This document shows positions 1-38,181 of a stretch of 38,181 nucleotides of DNA, piece by piece (within the stretch, counting starts at the first letter, position 1; every line of letters begins with the position of its first letter). This stretch comes from a virus: the UHGV virus genome UHGV-0208715; one strand, given 5' to 3'. A program made the position numbers and the translations under genes. Under the pieces are notes generated by a model that ran no database searches, had not been told where the DNA came from, and saw only the letters and a list, made by a program, of their open reading frames with translations.

Positions 1-9
1 CTGATAGTT

Positions 10-2838
10 TTGGCAGTTAGATACCCAATTACACTTACCGTAAGCGAACAAAACAATAATATAGGGTTACTAAAAATCAGACAAGCAGATGAAGAAACAC
101 AGACACTAGTTGTGCAAATATTGGAAGATGCAATCCCGAAATCTTATGAAGGACTACAAGTTTTCTTCTGTGCTAGAATTGGACAAACTCCTGGCTTGGG
201 GATTATTGAACAAAAATTGACGGAAGCAGAAATGACAGATCCCAAAAATGGGAAACTTGAATACACTTTTCGTGCAGAAGATTGGCAGGTATTAGGAAGA
301 CAGAACGGTTATTTTAGCTTTAGAAAGATGAAAGATGATCACACATACGTACAGCAGTTTTCAACTCGGGATTTCACTTATGAAGTAACTCCGAATATCT
401 ATAGTGATGGAATTAAAGAAATAAAAAAAGATGGGTCAACATATGTTTGGACATTCGAGGATTTGCTGCGATTATTTAACGAGTATATTGCCTCTGGTAA
501 GACTAACTGGGAAGATTTCGTAGAACAGAATAAAGAAATCATTGAATCCATAGATCCCGGCGGAACAATTCTATCTAGAATAGGTATTTTTGATTCTTTT
601 CGTGCATTTGATAATGAAGTGATTGCAAAGATGAGAAATGAATTTACGGAGAGAGGAGTTAACCCAAAATGGTTTGGAGCAAAAGGTGATGGAGTGACTG
701 ATGATGGAGCTGCTCTTTTAGCGACACACATCTATGCGAATACAAATCATATTGATGTTTTTTATCCGGAGCTAACTTATTATATTGGACAAGCATCAGA
801 GATACCTATCAAGACAAATGTAGATTTTAATAATTCGACTTTCATAATTGATGATTCATATGAATCAGAAAAATCTGTTTTTTTAGTTCAGAATGATTCC
901 AAAGATATCGTCATAAAAGACGATGACTTATCAATCTTTAAAGGGTTAATCTCTACAAATAGTAAATATCATGAGGAATTTGTTAAATTTGGAAGAGCTT
1001 TTGTGACGGTCGAGGATGAAACGAAACAAATGTATATAAGAGATGGGGCTAATTCAGATTCGGGAATTGTAATGTCAGATTCTTTTATTATTGATGACGG
1101 AAATATCTTATCTAAAATTAATTATGACTATGACGATCCTACCAAAATAACAATTAGAAAATATAATGAAAAAAGGATTGTTATAAAAAATGCTACATTT
1201 ATCTCAAAAAATAATGCATCAACATCGGATTTAACTAAGTATTACCATAGAGGAATCAGTTTTGAAAGAAATAATGTAGATGCGTTCAATATGTCTCATA
1301 AAATTGAAAATAACTCGATAAATAAGCGCCCGAATGTTGGTTTTTTTCAGCATAAGAATTGTGCTGATCAAACTTTTGAAAACATTGAATTAACACCTAG
1401 ATATCCAACAACTTTGACGGGAATTCAACTTGGAACTTATGAAATGGCTACAAATAATGTTTGTTCAATTTCCTATAAAAATGTGAAAGGGCAAGATTTT
1501 ACTGGAACCTATTGGGGGGCGCATGGTGGAAATAGGATGAAAGACGTACTATTTGATAATTGTAAAATCAATCGAATCGATAGTCATACTGGATCAACGA
1601 ACGTTACAATCATTGATTCTGTGATAGGTGTCGGCGGTATTTCTTTGATAGGATATGGGAATTTACTAGTAAGAAAGACGACCGTAGTAAGCGATGTTTT
1701 TATGAAATTTAGATCTGATTATGGGGCTAGTTGGAAAGGTAACATCTATATTGATGATTGCGAGTTGGATGCAAGATATGCAAAAAGCGATGTAACTAAA
1801 TTATCAGTAATACGGGTTAGCGCAAATACATCTCATAATTTTGGATATCCACTCTATCTGGGAGAAGATTTAGTAAAAATCAAAGACTTCAAAATTAATG
1901 ATGGCGAACTTTCAGTTTTAACAAACTTAATTGATTATAACTTGACCTCTAGTGGTACATCCTTAGGTCACAAAATTGCAAAGGTTGTCGACATAGATAC
2001 GATATTCACAGCAAGTGGTAAAGGAGTAAGGGTATTCGGAACTGGTAATTTTCAATATGTTAAAGGTCAAACGCCAGGAGAATTCGAAAGGTTAGGGTCC
2101 GATTTATTTGTGAGCGACTTACGAATTGTACCCAATACCATAGTTAAAGTCGCACATGTAAATCTAGATATTGAAAAAACACCCAACGTGACAAGATTAT
2201 TGCTAGATAGCAGCTTCTTTGATCGCAATTTTGCAGGTTCAATTAACGAAGAATTAGATATTTTAGAAAGCGAGAATGGCTTAATACCTAGCTTTATTTT
2301 GTCAAATTGTGCAAATGTTGCTGCAACGTTAGCAGACTATGCTTGTACTTTAGAGATGAATAATTGTGATATTATTTCTATGCATAATGCCGTTGGTGGA
2401 AGCCGATCGATTGCTACCTTTGTCAATTGCAGATTCATACCTAGAGTTACCGATGAAAATAAGACTGATTTGTTGTTCCGGCCAGGAGGTAAAGCCTATG
2501 ATTTTATAAATTGTGTTTTTTACAATCCGACCAATCGTCCTTCTGGAATAGACATCACTAAAATTTATAATATGCTATTCAATAACGTAGCAGGTAATAG
2601 AATTATTCCCAAGGGGAATTATACAAATTGCAGGCTCGCAGATAACTTCAGTGGCCAAAATATAAACATTGGAATAATCAGAATGCTAAACGGAGCTCAT
2701 GATACTGTATATCATGAAAAGTCTGGCCCAACTACCCAACGTCCATCAACAGGGAATCCAGGTAGTGTTTATTATGATACGACAGTAAATAAGATTATGA
2801 TTTTCGACAATTCGATAGGATGGAGACAATCCACATAA
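10..2838 (+). CDS. Tail fibre / receptor-binding protein with pectate-lyase-like right-handed beta-helix (depolymerase-type), TTG start
   Basis: 942 aa. Motif GAKGDGVTDDGAALL followed by many N/G/T-rich beta-helix repeats. Position immediately after Tal (wrap-around). RBS lies at the window end. Confidence 0.7.
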   Translation: MAVRYPITLTVSEQNNNIGLLKIRQADEETQTLVVQILEDAIPKSYEGLQVFFCARIGQTPGLGIIEQKLTEAEMTDPKNGKLEYTFRAEDWQVLGRQNGYFSFRKMKDDHTYVQQFSTRDFTYEVTPNIYSDGIKEIKKDGSTYVWTFEDLLRLFNEYIASGKTNWEDFVEQNKEIIESIDPGGTILSRIGIFDSFRAFDNEVIAKMRNEFTERGVNPKWFGAKGDGVTDDGAALLATHIYANTNHIDVFYPELTYYIGQASEIPIKTNVDFNNSTFIIDDSYESEKSVFLVQNDSKDIVIKDDDLSIFKGLISTNSKYHEEFVKFGRAFVTVEDETKQMYIRDGANSDSGIVMSDSFIIDDGNILSKINYDYDDPTKITIRKYNEKRIVIKNATFISKNNASTSDLTKYYHRGISFERNNVDAFNMSHKIENNSINKRPNVGFFQHKNCADQTFENIELTPRYPTTLTGIQLGTYEMATNNVCSISYKNVKGQDFTGTYWGAHGGNRMKDVLFDNCKINRIDSHTGSTNVTIIDSVIGVGGISLIGYGNLLVRKTTVVSDVFMKFRSDYGASWKGNIYIDDCELDARYAKSDVTKLSVIRVSANTSHNFGYPLYLGEDLVKIKDFKINDGELSVLTNLIDYNLTSSGTSLGHKIAKVVDIDTIFTASGKGVRVFGTGNFQYVKGQTPGEFERLGSDLFVSDLRIVPNTIVKVAHVNLDIEKTPNVTRLLLDSSFFDRNFAGSINEELDILESENGLIPSFILSNCANVAATLADYACTLEMNNCDIISMHNAVGGSRSIATFVNCRFIPRVTDENKTDLLFRPGGKAYDFINCVFYNPTNRPSGIDITKIYNMLFNNVAGNRIIPKGNYTNCRLADNFSGQNINIGIIRMLNGAHDTVYHEKSGPTTQRPSTGNPGSVYYDTTVNKIMIFDNSIGWRQST

Positions 2839-2852
2839 AAATTCAATTTATA

Positions 2853-2883
2853 CAATCGGGGAAAACCCGATTGTTTTTTTATT
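2853..2883 (+). terminator. Rho-independent terminator after the tail fibre gene
   Basis: Stem CAATCGGG / CCCGATTG with GAAAA loop, followed by a T7 run. Confidence 0.7.
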
Positions 2884-2902
2884 ATAAGAAAGTTGGTGGG
2901 AT

Positions 2903-3334
2903 ATGTGGGAATTAATTAGATATACACTCGGATATATTAACAAACGAAGTACTTCTTTTGCTTTCTCTCTAGGTTCGATCGCCTATGGCTTCTACCACTT
3001 TTTCAATTCAAACATTCTTTCATATTCAAACGCATATGCGGCTATCAATAATATCTTCGGATTTATTGGTGGTCGTTATTTTGGTTTAATGTTTATCATT
3101 ATCGGGGCTCTGAAAGTGTTTGGATTGATAATTGATAATGTATATCTCAAACTCCCTCTGTACTTCGTATTGCTGTTTCTGTGGCTTCTATTAGGCTCTT
3201 GTTTCTTGGTCACTTTCATAGATGGCAGCACTAATCCATCTTGGATTTATTGCTTCACAATAGCGCTAATGAGTACAAATATCCTGAAGGTAAATCAGCA
3301 GGAAATAATTATAAAGGATGAAGCAGATGGATAG
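2903..3334 (+). CDS. Multi-pass membrane protein (about 4 predicted TM helices), unknown function; possible holin-like or accessory lysis protein
   Basis: Highly hydrophobic 143 aa with four long hydrophobic segments. Sits between the tail fibre and the lysis cassette. Confidence 0.35.
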   Translation: MWELIRYTLGYINKRSTSFAFSLGSIAYGFYHFFNSNILSYSNAYAAINNIFGFIGGRYFGLMFIIIGALKVFGLIIDNVYLKLPLYFVLLFLWLLLGSCFLVTFIDGSTNPSWIYCFTIALMSTNILKVNQQEIIIKDEADG

Positions 3335-3734
3335 ATTTTGGACCAGCGGATTTCCGCAAATCATGACAATTATCGGCGTTTTTCTTTCGGCGGTATACGG
3401 TCCGAAATTAGTGGCTAAAGTGCAGGGAAAGAACAAGGTTGAAGAAGTGAAGACAGAAGGGGATAACAACGCAGAAGCTTTGTATATCCAAAACATGGGG
3501 AACATTATCGAAGGCTATCGGTTGCAAGTAAAAGAGTTTAAAGATGAACTAGCAGCGGTTAGATCAGAATTCCGAGAGTTTAAGGAAGAACACGAGAAGC
3601 AAGTGACGGCGTACAAGGAACAAATTGGGTTTCTTGAGTTGCAAGTTGAAGAACGAGACGAAAGAATCCAAGAACTTGAAGGTGAAAACGAAACATTGAA
3701 GAATGAGAACACTATTTTGAAAGGTGGAGTTTAA
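3318..3734 (+). CDS. N-terminally membrane-anchored coiled-coil protein, unknown function
   Basis: One N-terminal hydrophobic helix, then heptad-rich E/K/L sequence (ELAAVRSEFREFKEEHEK...). Confidence 0.4.
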   Translation: MKQMDRFWTSGFPQIMTIIGVFLSAVYGPKLVAKVQGKNKVEEVKTEGDNNAEALYIQNMGNIIEGYRLQVKEFKDELAAVRSEFREFKEEHEKQVTAYKEQIGFLELQVEERDERIQELEGENETLKNENTILKGGV

Positions 3735-4070
3735 ATGGAAGCTTTACAAGATGCTTTAGTAAATCTATTGATTGTTGTGATTGGATTGGTAGCAGCATTT
3801 ATTGGGCAAAAAGGATCTGAATACTTGAAGAAAAAAGGGGTATTGGCTCAGTTGGAAAGCAAGAAGAACTATGTAGCGATCGTTGTATCAGCAGTTCAGC
3901 AAGTTTACGCAGAAGCAAATGGAGATGCTAAGTTGCAAGAAGCCAAGGCTCAGTTAGTAGACTTGTTTAACAAGAACGGCATCAAGTTCACTGAAGACGA
4001 GTTGAATTTGTTGATCGAATCTGCGGTAAAAGGGATGAAAGATGGCGTGAACCAAGGAGTAGCTGAATAA
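3735..4070 (+). CDS. Holin (LL-H-like family candidate)
   Basis: 111 aa. N-terminal TM (LVNLLIVVIGLVAAFIG) then a charged helical tail. Position two genes upstream of the endolysin. Confidence 0.5.
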   Translation: MEALQDALVNLLIVVIGLVAAFIGQKGSEYLKKKGVLAQLESKKNYVAIVVSAVQQVYAEANGDAKLQEAKAQLVDLFNKNGIKFTEDELNLLIESAVKGMKDGVNQGVAE

Positions 4071-4107
4071 GCTGCTCTTTTTTAATACAAAAATTGGAGG
4101 GATAAAC

Positions 4108-4359
4108 ATGAGGAACAAAGCAAAATTTATCGAAGACTTTGAAGCAGTGGCAAAACCAGAAATCATCGAGGCTGTGGATCCAGTGCAAGATGCAGCTCAC
4201 ACAATGAATCAATTAGGCGAATCAGAATATCATTTGACAGGCAATTTCACGAAAGACGGTCAAGACAAGACTTTCAAGTTTGAAGTAAAAAAACGTGAAA
4301 AAACGGATGATCCAACAGATGAAATCGAAGACTACTTTTACATCGGGAGAGGTGAATAA
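4108..4359 (+). CDS. Small hypothetical protein
   Basis: 83-aa ORF with a GGAGGG RBS, between the holin and the endolysin. Confidence 0.4.
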   Translation: MRNKAKFIEDFEAVAKPEIIEAVDPVQDAAHTMNQLGESEYHLTGNFTKDGQDKTFKFEVKKREKTDDPTDEIEDYFYIGRGE

Positions 4360-4361
4360 CC

Positions 4362-5330
4362 ATGGTCAAATATAATAACTCAACCTCTCATAGAGGACAT
4401 AACGTGATCGTTCCTGGTGCAAGTGGATGCGGCTTGAAAGAGCACGAAGTAGCACAAAAGATCCATGACAAGTTTCGTGCAGTAACCAAAGCGGTAGATG
4501 CTACGGATAATGTGGGACGTACAGCCAATGATAACTTGTACAACATCGTCAAAAAAATGAATGCTGTTGGCAAGTCTTTCCACGTCAGTCACCATTTGAA
4601 TGCCTTTAACGGTACTGCAAATGGGTTTGAAGTCTGGTATTACGCTGGTAATGCTCAAGCGAAAAAATTAGCAGAAGAAATTTGTACAGCTGTTTGTAAA
4701 GTGACAGGATGGGTTAACCGTGGGGCTAAGGCTACTACATCCTTATATGTCATTCGAGCTTCAACAGGCTCGGCAATTTTAATCGAATGGGGATTTGTAG
4801 ATAGTCAAAAAGATATGGATATCATGTCCAAGAAAATGGATGCAGCAGTTAATGCGGCGCTAGCTGTGTTCGGATATTCTGCAAATTCATCTAGCACCAA
4901 CAATACATCCACAAGCAAGCCAGCTGCTCCAACAAGTTTTAAAGTAGGAGACAAGGTGAAAATCACTGATGCGCTATACAAGGATAGTGCTGGTGCTGGT
5001 CGGTCGACTGCTAGTCGCGGTAAAACTGGCACAATCAAGCGAGTTGTGAGTGGCAACAAACCATATTTGATCGATAGCCTTGGTTGGGCGCACAAGAACG
5101 ATATTCAAATGGCTACAAATACAGCTACTACAGCTGCTAAAAAAGTAGGCGATACTGTGACGGTGCAAAATCACGCCACTAAATATCAAACCGGCCAAAA
5201 TATCCCATCTTGGGTTAAAGGCAAGAAATATAAGATTAAACAGATTAAATCTGTTAATCAATCTAAATCTAAAAAAGCATACTTATTGGACGGAATCAAT
5301 TCTTGGTTCTTGGAGCAAGATGTTAAGTAG
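4362..5330 (+). CDS. Endolysin: N-acetylmuramoyl-L-alanine amidase (Amidase_3-type) with two C-terminal SH3-like cell-wall-binding repeats
   Basis: Catalytic-domain motifs SHHLNAF...GFEVWYY...LYVIRAS...AILIEWGFVDSQKD. Two about 55-aa repeats beginning KVGD(K/T)V. Last gene before the int-proximal attachment region. Confidence 0.8.
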   Translation: MVKYNNSTSHRGHNVIVPGASGCGLKEHEVAQKIHDKFRAVTKAVDATDNVGRTANDNLYNIVKKMNAVGKSFHVSHHLNAFNGTANGFEVWYYAGNAQAKKLAEEICTAVCKVTGWVNRGAKATTSLYVIRASTGSAILIEWGFVDSQKDMDIMSKKMDAAVNAALAVFGYSANSSSTNNTSTSKPAAPTSFKVGDKVKITDALYKDSAGAGRSTASRGKTGTIKRVVSGNKPYLIDSLGWAHKNDIQMATNTATTAAKKVGDTVTVQNHATKYQTGQNIPSWVKGKKYKIKQIKSVNQSKSKKAYLLDGINSWFLEQDVK

Positions 5331-5366
5331 CATTGAACAACAACAAGCTTCCGTGGTAAACAAACA

Positions 5367-5413
5367 CCCCTTACTCGATTGAGTAGGGGCTTATTTATGT
5401 GCCCAAATAAGCA
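5367..5413. terminator. Bidirectional terminator-like hairpins between convergent endolysin and integrase genes; the second hairpin is a perfect 8-8-8 inverted repeat (attP core candidate)
   Basis: CCCCTTACTC..GAGTAGGGG hairpin, then GCTTATTT-atgtgccc-AAATAAGC perfect inverted repeat (5390-5413). Confidence 0.45.
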
Positions 5414-5430
5414 AATATGCAAGTGATTGC

Positions 5431-6831
5431 TTAAATGGTCACATAAAAGTATATAGTAATTTCATCGTCAACAACCTCGATCTTTTCAATAATATTTTCT
5501 ATCAATCTCCGTCTGGTAGAAAAATCCATTTCTTCAAATCTATCAACTAACTCTTCTAATGATTTTTCAAACTCTTCTTTATCTTTTTTGCTCACCGTCT
5601 GATTCAACTGTAATTCTAATTTTTCTATTTTCTCTTTAAGCTCATCGGTTTTATTATCTAAGATATTTGTGGATATTTTATCTGATAGATACAAATCTAA
5701 TAACTTTGATTGCTGAGCGTTAAGTCGGGCGATTTCTCTTATGATAGGTTTATTATCTACTTCGTTATTCTCTTCTTTTAAAGCAAACTTAGAATTTTCT
5801 GCTCTTTTTTTTATTTCACTCATAATCGCTGCGTCCAAAAAATCGCAACGATAAGATTTACCTGAACAGGTCCAACCGTATTTTTGCTTATGCTTGTAAG
5901 TCCTGCACGAGCAACGATAATACTTATGTTTATATTTTTTTCCGTTAGCGGTTCTAACGCTCTCATATCCATTGTAAGGCTTTCCGCACTTGTGGCATAT
6001 AATTAGTCCTGAAAATAAATAACTGTGGTTAAACGCATTGCTGTGAGGTCTATTGCTGATTAAACGCTGGACTTTGTTGAAATCTTTTGTAGAAACGATT
6101 GGTTCGTGTTTAGCATCGTATACTTTGTTTTGATATTTCTGTTTTCCGCAATAGTAATGAGATTGAAGCCTTCTTCTGACGGTAGAGTCCATGAAACTAT
6201 CTTCAAAAACGGGGAATTCTTTTTTTAATACAGAAACAATCTTATTTATCGCTTGACCGCTTAAAAAAAGTTCAAACATTCGTTTAACAGCTAATGCTTG
6301 TGTTTCTTGAATTTCTAATTCGCCTGTAATTAGATTGTACTCATATCCGAATGGAACATTACCGCCACCCATGTAGTAGCCGCGTTTCACACGTTCGAGT
6401 TTCCCCATTGACATGCGTTCTGTAATGTTATCACGCTCCAATTGGGCGAAAACTGAAAGAATTCCGATCATTGCACGACCGAAAGAGGTGGTAGTATCAA
6501 AACTTTCTTGCATGCTGATGAAGTCAACGTTGTTTTTTAGAAATACATCCTCAATCAAATACATAGTGTTCTTTTGACTACGTGATAGACGGTCAAGTTT
6601 ATATACTATGACAACGTCTAATTTATTGTTTTCAATATCATCGATCATTTCATTAAGCGCTGGTCGTTCAAGCTTAGCACCAGAAAAGGCTGCATCTGTA
6701 TAGGTTTTGAACACTTTATAATCTTTTGCTAATGCGTAAGCGTTGAGTTTTTCTGTTTGTGCTTCGATCGAGTATCCTTCTTTTTCTTGTTGCGGAGTGG
6801 AAACTCGAATATATAAGCCCGCTTTTTTCAT
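5431..6831 (-). CDS. int: Large serine recombinase (integrase)
   Basis: N-terminal resolvase domain (LYIRVSTPQQ...GYSIEAQ, the serine nucleophile region), recombinase domain, Cys-rich zinc ribbon (CHKCGKPY...CSCRTY), C-terminal coiled coil. Likely start is the ATG at 6831 with a GGGAG RBS. Confidence 0.9.
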   Translation of the reverse strand: MKKAGLYIRVSTPQQEKEGYSIEAQTEKLNAYALAKDYKVFKTYTDAAFSGAKLERPALNEMIDDIENNKLDVVIVYKLDRLSRSQKNTMYLIEDVFLKNNVDFISMQESFDTTTSFGRAMIGILSVFAQLERDNITERMSMGKLERVKRGYYMGGGNVPFGYEYNLITGELEIQETQALAVKRMFELFLSGQAINKIVSVLKKEFPVFEDSFMDSTVRRRLQSHYYCGKQKYQNKVYDAKHEPIVSTKDFNKVQRLISNRPHSNAFNHSYLFSGLIICHKCGKPYNGYESVRTANGKKYKHKYYRCSCRTYKHKQKYGWTCSGKSYRCDFLDAAIMSEIKKRAENSKFALKEENNEVDNKPIIREIARLNAQQSKLLDLYLSDKISTNILDNKTDELKEKIEKLELQLNQTVSKKDKEEFEKSLEELVDRFEEMDFSTRRRLIENIIEKIEVVDDEITIYFYVTI

Positions 6832-6925
6832 TGTATCAACTCCCATTTATTGTTAAAATAGGCATAGGGAATAAACCTATCGTTTATTGCTTGGCACGCC
6901 AGTCTGTGAGGGGAGGGCGTGTTTT

Positions 6926-7369
6926 TTATTTATCACTTTCTAATGGTGTATCAATTGTATTTGATTCATCCATAGGAGTTTGAAAGTAGATGACAGAATA
7001 ATCACTGGCATTTTTTAATGAGTAAAGCATCGTGAATTCATATTTTTTATCTTGATACGTGAAATTCCCGATTGTGTTATAAAGATTTTTGTATTCTTCG
7101 CCAGTTTCGGCATTTTTATCATCTGGCATTTTATAAACTTTAAAAGAGTCATCGGTAAAATTAACCTTAAAATTGTCTATTTTATATCGTTCTTCCAAGA
7201 CCTTTTCAACGATGACTGAGGCAGTTGCCTTATCATCGTCATTTGTTTCTTTTACTGTCGAATTTGTTTCACTGTAATCTTTAGACTCTTTTGTACTGTC
7301 CGAGCTTCCGCAAGCTCCTAAAATAAAAATACTAGTTGCCACCAATAAAGCCAATCCTATTTTTTTCAT
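6926..7369 (-). CDS. Secreted lipoprotein (lipobox LGAC), candidate lysogenic-conversion / superinfection-exclusion protein
   Basis: Signal peptide MKKIGLALLVATSIFILGAC then D/E/K-rich mature part. Located between int and the repressor. Confidence 0.7.
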   Translation of the reverse strand: MKKIGLALLVATSIFILGACGSSDSTKESKDYSETNSTVKETNDDDKATASVIVEKVLEERYKIDNFKVNFTDDSFKVYKMPDDKNAETGEEYKNLYNTIGNFTYQDKKYEFTMLYSLKNASDYSVIYFQTPMDESNTIDTPLESDK

Positions 7370-7461
7370 TTCTTTCCCTCATTTCGTTTGATATAATTAA
7401 TATACGATATTCTCATAAATGAGTAACCCTAGCCGCAGCGCCAACTACGACTGGGGTATTT

Positions 7462-8178
7462 TTATATAATCACACGACCGATAAACTTAATATCGGAATC
7501 TTCAAACTTAAACAGCAAATCTATATAATCTTTGTTAAGGGAAACTAATCTAAGCGTTTTTGTTTCTTCGTATACATAGACTTTCTTAATATAAGCTTCA
7601 CCATCTACCTCCACCACATAAATTCTACCATTTTGAATAGTATCTATGCCTTGCTTAAATTCGTCCACATACACGATATCACCAGTATCAAATAATGGCT
7701 TCATAGAATCTCCAACTATTTTAAATATCCAATCATGTTCTGGCGCATCTGCTGGAACTTCTACTATATCTTTGTCTGCTTCATAGTAGTTTAGAATACC
7801 AGTACCAGCTGATAAGTAAGCTTGCACCTCTTCATGGTTATTTTGAACAGGGAATTGAACCACTTTACTATTTTGTTCTTCAAGTTGCTGTTCAGCGAAG
7901 TTGTAGACTTTTGTTTGTCTTGGTTTTTCTAATTGATTGTAGATTGTTTCAATAGAAGGAACATTATCGTCTTCCCAACCCATTAAAAAAGCTGGGGTCG
8001 TTTTCAAAATTTCTGCAATATCACCAAGAATATTAGTAGGCAATTTTTCGATATCACCTTTTTCATATCTAAAGATAGTAGATCTAGAAACTCCAAGCTT
8101 TTCCGCAACGACATCAGCGCTTAATTTTAATTCCTTTCGCCTTAGTTTTATTCTCTCACCTATATCCATTTCTTTCAC
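7462..8178 (-). CDS. cI: CI-like repressor: N-terminal XRE-family HTH plus C-terminal S24 (LexA-like) autopeptidase
   Basis: HTH LSADVVAEKLGVSRSTIFRYEKG. S24 motifs GDSMKP (Ser) and AYIKK (Lys). Divergent from cro. Confidence 0.85.
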   Translation of the reverse strand: MKEMDIGERIKLRRKELKLSADVVAEKLGVSRSTIFRYEKGDIEKLPTNILGDIAEILKTTPAFLMGWEDDNVPSIETIYNQLEKPRQTKVYNFAEQQLEEQNSKVVQFPVQNNHEEVQAYLSAGTGILNYYEADKDIVEVPADAPEHDWIFKIVGDSMKPLFDTGDIVYVDEFKQGIDTIQNGRIYVVEVDGEAYIKKVYVYEETKTLRLVSLNKDYIDLLFKFEDSDIKFIGRVII

Positions 8179-8202
8179 CTCTTGAATATATTATAAATCA
8201 CA

Positions 8203-8306
8203 TGTTGCAAAAACGCAACAAATTAAAATCGCAATAATGCAACTTTCGTATTGACTAATATATTTTCGGGTGGTATATTTGGTTCAACAAGTCGCGATAA
8301 TGCGAC
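8203..8306. promoter_or_regulatory. Genetic-switch region with three related operator palindromes (TGTTGCaaaaacGCAACA 8203-8220, TCGCaataatGCAAC 8229-8243, GTCGCgataatGCGAC 8291-8306) and a near-consensus sigma-A promoter for cro (TTGACT-17-TGgTATATT, 8251-8279)
   Basis: Perfect and imperfect inverted repeats with a GCAAC/GCGAC half-site between divergent repressor and cro genes. A TATAAT on the minus strand (8190-8195) suits the repressor promoter. Confidence 0.6.
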
Positions 8307-8326
8307 AAAAGAAAGGAGTGAGGTTC

Positions 8327-8569
8327 ATGATCAACACAAACAAGTTAAAAGGTCTAATCGTAGAACGGGGCACTACTCAACAAGCAGTAGCAGATTCAAT
8401 CGGAATCGATCGAAGTACTTTTTATCGAAAAATGAAAAAAGGTGGAGATTTCTCGATTGAAGAAGCAAAAAAAATGAAGCAAGAAATCCCACTAACTGAT
8501 CAAGAAGCAATCGAAATTTTTTTTGGAGGAAAAGTCGCATTTACGCTACAGAACAAACAAACAACATAA
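8327..8569 (+). CDS. cro: Cro-like XRE-family HTH regulator (the ORF-track start at 8270 is likely too early; the ATG at 8327 has an AAGGAG RBS)
   Basis: HTH TQQAVADSIGIDRSTFYRKMKKG. Divergent from cI. Confidence 0.75.
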   Translation: MINTNKLKGLIVERGTTQQAVADSIGIDRSTFYRKMKKGGDFSIEEAKKMKQEIPLTDQEAIEIFFGGKVAFTLQNKQTT

Positions 8570-8587
8570 GAAGGAGGAGGCTTCCTA

Positions 8588-8734
8588 GTGACAACAACAA
8601 TACACCCCAACGGAATCAAAGTCCACTGTGTCTGGCAAGATGGCACTCACATGAAAGAAGGGGAAAAGATTCCTTTGGAAGTTCAGAAAAAAGCTGTTCA
8701 ATCAGCTTTGAAGATGATGAAGGAGGAGAAATAA
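8588..8734 (+). CDS. Small hypothetical protein (48 aa, GTG start)
   Basis: AAGGAGGAGG RBS 7 nt upstream of the GTG. Abuts the next gene's start. The overlapping minus-strand ORF 8616-8834 is judged spurious. Confidence 0.35.
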   Translation: MTTTIHPNGIKVHCVWQDGTHMKEGEKIPLEVQKKAVQSALKMMKEEK

Positions 8735-9105
8735 TGGAACACGAAAACGTAAAAGACGCTTTGAAAGCTGCAATCGAAATCGCAGAAGCAAAGGGAATAA
8801 AAGTTGATGGCAAACCAGCGACGGCAGAAGACATCCAAGAAATGGTTCGAGAGTTGCTTTATAACGTTGCGAATTTACTCGGCATGTCAGAAGTGTATCT
8901 GGGTAAATATCCTATGCCATACACACTTGAACAAGAGTTGTTGATTTATTACCTAGCCAAAAAAAATGTCCGTGCTCTCCATGACGAACTCAACGACAAG
9001 AAAATCAAGTTGAGTGATCGACAGCGTGACCTATTACTGCGTGAATTGCAAAGGTACCAGGAACTGCTTTACACGAACCGATTAAATCGGCAGATAAACA
9101 TATAA
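8734..9105 (+). CDS. Hypothetical early protein
   Basis: 123-aa ORF with a GGAGGAG RBS. Confidence 0.45.
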   Translation: MEHENVKDALKAAIEIAEAKGIKVDGKPATAEDIQEMVRELLYNVANLLGMSEVYLGKYPMPYTLEQELLIYYLAKKNVRALHDELNDKKIKLSDRQRDLLLRELQRYQELLYTNRLNRQINI

Positions 9106-9118
9106 AGGAGCAATCACG

Positions 9119-9550
9119 TTGAAAAACAAACTAGCAAAAACAACAGCAATCATCGGACTAGCACTAGGTAGCGGAGTTATCGGCTACGCAGCAAGCAACG
9201 CATTTCAGGATTTGGACACGATCAAAGCAAATTTCAACACTGTCCTACAATACGGACAAACCAAGTCACAGCGTGTGTCAGAACTCGAATCACAGCTATC
9301 TAACAACACTCGTACACAAGATCAGCTGAAAGCAGAAATCGAACAAATCAAATCGGACAAGCAGAAGGAAATTGAAGCGAAGCAACGCGAAATCGAACAA
9401 AAGCAACAGGAGATCGCTACGAAGCAACAGGAAGCCGATAGCTTACGTCAACAGCTGAACACAGTGCAAAACGACAAGGAACAGTTAGAACAGCGTGTGA
9501 GCGAATTAAGACAGTATACGGATCAAAAAGTTCAAGAAATTAATAAATAG
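9119..9550 (+). CDS. Membrane-anchored coiled-coil protein (TTG start), Q/E-rich heptads
   Basis: N-terminal TM/signal-anchor TTAIIGLALGSGVIGYAA, then EIEQIKSDKQKEIEAKQREIEQKQQEI coiled coil. Confidence 0.45.
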   Translation: MKNKLAKTTAIIGLALGSGVIGYAASNAFQDLDTIKANFNTVLQYGQTKSQRVSELESQLSNNTRTQDQLKAEIEQIKSDKQKEIEAKQREIEQKQQEIATKQQEADSLRQQLNTVQNDKEQLEQRVSELRQYTDQKVQEINK

Positions 9551-9562
9551 GAGGGTTTTTTT

Positions 9563-9877
9563 ATGCATGAAGTTTTTGAAGAATTGAAAACGGACAAAAA
9601 GTTTATTGAAATGGTCATGGAAAGAATTTATGACGAAGATTCTGATGTATTAGACACGTTATCAGAACCAGAATGGTTTTCTCAGATGACTGATATAGCT
9701 GAAAAATACCTAATGAGATTTGAAGGCTTAGCTAAATATAAACGGAAAAAAGATTTGGAAAAAGCTGAACTAAAATCTATTGCAAACAAAATGAACGGTT
9801 ACGTGAAAACGGTTGGCTCACATAACCAACATATCCAGAATCTCGCAGATAGACTCGTTGAGTTGGTAGGTGAATAA
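9563..9877 (+). CDS. Hypothetical early protein
   Basis: 104-aa ORF with a GGAGGG RBS. Confidence 0.45.
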   Translation: MHEVFEELKTDKKFIEMVMERIYDEDSDVLDTLSEPEWFSQMTDIAEKYLMRFEGLAKYKRKKDLEKAELKSIANKMNGYVKTVGSHNQHIQNLADRLVELVGE

Positions 9878-9879
9878 CG

Positions 9880-9984
9880 ATGATAACAGTAACATTCACA
9901 GATGGACACGCGACTCATACAGTCCACACAAAAGAAGAAGTCTTAGCTTTAATCGATCGATACTTCAAGGAGGAAAACCTATGA
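9880..9984 (+). CDS. Small hypothetical protein (35 aa) missed by the 60-aa ORF track
   Basis: ATG at 9880. The stop overlaps the next ATG (ATGA), and an AAGGAGG RBS for the downstream gene lies inside its 3' end. Confidence 0.35.
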   Translation: MITVTFTDGHATHTVHTKEEVLALIDRYFKEENL

Positions 9985-10169
9985 TCAAGAAATTTTGCAT
10001 CTGGTACCTAAGGATCACTGAAACGCCAGTCTTTCTCAATTTGGAAACAACTGATGGAGACATCAAACTTGCTGCTAAAAAAGGACCGGTATTCATGAGT
10101 TCAGACACCGGACCATATGGGGTCAGCCTTAACTACAAGAGCAAAAGGAAGGTAAGACGGTATGAATAG
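9981..10169 (+). CDS. Small hypothetical protein (62 aa); the ORF-track entry 9870..10169 probably over-extends 5'
   Basis: A perfect AAGGAGG sits 8 nt upstream of the ATG at 9981. Confidence 0.45.
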   Translation: MIKKFCIWYLRITETPVFLNLETTDGDIKLAAKKGPVFMSSDTGPYGVSLNYKSKRKVRRYE

Positions 10170-10290
10170 AGCTGAAGCGCTACGTATCGGCAAAATCATT
10201 GCTGATCGCTGGTACAAGCATAACAAGCCTTTGATTCAGTCAAGGCAGAATATTGAACGACAAAAAGACCGACTAGCCGGCAAGCTTTAG
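10162..10290 (+). CDS. Small hypothetical protein (42 aa)
   Basis: ATG at 10162 overlaps the upstream stop. Basic, helical sequence. Confidence 0.3.
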   Translation: MNRAEALRIGKIIADRWYKHNKPLIQSRQNIERQKDRLAGKL

Positions 10291-10323
10291 TCAGTCAGAA
10301 AATACATCTTAAGGAGATTATAC

Positions 10324-10560
10324 ATGAGAATCGCAATAGATACACTAAAAAGAATACATTTAATCGATGATTATAAGCCGTACGGGTCAATTATCTTCGA
10401 TGTGGATGATAAAAGAAACCGTGTTGGTGTTTATCAAGACTGTGATAACGACAGTATTAGAACAAAGTTTGAAGCTATTGATGAATCGGCAGAGTTTGAG
10501 CGAGAAGATTTAATTCGTGGATTGGAAGAAGTGATCAAGAATTTGAAGGAGGCATTGTAG
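10324..10560 (+). CDS. Hypothetical protein
   Basis: 78-aa ORF with an AAGGAG RBS. Confidence 0.45.
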   Translation: MRIAIDTLKRIHLIDDYKPYGSIIFDVDDKRNRVGVYQDCDNDSIRTKFEAIDESAEFEREDLIRGLEEVIKNLKEAL

Positions 10561-11031
10561 TTGAAACTATACGAACTGACAGGTGCATTTAATCAAGTTG
10601 CAGACATGCTGGAATATGATTCAGAAAACGCAGCGATTATTGACACATTAGAATCACTTGATTTAGCCATTGAGGAAAAAGCAGACGGTTATGCTAAGTT
10701 GATCCGCAACCAAGAAGCTTCAAGCAAAGCATTTGATGAAGAAATCAAGCGAATGAAAGAGCGCAAGCAAGCGGTCGACAATAACGTCAAGCGAATGAAG
10801 TTAAGCTTACAAAATGCAATGGTAGAAATCGGCAAAACGAAATTTAAAACAGATTTATTTAGTTTCAACATTCAAAAAAATCAACCAAGCGTTGAGATCA
10901 TTGATGAGTCATTGATACCGGATAAATTTAAAAAGGTCACTATCGATTTTGATAAAACCGCAATCAAGAAAGCAGAAGAAGATGTTCCTGGTGTTGAGAT
11001 CAAGCAATCAGAAAGTTTGAGGATACGATGA
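10561..11031 (+). CDS. Siphovirus Gp157-like protein (Sfi21-type replication module)
   Basis: 156 aa, TTG start. Position immediately upstream of the AAA_24 ATPase, as in Sfi21-like phages. Confidence 0.5.
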   Translation: MKLYELTGAFNQVADMLEYDSENAAIIDTLESLDLAIEEKADGYAKLIRNQEASSKAFDEEIKRMKERKQAVDNNVKRMKLSLQNAMVEIGKTKFKTDLFSFNIQKNQPSVEIIDESLIPDKFKKVTIDFDKTAIKKAEEDVPGVEIKQSESLRIR

Positions 11032-11744
11032 TGGTAAAAAAACTACAGGCAAAAGAATTATCAGTAGATAAAGGCACATATATGATTTATGCCAACCCTG
11101 GAATGGGGAAGACGTACGCATTAGGTTTCTTGCCTGGCAAAACATTAGTTTTAGATGTCGATGGCTCTTCATCCACTTTGGCGAAACATCCGAACAAAGA
11201 AAATATCGAAGTTTGGCGATTAGACTCCTCGAATATTTGGCAGGAATGGTTAGATGTTGTAGCCGATCTAATTAAAAACAAAGCGGCATACGAAAAGCAG
11301 TTTGACAATATATGCTTAGACAATTTGTCAGAGCTATTTAAGGCGCAACTCGAAAACTTGGGGAAACTTGGGAAAAACAACGGAGTGCCTTCTCAAGCAG
11401 ATTATCAAAGAGTTGATTTTATGAATTTAAGAAGTCTTAGGGCATTGAATAGTATGGACTGCAGAGTAATTTTGACCGCTTGGGAAACAACTGACACATA
11501 CACCGAGCAAAACGGACAATTTTTCACAAGGTCCATGCCAGAGATAAGAACAAAGATTTTAAACAATTTTCTTGGATTGTGTGACGTTGTCGGTAGATTA
11601 ATTACAAAAAAAGACGAGGAAGGTAACGAAACTAGAGGTTTAGTTCTAAAGCCCACACAAGGCGTTTATGCCAAAAACAGGCTGGATGATAGGAAAGGAT
11701 GCTTAGTGAATGAATTTATCAAAATCGGAAGTGATGATGATTGA
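11028..11744 (+). CDS. RecA-like AAA_24 ATPase (Sak4-like recombination protein)
   Basis: Walker A YANPGMGKTYAL. Walker B-like hhhhD (ICLDNLSE). 238 aa. Confidence 0.7.
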   Translation: MMVKKLQAKELSVDKGTYMIYANPGMGKTYALGFLPGKTLVLDVDGSSSTLAKHPNKENIEVWRLDSSNIWQEWLDVVADLIKNKAAYEKQFDNICLDNLSELFKAQLENLGKLGKNNGVPSQADYQRVDFMNLRSLRALNSMDCRVILTAWETTDTYTEQNGQFFTRSMPEIRTKILNNFLGLCDVVGRLITKKDEEGNETRGLVLKPTQGVYAKNRLDDRKGCLVNEFIKIGSDDD

Positions 11745-13081
11745 CCTTTGAATTATACGACTATCAGGAAGATTTGATAAAGAGGGCTAGAGAGTCTTTT
11801 ATCAATGGCTATCGTGCTCCTTGTATCGTTTCTCCATGCGGCTCTGGTAAATCAGTAGTGATAGCAGAAATCGCTCGTAAGACAACATTAAAGGGCAATC
11901 AGGTATTGTTCTTAGTCCACAGAAAGGAATTAATTGACCAAATAAGGAATACTTTTGAAACGCATGGCGTGGATATGAGATTCGTTCTTTTCGGAATGGT
12001 TCAAACAATTGTGAGAAAGTTAGGGAAAATAAAGAAACCTAAGCTGATCATAACGGATGAAAATCACCACAGCTTGGCAAGTAGTTATAAGAAAATCTAT
12101 GAATATTATTCAGATGTCCAACGTATAGGCTTTACCGCAACACCAGTCAGATTGAATGGCAGCGGATTAGGAGATGTCAACGATTTGTTGATAGAGGGAG
12201 TATCAGTTAAATGGTTGATTGAAAACAAACGACTAACTCCATATAAATACTATGCACCAGCGTTGATCGATACTTCGGTTTTAAAAATGAATTCTATGTC
12301 GGAATTCTCAAAAGGAAGTATAGATAAAGCTTTGGAACAAAAAGCTATATACGGTGATGTTATCAAGCATTATAAAAAACTAGCTGAAGGTGAGCAAGCG
12401 ATCGTATATTGCCACAGTATAGAGTCTAGCGAAAAGACTAGAGATTTATTTATCGAATCAGGATACCAAGCAGCACATATTGACGGAAAAACGAATAAAC
12501 AGGAACGTGATTCAATTATTGAAAAATTTCGTAATCACGATATTCAAATTCTGACAAATGTTGATTTAATCGGTGAGGGATTTGATGTTCCAGATTGCTC
12601 GACAGTCATAATGCTAAGGCCCACTAAATCGCTCTCGCTGTTCATCCAGCAAGCCATGAGAGGGATGCGTTACAAACCAAATAAAATATCCACGATTATA
12701 GATCATGTCGGCAATGTGAACGAACATGGTTTACCGGATATGCCTAGGCAATGGAGCCTATCAAGTAAAAAAAGCAAAAAAAAAGAGGATGTCATACCTA
12801 TTAAGGAATGTCCTAACTGTTTTGGAACTTATGCAAGCGAAGTTGGAAATGTCTGCCCCTACTGTGGGCATGAGATTCCGAAAGAAGAACGTGCAAGTGA
12901 GCTAGAAACGATTGAGAGTGCGGAATTGCAAGAAGTTACTTTGGATATATCGGCAGGAAAATACGCAAGTATGCAACCAGAAGAAGCCGAAACTATAGAG
13001 GAGCTTTATAAAATAGCCAGAGCTAAGGGATATAAACCCGGTTGGGCGTACTTTCAAGCGAAACAAAGGGGGTTTTTGTAA
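11741..13081 (+). CDS. DEAD/DEAH-box (SF2) helicase with C-terminal zinc ribbon
   Basis: Motif I SPCGSGKS, motif II TDENHH, motif VI QAMRGMR. CPNC...CPYC zinc ribbon. Confidence 0.8.
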   Translation: MTFELYDYQEDLIKRARESFINGYRAPCIVSPCGSGKSVVIAEIARKTTLKGNQVLFLVHRKELIDQIRNTFETHGVDMRFVLFGMVQTIVRKLGKIKKPKLIITDENHHSLASSYKKIYEYYSDVQRIGFTATPVRLNGSGLGDVNDLLIEGVSVKWLIENKRLTPYKYYAPALIDTSVLKMNSMSEFSKGSIDKALEQKAIYGDVIKHYKKLAEGEQAIVYCHSIESSEKTRDLFIESGYQAAHIDGKTNKQERDSIIEKFRNHDIQILTNVDLIGEGFDVPDCSTVIMLRPTKSLSLFIQQAMRGMRYKPNKISTIIDHVGNVNEHGLPDMPRQWSLSSKKSKKKEDVIPIKECPNCFGTYASEVGNVCPYCGHEIPKEERASELETIESAELQEVTLDISAGKYASMQPEEAETIEELYKIARAKGYKPGWAYFQAKQRGFL

Positions 13082-13831
13082 GTGGTTAAAGCTGAAAAAA
13101 TGGCTGGTATGAAGATAGGAAACATGGTAGTTATTGGCGATACCGGGAAACGATCTAAACATGGCGATGTTATCGTTTTAACCGTTGATGAAGATGGCTT
13201 TTATCATGAAGTTTTATCGGGTAATTTATTTCACAATCCGGAAAGTTATAGTGGATGGAAAGGTAGTGAAAAGCACATAAAGATAGCGTCAGAGGTGGGT
13301 AGAAAAAATATTAAAACAGCTCACGACAAATCAATTAAAGAGGGTTCTAAGTTAGATAATATTTCAGATGGATTATCTAATAAAAACAGAACGGGGTATG
13401 CAGGTATTATATGGAACTACCGAAATAAAAAGTGGCAATACGACTTGATCTTTCAAGGTAAACGATACAGAAAATATTTTAACGATTTTAACAAAACGGT
13501 ACTCGAAAGGAATGAACTAGTCCGAGAAATATGTAACCCTTTTTTAAAAAAACATAATTTTCCTTTAATAGAGAAAATAGATGAAAAATCCATTATTAAA
13601 AATGATTATGTGAAAAGTAAAGACAAGTTAATTAAGAATAAAAATGATAAAAGTGTTAAAGAAAATAAACAAAGTTTTTCTAAAAGTGAAACGATATATG
13701 GATATTATTTCTGTAAATCAAGGTGCAAGTTTAGAGTTTATGCTCAAAACGGAAGTAAAAAGAAATACTTCGGGCAATTTAATTCGGAAGAAGAAGCAAT
13801 AAATAGAGTTGAACAAATAACACCAAAATAA
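13082..13831 (+). CDS. AP2-domain-containing DNA-binding protein (homing-endonuclease-associated type), two AP2-like repeats
   Basis: GYAGIIWNYRNKKWQYDLIFQGKRYRKYFNDFNKTV and YGYYFCKSRCKFRVYAQNGSKKKYFGQFNSEEEAINRV resemble AP2/ERF repeats. Confidence 0.45.
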   Translation: MVKAEKMAGMKIGNMVVIGDTGKRSKHGDVIVLTVDEDGFYHEVLSGNLFHNPESYSGWKGSEKHIKIASEVGRKNIKTAHDKSIKEGSKLDNISDGLSNKNRTGYAGIIWNYRNKKWQYDLIFQGKRYRKYFNDFNKTVLERNELVREICNPFLKKHNFPLIEKIDEKSIIKNDYVKSKDKLIKNKNDKSVKENKQSFSKSETIYGYYFCKSRCKFRVYAQNGSKKKYFGQFNSEEEAINRVEQITPK

Positions 13832-13855
13832 AAAAAATAGAGGAGATTAACTAAC

Positions 13856-14359
13856 ATGACAGGATTTAACTTAGATTTCAACGACAAATTTGAAGGCGGC
13901 GGAATTACAGACGGAGTTTATGAAGTGATCGTAAATATCGCAACTGAAGATGCAACAAAAAGCGGAACAGAATACGCACAATTAGATTTGATCATCCGTA
14001 ACGATGTGCAACAAAAGCACCAAAATCAACATATCTTTCATAAAATTTGGAAGAAAAAGGACACAGGCAAATACAATTTCCAAATGTTTAACACTTTAGG
14101 TTGGGCTTTTCGCTTAGACGAAGGGAAATCATATGGAAGTATTGACGACTTGTTACAAGATTTCTTTATGAAAACTGCTAAGGTGACCGTTAAAAACGAG
14201 CAATCAGAATTTAACGGAAAAACTTATGACAACTTGAATGTAAAACGGTGGGAACAGTCGGCTTTCCCAAATATTCAACATCAATTCAAAGATAGCAGTA
14301 AACCAAATGATTTCTCAGGAAGCAGCATCGATATTAGCGATGATGATCTTCCATTCTAA
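13856..14359 (+). CDS. DUF669-like phage protein with SSB-type acidic C-terminal tail (DISDDDLPF)
   Basis: Position between the helicase and primase as in Sfi21-like modules. The C-terminus mimics the SSB-Ct motif. Confidence 0.45.
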   Translation: MTGFNLDFNDKFEGGGITDGVYEVIVNIATEDATKSGTEYAQLDLIIRNDVQQKHQNQHIFHKIWKKKDTGKYNFQMFNTLGWAFRLDEGKSYGSIDDLLQDFFMKTAKVTVKNEQSEFNGKTYDNLNVKRWEQSAFPNIQHQFKDSSKPNDFSGSSIDISDDDLPF

Positions 14360-14379
14360 TTAAAGGGAGTTGAAAGTGT

Positions 14380-16707
14380 GTGGTGTATGAACACATTCCA
14401 GAAGAACTAAAGCAGCAAAAACAATGGTGTGTATATCGATTGGTATGGAACGAAGAAAGAAAAAAACACACCAAAATACCAGCCGATCCACACACTGGAA
14501 ACAACGGTAAATCTAATGATGAGAGTACGTGGTCTGATTATCAGACCGCACTCTCTGCAATAGAAAAGTACAAATGTAATGGATTGGGTTTTTATTTCAA
14601 GAAGCCATACTTCGGAATTGACATCGATAACATCGAAGGGGAAATCCAGCGTTATCTACAAGGTGATATCGAAACAAATATGATGTACGAGTTTGTAACA
14701 TCGATTAAATCTTATGCTGAATACTCTCAATCAGGTAACGGTATCCACATTATCTGTAAAGGAAAATTGCCTGGTCACAGGCGTAGAAAAGGCAATGTTG
14801 AAATGTATGATTCGGGTAGATTTTTCGTTATGACAGGCAACACTGTCGATCGCAAATATAACCAAGTCATTGAACCATCAGAAACCACTCTAAAACTGCT
14901 ATATAACCGATATATTGGAGACGATAAGATTATCCGATTTAATAATCAAAACGTCTCAGAATCGAAAATAGACCTCTCAGAAAGCGAGATAGTACAAAAA
15001 GCATACGAAAGTAAGCAAGGCGCCAAATTCAAAGTATTTATGGAGGGTGGTTGGGAAGCTTTTTATGATTCCCAATCCGAAGCCGATATTGCTTTCGCGA
15101 ACATGTTGGCGTTTTGGACCGGTAGAGATTATGAGAAGATGGACAGCATTTTCAGAGATTCGTCTTTATTTAGACAAAAGTATGACGAACGCAGACCACC
15201 AAATTCAACATACGGCGGAAACTTATTAAACAAAGCAATACATGAATGTGAAAATACCTATACGCCTAGCCAGTCGCATGGTTTCAGAATTTTCATTAAA
15301 GAGTTTGAAGAAAAGAAAGAAGACAAATTCTACTCCTATGATGACACCGGGAATGCAGAAAGATTTATGGATGTGTATGGAACCTTAGTCAGATACTCAT
15401 ATATTAATAAAGAGTTTTATTTCTACGATGGTAAGAGTTGGAAGATTGATGATACAGGTGAAATATCAAAAATGATTGATACCACAGTTGACATGATGAA
15501 AAATGAGAAAGTTTATATCCCTGCCGACTGTGAAGATCCAGAAAAAATTGAAGAAGCCTTTAGGAAACACATCAAGCGTTCCCGTGGGAATTCTGCAAAG
15601 AAAGCTATGAGAGAACAAATCATGCACCGTGTATCGGTTTTACCAGATGAGTTTGATAGCGACACAACACTTCTAAATACACAAAATGGATATTTAGATT
15701 TGATTAGCGGAGTATTGCACGAACACAACATAGACAAAAAGTTTACACGAATAGCAAATATTGAATATACAGATAAAATCGATGCGCCGCAATGGACTGA
15801 ATTTTTAAATCAAATATTTGATAACGACCAAGAGTTGATCAGATATGTTCAAAAGGCAGTTGGCTACTCACTCACTGGGTCCACAAGAGAGCAGAGTATG
15901 TTCGTGCTATTCGGCGCTGGTAGTAATGGTAAGTCAGTATTTCTCGATACTATTTCCTACATCATGGGCAGCTATGCAACGAACATGCAAGCGGACACGA
16001 TTATGGTTAGAAAAGCAAATGGTGGAGCTAATACAGATATAGCGCGTTTGAAAGGCGCTAGATTGGTGACATCATCTGAGCCTAATGAAGGCGTGCGTAT
16101 GGATGAAGGTTTGGTCAAACAGTTGACTGGGGGAGATAAAGTAACTGCTCGCTTTTTATACGGAAAAGAATTTGAATTTACACCAGAATTCAAGCTTTGG
16201 TTAGCAACTAACCACAAACCGATCATTCGAGGTACGGATGACGGAATATGGCGAAGAATGAATTTAATTCCTTTTACCATACAGATTCCTGATCACAAGA
16301 AAGACAAGAACCTTAAATACAAACTTAAGCGTGAATCAGTCGGGATTTTGAATTGGATAGTAGAAGGTTGTCTGATGTGGCAGAGAGAGGGCTTGAAGCG
16401 ACCAAAAATCGTTGAGGATGCTTCAAAAGAATATCGAGAAGAAATGGACGTAACTGCAGCATTTATCAATGATTGTTGTGAGAGAGGAATAAATAAGCGT
16501 GTAAAAGCCAAAGATTTTTATCAAGCTTACAAAACTTGGGCAAATGAAAATGGTCAGTACGAAATGAATAGCACGAAATTCGGTAAAGAAATGAGTAATA
16601 AATTTAACAAAAAGAAAACTAACCAAGGAATTATGTACGAAGGTATAGATTTGATTGAAGAAAACAAGCCTTATGAGAACAGTGGTATACGAAATTTGTT
16701 TAATTAG
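14380..16707 (+). CDS. Bifunctional primase-polymerase / D5-type (SF3, P4-family) replicative helicase
   Basis: 775 aa. N-terminal prim-pol-like region. C-terminal Walker A VLFGAGSNGKS and Walker B LVTSSEP, typical of P4 alpha / D5 C-terminal primases. Confidence 0.8.
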   Translation: MVYEHIPEELKQQKQWCVYRLVWNEERKKHTKIPADPHTGNNGKSNDESTWSDYQTALSAIEKYKCNGLGFYFKKPYFGIDIDNIEGEIQRYLQGDIETNMMYEFVTSIKSYAEYSQSGNGIHIICKGKLPGHRRRKGNVEMYDSGRFFVMTGNTVDRKYNQVIEPSETTLKLLYNRYIGDDKIIRFNNQNVSESKIDLSESEIVQKAYESKQGAKFKVFMEGGWEAFYDSQSEADIAFANMLAFWTGRDYEKMDSIFRDSSLFRQKYDERRPPNSTYGGNLLNKAIHECENTYTPSQSHGFRIFIKEFEEKKEDKFYSYDDTGNAERFMDVYGTLVRYSYINKEFYFYDGKSWKIDDTGEISKMIDTTVDMMKNEKVYIPADCEDPEKIEEAFRKHIKRSRGNSAKKAMREQIMHRVSVLPDEFDSDTTLLNTQNGYLDLISGVLHEHNIDKKFTRIANIEYTDKIDAPQWTEFLNQIFDNDQELIRYVQKAVGYSLTGSTREQSMFVLFGAGSNGKSVFLDTISYIMGSYATNMQADTIMVRKANGGANTDIARLKGARLVTSSEPNEGVRMDEGLVKQLTGGDKVTARFLYGKEFEFTPEFKLWLATNHKPIIRGTDDGIWRRMNLIPFTIQIPDHKKDKNLKYKLKRESVGILNWIVEGCLMWQREGLKRPKIVEDASKEYREEMDVTAAFINDCCERGINKRVKAKDFYQAYKTWANENGQYEMNSTKFGKEMSNKFNKKKTNQGIMYEGIDLIEENKPYENSGIRNLFN

Positions 16708-17019
16708 TCTATACCAATTTTCGGAAAAGTGCATAGTAGTGAAGGGTAAGTGCATAGTTTAGAACTCAACTATTCACTCCTTCAAACCCTTGATATTACT
16801 ATATTTATATTACTTTTTTTATATAAAGTGAATAGTAGTGAATAGTTAATATAAAAGAGTAAATAAAAAAGTAATAAAGGAAAAATATATAAAAGAATAG
16901 GAATTTGGGTCAAACTATGCACTACTGTTCACCTTATCACGCTGTATCCATTGGGGGAGTAAGCATGAAGGCAGGTGAATAGTTTAGGCTGACTATTCAC
17001 TTTATTAGGAGGTCCAAAA
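16708..17019. repeat. Putative origin of replication: iterons GTGCATAGT and GTGAATAGT in direct and inverted copies around an AT-rich core
   Basis: GTGCATAGT at 16729 and 16750 (21-bp spacing). GTGAATAGT tandem at 16828 and 16838 (10-bp period), and at 16975. Inverted copies at 16768-16780, 16913-16934 and 16992-17000. AT-rich 16781-16912. Confidence 0.55.
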
Positions 17020-17352
17020 ATGCAATCTGAACAATCAATCCAAAATGAAATATTAATCGAGTTATCGAAAAAAGGATATAAAGCTTTTCGCACGAATGCC
17101 GGCAAAGTTAGAACAGAATCTGGCGGAGTGATTAAACTGCTGCCAAAAGGACATTTTGATATTTATGGCTACAACCCAAACGATCAAACAGTTTTCTATA
17201 TCGAAGTAAAGAACGCAAAAGGCAAAGCAAGACCAGAACAAATTACCTTTCATAAAGTATTGCAAAAAGACGGTATTGTTCATGGCATTGCTAGAAGTGC
17301 GATGGATGCATTGATGATCGTGGAAGAAAAAATAGTAGGGTGGGGTTTTTAA
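17020..17352 (+). CDS. VRR-NUC domain nuclease
   Basis: EILIELSKKGYKAFRTNAG...GHFDIYGY...FYIEVKNAKGKARPEQITFH matches the VRR-NUC PD-(D/E)xK pattern. Confidence 0.65.
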   Translation: MQSEQSIQNEILIELSKKGYKAFRTNAGKVRTESGGVIKLLPKGHFDIYGYNPNDQTVFYIEVKNAKGKARPEQITFHKVLQKDGIVHGIARSAMDALMIVEEKIVGWGF

Positions 17353-17516
17353 TGACGCCAACACAAGAAAGCATACGCAAACTGTCAGATAAAGAGTTAA
17401 TAGCACAACTAAAAATCGTTCGGAGCGTGCAAAGGCGATTTAATTTTCGTGAAAAATGGATTTGTGAAGAAATGGAGCGGAGGAGTAAAGATGAACAAAC
17501 AAGAATTGATCAATAA
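17352..17516 (+). CDS. Small protein (54 aa), paralogue of 18518..18679; shares C-terminus EEMERRSKDEQTRID
   Basis: ATG overlaps the VRR-NUC stop. Exact 46-nt identity with the second copy at its 3' end. Confidence 0.45.
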   Translation: MTPTQESIRKLSDKELIAQLKIVRSVQRRFNFREKWICEEMERRSKDEQTRIDQ

Positions 17517-18063
17517 TGTAAAAGCTTGGGGTGCGTGGTGTACCGACCATAACACTGGTGAAAAAGATCGATACGTAAAAATTAATAAAGTTAGAGAGTT
17601 GATTGAGCAGCTAGACGAAAAACAAAAAGTTACGGTGCCTAAGTTTGTTGCTACATGGATCAAACAATGTAAAGAAAAAGCTACACTTGCTGATTGCCTG
17701 GATGGATATTATGAAATCTCAAATGGTGAAGTTGTTAGCTCGGAAGATTTCCAAAATTGGGTTGTAGATAACAAAAACGATGAACTGACTGCTAAAGCGT
17801 GGATCTTTGGATATGAAGTGGAGAAACTTCCTGTTTTCCCTTTATCTCAAGGCGATTTAGTTATTAGAAAAGGCAAACACGAAGCGAAAATTTATATTGT
17901 TGAATCAGTTAGTGAGAGTGGTGTGCTTCTTGTGAATGGGATAAAAGACGAATTTTATTCAGTGGATGATGAAGGTGGTCCTGACAATGACCTAGACTAT
18001 TTTTATTCTAATTTTAGGTTGTTAGCCAAAAGGGAATCGCTACAAGTGGAGGAAGAAAAATGA
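17491..18063 (+). CDS. Hypothetical phage protein, paralogue 1 (begins MNKQELI; the ORF-track start at 17449 is likely too early)
   Basis: GGAGGAG RBS before the ATG at 17491. Shares MNKQELI...KVTVP(K/Q)F...DN(K/D) blocks with 18657..19220. Confidence 0.6.
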   Translation: MNKQELINNVKAWGAWCTDHNTGEKDRYVKINKVRELIEQLDEKQKVTVPKFVATWIKQCKEKATLADCLDGYYEISNGEVVSSEDFQNWVVDNKNDELTAKAWIFGYEVEKLPVFPLSQGDLVIRKGKHEAKIYIVESVSESGVLLVNGIKDEFYSVDDEGGPDNDLDYFYSNFRLLAKRESLQVEEEK

Positions 18064-18506
18064 ATACAGTAAATTTAATCGGCAGATTGGTAAGGGATAA
18101 CGAATTGAAGTACACGAAGTCTGGAAAAGCGGTGGCAACGAATACGCTGGCTTTAGACGATGGATGGGGCGACAACAAGAGATCATATTTTATTCCGCTT
18201 GTCGTGTGGGAGAAGCAAGCTGAATCATTAGCCAACTACACGGGCAAAGGATCAAAAATTGCAGTCAATGGCAAGCTGACTAGCAGAAGTTATGAAACGA
18301 ATGACGGGCAGAAAAGAACGGTTGTCGAGGTTGTAGCGAATCAATACGGCGGAATCGAGTTTTTAGACACCAAAAACAATGGTGGTGGCGTTTCAAACAA
18401 CCAAACGAGTAATAATGCCAACGCACAACAAAATCGCAACAGCGCGCAATTAGACCCATTTGGCAACTCGTCTATTGATATCGATAGTCAAGACCTTCCA
18501 TTTTGA
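18060..18506 (+). CDS. ssb: Single-stranded DNA-binding protein (OB-fold SSB)
   Basis: MNTVNLIGRLVRDNELKYT...VVWEKQAE... followed by a Gly/Asn/Gln-rich linker and the C-terminal DIDSQDLPF tail. Confidence 0.85.
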   Translation: MNTVNLIGRLVRDNELKYTKSGKAVATNTLALDDGWGDNKRSYFIPLVVWEKQAESLANYTGKGSKIAVNGKLTSRSYETNDGQKRTVVEVVANQYGGIEFLDTKNNGGGVSNNQTSNNANAQQNRNSAQLDPFGNSSIDIDSQDLPF

Positions 18507-18517
18507 GAGGTGAGCAG

Positions 18518-18679
18518 ATGACACCAACTCAAATACAAATCAGAAACATGTCGGATAAGGACCTAGTATGGAGAAAGAAAGTGATCGACAGCCATGTCGA
18601 GAGATTGCTCAAGCAACAAGAATGGCTAGCTGAAGAAATGGAGCGGAGGAGTAAAGATGAACAAACAAGAATTGATTGA
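18518..18679 (+). CDS. Small protein (53 aa), paralogue of 17352..17516
   Basis: GAGAGGTGAG RBS. The 3' 46 nt is identical to the copy at 17465-17510. Confidence 0.45.
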   Translation: MTPTQIQIRNMSDKDLVWRKKVIDSHVERLLKQQEWLAEEMERRSKDEQTRID

Positions 18680-19220
18680 GAAGTTAACCAGCAATAGAGA
18701 TAAATGTTTTGAAGAAGCTAAAAAGTATGCGGACCTTAGTTGGGATCGACAAATTGTAGACTCTAAAGCATTAGTTTATATGCAAGTTATTAATTGGGTA
18801 GAGCAGCTAGCTGAACAACCAAAAGTTACAGTGCCGCAGTTTTTAGATAAATATATTCAAGAAAACAAAGGTGAATGTGCATCTGACGTTTTTAGCGAAG
18901 AATGGTTGCATGATAGTGCAGATGAATTGGATGATGAAGTTGATAAATGGCTTTATGACAACGACGGAACAGAAAATGACAGAAGATATCTCATTGCAGT
19001 TCAAGCTTTTGTAACAGGTGAGTATGAGGTGGAGAAAGAACCACTATATCAAATTGAACTTCCCGGAACATCATGGGGCGCATATCTAACTAAAGCTGAT
19101 AATGGGGATTTAGTGATATTTCAAAATACTACAAGCGGATCAACATTTACTGAATCAGAAATAAAAGCAATCGATGAAAGATACTGGGCATTCGCAGTGC
19201 CAGTGGAGGAAGTCAAATGA
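18657..19220 (+). CDS. Hypothetical phage protein, paralogue 2 of 17491..18063
   Basis: Same N-terminus MNKQELI and conserved internal blocks. 187 aa. Confidence 0.6.
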   Translation: MNKQELIEKLTSNRDKCFEEAKKYADLSWDRQIVDSKALVYMQVINWVEQLAEQPKVTVPQFLDKYIQENKGECASDVFSEEWLHDSADELDDEVDKWLYDNDGTENDRRYLIAVQAFVTGEYEVEKEPLYQIELPGTSWGAYLTKADNGDLVIFQNTTSGSTFTESEIKAIDERYWAFAVPVEEVK

Positions 19221-19450
19221 AACTAGCAGACACAGTAACAGGAGTGCAAGACGGTAAGTATAGCCCACCGCCACGAGTAGTCAGAAAGCAATCAAAGGTA
19301 AAACCGCTACAAGAATACTGGTGCGTGACGGAACGGCTTAGAACGCCATTTAAAGCGATATGCGTGAAGGTCATGAACAATGCAGCAATCGTGACGTTTG
19401 GCAGCGATCGGACAGTTGTTAGATTGCGAGATATGAAGAGGGTGGAATGA
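19217..19450 (+). CDS. Small hypothetical protein
   Basis: 77-aa ORF translationally coupled to its neighbours. Confidence 0.4.
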   Translation: MKLADTVTGVQDGKYSPPPRVVRKQSKVKPLQEYWCVTERLRTPFKAICVKVMNNAAIVTFGSDRTVVRLRDMKRVE

Positions 19451-19758
19451 TGGCTAACAAAGAAGAGTTATATCGGTTGGAAAAGTTAGTTAATACGCCA
19501 GGTGCTGATGAAGACGAAATCAGAGTTTTGAGAAAAGCTTTGTGGGGAAAGAGTTACGATCGACCAAAGCAGAATAGATACAACTCAACGCCGGTCAGAT
19601 TTACTTTTCCAGATGGTGAAGTCAAAGAATTTAGCACACAGCGTGAAGCCGCAGAGATGTCAGGGCTGAACAAATGGACTTTGGATCGAGCGTGCAGATT
19701 GCAGATACCTTTGAAGAAAGGCAATTTCGCAGGTGCAACGGTCGAGATATTGAGTTAG
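19447..19758 (+). CDS. Small protein with C-terminal HTH-like segment
   Basis: REAAEMSGLNKWTLDRACR resembles an HTH. Confidence 0.4.
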   Translation: MMANKEELYRLEKLVNTPGADEDEIRVLRKALWGKSYDRPKQNRYNSTPVRFTFPDGEVKEFSTQREAAEMSGLNKWTLDRACRLQIPLKKGNFAGATVEILS

Positions 19759-19797
19759 TAGTCGACAGAGATAAACAACTAGAAGGGAAGACTATGA

Positions 19798-20022
19798 ATG
19801 TCAAAAAAGTATAAAGTACTCGGAGAAACAAGAATAATCCAAGGTGAAAATGGCAATGCAAAAGTACAAATTTCGAAAGAGTTAGCGAATGACAAGCCTA
19901 TGCTTGTTACATTTCTCGGCATGAATGTTGAAGTTGTCGCAAATAAATTTAATATGACAGTCGATGATCTTCTGGAGCTGATAAAACAAAATATTGAAGT
20001 GGAGCCAATGCAATTCGATTAG
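19798..20022 (+). CDS. Small hypothetical protein
   Basis: 74-aa ORF. Confidence 0.4.
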   Translation: MSKKYKVLGETRIIQGENGNAKVQISKELANDKPMLVTFLGMNVEVVANKFNMTVDDLLELIKQNIEVEPMQFD

Positions 20023-20055
20023 TCAGCTATCCGACGAAATAGCAGAAAGCGAGGG

Positions 20056-20508
20056 ATGAATGTGAGTGAATTAAAGAAGCTTGAAACAACTGGATACAGT
20101 AGCAAGTTAGATGAAATTGCTAAAAACGATACAGAAGTATTTTTGAAAGTAAAGCTGAGTGGACGAAGAACGTTTGGGGAGTATGAGTTTGAGCCAAAAA
20201 ATGGTTTTGCCGTTCATTTCGGTAATCATATGGATGTTCTAGATCTTGATAAATGTGACGTTTATCAATTAGAACAACCGCAACTAAACGAGAATCAGCA
20301 GATTGTGTTTGAGTGGCTTAAAGGAAATTATGTACAAGGCTATGGTGCCGCTGTTATCAGAACGATCCATTTATTACAGAAAGAAAATACCGTTGATATT
20401 TCAGATAGTAGCTATGTTAGAGGGGCATACAGAGCCCTGAATACAGTAGAAGAAGCTGTTGTCGTTAAAATGTTTGCTGATTGGGCTTTGGAACAGGAGG
20501 CAGAGTGA
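20056..20508 (+). CDS. Hypothetical protein
   Basis: 150-aa ORF with an AGCGAGGGATG RBS. Confidence 0.45.
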   Translation: MNVSELKKLETTGYSSKLDEIAKNDTEVFLKVKLSGRRTFGEYEFEPKNGFAVHFGNHMDVLDLDKCDVYQLEQPQLNENQQIVFEWLKGNYVQGYGAAVIRTIHLLQKENTVDISDSSYVRGAYRALNTVEEAVVVKMFADWALEQEAE

Positions 20509-20699
20509 TGGCATGGATTGTGATTGATTCTAAAAATAATGATTTGTTTTTGACTTATTACAAATTCGAAGCGTGTGCGAAACCACAAGTTGAATTTGAG
20601 CATCGGATGTTTTGTAGATCAGCGGTAAAATTTGAAGATAAAAGTGTAGCACAAGCGGTTGCCAATTTATCAGGTGGGAATATTAAGAGAGTTGAATAA
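20508..20699 (+). CDS. Small hypothetical protein (start revised to the ATG at 20508, GGAGG RBS)
   Basis: ATGA overlap with the upstream gene. Confidence 0.4.
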   Translation: MAWIVIDSKNNDLFLTYYKFEACAKPQVEFEHRMFCRSAVKFEDKSVAQAVANLSGGNIKRVE

Positions 20700-20737
20700 T
20701 TCCGCAATCGTCAGCGATAAATGAATGGAGGAATAAG

Positions 20738-21067
20738 ATGTTCGGATTATTCAAGAAAAAAATTGAGTACGTTGAAGTCGGAAGAAATAATTTTGATGCA
20801 TATAACAAGGCCATATTAGGAGGAAACTTACGCATAACATTAGGATATTGCCGCTTATACGAGTATTCAGGGCTAGTGATAACCATTTACGTACTCATCA
20901 ATACCTCACACGAAGAGACCGCTAATTTTTGGCGGAAAAGTCTGGAAAGTCAAGGGCTGGAACAGTGCGATAACAAAAATTGTTTCAAAAAAGTTATGCA
21001 TTTAAAAGAATTTGATGAATTCGTTACTGAAACATTTAATGAACAGGAGGAAGTCAATGAAAACTAG
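20738..21067 (+). CDS. Hypothetical protein
   Basis: 109-aa ORF with a GGAGGAA RBS. Confidence 0.45.
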   Translation: MFGLFKKKIEYVEVGRNNFDAYNKAILGGNLRITLGYCRLYEYSGLVITIYVLINTSHEETANFWRKSLESQGLEQCDNKNCFKKVMHLKEFDEFVTETFNEQEEVNEN

Positions 21068-21245
21068 CCACTCAATCATCATAATGCTGTTAACGATCAC
21101 TGGCTTGAGTTGGCTATCCTATACAATTGTGGATCAACAGAAGCAGATTGAGCAGTTGCAAGAACAACTGCAGCATGAGCAGATGAAGTACAAGATTATT
21201 ATCAACGATCCGTTAGTCAGGGATGCGATGGAAGCGGGAGGATGA
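21057..21245 (+). CDS. Small membrane protein (one TM) with coiled-coil tail
   Basis: AGGAGGAAG RBS. IIIMLLTITGLSWLSYTIV TM segment. Confidence 0.4.
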   Translation: MKTSHSIIIMLLTITGLSWLSYTIVDQQKQIEQLQEQLQHEQMKYKIIINDPLVRDAMEAGG

Positions 21246-21542
21246 ATGATGGACTTTGCAGTAGCATTTTTTCTCGCAGCCGTAGCGACAGTGGTTGCAA
21301 GCGTGATTTTTGGTAAGGAAGACAATAAGGAGGGGAATAAAATGAAAGACAGACATTTTATTTGTATCGATAGTTTTGAAAGCGAAGGGCGCTATTGCTT
21401 GGTTGGCGAAGTATATACCGCATATAAGATAGATGGTGGTTATAAATTGGTGTTTGAGAATGGAGAAATGAATTTTACGGATAACTTATTTGAACGAACC
21501 CTGAAAGCTTGGGAAGGCGTTCTGGTCGAGGAGGGCAAGTGA
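21246..21542 (+). CDS. Small protein with N-terminal hydrophobic helix
   Basis: 98-aa ORF. Confidence 0.4.
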   Translation: MMDFAVAFFLAAVATVVASVIFGKEDNKEGNKMKDRHFICIDSFESEGRYCLVGEVYTAYKIDGGYKLVFENGEMNFTDNLFERTLKAWEGVLVEEGK

Positions 21543-21956
21543 TTGAGTAAGAATGATTCATTAATCAATGAGCTAGATAGAAAGTTTGCTAACTACCATG
21601 CATATAACAAAGAGATTGCTATTCGAAAAGAGGAGCTGAAACTTCGAGAAGTCGATGAAAATATTGGTGGCGGTCGAAGTAATATCATGAGCAATCCGAT
21701 TGAGTCACAGGTAATCAAGGAAATGTCTGATCCGTACATTATGAATCGAGAACTGTGGAAAAAGGCAGTCAAACAAACTCTGAGCGATCAAAGTGCAGAG
21801 ATAAGACAGTTGATAGAAACTAAGTACTGGGGAGAGGACAGTTGGATGGATTGGGTAAGTTTCGGCAAGAAGCATGGATATGCGAGAACACCAATCTATC
21901 GTATTAGACAAAAAGTTTTACTCGACTTTGGCAGAAAGATAGGCGAAATCAATTAA
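21543..21956 (+). CDS. ArpU/RinA-like late-gene transcriptional activator (sigma-70 region-4-like), TTG start
   Basis: 137 aa, with size and position typical of ArpU-family regulators of Gram-positive phages. The C-terminal region (WMDWVSFGKKHGYARTPIYRIRQKVL) carries the HTH. Confidence 0.55.
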   Translation: MSKNDSLINELDRKFANYHAYNKEIAIRKEELKLREVDENIGGGRSNIMSNPIESQVIKEMSDPYIMNRELWKKAVKQTLSDQSAEIRQLIETKYWGEDSWMDWVSFGKKHGYARTPIYRIRQKVLLDFGRKIGEIN

Positions 21957-22762
21957 TTTGGGAAAGAAACGTGTAGTTTTCCCTGTGTCAAGAGGGGTAA
22001 AATAGTATTATCAGATATCGCCCACAAGCACAACGGCATTCAACCTCCTTTTGATACGTAAAAATTATTCTGCGGGCGATAGTCACTGTGGCGGAAAGGG
22101 TAAACGCTAAGTCCTAGTTGGGAAGGCAAGTGCACTTGCTAAGGAGTGAAACTCAACATGCAAGGTTCGATTCCTTGCCAGTGACGTAGGCAAAAGCCTC
22201 CTGATTGCAAGGGGTAAGTGCAAGTAGCCTAAAATGCATGCGGAGGGTCGCTCCCTCAAGACACAAGATAAGACACAAGATAAGAACGGACGGAAGAGGC
22301 ATCTTCAGTTGGTGTGGTCGAAAGGTGACGGTTCATAGAGGCTGACGGTTCGACACCGTCCTCACCAATTAACATTAAGTTGGACTTGCTAGGAACACGG
22401 CAAGTTGCCTTACGCAGGCTTTGTGAGCGGTCTGTGATGAAGGAAGGGATTCGCAGTTAAATGAGTAAGCCAAGGTCAGGGGCGATATTCTGATCCGTTG
22501 TTCGGTTTCTCGCTGCCTTAATGCGAATAGACAAAGAAGCAACCGAGGATTGTGGCATAGTGGGATATGGTGGCTCGAGATTGCGAGCGTGTAGGTTGCT
22601 TTTTTTCAGATGTTAACTGCCTAGTTGCAGTTCTAATTGGTTAGATAGGACTCGGCATTGCTGTTCGGTGAAACTCCGTGATTGGTTCTCGCATAGGATC
22701 GGAAACGTCCCTGCCTATGCAGCATACATATCGAAGTCACTCATTGCGAGTGGCTTTTTATT
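21957..22762 (+). ncRNA. Large (about 0.8 kb) ORF-free structured RNA candidate, ROOL/GOLLD-class ornate phage ncRNA, ending in an intrinsic terminator
   Basis: No ORF of 60 aa or more in any frame across about 800 nt of an otherwise about 93% coding genome. GC content is clearly higher than the flanks. Numerous perfect hairpins (GCAAGTGCACTTGC; GGTGACGG..GACACCGTCCTCACC). A T-loop-like GGTTCGATTCC motif. Terminator at 22736-22764. Confidence 0.55.
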
Positions 22763-22764
22763 TT
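22736..22764 (+). terminator. Rho-independent terminator closing the ORF-free structured region
   Basis: TCACTC-attgc-GAGTGG stem-loop followed by CTTTTTATTTT. Confidence 0.55.
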
Positions 22765-23974
22765 GCAGAAAAGCGAGGTGGCAGACATAAACTGGACGGA
22801 ACAAGAAATTGATAGGCTCAAAGAATTAATCAATGAAGGTTATACCAATAAAGAAATAGCATTCATATTGTCAAACGAGTACGGAAGAGAGTTTACCAAG
22901 ATTAGTGTAAAAAGCAAACGTCAACGATTGAACAAAGTAACGCCACCTCGCACCGTAGATGGTCAATCAATCAACGAAAACAAACGATATAACATTGATG
23001 GCACTATCTCCCAAGCTGAATTCGATGTGAAGATGGCTTTCTACCAGAAGGACAGTAAAACGCCAGAAGATATCCTTAAGTACAAAGGCTATGATCCACA
23101 AGAGTGGGAAATATCTCAAGTGACCACTAATGAGTGGACGACCACTACAGCGGATGTCCAGAAATGGAATCAGCAGTTGAAGTTTGTGGTGAAGCCAAAG
23201 CACAAGGCATTTAACGCATCTGCCTTCACTGAATCAATCGAACCAGTAAAACTAACCGCAATCAAGACTGGTGATAGAAACTTATTCATCGGTTTGGCTG
23301 ATTGGCATTTTGGCATCACTAAGCTAGAGGATTTACAAGATAAGCTAGCAAGAATGATTGAAGTTATTTCAAAAGGCTATAAGCAGATTGTTATTGGCCA
23401 GCTAGGAGATTTATTCCATAGCAGCCAAATTAAGAAGTCGGTCACGATGGCTGGCACACAGTTAGACGATGTGGATATGGAGCAAGCGATTAAAGACGCT
23501 CGCTCCTTTTTTGACGTGTTGATTACTGAGTGTGTGAGACATTCGAAGCAAGTGACTGTGGAACACGCTGAAGGGAACCATAGTGGATCGATCGAGTACA
23601 TGTTTCTCTTATACCTAGAAGCCAAGTATCCAGACATCCGAGTGCACGCACACAACAAATACCGACAAGCGTTCATGTTGGATAACGTGGCGATCATGAT
23701 TACTCACGGGCAGTATGGCAAGCGGAAGGATTTGCCGATGTTGTTCGCTACAGAGTTCAGCGATATATGGAGTAAGGCAACTACAAGGGAGATAATCACA
23801 GGACATTTCCACACGCAACAGACGAACGACTATCAAGGTGTGATTCATCGTCAGCTAGGAACCATTAAGCCGAATGACAGCTATGAGATCGAGAACGGTT
23901 GGACGATGGGTAAGAAGGTGCTGCAGTTGTTTGAATATGATAGCGAAAGGCTGAGGGTGACTTATGACATCTAA
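22763..23974 (+). CDS. HTH (sigma-region-4/terminase-small-like) fused to calcineurin-like metallophosphoesterase; start uncertain
   Basis: N-terminal WTEQEIDRLKELINEGYTNKEIAFIL. Phosphoesterase motifs GDLFHS (GDxxH), EGNHSG (GNH[DE]) and GHFHTQ (GH.H). No ATG start; TTG at 22763 or GTG at 22778. Confidence 0.55.
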   Translation: MQKSEVADINWTEQEIDRLKELINEGYTNKEIAFILSNEYGREFTKISVKSKRQRLNKVTPPRTVDGQSINENKRYNIDGTISQAEFDVKMAFYQKDSKTPEDILKYKGYDPQEWEISQVTTNEWTTTTADVQKWNQQLKFVVKPKHKAFNASAFTESIEPVKLTAIKTGDRNLFIGLADWHFGITKLEDLQDKLARMIEVISKGYKQIVIGQLGDLFHSSQIKKSVTMAGTQLDDVDMEQAIKDARSFFDVLITECVRHSKQVTVEHAEGNHSGSIEYMFLLYLEAKYPDIRVHAHNKYRQAFMLDNVAIMITHGQYGKRKDLPMLFATEFSDIWSKATTREIITGHFHTQQTNDYQGVIHRQLGTIKPNDSYEIENGWTMGKKVLQLFEYDSERLRVTYDI

Positions 23975-24191
23975 GCCGAGATATTACTATTACATTCAGC
24001 TGTCAGTTGGAATACTAAGGCATAAGAACATCCGACAAGCGGAGTTGAAACCAAAGCATACGTTGCTTGAATGCTATCAGCAGTTGAATGACGAGTATAT
24101 CGATCGGCATAGGTTGATATACATTGGGCATGGTTGGAAGAGTGATCCGCATATTGTGGAGAGATTGAGGAGGTATGGATGTGGTACCTAG
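23964..24191 (+). CDS. Small hypothetical protein
   Basis: 75-aa ORF between the phosphoesterase and HNH genes. Uncertain. Confidence 0.3.
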   Translation: MTSKPRYYYYIQLSVGILRHKNIRQAELKPKHTLLECYQQLNDEYIDRHRLIYIGHGWKSDPHIVERLRRYGCGT

Positions 24192-24507
24192 ACATATATC
24201 ACAACCATTCTATAAGTCTAAGGCATGGCGTAACTGTAGAGCAGGCTATATCAAATCAGTTGGTGGATTGTGTGAGAGATGTATAAAGAAGAACAAGATC
24301 GTCAAAGGATATATAGTCCATCATAAGCAACACCTAACAGAGGAGACTATACATGATCCAGATGTATCACTGGCATGGAGTAACTTAGAATACTTATGCC
24401 TTGATTGTCATAACAAAGAACATTTCGAAAAAGAAAAAATAATTAATGATGATGTAATGTTCGATGGCAACGGCAACCTTATCCCCCGTTCGAATCGAAA
24501 AAAATAA
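24175..24507 (+). CDS. HNH endonuclease (packaging-associated)
   Basis: CxxC...HH...CxxCH motif set (CERCIKKN...VHHKQH...CLDCHNKEH), immediately upstream of terS. Confidence 0.8.
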   Translation: MDVVPRHISQPFYKSKAWRNCRAGYIKSVGGLCERCIKKNKIVKGYIVHHKQHLTEETIHDPDVSLAWSNLEYLCLDCHNKEHFEKEKIINDDVMFDGNGNLIPRSNRKK

Positions 24508-24592
24508 ATCGATTAGGAATCGGGGATGGAACTCCGAAAAACACACAGGGTAATTTCATATAACCCCCACCCCAAAAGAAAGGAGGATTTAG

Positions 24593-24955
24593 ATGGACGA
24601 TAAGAAAAGGAAGCGCCTAGTAACGAACGAGATAAAGCGACTAACGGATATCTTTAAGGAAGTTGATAATAAGAAGCAGCGGACAGTCAAGGGTTTGATT
24701 GAAGAATCGGCATTTATGAAGACTACGCTGCTTGAATTAAAAGAAATCATTCAAAATGAAGGCGTAATTAACGAAATGCCGCAAGGTGAGTACTCAATCA
24801 TGCGTGAACACCCTGCTTTGAAGTCATACAACACAACTATACAACGATATACGACAGTTACTGAGAAACTTCTTGGCTTGTTGCCTAAGGATGCTCCTAG
24901 AAATGACGATGGTTTATCTGAATTCAGCGCCTTTCTAAGTGAGAGGGCGGATTGA
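24593..24955 (+). CDS. terS: Terminase small subunit (P27-family-like)
   Basis: 120 aa with a basic N-terminus, directly upstream of and overlapping terL. Confidence 0.7.
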   Translation: MDDKKRKRLVTNEIKRLTDIFKEVDNKKQRTVKGLIEESAFMKTTLLELKEIIQNEGVINEMPQGEYSIMREHPALKSYNTTIQRYTTVTEKLLGLLPKDAPRNDDGLSEFSAFLSERAD

Positions 24956-24956
24956 T

Positions 24957-26648
24957 GTGGATTATCAAGAAACGAACATTTTCAAATACTGGAAAAGCTT
25001 TAGGCAAAACGGCGGAAGCACAGTAGTCTCTTTAAAGATATTCAAACTATATAAAAAGCTAGTCGCTGATCTGGAAAATACAGATAGCGACTATTATTTT
25101 GATCCAAAACGTGCGAAACATCCAATTGACTTCATAGAAAAGTTTTGTCACCCATCAAAAGGGAAACAAGCGAACAAGCCTTTGAAGTTAATGCTTTGGC
25201 AAAAGGCAATGATTGAAGCGATATTTGGATTTGTGGATATCGAGGGCAATAGAAAGTATCAGCGAGTATTTCTACTCATAGGTCGTAAGAATGGTAAGTC
25301 GGCAATCGCTTCAGCAATCGGACTTTATATGATGATTGCCGATCAAGAAAACGGATCTCAAATATTAGCAACGGCTGCTAAGAAAGATCAAGCGAAAATC
25401 ATTTGGCAAGAAGCGAAATTGATGGTTAAAAAATCACCAACACTAAGAAAAATGATTAAAGCTAGAGTGGCCGACATGGTAGCCGAATTTAACGACGCTG
25501 AATTTAAACCCTTGGCTAGTGATTCGGATAGTTTGGACGGGTTAAACGCTCATTGCTCATTGATGGATGAAATTCATTCGTGGAAAGGGCGTGGCGGACG
25601 TCCACTGTATGACGTAATCGTTGATAGTATGTCTGCTCGTGAGCAACCTTTAATTTTGATTACCACAACTTCTGGTACAACTCGTGAAGACATCTTCGAT
25701 GAACTTCGTGAAGAAATGGGAGACATCATTGATGGCTGGGATAATGCTGAAGGCTATCAAGATGATCGCACAATTCCATTCATGTACGAATTAGACGATC
25801 CAGAGGAGTGGCGAGACGAAGAAATGTGGGTCAAAGCTAATCCAGGAATCGGCGTTATCAAGAAATTGCAATCATTAAAGGAAAAAGTTGACCTTGCGAA
25901 ACAAAATCCTCGTATGGTACGCAACATGCTATGTAAAGAGTTCAATATTAACGAATCTGATACGGACGCATGGTTAAGCTTCAACGATTTCAACAATGAA
26001 TCAACCTTCAATGTTCTTGAACTCAAGCCAAGGTATTTTATTGGCGGTATTGACTTGTCAGCAACCACTGACTTAACTTGTGCGACTGCAATATTTGGCA
26101 TCAAGGACGAGCCTAACAAACTTTATGTCATGCAACAGTACTTTATGCCAAGCGACTTGTTTGAAGAGCGTATGAAGGATGACAAGGTGCCATATGACAA
26201 GTGGAAAGACCAAGGAATTATCACTCTCTCTGGTGACAGTAAAGTTGATTACAAGGATGTAACAAAGTGGTTCGTAAAAATGCAAATGGAATACGATATC
26301 TACCCGTTCAAAATTGGGTATGATGCTTGGAGTTCGGCGTATCTGATTGATGAATTGAAGAATGCGTTTGGACCTTCTGTTCCTGAAGCTGTTTACCAAG
26401 GATTCAAATCTCTCTCTGCTCCTATGAAAGCATTGGGTGCTGATTTAATGAGTGACAATATCAATTACAACAATAACGGGTTGTTAAAATGGTGTATCTC
26501 TAACACGCGTGTAAAAACGGACGAGAACGCCAATATAAAACCTGTTAAGGGCAACAACCCTAGAAAGCGTATTGATGGTTTGGCAAGTCTTTTGGACGCT
26601 TATGCGACATTTGAAAGGTACATGGAAGAATACCTTGGATTGATTTAG
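24957..26648 (+). CDS. terL: Terminase large subunit (Terminase_1 family); start probably the GTG at 24957 (GAGAGGG RBS) rather than 24939
   Basis: N-terminal ATPase with Walker A LIGRKNGKS. C-terminal nuclease region. 560+ aa. Confidence 0.85.
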   Translation: MDYQETNIFKYWKSFRQNGGSTVVSLKIFKLYKKLVADLENTDSDYYFDPKRAKHPIDFIEKFCHPSKGKQANKPLKLMLWQKAMIEAIFGFVDIEGNRKYQRVFLLIGRKNGKSAIASAIGLYMMIADQENGSQILATAAKKDQAKIIWQEAKLMVKKSPTLRKMIKARVADMVAEFNDAEFKPLASDSDSLDGLNAHCSLMDEIHSWKGRGGRPLYDVIVDSMSAREQPLILITTTSGTTREDIFDELREEMGDIIDGWDNAEGYQDDRTIPFMYELDDPEEWRDEEMWVKANPGIGVIKKLQSLKEKVDLAKQNPRMVRNMLCKEFNINESDTDAWLSFNDFNNESTFNVLELKPRYFIGGIDLSATTDLTCATAIFGIKDEPNKLYVMQQYFMPSDLFEERMKDDKVPYDKWKDQGIITLSGDSKVDYKDVTKWFVKMQMEYDIYPFKIGYDAWSSAYLIDELKNAFGPSVPEAVYQGFKSLSAPMKALGADLMSDNINYNNNGLLKWCISNTRVKTDENANIKPVKGNNPRKRIDGLASLLDAYATFERYMEEYLGLI

Positions 26649-26662
26649 AAAGGGGTGAGAAA

Positions 26663-27844
26663 TTGAAATTATTTAATCGGAAAGTAAACGAAACTCCGAA
26701 AACTGTAACGAAGTTTCAAATGATTGATGAACCTAGTTCTGGATTTGTTGGATTTAGTGGGAATGTTTATGAAGCCGACATTGTGCGAAGCGCTGTGCGA
26801 CCACTTGCAAATGCAGTTGGGAAAACAGTGCCTAAACATAGGTTTGGTGACAAGATTAATCCTAACATTGCTGTATCGATGGTGCTTCAGGAACCCAACG
26901 CCATTATGAGCATGCAAATGCTGCTTGAAAAAACGATTTGGCAGTATCGGGTAAATGGGAATGCCTTTATTTATGTGGAAAAAGATGATAACGGAAAGCC
27001 CGTTGCGCTTTATCCAATCGTTTCTCACTCTTTGGAGTTATTAGTTAGCCCTAGCGGCGAGTATTTTATTAAGTTTGTTCTGCGTGATGGTAAATCCTAT
27101 ACCTTTAGATATCGGGACCTCATTCACATTAGGAATGACTTTACTTCAAACGAAATATTAGGTGATAGTCTAGCGCCGTCGCTTTTACCATTGCTTGAAG
27201 TCGTTCAAACAACCGACCAAGGGATCATAGCAGCGATTCGAAACTCAAACGTTGTTAAATGGCTGCTTAAATTCAATCAAACCTTGCGGCCTGAAGATAT
27301 CAAAGAAAATACGAAGCAGTTTGTTGAAGATTTCCTTCGGACTGATTCAGAAGGTATTGGAGCCGCTGGTGTCGATTCTAAGGCTGATGCAGTTCAGGTG
27401 CAACCTTATTCCTATGTTCCTGAAAAAGAACAGTCAGCCGCAACGAGACAGCGTATTTTAGACCTATTCAACTCCAATGATTCAATTATTCAATCTAATT
27501 TCACTGAGAACCAGTGGATTGCCTATTACGAAACACAAATCGAGCCAGTGTTGATCCAACTATCAGATGGATTTACAAAGGCTTTTTTTAGTAGGCGAGA
27601 AAGAGCATTGGGTAATTCAATTATGTTTGAATCCAACAATCTTCAATTTGCAAGTATGCAAACGAAGTTACAAATGGTTGGCTGGCTAGATCGTGGTGTG
27701 ATGACTGTGAATGAATATAGAACGATTGCATTGGGATTAGAGCCTGTCGAAGGCGGAGATATGCGCTTACTTCGAAAAGACACTGACAGAATTGGGCAAA
27801 ACAATATAAGAGAGGGGGGTGCAAATGAAGAAGATTCAGCTTAA
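26663..27844 (+). CDS. Portal protein (HK97 family)
   Basis: 393 aa, TTG start with an AAAGGGGTGAG RBS. Position between terL and the protease. Confidence 0.8.
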   Translation: MKLFNRKVNETPKTVTKFQMIDEPSSGFVGFSGNVYEADIVRSAVRPLANAVGKTVPKHRFGDKINPNIAVSMVLQEPNAIMSMQMLLEKTIWQYRVNGNAFIYVEKDDNGKPVALYPIVSHSLELLVSPSGEYFIKFVLRDGKSYTFRYRDLIHIRNDFTSNEILGDSLAPSLLPLLEVVQTTDQGIIAAIRNSNVVKWLLKFNQTLRPEDIKENTKQFVEDFLRTDSEGIGAAGVDSKADAVQVQPYSYVPEKEQSAATRQRILDLFNSNDSIIQSNFTENQWIAYYETQIEPVLIQLSDGFTKAFFSRRERALGNSIMFESNNLQFASMQTKLQMVGWLDRGVMTVNEYRTIALGLEPVEGGDMRLLRKDTDRIGQNNIREGGANEEDSA

Positions 27845-28496
27845 AGGCGATGTCGTTTCCGACAATGTGGGTAAATTGTTCGATTGGTTTGATTTAGATT
27901 CAATTTATCCGGGAAACGTCAAACGAGCATTAGAAGATGCTGGAAGTGAAGATGTAGAAATTACATTGACCACAAATGGCGGCTCTGTATTTGCCGGTCA
28001 AGAGATTTACGACATTATTAAAAACCACGAAGGCAAAACGACCGTTAAGTTAAGTGGTTTGGTAGCCAGTATCGGTACATTGATTACATGCGCATTTGAT
28101 GAAGTACTTGTAAGTCCTGTATCTACGTTTATGATCCACAATCCAACACTAGCTGATGTTAGTGGTGAGAAAAAGGATATGGAAAAAGCGGCTCAACTAT
28201 TAACTACCGTTGAAAATTCTTTGCTAGATGCTTATGTAGCAAAAACAGGACTAGACAAAGAAGGCTTGGCAGATTTAATGGCCAAAGAAACATTCATGAC
28301 CGCACAAGAAGTAATTGATTATGGATTTGCCGATGGAATGGTTAAAGATTCGGAAAGCGAGTTACTTTTAGTAGCTGGTTTCGAGAGTTTAGCCAATTCG
28401 TCATTTATCAAAAAACTACAAAATATGAAGGACAAAGAAGAACGTGATTTGGCGAACGCTAGATTTCGTTTTTTAAGTTTGAAGGAGGAATTGTGA
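27825..28496 (+). CDS. Prohead maturation protease (ClpP/S14 family)
   Basis: Serine in LSGLVASIGTLIT (GxSxG-like) and MIHNP motif. Position between portal and capsid. Confidence 0.8.
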   Translation: MKKIQLKGDVVSDNVGKLFDWFDLDSIYPGNVKRALEDAGSEDVEITLTTNGGSVFAGQEIYDIIKNHEGKTTVKLSGLVASIGTLITCAFDEVLVSPVSTFMIHNPTLADVSGEKKDMEKAAQLLTTVENSLLDAYVAKTGLDKEGLADLMAKETFMTAQEVIDYGFADGMVKDSESELLLVAGFESLANSSFIKKLQNMKDKEERDLANARFRFLSLKEEL

Positions 28497-29641
28497 TGGA
28501 TTTAGAAGCAATTAAAAAACTATTGGCTGAGGGAAAGATTGAAGAAGCCAATGCAGCGATGGATGAACTAGAAGTAAATAACAAAGTAATATTTGAAGAA
28601 CCTAAACCAGCGAAAATCGAAGACAAAGCGCTGGAAAATAAAAAACCAGAAGAGGTGGCAAATTTGAAAAAAGTTGAAGAAGTGAAAGATGTGGCTAAGT
28701 CGTCAGAAGTAGAAGTGTTTGCAAAAATTTTAATGGGGCGTGAGTTGACCGTCCAAGATAAAGTTAAATTTGAAGATGTATATAACGCAGCATACACACA
28801 TCAAGTATCAAACCAGCCTTTATTAATTCCAGAAACAGTAATGCGTGGGATTTTAGAGCAAGTGGAAAAAGAACATCCGTTTTATGGAGAAATCACAAAA
28901 TTAAATGTAACTGGTAACTTTACAATTAAACAACATACAGGTGTAAAAGCAGGGTATGCGGCATTTGTGGACGAAGGAACGCCAGCGACAGATACAGAAA
29001 ACGAATACGCTGAAATTACATTGACAGGTTTTGAACTTGCTAAACTTGTGCGTATCTCATGGAAATTAGACGCTATGTCTATCGAAGAGTTTGTACCTCA
29101 TATTCAAAACCTTATCGCTACTGAAATTGGTGATACATTAGGTTACACAATCTTTAATGGAACTGGTGTAAAACAACCTAAAGGTGTGTTGAAAGTTCTT
29201 TCTGAACAAGTAGGAACTCCACAAGTTGTTACAGCGACTGGTTCAATTGGGTATACTGATATTACGAACTTACGTTCTAAAGTAGCTTCAAAATTTGCGA
29301 ATGGCGCTAAGTTTTATGCGAAATCTACAACTGTATGGAATGATTTGGCAACAGTGGTAGATGGTAACGGTCGACCTGTGTTTATTCGCGAAATTGTAGA
29401 TGGTGGTGTAGGTACTATTTTTGGTATTCCAGTTGTGGAAGACGACGGTGTTCCAGAAGGCGAAGTTTTATTGGGAAATCCATCCGCAGGTGTTATCCAA
29501 AATACAAATGTTCCGTTTTCTATTCAAACTGAGCGCAGTGTGGTAAACCGTGAAAATATTTATCAAGGGTATACATTACTTGATTGGGCTGTAACATACA
29601 CACAAGCGTTCGCACACTTGAAAGTAACAGCGGGGGAGTAA
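28496..29641 (+). CDS. Major capsid protein (HK97 fold) with N-terminal delta/scaffold-like coiled-coil domain
   Basis: About 380 aa. K/E-rich N-terminal 110 aa, then a typical HK97 MCP core. AAGGAGG RBS. Confidence 0.85.
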   Translation: MDLEAIKKLLAEGKIEEANAAMDELEVNNKVIFEEPKPAKIEDKALENKKPEEVANLKKVEEVKDVAKSSEVEVFAKILMGRELTVQDKVKFEDVYNAAYTHQVSNQPLLIPETVMRGILEQVEKEHPFYGEITKLNVTGNFTIKQHTGVKAGYAAFVDEGTPATDTENEYAEITLTGFELAKLVRISWKLDAMSIEEFVPHIQNLIATEIGDTLGYTIFNGTGVKQPKGVLKVLSEQVGTPQVVTATGSIGYTDITNLRSKVASKFANGAKFYAKSTTVWNDLATVVDGNGRPVFIREIVDGGVGTIFGIPVVEDDGVPEGEVLLGNPSAGVIQNTNVPFSIQTERSVVNRENIYQGYTLLDWAVTYTQAFAHLKVTAGE

Positions 29642-29790
29642 TTTCCCCTACTTCGTTAGGGGTAGCCGACTTAGAAAAGCCGACTAGTGACAATACTGTT
29701 GTGGAAATCAAAGCCTATTTAGATACGGTTGGTATTTCTTACAAATCCAATGCTACTAAATCAGAATTATTGGAATTGGTAGGTGAATAG
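29584..29790 (+). CDS. Rho_N/SAP-like small ORF overlapping the capsid 3' end in the -1 frame; likely expressed as a C-terminal extension of the MCP by frameshifting rather than independently
   Basis: No convincing independent start. EIKAYLDTVGISYKSNATKSELLELVGE resembles Rho N-terminal / SAP-like motifs. Confidence 0.4.
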   Translation: MGCNIHTSVRTLESNSGGVISPTSLGVADLEKPTSDNTVVEIKAYLDTVGISYKSNATKSELLELVGE

Positions 29791-30049
29791 ATTGGAGAGT
29801 AATTTGTTAGATAACCTAAAAAAGCATATCCGATTAGAGGAGGGCATGGATGATTCTATGCTCTCTTTTTATGCTGAATCAGCAAAGCGATACGTAAAAA
29901 AGAAAATTGGCTATGAACAAGAGTATTTAGAAATTATGGTGACAACCGTCATGTTCGAACACCGACTTTCGTCTGATGATCTCAAAGAAGCGTTGATGGC
30001 TTTAGAACCTATTTTCGCTTTGGAGGTGTTGACTGATGAGCCTACTTAA
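29783..30049 (+). CDS. Head-tail connector protein (gp6-like), GTG start
   Basis: 88 aa. Conserved position after the capsid. Confidence 0.6.
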   Translation: MNRLESNLLDNLKKHIRLEEGMDDSMLSFYAESAKRYVKKKIGYEQEYLEIMVTTVMFEHRLSSDDLKEALMALEPIFALEVLTDEPT

Positions 30050-30356
30050 TGATTTACAGTGGATTGCTGAGTTACAAAAGATTGAAGAAATCGTAGATGC
30101 CAACGATAAACTAGTAGAAATCAGAACAAAAATCCGCGACTTGTATTATATCGAGATCGGAACTACGGCAGAAGAAAGATTTCTTTCACAGCAAGCCAAG
30201 ACGGACGTTGTAAAGCGCATTAAATGTCGTTGGGATAGATCTGTCGCAGAGAAAACAAATGGCGTTAAAATCGACGGTATTGCGTATAACATAGCACGCA
30301 TTTATACGTTGCCAAAGGGTAGGGAAATGGAGTTGAGTTTGACATATGTTAATTAA
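30036..30356 (+). CDS. Head-tail joining / head closure protein
   Basis: 106 aa. Synteny. Confidence 0.5.
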   Translation: MSLLNDLQWIAELQKIEEIVDANDKLVEIRTKIRDLYYIEIGTTAEERFLSQQAKTDVVKRIKCRWDRSVAEKTNGVKIDGIAYNIARIYTLPKGREMELSLTYVN

Positions 30357-30681
30357 TTTGGATGACTTAAAAACCGCCCTGAAAGCAACAAACTTGCCAG
30401 TTACACGTGATAAAGCAGTGAAAGGCACAAATTATCCATATATCATTTATTCAAATGTTAGCAAAAGTAAAAAAATGGCTTCTTCAAAAGTCCATAAACG
30501 AATGCCTTATTATCAAGTGTCATTATTTACGGCAGGTACAGAACAAGATTTGAACGTTCTGGAACATGCATTGGAAAACGCAGGTATTCTCTATGCGGAT
30601 TTTGTAGGTATCCAAGGCGATGAAAACGATGATACAATCACCAATTTTTATACTTATGTGAGGTGTGTTGAAGATGCCTAG
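30346..30681 (+). CDS. Tail-head adaptor (HK97 gp10-like)
   Basis: 111 aa. Synteny. Confidence 0.45.
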   Translation: MLINLDDLKTALKATNLPVTRDKAVKGTNYPYIIYSNVSKSKKMASSKVHKRMPYYQVSLFTAGTEQDLNVLEHALENAGILYADFVGIQGDENDDTITNFYTYVRCVEDA

Positions 30682-31042
30682 TAATAAGAATGGATTTGCT
30701 GAAATGTCTGATATATTGGGTGAATTGAGTAGGGTAGATCCTGTAAAAGTTTCTTTGGAATCATTAGAAGAAGCTGCAAATTTCTATGTCGACAAAATGT
30801 TGCCACGTATACCTAAAAGCTTAATGAAAAGAAAGCATATGCGAGACCAAATAAAAGTTGTAGTCGAGAAGGACAGAGTAAGAGTTGCTTTCGAAGATAC
30901 AGCGTACTATTGGCGATTCGCCGAGAATGGGACCACTAATCAAAGAGCACAGAATTTTGCTAGTGGGACTTACGAACAGAACAAAAATAAAATCGAAGAA
31001 ATCATGACACAAAAGATCATGGATCTTTGGGGAGGTAATTAA
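30665..31042 (+). CDS. Tail completion / terminator protein
   Basis: 125 aa. Immediately upstream of the major tail protein. Confidence 0.45.
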   Translation: MLKMPSNKNGFAEMSDILGELSRVDPVKVSLESLEEAANFYVDKMLPRIPKSLMKRKHMRDQIKVVVEKDRVRVAFEDTAYYWRFAENGTTNQRAQNFASGTYEQNKNKIEEIMTQKIMDLWGGN

Positions 31043-31043
31043 T

Positions 31044-31688
31044 TTGGGCAAAACAGATGTATTGTATTTTGAAGGCCTTGAGGATATCTTGATCGCTATG
31101 ATGTCTCCTGAGGCACAAGATGGCGTAAATAAAGCACCAGAATATGGTGGAATTGTAAGACTACCTATTGCTACAAAACTGGCTGTAAAAGGTAACGGAA
31201 CAACGTTAGAAAAATGGGCATCAAGTAAGATGTTCCGCCGTGTATCACGAGAAACAAAACACGAATTAGGATTGGACCATGTGGGAATTCCTATTGATGT
31301 CATGGATGAATTGAAAGGTTTGGTTGCTGAAAGCGGTGTAACATTTTCTAAGAATATTGCAAGAGAATATCCATTCTTTGCTTTTGGATTTATCGGCAAA
31401 ATCGAAGGCGGTGGTCGCAAAGCGGTATGGTATCCGAAAACTCAGTTATCTAATGTAATTGATGAAGAGTATGCAACCGAAGAAGACGAAACAAAGATCG
31501 ACGATGTAACGGCAAACCTAGTATCCACTGGCTTGAATTACAACAATGTAATGTATTCAAGTTTTGATTCAAATAGAACTACCGGATCTCTTGCGCTATT
31601 TGAAAAATTCATTGCACAGCCAATCTATTCTGAACAACAATGGCAAACAATTGCTGCAGATACTCCTCTAGTAGGTGGTGGCGAGTAA
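31044..31688 (+). CDS. Major tail protein, TTG start
   Basis: 214 aa. GGGGAGG RBS. Position before the chaperone and TMP. Confidence 0.7.
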   Translation: MGKTDVLYFEGLEDILIAMMSPEAQDGVNKAPEYGGIVRLPIATKLAVKGNGTTLEKWASSKMFRRVSRETKHELGLDHVGIPIDVMDELKGLVAESGVTFSKNIAREYPFFAFGFIGKIEGGGRKAVWYPKTQLSNVIDEEYATEEDETKIDDVTANLVSTGLNYNNVMYSSFDSNRTTGSLALFEKFIAQPIYSEQQWQTIAADTPLVGGGE

Positions 31689-32152
31689 TGGCTAGATTAG
31701 TTGACTACGGAATTAATATTGACGACTTAGGCAACTCTCGTGTGGTTAATATTAAAGGGCATGACTTTCCCGTTGTATTTACAATGGAAACGATGGAATA
31801 TATTGCAGATGTATATGGGGAAGACTACTCGAAATTCGAAAATGATATGAATCTTTTGATCAATAAAAGCGATGGGGAGATCAATTCTCGTAATTTGACG
31901 CCTGCTGATTTAAAAATCATGCGCTCGTTGATCTATGGAATGCTTCGGACTGGCGGTTTAGAGGAAGATCCTCAAACTATCTTCAAATTCTTAGGTATGA
32001 ACGGCGATGTCTTACAGGCTTATGGGGCATGCATGGAAATTTTTAGTAATCAGAAGTTTCAGGTTGAAGACTTAAAAAAATCGAAGAAGCCACAAGATTA
32101 TCAAACTCCTCAAAAGAAAAAAGGAAAAAACAAGAAGAAACACAAGAGATAG
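31688..32152 (+). CDS. Tail assembly chaperone (G-like); a -1 frameshift at A_AAA_AAA (32074-32080) would give a GT-like product ending at 32333
   Basis: Position before the TMP. K-rich C-terminus. The -1 frame is open from 32068 to 32333, just upstream of the TMP start. Confidence 0.6.
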   Translation: MARLVDYGINIDDLGNSRVVNIKGHDFPVVFTMETMEYIADVYGEDYSKFENDMNLLINKSDGEINSRNLTPADLKIMRSLIYGMLRTGGLEEDPQTIFKFLGMNGDVLQAYGACMEIFSNQKFQVEDLKKSKKPQDYQTPQKKKGKNKKKHKR

Positions 32153-32183
32153 GAACTCCATGGAGCTTCTATCTCTATGTTGC

Positions 32184-32220
32184 CCTCACTCTACTTAATT
32201 GGAGTGAGGAATTTTTTTTA
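32184..32220 (+). terminator. Intrinsic-terminator-like hairpin between chaperone and tape-measure genes (inside the putative GT extension)
   Basis: CCTCACTC-10nt-GAGTGAGG stem followed by AATTTTTTTT. Confidence 0.4.
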
Positions 32221-32343
32221 AAAGCAACACCTAACTTGTGGCTTAAATCTTATATCCAGTGGTTGAAAAGTAATACGGAGTTTGAACCACCGGAAACGAG
32301 AACAATGGATCAAAGCCCTTGGTGGTAGGAAAGGAGTGCTAAG

Positions 32344-34641
32344 ATGGCCGTAAGAGAGGTAGACACAGTCTTGAATTTTAAGACAAATGGAGAAGTCAAT
32401 TACTCTAAAACGATCAAGGAAATCAATCGCGAAATGAACTTAGCAGCTACTGAGTACAAAAACCAAGTGTCTGCTATGGATAAAGACGCAACAGCAACTG
32501 AAAAGCTGACTGCTGCGAAAAAGAAACTCGAAAATCAGTTATCGCTCGCTGAAAAGCGAACAGAACTTTTGCGAGAACAATATGAAAAATCAGTAGAAGA
32601 AACTGGTAAGTACTCAGCAGAATCTGAAAAACTTTATAAGAAGATGCTTGAATCCGAAACAGGGCAAAACAAATTAAAAGCCGCCTTGGATGAAACAAAT
32701 GAAGCGTTAAAAGAACAAGGTGATGTATCTATTGATACAGCCAAAAAGTTACAAAAAATCGAAGAAGCTGGCGAAAAGGTTTCAAATGTCGGTAAGAAGA
32801 TGTCCATTGGCGTTACAGCTCCGATCGTGGCAGCTGGAGCGGCAGGGCTAGCTGCATTCTCAGAAGTTGATGAAGCGTTAGATACGATCATAACCAAGAC
32901 AGGAGCAACAGGCGATGTTGCTGACAGTTTGGCAACTTCGTTTGAAAACGTTGGCTCAAATACTCACTTGGAACTACAAACAGTCGGAGAAGCAATTGGT
33001 GAAGTGAATACTCAATTTGGGTTCATGGATAAAAAGCTTGAGGACTCAACCAATTATATCCTTCAATTTGCTGAAATTAATGGCACAGACGTTTCTCAAT
33101 CCGCTATCTATGCAAGACAGGCTATCGAAGCCTATGATTTGTCATATGATGATTTGAATAAAGTATTAGACGTTACAACCAAAACGTCTCAAAATACTGG
33201 TCAAGCAGTCGACAGTCTATTTGATTCGGCTATAAAAGGTGCCCCACAAATCAAACAGTTAGGTCTAAGTTTCGGCGAGGGTGTCACATTGATGGGTCAA
33301 TTCGAACAAGCTGGTATTGACGGAAATGCAGCTCTAAGCAGTTTGTCCAAAGCAACAGTTACCTACGCTAAAGATGGAAAATCTCTTTCAGAAGGTTTAG
33401 GTGAACTTCAAAACAAAATAATGAATGCTAGTTCAGAAACAGATGCTATCAACGCAGCGGCTGAAGTTTTTGGTACCAAAGGCGGCCCAAGAATGGCAGA
33501 TGCGATTCGAAGAGGAACGTTAAACCTAGAAGACTTGGCAAAAATCGCAGATGAAAGCCAAGGAGCGGTTGGAGAAACATTTGAAGCCACGCTAGATCCA
33601 ATTGATAAGTCTAACCAAGCGATGAACAATGCGAAATTAGCTTTAGCTGACGTAGGTGAATCCGTCCAAATAAGCTTATTGCCTTTCTTTGAAATGGCGA
33701 TCGATGCTTTGAAGAGTTTTAAAGGCTGGTGGGATTCTCTGGATCAAGGTACTAAGAACTGGATTATTACGATTGCAGGGATTATAGCAGCTGTTGGTCC
33801 GGTTTTAGTGGTTTTAGGAATGCTTATGAGTTCGGTTACCAAGATTGCAACTGGAATAAGGGTTTTACAAGGTGTATGGTCTGGGATGACGGCATTACTA
33901 GCAGCAAATCCTTTTGTTCTGGTAATTGCTGGTATTGCACTGCTCATAGCAGGATTAGTTCTTGCCTACAATAAAGTGGAATGGTTTAGGAACGGTGTGA
34001 ATGCATTCTTCCAAGGTGTTTCTGATATAGCGGTAGAAGTATTTAATTTTATGGGCGGATACATTAGCAATATTTTTGGAGGAATCATACAAAATTTCCA
34101 AAACTTTTTCGATGCTGGTAAGAGAATTTTCACCGGATTTATAGATTTTATAACCGGAATATTTACAGGTGATTGGGAACGAGCTTGGAACGGCGTTGTA
34201 AACATTTTCGGTGGTATCTTTGATGGAATTGCAGCTATGGCAAAAGCACCTTTTAATGGAATGATTGGATTAATTAATGCTTTTCTAGGTGGTCTTAATA
34301 ACATTAAAATTCCGAAATGGGTTCCTGGCGTAGGTGGAAAAAGCTTTAGCATTTCTACTTTGCCTTATTTGGCAGATGGCGGGCATGTATTGAATGGACA
34401 AGCGATCGTTGGTGAAGCTGGACCAGAATTGCTTACGAACAAAAACGGTAAGACAACTGTTACTCCGTTATCAGACGAAGAAAAACGCAAAGGCATTGGC
34501 GGCAAAGTACAGCCTTCTAAAGTGGAACAACATATCCACATTGGGAATGTCGATGCAAATAACCCAAGCGAATTGAATAAAATGAACCGTAAATTTTACC
34601 GTGCAAGCAAACAAGCACTTGAAGGCGTAGGAGGTCGATAG
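32344..34641 (+). CDS. Tail tape measure protein
   Basis: 765 aa. Long N-terminal coiled coil. Gly/Ala-rich hydrophobic segments (GIIAAVGPVLVVLGMLM). Canonical position. Confidence 0.85.
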   Translation: MAVREVDTVLNFKTNGEVNYSKTIKEINREMNLAATEYKNQVSAMDKDATATEKLTAAKKKLENQLSLAEKRTELLREQYEKSVEETGKYSAESEKLYKKMLESETGQNKLKAALDETNEALKEQGDVSIDTAKKLQKIEEAGEKVSNVGKKMSIGVTAPIVAAGAAGLAAFSEVDEALDTIITKTGATGDVADSLATSFENVGSNTHLELQTVGEAIGEVNTQFGFMDKKLEDSTNYILQFAEINGTDVSQSAIYARQAIEAYDLSYDDLNKVLDVTTKTSQNTGQAVDSLFDSAIKGAPQIKQLGLSFGEGVTLMGQFEQAGIDGNAALSSLSKATVTYAKDGKSLSEGLGELQNKIMNASSETDAINAAAEVFGTKGGPRMADAIRRGTLNLEDLAKIADESQGAVGETFEATLDPIDKSNQAMNNAKLALADVGESVQISLLPFFEMAIDALKSFKGWWDSLDQGTKNWIITIAGIIAAVGPVLVVLGMLMSSVTKIATGIRVLQGVWSGMTALLAANPFVLVIAGIALLIAGLVLAYNKVEWFRNGVNAFFQGVSDIAVEVFNFMGGYISNIFGGIIQNFQNFFDAGKRIFTGFIDFITGIFTGDWERAWNGVVNIFGGIFDGIAAMAKAPFNGMIGLINAFLGGLNNIKIPKWVPGVGGKSFSISTLPYLADGGHVLNGQAIVGEAGPELLTNKNGKTTVTPLSDEEKRKGIGGKVQPSKVEQHIHIGNVDANNPSELNKMNRKFYRASKQALEGVGGR

Positions 34642-34643
34642 GA

Positions 34644-35348
34644 ATGTTCATGGATGCTGATACACCGAATTTTATATTCAAAGGAATCAACGCAGTTATG
34701 GATATGGATTGTATTATCGAAACTGAACTTCCTGAGATCTCTCCAAACAAACGCTATGAAGAAATCACTGTGTTAGGACGAAGCGGATCGTTGCACGAAA
34801 CATTTGATGATTACGAACCGTATAACCTAGAAGTTGAATCAATCACAGTTCCTTATGATCGGTTACGTGAAGTAAAGCAATGGTTACGAGGTCGTGGGCA
34901 ATTAATTACTCATAATGATTACAATACCTATCGAGACGTTATTTGCATGATGGATTCCCCTACTGAGTTTGAAAACGAGTGGGGTTTTTTCTATACCTTC
35001 GATTTAACTTTTCGATGTCAACCTTTTAAGCGGAAAGTGAATGAGCAGTCATTGCCATTCGCTACTTCGCTGGTCTTTCACGACCCCGGAGACGAAACTG
35101 CAAAACCTTACCTTGAATTGAAACCGACAGGCGGCAACGTCAAACTTACGATCAACAGTACTGCGTTGACGATTACGAACAGCAGTACCGAAGTAATCAA
35201 AGTCGATTGCGAACACGGAAAAATTATTCAAGGTTCGAAAACACTATTTAGCAAAGGAGAATGGCCGTTGGTTCGTCCGGGAGAAAACAAACTGACTACC
35301 ACAGGTGTTTCTAGCGGCACAATTTTAAGAAGGAGCGTGTATTTGTGA
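34644..35348 (+). CDS. Distal tail protein (Dit)
   Basis: 234 aa directly after the TMP. GGAGG RBS. Confidence 0.65.
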   Translation: MFMDADTPNFIFKGINAVMDMDCIIETELPEISPNKRYEEITVLGRSGSLHETFDDYEPYNLEVESITVPYDRLREVKQWLRGRGQLITHNDYNTYRDVICMMDSPTEFENEWGFFYTFDLTFRCQPFKRKVNEQSLPFATSLVFHDPGDETAKPYLELKPTGGNVKLTINSTALTITNSSTEVIKVDCEHGKIIQGSKTLFSKGEWPLVRPGENKLTTTGVSSGTILRRSVYL

Positions 35349-38158
35349 GTTTAGTTTATGTTTATGAAGAAATGCCAGCGGACTTAGAAACGAACGGTCA
35401 CGCTTTGATTGATTGGGCTGATTTACCTGAAATCAATCGTATTCTAAATGGTGACTATACTTTTTATGGCAACTATTCATTAGATGGTCAAAATGTAGAA
35501 TATCTCAAAGAAGATAACTTCATTCGTGCAGAAGATGAAGATGGCAAGATGAAATACTTTGAGATAAAAAAAGTAACGAAAAATCTCAATTCTTTCTCTG
35601 TTACCGGACGAGCGATCGGTTATATGTTGAGTCGGAATTTCATTGAGAGTAGTTTCACTCAAAATGGTACTGGATCAATTATCATGAGTAGATTAAAGGC
35701 TGCCTTAGCATTTGAGCAGCCTTTTTCATTTGAGTCAGATATTCAAACAGTCCACCAATTCACTGTCAAACAAACTAATCCAGTTGATGCGGTGATTGGT
35801 TCAAACAATGGTAACGAGAATCTAGCGAGTATCACTGCTGGCGAATTGGATATGGACAACTATCGTTTTAGATTGCTGTCTAGAATCGGTAAAGACAACG
35901 GCTATCGGGTTGATTTAGGAGTGAACCTAGAATCGATTGAAGAAGAGATAGACGGCAACTACTACAACAGCTTGTATTTAATCGGCGGAGTGCCAGAAGG
36001 CGATTACGATGAAGATAAAGAGCCAATCACGTACAAATATCTCGAATTAACTGGAGTAACCGATAAAAACCGCCGCATTGGTAAATACGAAAATTCAGAA
36101 CTCACCACGGTTGAAGAGTTAAAAAAATGGGGTCAAACAAAATTTGATGTCGATCGAGTACATGAGCCTTCAATCACTCATACGGTTTCTATGGTACAAC
36201 TTGAAAACACGATGGAATATGAAGACCTATACGATGATATTGCAAGATTACATTTCGGTGATACTTGCTACTGTAAAGTTGCAAAATTAGGTATTGAAGT
36301 AGCTGAACGAATGATTGAGTACACTTGGTACCCAACGCTTGGCAAATACAAGAGCGTGACTTTAGGTAATGATATCGAGTTCTACACCAATGCAACGGCA
36401 ACTGAGACGGCAAAGCTTCGTCAAAAGGTTGAAAGTCGCACTGAATTGATGGTCGAAGCCGTTCGAAATGCTTCTAGTTGGATCACTGGAACAAAAGGCG
36501 GATACGTTCGTATGCGACCTGAAAAGGCACCTAGCGAAATCTTAATTATGGATAAACCTTCTGTCGCTGATGCTCAAAAGGTTTGGCGATGGAACTTAGG
36601 CGGACTAGGGTACTCTAACAACGGCGTGAACGGTCCTTACGGTTTAGCAATGACTCAAGACGGAGCGATCGTGGCTGACTTTATCACTGCGGGCATTCTG
36701 TCAGGTATCCTCGTTCAAGGGGTTGCGTTGAAAACTTTGGATGATGAAGATTTCCAAGTAGTGATGGAAGGCGGAAAATTAACCTTTGAAAAACAAGTTG
36801 TATCAACTGGACTAGACGATGTTCATGGAGAAGAACTGGGGAGAATTACAGCTACGTATGGCGGTGGTCGAGTAATCAACGGATTTGCAGTAGTGCAAGA
36901 TCCTAGTTATATATTCTCAATCAACTCCGCAAGTAAAGACAACAAGAAATTATCTGCCCCGATTCTTCAAGTTCCTGAAGAAAGCACAGCGGATAATCGA
37001 CTGTACAATTTCTATGGAAAAGGAACTTTTGGTGAAGGACAGATCACTTTCAAAGATAATGTTGTCTTTGAAGGTGATGTTGAATTTAAAAAAGGTGTAA
37101 AGATTGCGGGGCGTTTAGATGCTGGCAGTATTTATTCTGGAGGGCAACAAGTCTATCCAGGAGGTTCTGGTGGTGGAGTTGGACCAGATGGCTCTACTTA
37201 TGAACCAATCAATATAGGAAGCAACATTACAGGAAACCCTAACATTGTTGCTTGGCTTGACAAATATACAAAGTTATATGGTATCTCCGATTATATTGGC
37301 TTAGCTTACGCATTAATTATGGTTGAAAACCCAAGCACTGATGGAACAGATGATATCATGCAGTCTTCTGAATCGGCTGGTTATCCAGGACCAGGCTATT
37401 TAACTGGAGAAGCTTCGGTTAAACAAGGGTGTAAACATCTGGCAGAACAGATTAAAAATGGTCAAACTCAAAATGTTGATATTTGGGGAGTCATGCAAGG
37501 ATACAATTTCGGAAGTGCATATATTCCTTGGTTAGCAAATCGAGGAGGGAAGAATACTACTGATTTAGCAGAAGAATATTCAAGAGACGTAGTAGCACCT
37601 TCTTTAGGAAATACCACAGGGGCCACTTATCCATATGTTAATGCAGTTTCCCAAGCAGATGGACGAACCTATCTGTATGTTAACGGAGGAAACTTCCATT
37701 ATGCAGCGATGATTCGTCAATATGTAAAGGTGACAGAAAGCATGGGATATGTAGTACCTATCAGCAAACCAGTCACTGTGACAAGCGAGTTTGGCTATAG
37801 ACAGCATCCTATAACAGGGGCTTACGAATTACACAATGGGATTGATTTAGTTAATGGAAATCCAACCACCCCTATTTATGCTTCGGCAGCAGGAGAAGTC
37901 GTGATTGCTGGAAGTTATCCTGAATGGTACGGAAACTATGTCGTTATTAAGCATTCGGATGGACTTTACACAGGATATGCACATCAAAGTCAATTACGAG
38001 TTTCAGTTGGAGACACCGTAAAACAAGGGCAACAAATCGGAAACATGGGAACAACAGGGCCAAGCACAGGTCCGCATTTACACTTTCAGTTTTTTAAAAA
38101 TGGACCTTGGCCATCTCAAAATGACTTTATCAATCCAAGAGAATATATAAATTTCTAA
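35345..38158 (+). CDS. Tail-associated lysin (Tal / prophage tail endopeptidase) with C-terminal M23 peptidase domain
   Basis: 937 aa. N-terminal Sipho_tail-type region. C-terminal M23 motifs HNGIDL (HxxxD) and GPHLHFQF (HxH). Confidence 0.8.
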   Translation: MSLVYVYEEMPADLETNGHALIDWADLPEINRILNGDYTFYGNYSLDGQNVEYLKEDNFIRAEDEDGKMKYFEIKKVTKNLNSFSVTGRAIGYMLSRNFIESSFTQNGTGSIIMSRLKAALAFEQPFSFESDIQTVHQFTVKQTNPVDAVIGSNNGNENLASITAGELDMDNYRFRLLSRIGKDNGYRVDLGVNLESIEEEIDGNYYNSLYLIGGVPEGDYDEDKEPITYKYLELTGVTDKNRRIGKYENSELTTVEELKKWGQTKFDVDRVHEPSITHTVSMVQLENTMEYEDLYDDIARLHFGDTCYCKVAKLGIEVAERMIEYTWYPTLGKYKSVTLGNDIEFYTNATATETAKLRQKVESRTELMVEAVRNASSWITGTKGGYVRMRPEKAPSEILIMDKPSVADAQKVWRWNLGGLGYSNNGVNGPYGLAMTQDGAIVADFITAGILSGILVQGVALKTLDDEDFQVVMEGGKLTFEKQVVSTGLDDVHGEELGRITATYGGGRVINGFAVVQDPSYIFSINSASKDNKKLSAPILQVPEESTADNRLYNFYGKGTFGEGQITFKDNVVFEGDVEFKKGVKIAGRLDAGSIYSGGQQVYPGGSGGGVGPDGSTYEPINIGSNITGNPNIVAWLDKYTKLYGISDYIGLAYALIMVENPSTDGTDDIMQSSESAGYPGPGYLTGEASVKQGCKHLAEQIKNGQTQNVDIWGVMQGYNFGSAYIPWLANRGGKNTTDLAEEYSRDVVAPSLGNTTGATYPYVNAVSQADGRTYLYVNGGNFHYAAMIRQYVKVTESMGYVVPISKPVTVTSEFGYRQHPITGAYELHNGIDLVNGNPTTPIYASAAGEVVIAGSYPEWYGNYVVIKHSDGLYTGYAHQSQLRVSVGDTVKQGQQIGNMGTTGPSTGPHLHFQFFKNGPWPSQNDFINPREYINF

Positions 38159-38181
38159 AAAAATAAAGAGTTTTAAAGGAG

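Follow-up and report, generated by a model that had tools for sequence, protein, structure and literature searches.

The window analyzed here, a stretch of 38,181 nt in total, derives from the genome of a temperate Enterococcus siphovirus. Between the gene of its late transcriptional activator and its first late genes, in the neighborhood of the packaging genes, it contains 806 nt (positions 21957-22762) without any ORF of at least 60 aa in the six frames. It is the largest gap of the window, the runner-up measuring 264 nt. The lack of ORFs had been claimed in the original prediction and was confirmed, the longest ORF being one of 55 aa on the minus strand. The GC content was elevated as predicted, with 0.473 compared to a window mean of 0.385 (sd 0.03, 806-nt windows); the region ranked second among 748 windows, and the top-ranked window overlaps with it. 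ORFs of at least 100 aa occupied 86% of the window, and a previously given figure of 93% coding was not reproduced. The neighboring genes encode the activator (upstream of the region), an exonuclease-like protein and an HNH endonuclease. The activator had been described as ArpU-like, but was found to belong to the RinA family (TIGR01636, 50.9 bits) and is not ArpU proper. Those of the large ORFs that were typed (11 of 15) were ordinary phage genes.

We compared the region with approximately 160 related loci. The comparison supported the proposal of a plus-strand, terminator-ended and conserved structured RNA in the late-regulatory slot of a phage. However, instead of the single large ornate fold that had been suggested, it revealed a mosaic of locally closed modules which are independently present or absent in related phages. 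These form a collinear series of a leader hairpin, a tRNA-like RNA of 104 nt (here named TRL), four or five further modules and an intrinsic terminator (Table 1). The region is noncoding, as had been assumed: no ORF was conserved in the homologues, all small ORFs (30-55 aa) were interrupted by stops or frameshifts in the related loci L054, L055 and L056, and substitutions were distributed over the codon positions as 5/6/8 without a 3-base periodicity. A conserved small coding frame was not found.

The case for structure rests on this comparison of loci and not on folding energy, which was unexceptional. The MFE z-scores of the region were -1.37 for the plus strand and -1.85 for the minus strand, and those of single modules ranged from -2.0 to +0.9. 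The original prediction of a hairpin-dense region held with regard to the two palindromes quoted, GCAAGTGCACTTGC at 22126-22139 and the nested GGTGACGG...CCGTCCTCACC at 22324-22366, whereas an excess of hairpins over chance was not borne out by the z-scores. Both palindromes fall within tRNA-like elements, a feature that had been missed.

Table 1. Modules and flanking elements of the ORF-free region (positions refer to the window)
Feature	Position	Strand	Description
Activator-distal block	21957..22015	+	Putative Ltr (late transcriptional regulator) binding region and putative late promoter
Leader hairpin	22016..22081	+	Closing stem TATCGCCCACA/TGCGGGCGATA; inverted repeat I4; MFE z -2.0
TRL	22082..22185	+	tRNA-shaped, 104 nt; first module after the leader hairpin
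Module B	22187..22260	+	Hairpin GGC-AAAA-GCC, central part, hairpin GAGGG-UCGCU-CCCUC
Lineage-specific insert	22258..22305	+	12-nt tandem repeat AAGACACAAGAT x2 (22258-22281), repeat family D4
Module C	22308..22369	+	Truncated tRNA-like element without anticodon or variable arm; status uncertain
Module 4	22370..22538	+	Hairpins 22383-22406, 22407-22419 and 22474-22495; UUCGC...GCGAA near 22509-22528
GCAACC module	22539..22606	+	Closing stem GCAACC/GGUUGC; inverted repeat I3
Module 6	22634..22731	+	Hairpin GCAUAGG-AUC-GGAAACGUCC-CUG-CCUAUGC (22691-22720), then TACATAT motif
Intrinsic terminator	22733..22764	+	Stem 22733-22757 (10 pairs) and T tail; abuts the first late gene

The TRL showed the tRNA features of a 7-bp acceptor stem (GUCACUG/CAGUGAC), a U8, a D arm with GG that is of class-II, tRNA-Leu-like type (GCG-GAAAGGGUAAA-CGC), and a UUCGA-type T loop (UUCGAUU) on a T stem that appears to have 6 bp (GCAAGG/CCUUGC). 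The 5-bp anticodon stem and the 7-nt anticodon loop were absent. Their place is taken by a hypervariable structured arm, which includes the palindromic hairpin 22126-22139. Having no anticodon, the TRL cannot decode. Its discriminator is G22186, followed by U. Acceptor and T helix together comprise 13 bp (7+6) against the usual 12. The extra G-C pair of the T stem is unproven as it never varies, and an influence on RNase P or RNase Z is conceivable. A scanner for acceptor and T arms with a 5-bp T stem missed the TRL and gave matches at chance level only, and the 6-bp T stem was therefore recognized. ARAGORN detected no tRNA or tmRNA gene in the window and none at the TRL positions of 50 loci, and the Rfam tRNA model had no match in the segment 21800-22900 even under permissive settings (E<=10). 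A 76-nt relative of the TRL, with the loop AAAAUUU, reached 23.5 bits with this model against a threshold of 29. A canonical tRNA was rejected on the ARAGORN result; a tmRNA was rejected likewise, there being also no conserved ORF that could serve as tag reading frame.

A covariance model (R1) built without the window copy retrieved the TRL of the window with 80.3 bits (E 2e-21). In total, R1 gave 112 matches distributed over 100 loci. Phages with two copies were frequent, whereas phiEG37K had no match. Among 24 diverse members of the scaffold, 98.7% of the cells were paired and 10 of 16 pairs had changed on both sides, a value as high being reached in 0 of 500 shuffles. Compensatory changes affected six of the seven acceptor pairs and four of the six T-stem pairs, and one-sided changes preserving G-U fitted the plus strand only. 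A14, A15, G18G19 and U8 showed no or almost no variation, and the same holds for the U that precedes the T stem. A subset of TRLs (here referred to as B type) has lost the consensus of both T loop and D loop, and a tRNA elbow is therefore not common to all TRLs.

Due to inserts, the length of the TRL ranged from 76 to 292 nt across the loci. The inserts fell into discrete types and kept their own helices through double changes; in the variable arm, AGCA/UGCU was replaced by GGCA/UGCC and GGUCAA/UUGACC by GGCUGA/UCAGUC. The discriminator, G in the window copy, was U in most Enterococcus copies and A in others, and the base following it was T in 69 of 69 Enterococcus copies. TRLs from outside Enterococcus consistently carried A (12/12), one of them encoding ACCA. 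Many TRLs were located within arrays of real tRNA genes, in other phages without late-operon context, and TRL loci were found downstream of activators of either the RinA or the ArpU family. A tblastn search with the activator of the window yielded few matches. The TRL is associated with a functional slot (RinA/ArpU activators or tRNA arrays) and not with one protein family. In another phage, one neighbor of a TRL was an Acb2/Tad1-like sponge gene.

The array is accessory because the closest relative, phiEG37K, lacks it as a whole. This phage keeps the leader hairpin and the terminator and carries 63 nt where the present phage carries 653 nt. When annotated phage genomes were searched with the 806 nt, only 86 nt of phiEG37K were matched; with the minimal units, matches were obtained in a few Enterococcus phages that lack annotation, and existing annotations were therefore of no help. 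The smallest units consisted of TRL, GCAACC module and terminator (approximately 200-250 nt), and the ORF-free slot ranged in length from approximately 230 to 1500 nt. Modules come and go independently among the related phages, and the order from TRL over GCAACC module and module 6 to the terminator was constant. In related phages the homologous slot holds tRNA-Lys, tRNA-Ser or tRNA-Ile, and tRNA genes occupied the same slot in unrelated phages as well.

The modules apart from the TRL showed only a few compensatory changes. The leader hairpin, the loop of which holds an anti-SD-like AACCUCCUUUU (22043-22053), was 96.5% identical in phiEG37K and nearly invariant in L053-L056, with G-U-preserving changes as the only ones seen in the stem. 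Module B shared 97% identity with L008 and 87-89% with L054, L055 and L056; its 3' hairpin was preserved through changes (GGAGG-UAGCU-CCUCC in L055 and L056), and L053 has another cassette instead. The lineage-specific insert was missing from L053, L055 and L056, and L054 carried one copy of its repeat. Module C consists of an acceptor-like stem (GUUGGUG/CACCAAU), a D-like part (GUCG-AAAGGUGA-CGG) and a T arm (GACGG-UUCGACA-CCGUC) and contains the nested palindrome. It was 98% identical in L053-L056 and represents the second-best R1 match of the window, albeit a weak one (11.3 bits, E 0.25). Module 4 was 98% identical in L046 and 92% in L054, its 5' part 87-91% in L009, L016 and L042, and the pairing of the hairpin 22474-22495 survived three double changes.

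The GCAACC module, always downstream of a TRL, was present in at least 35 loci as 16 sequence variants (18 by distinct sequence) of 54-82 nt. All variants had the same flanks and differing interiors, each interior with a hairpin adjoining GUGUA. Besides its 3'-proximal hairpin, the module is marked by GAGG and (C)GUGUA as conserved junction strands and by the internal motif GUGG(G/A), and its closing stem varied by U-G wobbles only (GCAACU, GUAACC). In the present phage it ends in U7 (22600-22606), which makes it terminator-like. The identity of module 6 was approximately 70% in 13 loci and reached 96% in L055, with an invariant hairpin core; one stem pair changed on both sides from U-A to C-G, and four pairs of the module showed double changes. 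The intrinsic terminator that had been predicted on the plus strand was found, with a T tail extending to approximately 22764, and is conserved in phiEG37K and all related loci. Just upstream of the likely start codon of the first late gene lies AAAAGCGAGG.

The original prediction regarded the region as a candidate for the ROOL or GOLLD class, with a new large structured RNA as the alternative. Membership of either family was not supported by the covariance models of Rfam 15: neither family matched at the gathering threshold in the whole window, nor at E<=10 with permissive filters in 21800-22900. The universally conserved 3' domain of GOLLD was likewise not recovered, as its model had no match in the window or in 15 related loci, where the Rfam search returned ordinary tRNAs only. 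The sole weak Rfam matches of the region were noise, e.g. RAGATH-36 with 17 bits via the T loop, and identity with an Rfam family was rejected. Both are noncoding RNAs of several hundred nt that phages or prophages of Lactobacillales and other bacteria carry in the vicinity of tRNA islands, and the 5' region of GOLLD is variable with a linker that sometimes contains tRNAs (PMC12286853; PMC5737381). The array resembles them in its length and in its phage context close to tRNA genes. However, it differs by its variable modules, its small minimal units and the apparent lack of a conserved global fold, and its conserved core, the tRNA-like scaffold, is a feature of neither family.

It has to be asked whether the region could still form one multi-domain ornate RNA of approximately 700-750 nt with the TRL embedded and the modules as domains of one fold, as a functional analogue or possibly a very distant relative of GOLLD and ROOL that may self-assemble. 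The shared location near tRNA islands would fit, as would the module order, which is fixed in all loci, and self-complementary loops such as GUGCAC (22130-22135) could mediate kissing dimers. Furthermore, a scan for the sigma-70 consensus revealed no plus-strand promoter, including none internal to the region. We nevertheless consider such an RNA unlikely, even apart from the negative Rfam searches. As far as the comparison of related loci shows, every module closes on itself. The candidate long-range inverted repeats I1, I5, I6 and I7 are not conservable, because their partner modules are missing from many loci. The wide range of slot lengths, the existence of units of 200-250 nt and the absence of the entire array from phiEG37K argue in the same direction.

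The region might instead act in cis as a leader of the late operon, which controls either read-through of the terminators, by attenuation or by processive antitermination of the HK022 put type, or the translation of the first late gene. Its location between the activator-binding region with the late promoter and the late genes is suggestive in this respect (PMC3753634), and two further features point to it, namely the conserved terminator directly before the first late gene and the terminator-like GCAACC stem with its U7. In the leader hairpin, the anti-SD-like CCUCCUUUU is nearly complementary to AAAAGCGAGG, the presumed RBS. Such a function of the array seems improbable to us, as phiEG37K possesses leader hairpin and terminator but none of the modules. 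Late expression thus does not require the modules. Additionally, the TRLs of other phages sit in tRNA arrays without late-operon context, and hypervariable inserts and tandem TRLs are hard to reconcile with one element that binds RNA polymerase.

That the region is merely a functionless remnant, in which tRNA genes of a phage tRNA island decay and recombination has left its scars, is quite unlikely. Internally deleted tRNA-Lys remnants do occur in the same arrays at the same position (L013, L040 and L009), in L013 and L040 at a position like that of module C, and in view of these remnants some modules may be decay products. Module C resembles a truncated TRL with an R1 score of only 11 bits, the turnover of cassettes is high, and the weak folding z-scores would agree with decay. 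However, compensatory changes maintain the scaffold of the TRL in many phages although the sequences of acceptor and T stem differ greatly, its inserts grow rather than shrink and retain their helices, and loci of approximately 70% identity show no variation in the cores of module 6 or in the GCAACC flanks.

Small proteins or an element at the DNA level (a pac or cos packaging site, a replication origin or an attachment site) are highly improbable and were rejected, since the ORFs of 30-55 aa, although present, are unconserved and without codon periodicity, among the covarying pairs are G-U pairs, which can form only in plus-strand RNA, the serine integrase is encoded at a distance of 15 kb and, despite the packaging genes close by, the linear record of phiEG37K ends beyond the HNH gene and not in the region. 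An antisense regulator of phage genes was rejected as well, as 11- to 13-mers complementary to the rest of the window were no commoner than in shuffles.

With regard to known tRNA-like RNAs, YrlA is a modular ncRNA of bacteria and phages which combines a tRNA-like domain (T arm, D arm and Levitt pair) with an effector stem replacing the anticodon arm; in M. smegmatis it is cleaved by RNase P and gains CCA (PMC4201824). The TRL likewise joins a tRNA-like scaffold to an arm in the place of the anticodon. However, it ends in the acceptor stem, whereas YrlA ends in a Ro60-binding stem and has an acceptor stem closed by a loop. A Ro60 (TROVE-domain) gene, which for a Y RNA would be expected within about 4 kb on the same strand, was not found among the large ORFs that were typed (11 of 15), and given this result, the wrong topology and the missing Rfam match a Y RNA was rejected.

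With tRNA-Leu the TRL shares a D arm with a 3-bp stem, an 11-nt loop and G18G19, as well as U8, A14, A15 and UUCGAUU, but differs in its 6-bp T stem and in the discriminator. In E. coli, a tRNA-Leu from which the anticodon and variable arms have been removed can still be charged with leucine, provided that it retains A73 and the D/T contacts (PMC9976931). The elbow nucleotides among these leucine-acceptor features are present in the TRL, and the discriminator is A in the 12 copies of other phages. Because it is G in the window copy and U in most Enterococcus copies, leucylation is unlikely as a shared function of the TRLs.

A tRNA-like fold within a longer noncoding RNA is known from eukaryotes, where RNase P and RNase Z excise mascRNA from MALAT1, followed by the addition of CCA. 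The TRL would also lie within a longer noncoding transcript and may be processed in a similar way; the 76-nt TRL relative matched the mascRNA model weakly (18 bits, E 0.46), which indicates a likeness of shape only. In T4, the stable RNAs C and D are co-transcribed with tRNAs and processed by RNase P. The recombinant tRNA-scaffold method makes use of the fact that an RNA placed at the anticodon position of a tRNA is stabilized. TRLs are found in the genomic slot and on the strand that genuine phage tRNAs use, but differ from these by their inability to decode.

Taken together, we favor, with a probability of roughly 0.5, an accessory multi-module ncRNA locus with co-transcribed stable small RNAs that act in trans, the TRL being excised by RNase P and RNase Z. 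Transcription of the plus strand would start from an activator-dependent late promoter near 22006, where a -10-like TATTAT is found (22006-22011), and would end at the intrinsic terminator. The repeats recognized by activators of the Ltr family are located immediately distal to the activator gene and upstream of the late promoter (PMC3753634); in the activator-distal block of the present phage GGTAAA(A/T)TAGTATTATCAG is conserved in homologues. The TRL keeps all features that tRNA-processing enzymes recognize, i.e. the coaxial acceptor-T helix, the elbow of D and T loop, U8 and A14. RNase P would cleave at G22082 and RNase Z after the discriminator G22186 with U as the next base, as in CCA-less tRNA precursors of Firmicutes. 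Both enzymes act on such precursors in B. subtilis (PMC1874595). Addition of CCA to the cut TRL would then result in a stable tRNA-shaped RNA of 104 nt with the variable arm as its putative working part, and the 3' remainder (modules B, C, 4, GCAACC, 6 and terminator) would give rise to one or more further stable RNAs. It speaks against this reading that late transcripts must somehow pass two terminator-like sites. The lack of a sigma-70 consensus promoter, the unexceptional folding energies, the 13-bp helix, the B-type TRLs, the tRNA remnants in the arrays and the few compensatory changes outside the TRL weigh against it as well. The RNAs of the array would serve as decoy, titrator or scaffolded effector, with those factors of host or phage as targets to which tRNA-shaped RNA binds. 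For the TRL, a role as decoy or effector on tRNA-binding factors is plausible.

In the literature on tRNA-like RNAs of phages and Enterococcus and on the scaffold sequences no description of the TRL was found, and it is apparently an undescribed variant of phage tRNA-like RNA. A more far-reaching version of the favored reading, to which we attach a low probability, would regard the TRLs as widespread undescribed anticodon-less mimics of class-II tRNAs, cut by RNase P and RNase Z and tailed with CCA, that would serve as decoys or inhibitors by virtue of their rapidly exchanging variable arm, and the 750-nt locus as a polycistronic 'RNA anti-defence operon'. The targets would be host factors which attack or use tRNA acceptor ends or the class-II shape, for example AbiEii/MenT-type nucleotidyltransferase toxins that cause abortive infection, or other enzymes by which hosts target tRNAs in defense against phages. 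Some TRLs with A73 might then even be leucylated.

Phage tRNA genes are now viewed as counter-measures to host immunity that targets tRNAs, and with ROOL and GOLLD phage tRNA islands also contain large RNAs. The locus described here adds a third kind of resident to these islands, a tRNA-shaped RNA which is unable to decode and whose family has no Rfam model and is not called by ARAGORN. A scaffold that covaries in more than 100 phage loci, together with changes from phage to phage in the arm replacing the anticodon, is the pattern expected of a molecule that acts where host and phage are in conflict, or of a 'tRNA scaffold' of natural origin displaying small RNA effectors. As natural phages with and without the array exist, namely the present phage and phiEG37K, this is easily testable, and the locus would give a concrete handle on the question why structured RNAs accumulate where late operons begin.

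The ORF-free region 21957-22762 was shown to be an accessory, noncoding, plus-strand locus of conserved structured modules, whose lead element is tRNA-shaped and lacks an anticodon. The phage itself is a complete temperate siphovirus carrying genes for tail fibre, endolysin, serine integrase, CI-like repressor, helicase and primase as well as for large terminase, portal, major head protein and tape measure protein. As originally predicted, the region has no ORF of at least 60 aa in any frame; with 806 nt it is the largest such gap of the window (runner-up 264 nt). Its GC content was 0.473 compared to a window mean of 0.385, and the GC peak among stretches of the same size overlaps it. Both predicted palindromes were found in place and the plus-strand intrinsic terminator was confirmed. 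The region had also been called hairpin-dense, but its folding energy showed no excess over chance (z-scores of -1.37 for the plus and -1.85 for the minus strand; single modules -2.0 to +0.9). The gene upstream does encode a late activator, which belongs to the RinA family (TIGR01636, 50.9 bits) rather than to the proposed sister family ArpU. Downstream lie genes for an exonuclease-like protein (phrog_704), then for an HNH endonuclease and terminase. Where the first late gene begins is ambiguous (22763-22790): the mechanical TTG at 22763 falls within the T tail of the terminator, and the start annotated in the Enterococcus gallinarum phage phiEG37K is a GTG equivalent to 22778, with hardly any spacer after GAGG.

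The closest relative, phiEG37K, is about 91% identical to the window across 5.5 kb, and its spacer between the two corresponding genes is only approximately 220 nt long. Positions 21996-22081 share 96.5% identity with it and the alignment picks up again at 22735 (94%). In between, 22082-22734 (653 nt) replaces 63 unrelated nt of phiEG37K, which makes most of the region an accessory insertion, bordered by a conserved leader hairpin and the conserved terminator. A stretch of the leader hairpin, AACCUCCUUUU (22043-22053), resembles the 3' end of 16S rRNA (anti-Shine-Dalgarno sequence) and is unchanged in all homologues. It is nearly complementary to AAAAGCGAGG (22769-22778), just 5' of the likely start codon of the first late gene.

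Features of the locus in window coordinates
Feature	Position	Strand	Description
Leader hairpin	22016-22081		conserved 5' border of the insertion
tRNA-like RNA (TRL)	22082-22185	+	GTCACTG...CAGTGAC; first element of the insertion
TRL acceptor stem			7 bp, then U8 and G9
TRL D arm			GCG-GAAAGGGUAAA-CGC; class-II tRNA-Leu type, G18G19 present
TRL T arm			GCAAGG-UUCGAUU-CCUUGC
Module B	22187-22260		common to L008, L054, L055 and L056; 3' hairpin retained through changes
Lineage-specific insert	22258-22305		48 nt; missing from L053, L055 and L056
Module C	22308-22369		acceptor-like stem, D-like arm, T arm GACGG-UUCGACA-CCGUC
Module 4	22370-22538		L009, L016 and L042 have homologues; three double compensatory changes in one hairpin
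GCAACC module	22539-22599		constant flanks GCAACCGAGG...(C)GUGUAGGUUGC; internal GUGG(G/A) motif
Module 6	22634-22731		homologues of about 70% identity in 13 loci
Terminator	22733-22757	+	intrinsic; T tail after

The lead element, here named TRL, has no anticodon loop. Its centre is a branched variable domain including the palindromic hairpin 22126-22139. Acceptor stem and T stem appear to form a helix of 13 bp (7 + 6), the putative extra G-C pair of which is invariant. An exact search of IMG/VR with the 3' 26 nt found 50 loci, a pattern covering both ends led to prophages of seven Enterococcus species, and searching for just the D arm yielded at least 120 loci. A 518-nt contig filed as Vibrio olivae (L063) carries an Enterococcus-type TRL and is probably an assembly contamination. 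Across the loci the scaffold was constant, the middle consisted of discrete unrelated types, and the total length ranged from 76 to 292 nt. Members found via the D arm alone had wholly different yet always complementary acceptor stems (TGATGTG/CACATCA, ATTGCGG/CCGCAAT, CCTGCGG/CCGCAGG, GTCGCTG/CAGCGAC), and likewise T stems (GCAATG/CATTGC, GTGAGG/CCTCAC, GCAGGG/CCCTGC, GAGTGG/CCACTC). In 24 diverse members 98.7% of the cells were paired and both sides had changed in 10 of 16 pairs; none of 500 shuffles reached these values and slid controls fell to 30-46% paired. One-sided changes preserved G-U pairs, which is consistent with a plus-strand RNA. A covariance model built without the window copy recovered 22082-22185 at 80.3 bits (E 2e-21) and identified 112 copies in 100 loci; the phiEG37K locus gave no hit.

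The shortest type (76 nt) aligned end-to-end to the Rfam tRNA model with 23.5 bits (threshold 29), and its "anticodon loop" reads AAAAUUU. Because of this alignment below threshold and this loop, the TRL is, judged by sequence, tRNA-derived and not a decoding tRNA. Double changes left helices of the variable arm intact in the 88-nt type (AGCA/UGCU to GGCA/UGCC), in the 108-nt type (GGUCAA/UUGACC to GGCUGA/UCAGUC) and between the 161-nt and 172-nt types (GAUAAAG/CUUUAUC versus GACGAGC/GCUCGUC), and the arms are thus evidently under selection rather than drifting. The tRNA elbow consensus is present in type A; in the type B subset of TRLs the T-loop consensus (T loop GGCAGUG) and the D-loop GG were lost together. 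Many phages carry two tandem TRLs of different subtype (L003, L036, L045, L046, L050, L056, L067 and others). The second TRL of L048 is located at 8963-9065 on the minus strand with the acceptor stem GUAAGUG/CACUUAC.

Alignment to the nearest loci revealed the region as a mosaic of cassettes. The order TRL, GCAACC module, module 6 and terminator was identical in every locus, and the smallest units consisted of a TRL, 4 nt, a GCAACC module and a terminator. The lineage-specific insert starts with a perfect 12-nt tandem repeat (AAGACACAAGAT twice, 22258-22281), present as a single copy in L054. Module C, which contains the second predicted palindrome, looks like a truncated TRL, being second-best to the TRL model in the window at just 11.3 bits. 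Directly 5' of the GCAACC modules of L013, L040 and L009, GACGTGTAGCTCAGTTGGTAACCTCGTTTCACGTCAATA represents an apparent tRNA-Lys minus its middle; L005 carries at the same spot an intact tRNA-Lys ending in ...CACGTCA. Array tRNA genes therefore decay by internal deletion, and truncations of the module C type do occur. The GCAACC module has a hairpin adjoining GUGUA that differs in sequence in each of 16 variants; in the window it is followed by a U7 run. The hairpin core of module 6 (22691-22720) is invariant, with one stem pair changed on both sides from U-A to C-G. Two terminator-like sites (22594-22606 and 22733-22764) separate the late genes from their presumed promoter, and a TACATAT motif is conserved immediately 5' of the final terminator in all loci.

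An assignment to the ROOL or GOLLD RNAs, as originally suggested, was rejected, since neither Rfam model matches the window or 15 related loci. The Rfam 15 search of the whole window at gathering thresholds had zero matches, permissive filters (E <= 10) across 21800-22900 gave four chance-level matches to other families, and the related loci (148 kb) contained two ordinary tRNAs and nothing else. ARAGORN called neither a tRNA nor a tmRNA in the window. One single ornate RNA is unlikely, and a cis-acting leader of the late genes is no more probable. Decaying tRNA genes, of which the tRNA-Lys remnants are an instance, are a still more doubtful explanation of the whole. Small proteins or DNA sites are very improbable: no ORF of the region was intact in L054, L055 and L056, and the 19 substitutions relative to L054 were split 5/6/8 by codon position. 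What speaks most strongly against these alternatives as a group is the mosaic of modules, the lack of the array in phiEG37K, covariation and the disrupted reading frames. The rest of the phage offered no conspicuous target with complementarity to the region.

In Enterococcus phages the array is located 3' of a late activator of the ArpU (TIGR01637, 131 bits; phrog_248) or RinA family. Activators of this type bind repeats just distal to their own gene and turn on the late promoter (PMC3753634), for which reason the late start may lie near the conserved TATTAT (22006-22011); a consensus promoter scan found no promoter. Genuine tRNA-Lys, tRNA-Ser or tRNA-Ile genes occupy the same slot in some relatives. 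In unrelated phages TRLs were found within tRNA arrays, followed by tRNA-Pro, tRNA-Asn, tRNA-Gln and tRNA-Met in L101 and adjoining tRNA-Ser or tRNA-Met in L100, L106 and L066. In the single case of L139, an ORF of 91 aa matching the Acb2/Tad1 hairpin domain (PF24729, E 3.4e-22) of the anti-CBASS/anti-Thoeris sponge family ends 179 nt upstream of the TRL (oriented positions 1444-1585), with another TRL-like element immediately upstream.

Conservation within the TRL covers its acceptor-T helix, elbow nucleotides and U8/A14, which would be the features recognised by RNase P, by RNase Z and by the enzyme that adds CCA. In Enterococcus, all 69 copies had U directly 3' of the discriminator, and none encodes CCA (one unrelated copy, L086, does). 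In this the Enterococcus TRLs resemble the CCA-less tRNA precursors handled by RNase Z in Bacillus (PMC1874595). The YrlA RNA of mycobacteria has a tRNA-like module that RNase P cleaves and that acquires CCA (PMC4201824). Based on these conserved parts, the U/CCA-less pattern and the YrlA precedent, the TRL is predicted to be cut out as a stable RNA of 104 nt; the 3' modules would persist as RNAs protected by the terminator. Charging of tRNA-Leu survives the removal of its anticodon and variable arms as long as A73 and the D/T contacts are kept (PMC9976931), and leucylation of A73 members is conceivable. The discriminator was A in 12 of 12 non-Enterococcus TRLs, G in the window copy and U in most Enterococcus copies, so charging is not the common denominator.

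TRL elements match no Rfam family and are not called by ARAGORN, and a few GenBank phages matching small parts of related units are un-annotated there. We found no published description in the literature, sequence searches included, which does not prove its absence. The TRL locus represents a broad and well supported family of phage tRNA-like, tRNA-island noncoding RNAs. A tRNA scaffold that stays fixed while its structured arm changes rapidly, at an accessory position, suggests an action in trans, where the TRL would engage factors of host or phage that bind tRNA, serving as decoy, titrator or scaffolded effector.

Follow-up and report, generated by a model that had tools for sequence, protein, structure and literature searches.

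The major capsid protein gene of the phage analysed here quite probably ends in a programmed -1 ribosomal frameshift site, G_GGG_GAG, which would join the capsid protein to a following open reading frame (ORF) for a HeH domain and thereby yield a second, longer capsid species. The window, a stretch of 38,181 nt that makes up virus genome UHGV-0208715, contains all the elements discussed (Table 1). Comparison with relatives supports a putative -1 shift at the G-run, by which the capsid protein would acquire the product of the HeH ORF. In the proposed mechanism, a minority of the ribosomes on the capsid mRNA would slip by -1 at the heptamer, most likely when the P-site GGG is paired with tRNA-Gly and the A-site GAG with tRNA-Glu; hairpin 2 would lie at the mRNA entrance at that moment. 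The shifted ribosomes would bypass the TAA and add a linker of ~20 residues rich in Pro, Ser and Thr, followed by a 30-residue domain of the HeH/SAP type. The product, Cps-L, would be ~5 kDa larger than the normal capsid protein and would co-assemble with it. We infer the ribosomal nature of the shift, the identity of the slipping tRNA, the efficiency of the event and the entry of the product into virions.

The capsid ORF matched PF05065 (Phage_capsid) in Pfam (E 2e-32) and the phrog_10 major head protein (E 1e-55); the PDB had no sequence relative of the protein. The gene is flanked by a ClpP-type prohead protease gene and a head-tail connector gene. Its end, GCG GGG GAG TAA, is found at 29630-29641 as the initial annotation described, and the geometry claimed for the -1 ORF also holds: it has no plausible start, overlaps the 3' end of the capsid gene by 58 nt and continues for 49 codons beyond the capsid stop. 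A 12-nt direct repeat, GGGGAGTAATTT/GGAGAGTAATTT, brackets the HeH ORF, and its second copy forms the Shine-Dalgarno (SD) and start region of the connector gene.

Table 1. Features at the 3' end of the capsid gene (positions in the window).
Feature	Position	Strand	Basis
Major capsid protein gene, HK97 type, 382 aa, ending ...VTAGE*	28493..29641	+	ORF list; 0 frame
-1 ORF, open span	29584..29790	+	ORF list
Proposed -1 slip site G_GGG_GAG	29632..29638	+	conserved in relatives
Island of ~90 nt, near-100% nucleotide identity	29632..29722	+	15-nt window identity profile
Hairpin 1, GGGGAG-uaau-UUCCCC, ~-8.3 kcal/mol; alternative fold over slip site and stop	29633..29648	+	folding
-1 extension, GGA GTA ATT ... 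to TAG 29788-29790, (G/E)VISPTSLGVADLEKPTSDNTVVEIKAYLDTVGISYKSNATKSELLELVGE	29635..29790	+	ORF list
0-frame stop TAA, abutting the 3' end of the heptamer	29639..29641	+	alignments
Hairpin 2, CCCCUA-cuucgu-UAGGGG, ~-8.1 kcal/mol; candidate frameshift stimulator	29645..29662	+	folding
Possible third, imperfect hairpin stacked on hairpin 2; prediction only	29663..29686	+	MFE structure
HeH/LEM (SAP/Rho_N-like) helix-extended loop-helix domain	29695..29781	+	Pfam HeH, E 2e-6
SD of next gene (GGAGAG), spacer and TTG start	29794..29806	+	equivalent TTG opens connector CDS in phiEG37K annotation
Head-tail connector gene (gp6-like)	29804..30049	+	Pfam PF05135; phiEG37K CDS

The frameshift signal is not visible in one sequence alone, since GGGGGAR is not rare in the window (3 sites against 4.15 expected) and the folding scores given below are weak; it rests on conservation across relatives. 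GGGGGAG was unchanged in all 19 distinct sequences of the window clade, and the shift site is conserved among homologs at the level of synonymous nucleotides. The arrangement G_GGG_GAR, stop and open -1 HeH/Rho_N ORF occurred in three capsid lineages with 38-100% capsid identity: the window clade itself (51-100%), a Brochothrix lineage with G_GGG_GAG (loci L012/L086, 49%) and a lineage with G_GGG_GAA (L080/L082, 38%). The nucleotide sequence downstream of the site and stop is unrelated among the three. The codon 5' of GGG may be GCG, ACG, TCG, GAG or ATG (A, T, S, E or M), with G always as its third base. L002 and L004 have TGA as the capsid stop, a change that in the -1 frame replaces GTA by its synonym GTG. 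In five relatives (L002, L010, L011, L090 and L091) a -1-frame TAA lies 10 nt 5' of the capsid stop, so that the change of frame is confined to the 10 nt AGCGGGGGAG. The codons of the window's site are all rare synonyms in its codon usage (GCG 18%, GGG 12%, GAG 20%). The island of near-identity starts exactly at the G-run, with flanks just 50-70% identical in the same relatives; it could be a footprint of recombination instead of RNA constraint. Locus L006 counts against a frameshift: a 9-nt deletion removes its G-run and stop, and its HeH ORF is still in the -1 frame. As for the searches, a narrower capsid alignment on genome contigs gave only 2 loci, and a single-protein scan of viral contigs gave no relatives. 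Another candidate, GGGGGAGTAA at 16953, was discarded as merely an SD followed by ATG.

The heptamer departs from the canonical X_XXY_YYZ, as GGG fits XXY and GAG does not fit YYZ; the single-tRNA slip motif G_GGG lies inside it. After the slip, tRNA-Glu would pair with GGA through G-C, a middle G.U and A-U. This middle-position G.U, the non-canonical heptamer and the weakness of hairpin 2 (-8 kcal/mol) are points against the frameshift. We found no documented use of G_GGG_GAG as a shift site, and it is not among the sites named in the searched passages of one review (PMC5009743). The initial annotation had proposed a P-site slip on G_GGG. Conservation supports its -1 shift at the G-run; the junction it implied is less secure, since the geometry fits a ribosome with GGG in its P site and GAG in its A site, so that the junction may be AGE-VISPTS and not AGG-VISPTS. 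A tandem slip, or a slip of tRNA-Glu in the P site, would give the trans-frame peptide VTAGEVISPTSLGVADLEK; a slip of the P-site tRNA-Gly before decoding of GAG would give VTAGGVISPTSLGVADLEK.

The homopolymeric nature of the slip site also suits slippage by RNA polymerase on the G5 run, which would make some mRNAs one G shorter or two G longer. Five G, however, is well below the run lengths usual for productive transcriptional slippage. Some relatives do carry A7-A9 runs, and runs of this type are known to support such slippage (PMC5009743). Polymerase slippage would have no need for a GAR codon and stop or for a hairpin at ribosomal spacing, and the G_GGA_AAC/A sites of phages A118, A500 and phiPYB5 are tandem-slippage heptamers, not long runs. 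We regard this explanation as very improbable.

If the -1 ORF were a gene of its own, it would be expressed as a separate small HeH protein, either by its own initiation or by reinitiation after the TAA (at AUU/AUC 29641 or GTG 29701). We consider this unlikely, since no start codon of the window ORF has an SD at the proper distance. Neither the TTG at 29584 nor the internal GTG at 29701 is preceded by an SD, and the GTG, which the initial annotation had offered as the alternative start, is missing in 6 of the 19 distinct relatives. Four of the 19 have no ATG, GTG or TTG at all before the HeH domain, and gene callers gave the -1 ORF four different starts. Several observations do favor a separate protein. 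Other phages have stand-alone HeH genes between capsid and connector, among them an 84-aa gene in Streptococcus agalactiae phage vB_Sags-UPM1 (PMC10221047); ORF7 of A118 and A500 is annotated as a separate CDS, with an ATG that overlaps the cps stop; and the family phrog_12526 consists of called ORFs of ~53 aa. AUU or AUC stands at codon 3 in 19 of 19 window-clade sequences, and L006 retains GGTGGAGA-ATC. GGGGAG is similar to the SD of the connector gene, both lying in the 12-nt direct repeat; as an SD for the -1 ORF it was rejected, there being no start codon at a workable spacing. Its GGAG core is just 2 nt from AUU, whereas the connector gene has a spacing of 6 nt from GGAG. AUU and AUC are, moreover, very rare initiators, and AUU is replaced by ACA in L012 and by AUA in L080/L082, yet G_GGG_GAR and the stop are kept. 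A separate protein would also leave unexplained why the base before GGG is invariably G, why the G-run is written in rare codons, why the hairpin sits at +7 and why relatives have canonical heptamers at the same position.

Returning to the proposed frameshift, the initial annotation had placed two stable hairpins at and after the site. They do not act together: the CCCC run at 29645-29648 is common to both, which makes them mutually exclusive, and each reaches ~-8 kcal/mol in isolation. Hairpin 1 includes the slip site and was rejected as a stimulator, as it would already be melted by any ribosome on the heptamer; the stimulator role is thus left for hairpin 2 only. Pair counts for hairpin 1 showed no covariation, and 5 of its 6 pairs never vary. 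The first paired base of hairpin 2 is at +7 after the heptamer, and this 6-nt spacer lies in the 5-9 nt range used for stimulators; members of the window clade have the hairpin at +7, and in L012 and L082 it begins at +9. Its stem is kept across relatives while the loop varies: an A-U pair has become G-C by changes in both arms in L093, a 7-bp stem with another loop length is retained in L094, and in L002 and L005 a UUCG loop caps a stem of 7 bp. The covariation amounts to one compensatory event, a level that 31 of 500 shuffles also reach. Folding of the region gave no sign of unusual stability, as neither 29620-29720 (z -0.1) nor the 60 nt after the heptamer (z -0.55) folded better than shuffled sequence. 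Rfam had no match in 29400-29900. No terminator-like site exists on the + strand, which excludes a terminator role for hairpin 2. The possible third hairpin contains a direct repeat, two copies of AGCCGACT; L094 does not conserve it, and in L087 and L093 it is weaker. A long-range pairing, 29641-51 with 29698-708, was dropped, not being maintained in L093.

The Rho-N/SAP-like motif noticed earlier in the extension resembles an HeH/LEM domain. The C-terminal 30 residues matched PF12949 with 27.8 bits (gathering score 28.9), and phrog_12526 matched the extension with 39 bits. AlphaFold2 modeled the extension with helices at 23-33 and 43-50 and a loop between (pLDDT ~90), so that it is predicted to fold as two helices joined by an extended loop. 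The best Foldseek neighbors of the model were SAP domains (CDNF/MANF) and the C-terminus of T4 endonuclease VII, at rmsd 0.7-1.6 A with E-values that are non-significant. The HeH domain is under purifying selection, with pN of 0.03-0.26 against pS of 0.54-0.75 when compared with more divergent relatives. In L002, L005, L010 and L091 the pS of the linker is 0.07-0.14 and that of the HeH codons next to it 0.54-0.72. The -1 frame is open in all relatives, and in L094 an extra nucleotide inside the hairpin is followed ~12 nt later by the loss of one, which restores the frame; these compensating indels argue that the linker is translated. That the ORF is unexpressed, as a chance open frame or the remnant of a decaying gene, agrees with its lack of annotation in phiEG37K and with a Pfam score slightly under the gathering threshold. 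This reading is already contradicted by the pattern of selection, and it fits neither the frame kept open even through compensating indels, nor the confident fold prediction, nor the in-frame fusion of the same domain to capsid proteins elsewhere; we give it next to no credence. By likeness to T7 10B and to Ig-like extensions, the HeH domain would probably be located on the outer surface of the capsid. As a matter of speculation, its ligand there might be a polyanion, for example DNA or teichoic acid.

Zimmer et al. are said to have described, in 2003, a +1 programmed frameshift for Cps/Cps-L of Listeria phage PSA. The PSA RefSeq record, NC_003291, annotates cps with 'ribosomal slippage'. According to the review by Atkins et al. 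(2016; PMC5009743), the coat genes of A118 and A500 use -1 frameshifting and that of PSA uses +1; the A118/A500 cps case is that of Dorscht et al. (2009), taken here from this summary. The analogy drawn in the initial annotation to PSA and A118 is closer than it stated, because the frameshift extensions of both are also HeH/SAP domains. The window phage has the Listeria-type features of a putative shift at the capsid end, 5' of the connector gene, and of an extension of ~47-52 aa (50 here) with a HeH/SAP domain. As in A118 and A500, the shift would fall within the two sense codons that precede the capsid stop, with the order heptamer, stop, 3 nt and a hairpin from +7, and the next gene encodes a head-tail adaptor. 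Their extension has 52 aa (~50 in the window phage), and the HeH motif occupies residues 21-49 in either case; the capsid protein closes with ...AG(N)* in them and with ...AG(E)* here. The window HeH domain is 45% identical to A118 ORF7 over 29 aa (BLASTP E 1e-6), and RefSeq names ORF7 of A118 and A500 a HeH/LEM domain protein. In contrast, A118 and A500 have the canonical G_GGA_AAC and a hairpin of ~-20 kcal/mol, whereas the window phage has the non-canonical G_GGG_GAG and one of ~-8. The A118 capsid belongs to a different family, with a scaffolding protein in place of a ClpP-type protease, and its ORF7 has an ATG of its own, which the window ORF lacks.

PSA has the gene order of the window phage (TerL, portal, Clp protease, PF05065 capsid, connector) and a 47-aa extension with a SAP/HeH motif that passes the gathering score for SAP with 28.2 bits. 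Its shift differs, being +1 on ACA_CCC_U with a pseudoknot according to the same review (PMC5009743), whereas the window phage would shift -1 on a G-run. The Streptococcus phages Pika, Javan626 and Javan414 share the PSA pattern of a +1 arrangement with a HeH ORF. Lactobacillus phage A2 (gp5A/gp5B) and phages T3 and T7 (10A/10B) resemble the proposal for the window phage in a -1 shift near the end of the capsid gene, and their minor long capsid species enters virions, as the review describes (PMC5009743). A2-like phages (iA2, PLE2) have a capsid protein 35% identical to that of the window. The slip sites of A2, T3 and T7 differ from that of the window, as does the extension, which is not HeH but Ig-like in A2 and T3 and of another kind in T7.

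Other slip sites occur within the capsid family of the window. A_AAA_AAG stands at the same spot before a Rho_N extension in L072 and L083/84, and the extensions of L072 and L084 score 38-40 bits for Rho_N, above the gathering score of 24.9. About 17 loci of the family have A_AAA_AAA (A_AAA_AAG in L077 and L061) with Ig-like/CBM_X2 extensions. G_GGA_AAA/C with a stop and hairpin is found in the HeH-encoding phages phiPYB5, JCL1032, A118 and A500, and the hairpins of A118, A500 and phiPYB5 start at +7 by folding. The heptamer is directly followed by the stop in these four phages and also in LF1 and L083/84. The same domain family as in the window extension is found between capsid body and connector in prophage Lj771, phage phi jlb1, vB_Sags-UPM1 and FluMu (gp35, PDB 2OUT). 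In Lj771 and phi jlb1 it is fused in frame to the capsid protein, and phrog_12526 matches residues 307-344 of the Lj771 major head protein; in FluMu and vB_Sags-UPM1 it is a stand-alone protein adjoining the capsid gene. None of these needs recoding, and their capsid bodies are of other families (phrog_422, GpE type and Mu T). An in-frame fusion was seen in 0 of 93 homologs within the capsid family of the window, which speaks against the proposal, and in an exhaustive HeH search no long protein among the matches was a capsid fusion.

In sum, capsid frameshifts of this kind are known from experiments in Listeria phages; what is new is the apparent use of a non-canonical heptamer in an Enterococcus-type phage. 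Searches of the literature for HeH, SAP or Rho_N in connection with capsid frameshifting brought up no paper on the subject. More tentatively, and as a possibility rather than a probability, G_GGG_GAR with a stop may be an unlisted natural -1 site of low-GC Gram-positive phages, at which tRNA-Glu would re-pair from GAG to GGA with the same three pair types in another order. The same proposal holds that capsid display of HeH/SAP domains may be widespread, with four or more -1 heptamers, +1 shifts and in-frame fusion as interchangeable routes to it, in the pattern known for Ig-like domains but with a module that would bind nucleic acid or polyanions. Annotations of phiEG37K, phiPYB5, LF1, JCL1032, Pika and several Javan prophages either leave the 150-nt post-capsid "gap" blank or call it wrongly. 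The Listeria cps cases, together with many phages of Enterococcus, Lactobacillus, Streptococcus and Brochothrix, could be described in common as having a capsid protein that optionally carries a HeH/SAP tail. The conserved non-canonical heptamer would offer a concrete substrate for slip-site rules in Firmicutes, and what a DNA-binding-type motif may do on a fraction of the capsid subunits is a question that would be accessible with shift-abolishing mutants.

On the plus strand of the window, a siphophage head module of standard type was recognized from the ORF list and Pfam matches. The capsid gene ends in ACA GCG GGG GAG TAA (stop at 29639-29641), as the initial annotation had read it. The -1-frame ORF that it described was also recovered: it is open over 29584-29790, shares 58 nt with the 3' end of the capsid gene, and runs for 49 codons beyond the stop. 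The motif that had been called Rho_N/SAP-like resembles a HeH/LEM-type domain; the last 30 residues match the HeH/LEM profile with an E-value of 2e-6 (27.8 bits, just below the gathering score of 28.9) and phrog_12526 with 39 bits. An AlphaFold2 model of the extension has a disordered 20-residue linker followed by a helix, an extended loop, and a helix (pLDDT ~90).

Head-module genes around the capsid 3' end
Feature	Coordinates	Strand	Remarks
Large terminase	24939..26648	+	
Portal	26663..27844	+	
ClpP-type prohead protease	27819..28496	+	
HK97-type major capsid gene	28493..29641	+	PF05065, E 2e-32
gp6-like head-tail connector gene	3' of capsid gene	+	SD, spacer, and TTG start (second repeat copy) at 29794-29805

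The window sequence alone shows no statistically remarkable feature, and the case depends on the relatives compared. GGGGGAR is found at three sites against 4.15 expected, not rarer than chance, and the predicted fold of the capsid-end region is no more stable than that of shuffled sequence (z -0.1 and -0.55). The closest deposited phage is Enterococcus gallinarum phage phiEG37K (capsid protein 70% identical), whose record leaves the same 160-nt stretch without annotation. Further relatives came from four contigs with the small ORF, 80 IMG/VR loci, and genome and metagenome scans; genome matches were Enterococcus diestrammenae and Brochothrix campestris, and a Vagococcus MAG and an E. casseliflavus prophage protein were also found. 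The lineage of the window itself, referred to here as the window clade, comprises 19 distinct sequences with capsid identities of 51-100%.

In all 19 sequences GGGGGAG is followed by TAA or TGA, though the capsid 3' end diverges freely. The change from TAA to TGA leaves the -1-frame amino acid as it is (GTA to GTG), and the codon preceding GGG is GCG, ACG, or ATG, which encode three amino acids and always end in G. In this phage, GCG, GGG, and GAG make up a minority of their synonymous codons (18%, 12%, and 20%). In five loci (L002, L010, L011, L090, and L091), a -1-frame TAA lies 10 nt upstream of the capsid stop, and entry into the -1 frame is therefore confined to AGCGGGGGAG. Compared with more divergent relatives, the HeH domain has a pN of 0.03-0.26 and a pS of 0.54-0.75, a pattern that indicates purifying selection.

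An independent start for the HeH ORF was the main alternative. Four different starts were chosen by gene callers, and the internal GTG at 29701, which the initial annotation had offered as the alternative, is missing from 6 of the 19 sequences. In L005, L091, L093, and L094, the stretch from the shift site to the first helix lacks any ATG, GTG, or TTG, in keeping with the earlier view that the ORF lacks a plausible start. The sole near-start universal in the clade, AUU/AUC at 29641, is separated by only 2 nt from the GGAG core in the G-run, whereas the connector gene of the window has a 6-nt spacing from its own GGAG core. In L094, a 1-nt insertion inside the hairpin is compensated by a 1-nt deletion ~12 nt further on; the frame is restored, which argues that the linker is translated. 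Given the invariant G-run motif, the lost starts, and the 10-nt bound on the shift, the relatives support the -1 frameshift proposed from the window, and we regard a capsid-HeH fusion made in this way as quite probable. One locus departs from the pattern. L006 (IMG/VR 3300011919_000012, ~2620-2650) has a clean 9-nt deletion of CGGGGGAGT, including the G-run and stop, so that its capsid frame runs six more codons to a TAG inside hairpin 2; the HeH ORF is still in the -1 frame, with no recognizable slip site in this locus. Recent loss or an assembly error could account for this, or it may point to possible initiation at AUC.

Two stable hairpins had been described at and 3' of the slip site. Both can fold, at ~-8 kcal/mol each in isolation: hairpin 1 pairs GGGGAG with UUCCCC (29633-29648) and contains the slip site itself, and hairpin 2 pairs CCCCUA with UAGGGG (29645-29662). 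Because the same four Cs serve both, they are alternatives and not a pair. Hairpin 1 shows no covariation among the relatives. The stem of hairpin 2 is retained across relatives while its loop varies: the closing A-U becomes G-C in L093, with both sides changed, L094 has a 7-bp stem and a 5-nt loop, and the stem of L002 and L005 is extended to seven pairs, with a UUCG loop. Covariation support for this stem is suggestive rather than strong, because it consists of a single compensatory event, a level reached in 31 of 500 shuffles. A ~90-nt island of near-100% nucleotide identity (29632-29722) begins exactly at the G-run, with flanks 50-70% identical on both sides (versus L010, L090, L091, and L092); for L002, L005, L010, and L091, pS is 0.07-0.14 in the linker versus 0.54-0.72 in the adjoining HeH codons. 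The island could reflect RNA-level constraint or a recombination footprint or joint. Within the linker, AGCCGACT occurs twice, 14 nt apart (29664-29671 and 29678-29685), and this repeat is kept in most of the window clade but not in L094.

With GGG in the P site and GAG in the A site, the base of hairpin 2, starting 7 nt after the heptamer G_GGG_GAG (29632-29638), would lie ~13 nt from the first P-site nucleotide, which is the usual geometry for -1 frameshifting. The tRNA-Gly would re-pair perfectly, from GGG to GGG, and tRNA-Glu (anticodon UUC) would exchange G-C, A-U, and G.U on GAG for G-C, G.U, and A-U on GGA, the same pair types in a different order. Alternatively, tRNA-Gly could slip alone in the P site, or tRNA-Glu could slip with the stop in the A site; the junction would read AGE-V or AGG-V depending on the route. 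Hairpin 1 probably forms in free mRNA and, as the ribosome melts the G-run, would be replaced by hairpin 2. G_GGG_GAG is not a canonical heptamer, and no record of its use as a shift site was found in the searchable literature; it would be a variant slip site within a known type of frameshift.

In two further lineages, the motif recurs in front of other sequences. Brochothrix loci L012/L086 (capsid 49% identical) have TCG GGG GAG TAA followed by another linker and by a HeH domain (E 2e-4), and L080/L082 (38% identical) have GAG GGG GAA TAA, then a Rho_N-like extension; in both pairs the downstream nucleotide sequences differ from those of the window clade, and a hairpin starts at +9 versus +7. 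Other slip sites are also present in the same capsid family. A_AAA_AAG lies two codons 5' of the stop in L072 and is followed by TAG and a strong hairpin at +7 (z -4.5) in L083/84; the -1 extensions of these loci score 38 and 40 bits against Rho_N, above its gathering score. A further set of about 17 loci carries A_AAA_AAA (A_AAA_AAG in L077 and L061) with CBM_X2/Ig-like -1 extensions of up to 224 codons. L065 (IMG/VR 3300028594_000025) has a separate 178-aa gene with its own ATG directly 3' of the capsid gene; its product bears a C-terminal HeH motif and a weakly head-fiber/cement-like N-terminal part, so the module appears joined here to another capsid-associated protein. Elsewhere in the window, a -1 ORF of 86 codons (32068..32328) shares 82 nt with the 3' end of the chaperone gene (stop 32150-32152) and ends just 5' of the tape-measure gene (32344). 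It has the layout of the classic tail-assembly-chaperone frameshift, with A_AAA_AAA and A_AAA_AAC heptamers in the overlap as candidate slip sites (32074-32080 and 32125-32131).

The capsid frameshifts of Listeria phages, to which the initial annotation had appealed, are documented: in the passage concerned, Atkins et al. 2016 (PMC5009743), citing Zimmer 2003 and Dorscht 2009, attribute -1 frameshifting to the A118 and A500 coat gene and +1 to PSA, and the PSA RefSeq record gives cps as a two-piece CDS with ribosomal slippage. The 47-residue +1 extension of PSA (...MKVVELKEELDKRGITYNTSDLKSDLILKL...) has an above-threshold SAP score and a further match to HeH. GCG GGA AAC TAA closes the capsid gene of A118 and A500 and is followed by a hairpin starting at +7 and a -1-frame 52-codon ORF that RefSeq names HeH/LEM domain-containing protein. 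The window extension is 45% identical to A118 ORF7 with the HeH motif at the same residues, and the window cassette therefore appears to be the same device: heptamer, stop, 3 nt, hairpin, and ~50 residues with HeH. It differs in its heptamer (G_GGA_AAC in A118) and in its weaker hairpin. The ORF after the major tail gene tsh (A118, L103, 8111-8443; A500, L104, 8184-8423) is annotated as an Ig-like domain protein, from which the tail extension would be Ig-like and the capsid extension HeH; the review paragraph treats them all under Ig-like domains (PMC5009743). In the searchable literature, whose incomplete coverage makes this weak evidence, no statement was found that Listeria cps extensions are HeH/SAP, or that HeH/SAP domains are attached to capsids by interchangeable recoding routes across Firmicute phages.

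A tblastn search with the extension against deposited phages returned 91 records, and those examined show several routes to the domain. In phages phiPYB5 and JCL1032, GCG GGA AAA and a stop precede a hairpin, whose first paired base is at +7 in phiPYB5, and the HeH extension is in the -1 frame. In JCL1032 (L106, NC_019456, 1385-1620) these are G_GGA_AAA TAG, a 10-bp hairpin, and 69 residues ending in the domain; ORF9 of the record, 56 aa long, is annotated in the wrong frame. LF1 has the phiPYB5 hairpin behind UCA AAA TAA, with an A_AAA slip only. In Streptococcus phages Pika, Javan626, and Javan414 the domain follows ACG/ACA CCC AGN and is encoded in the +1 frame. The equivalent stretch is left without annotation in phiPYB5, LF1, and these three phages. 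In prophage Lj771 and phage phi jlb1, the major head protein itself carries the domain as an in-frame fusion (in Lj771, phrog_422 over residues 2-292 and phrog_12526 over 307-344).

The HeH ORF is bracketed by a 12-nt direct repeat, GGGGAGTAATTT (29633-29644) and GGAGAGTAATTT (29794-29805), 11/12 identical, whose second copy supplies the connector gene with its SD, spacer, and TTG start. Loss of the stretch between the copies would give a normal capsid-stop/connector-start junction, so the module has the look of a cassette that can be inserted, and an SD may have been the origin of the slip site. The sole PDB sequence match of the extension (E 0.05) is 2OUT (FluMu gp35, HI1507), residues 92-120, the C-terminal motif of a Mu-like prophage protein; if its gene adjoins major head gene T, this would be one more capsid-adjacent HeH. 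The outside of the capsid is where T7 10B and Ig-like extensions are displayed, and by analogy the HeH domain is likely to be exterior, where, as a guess, it may bind a polyanion such as DNA or teichoic acid.
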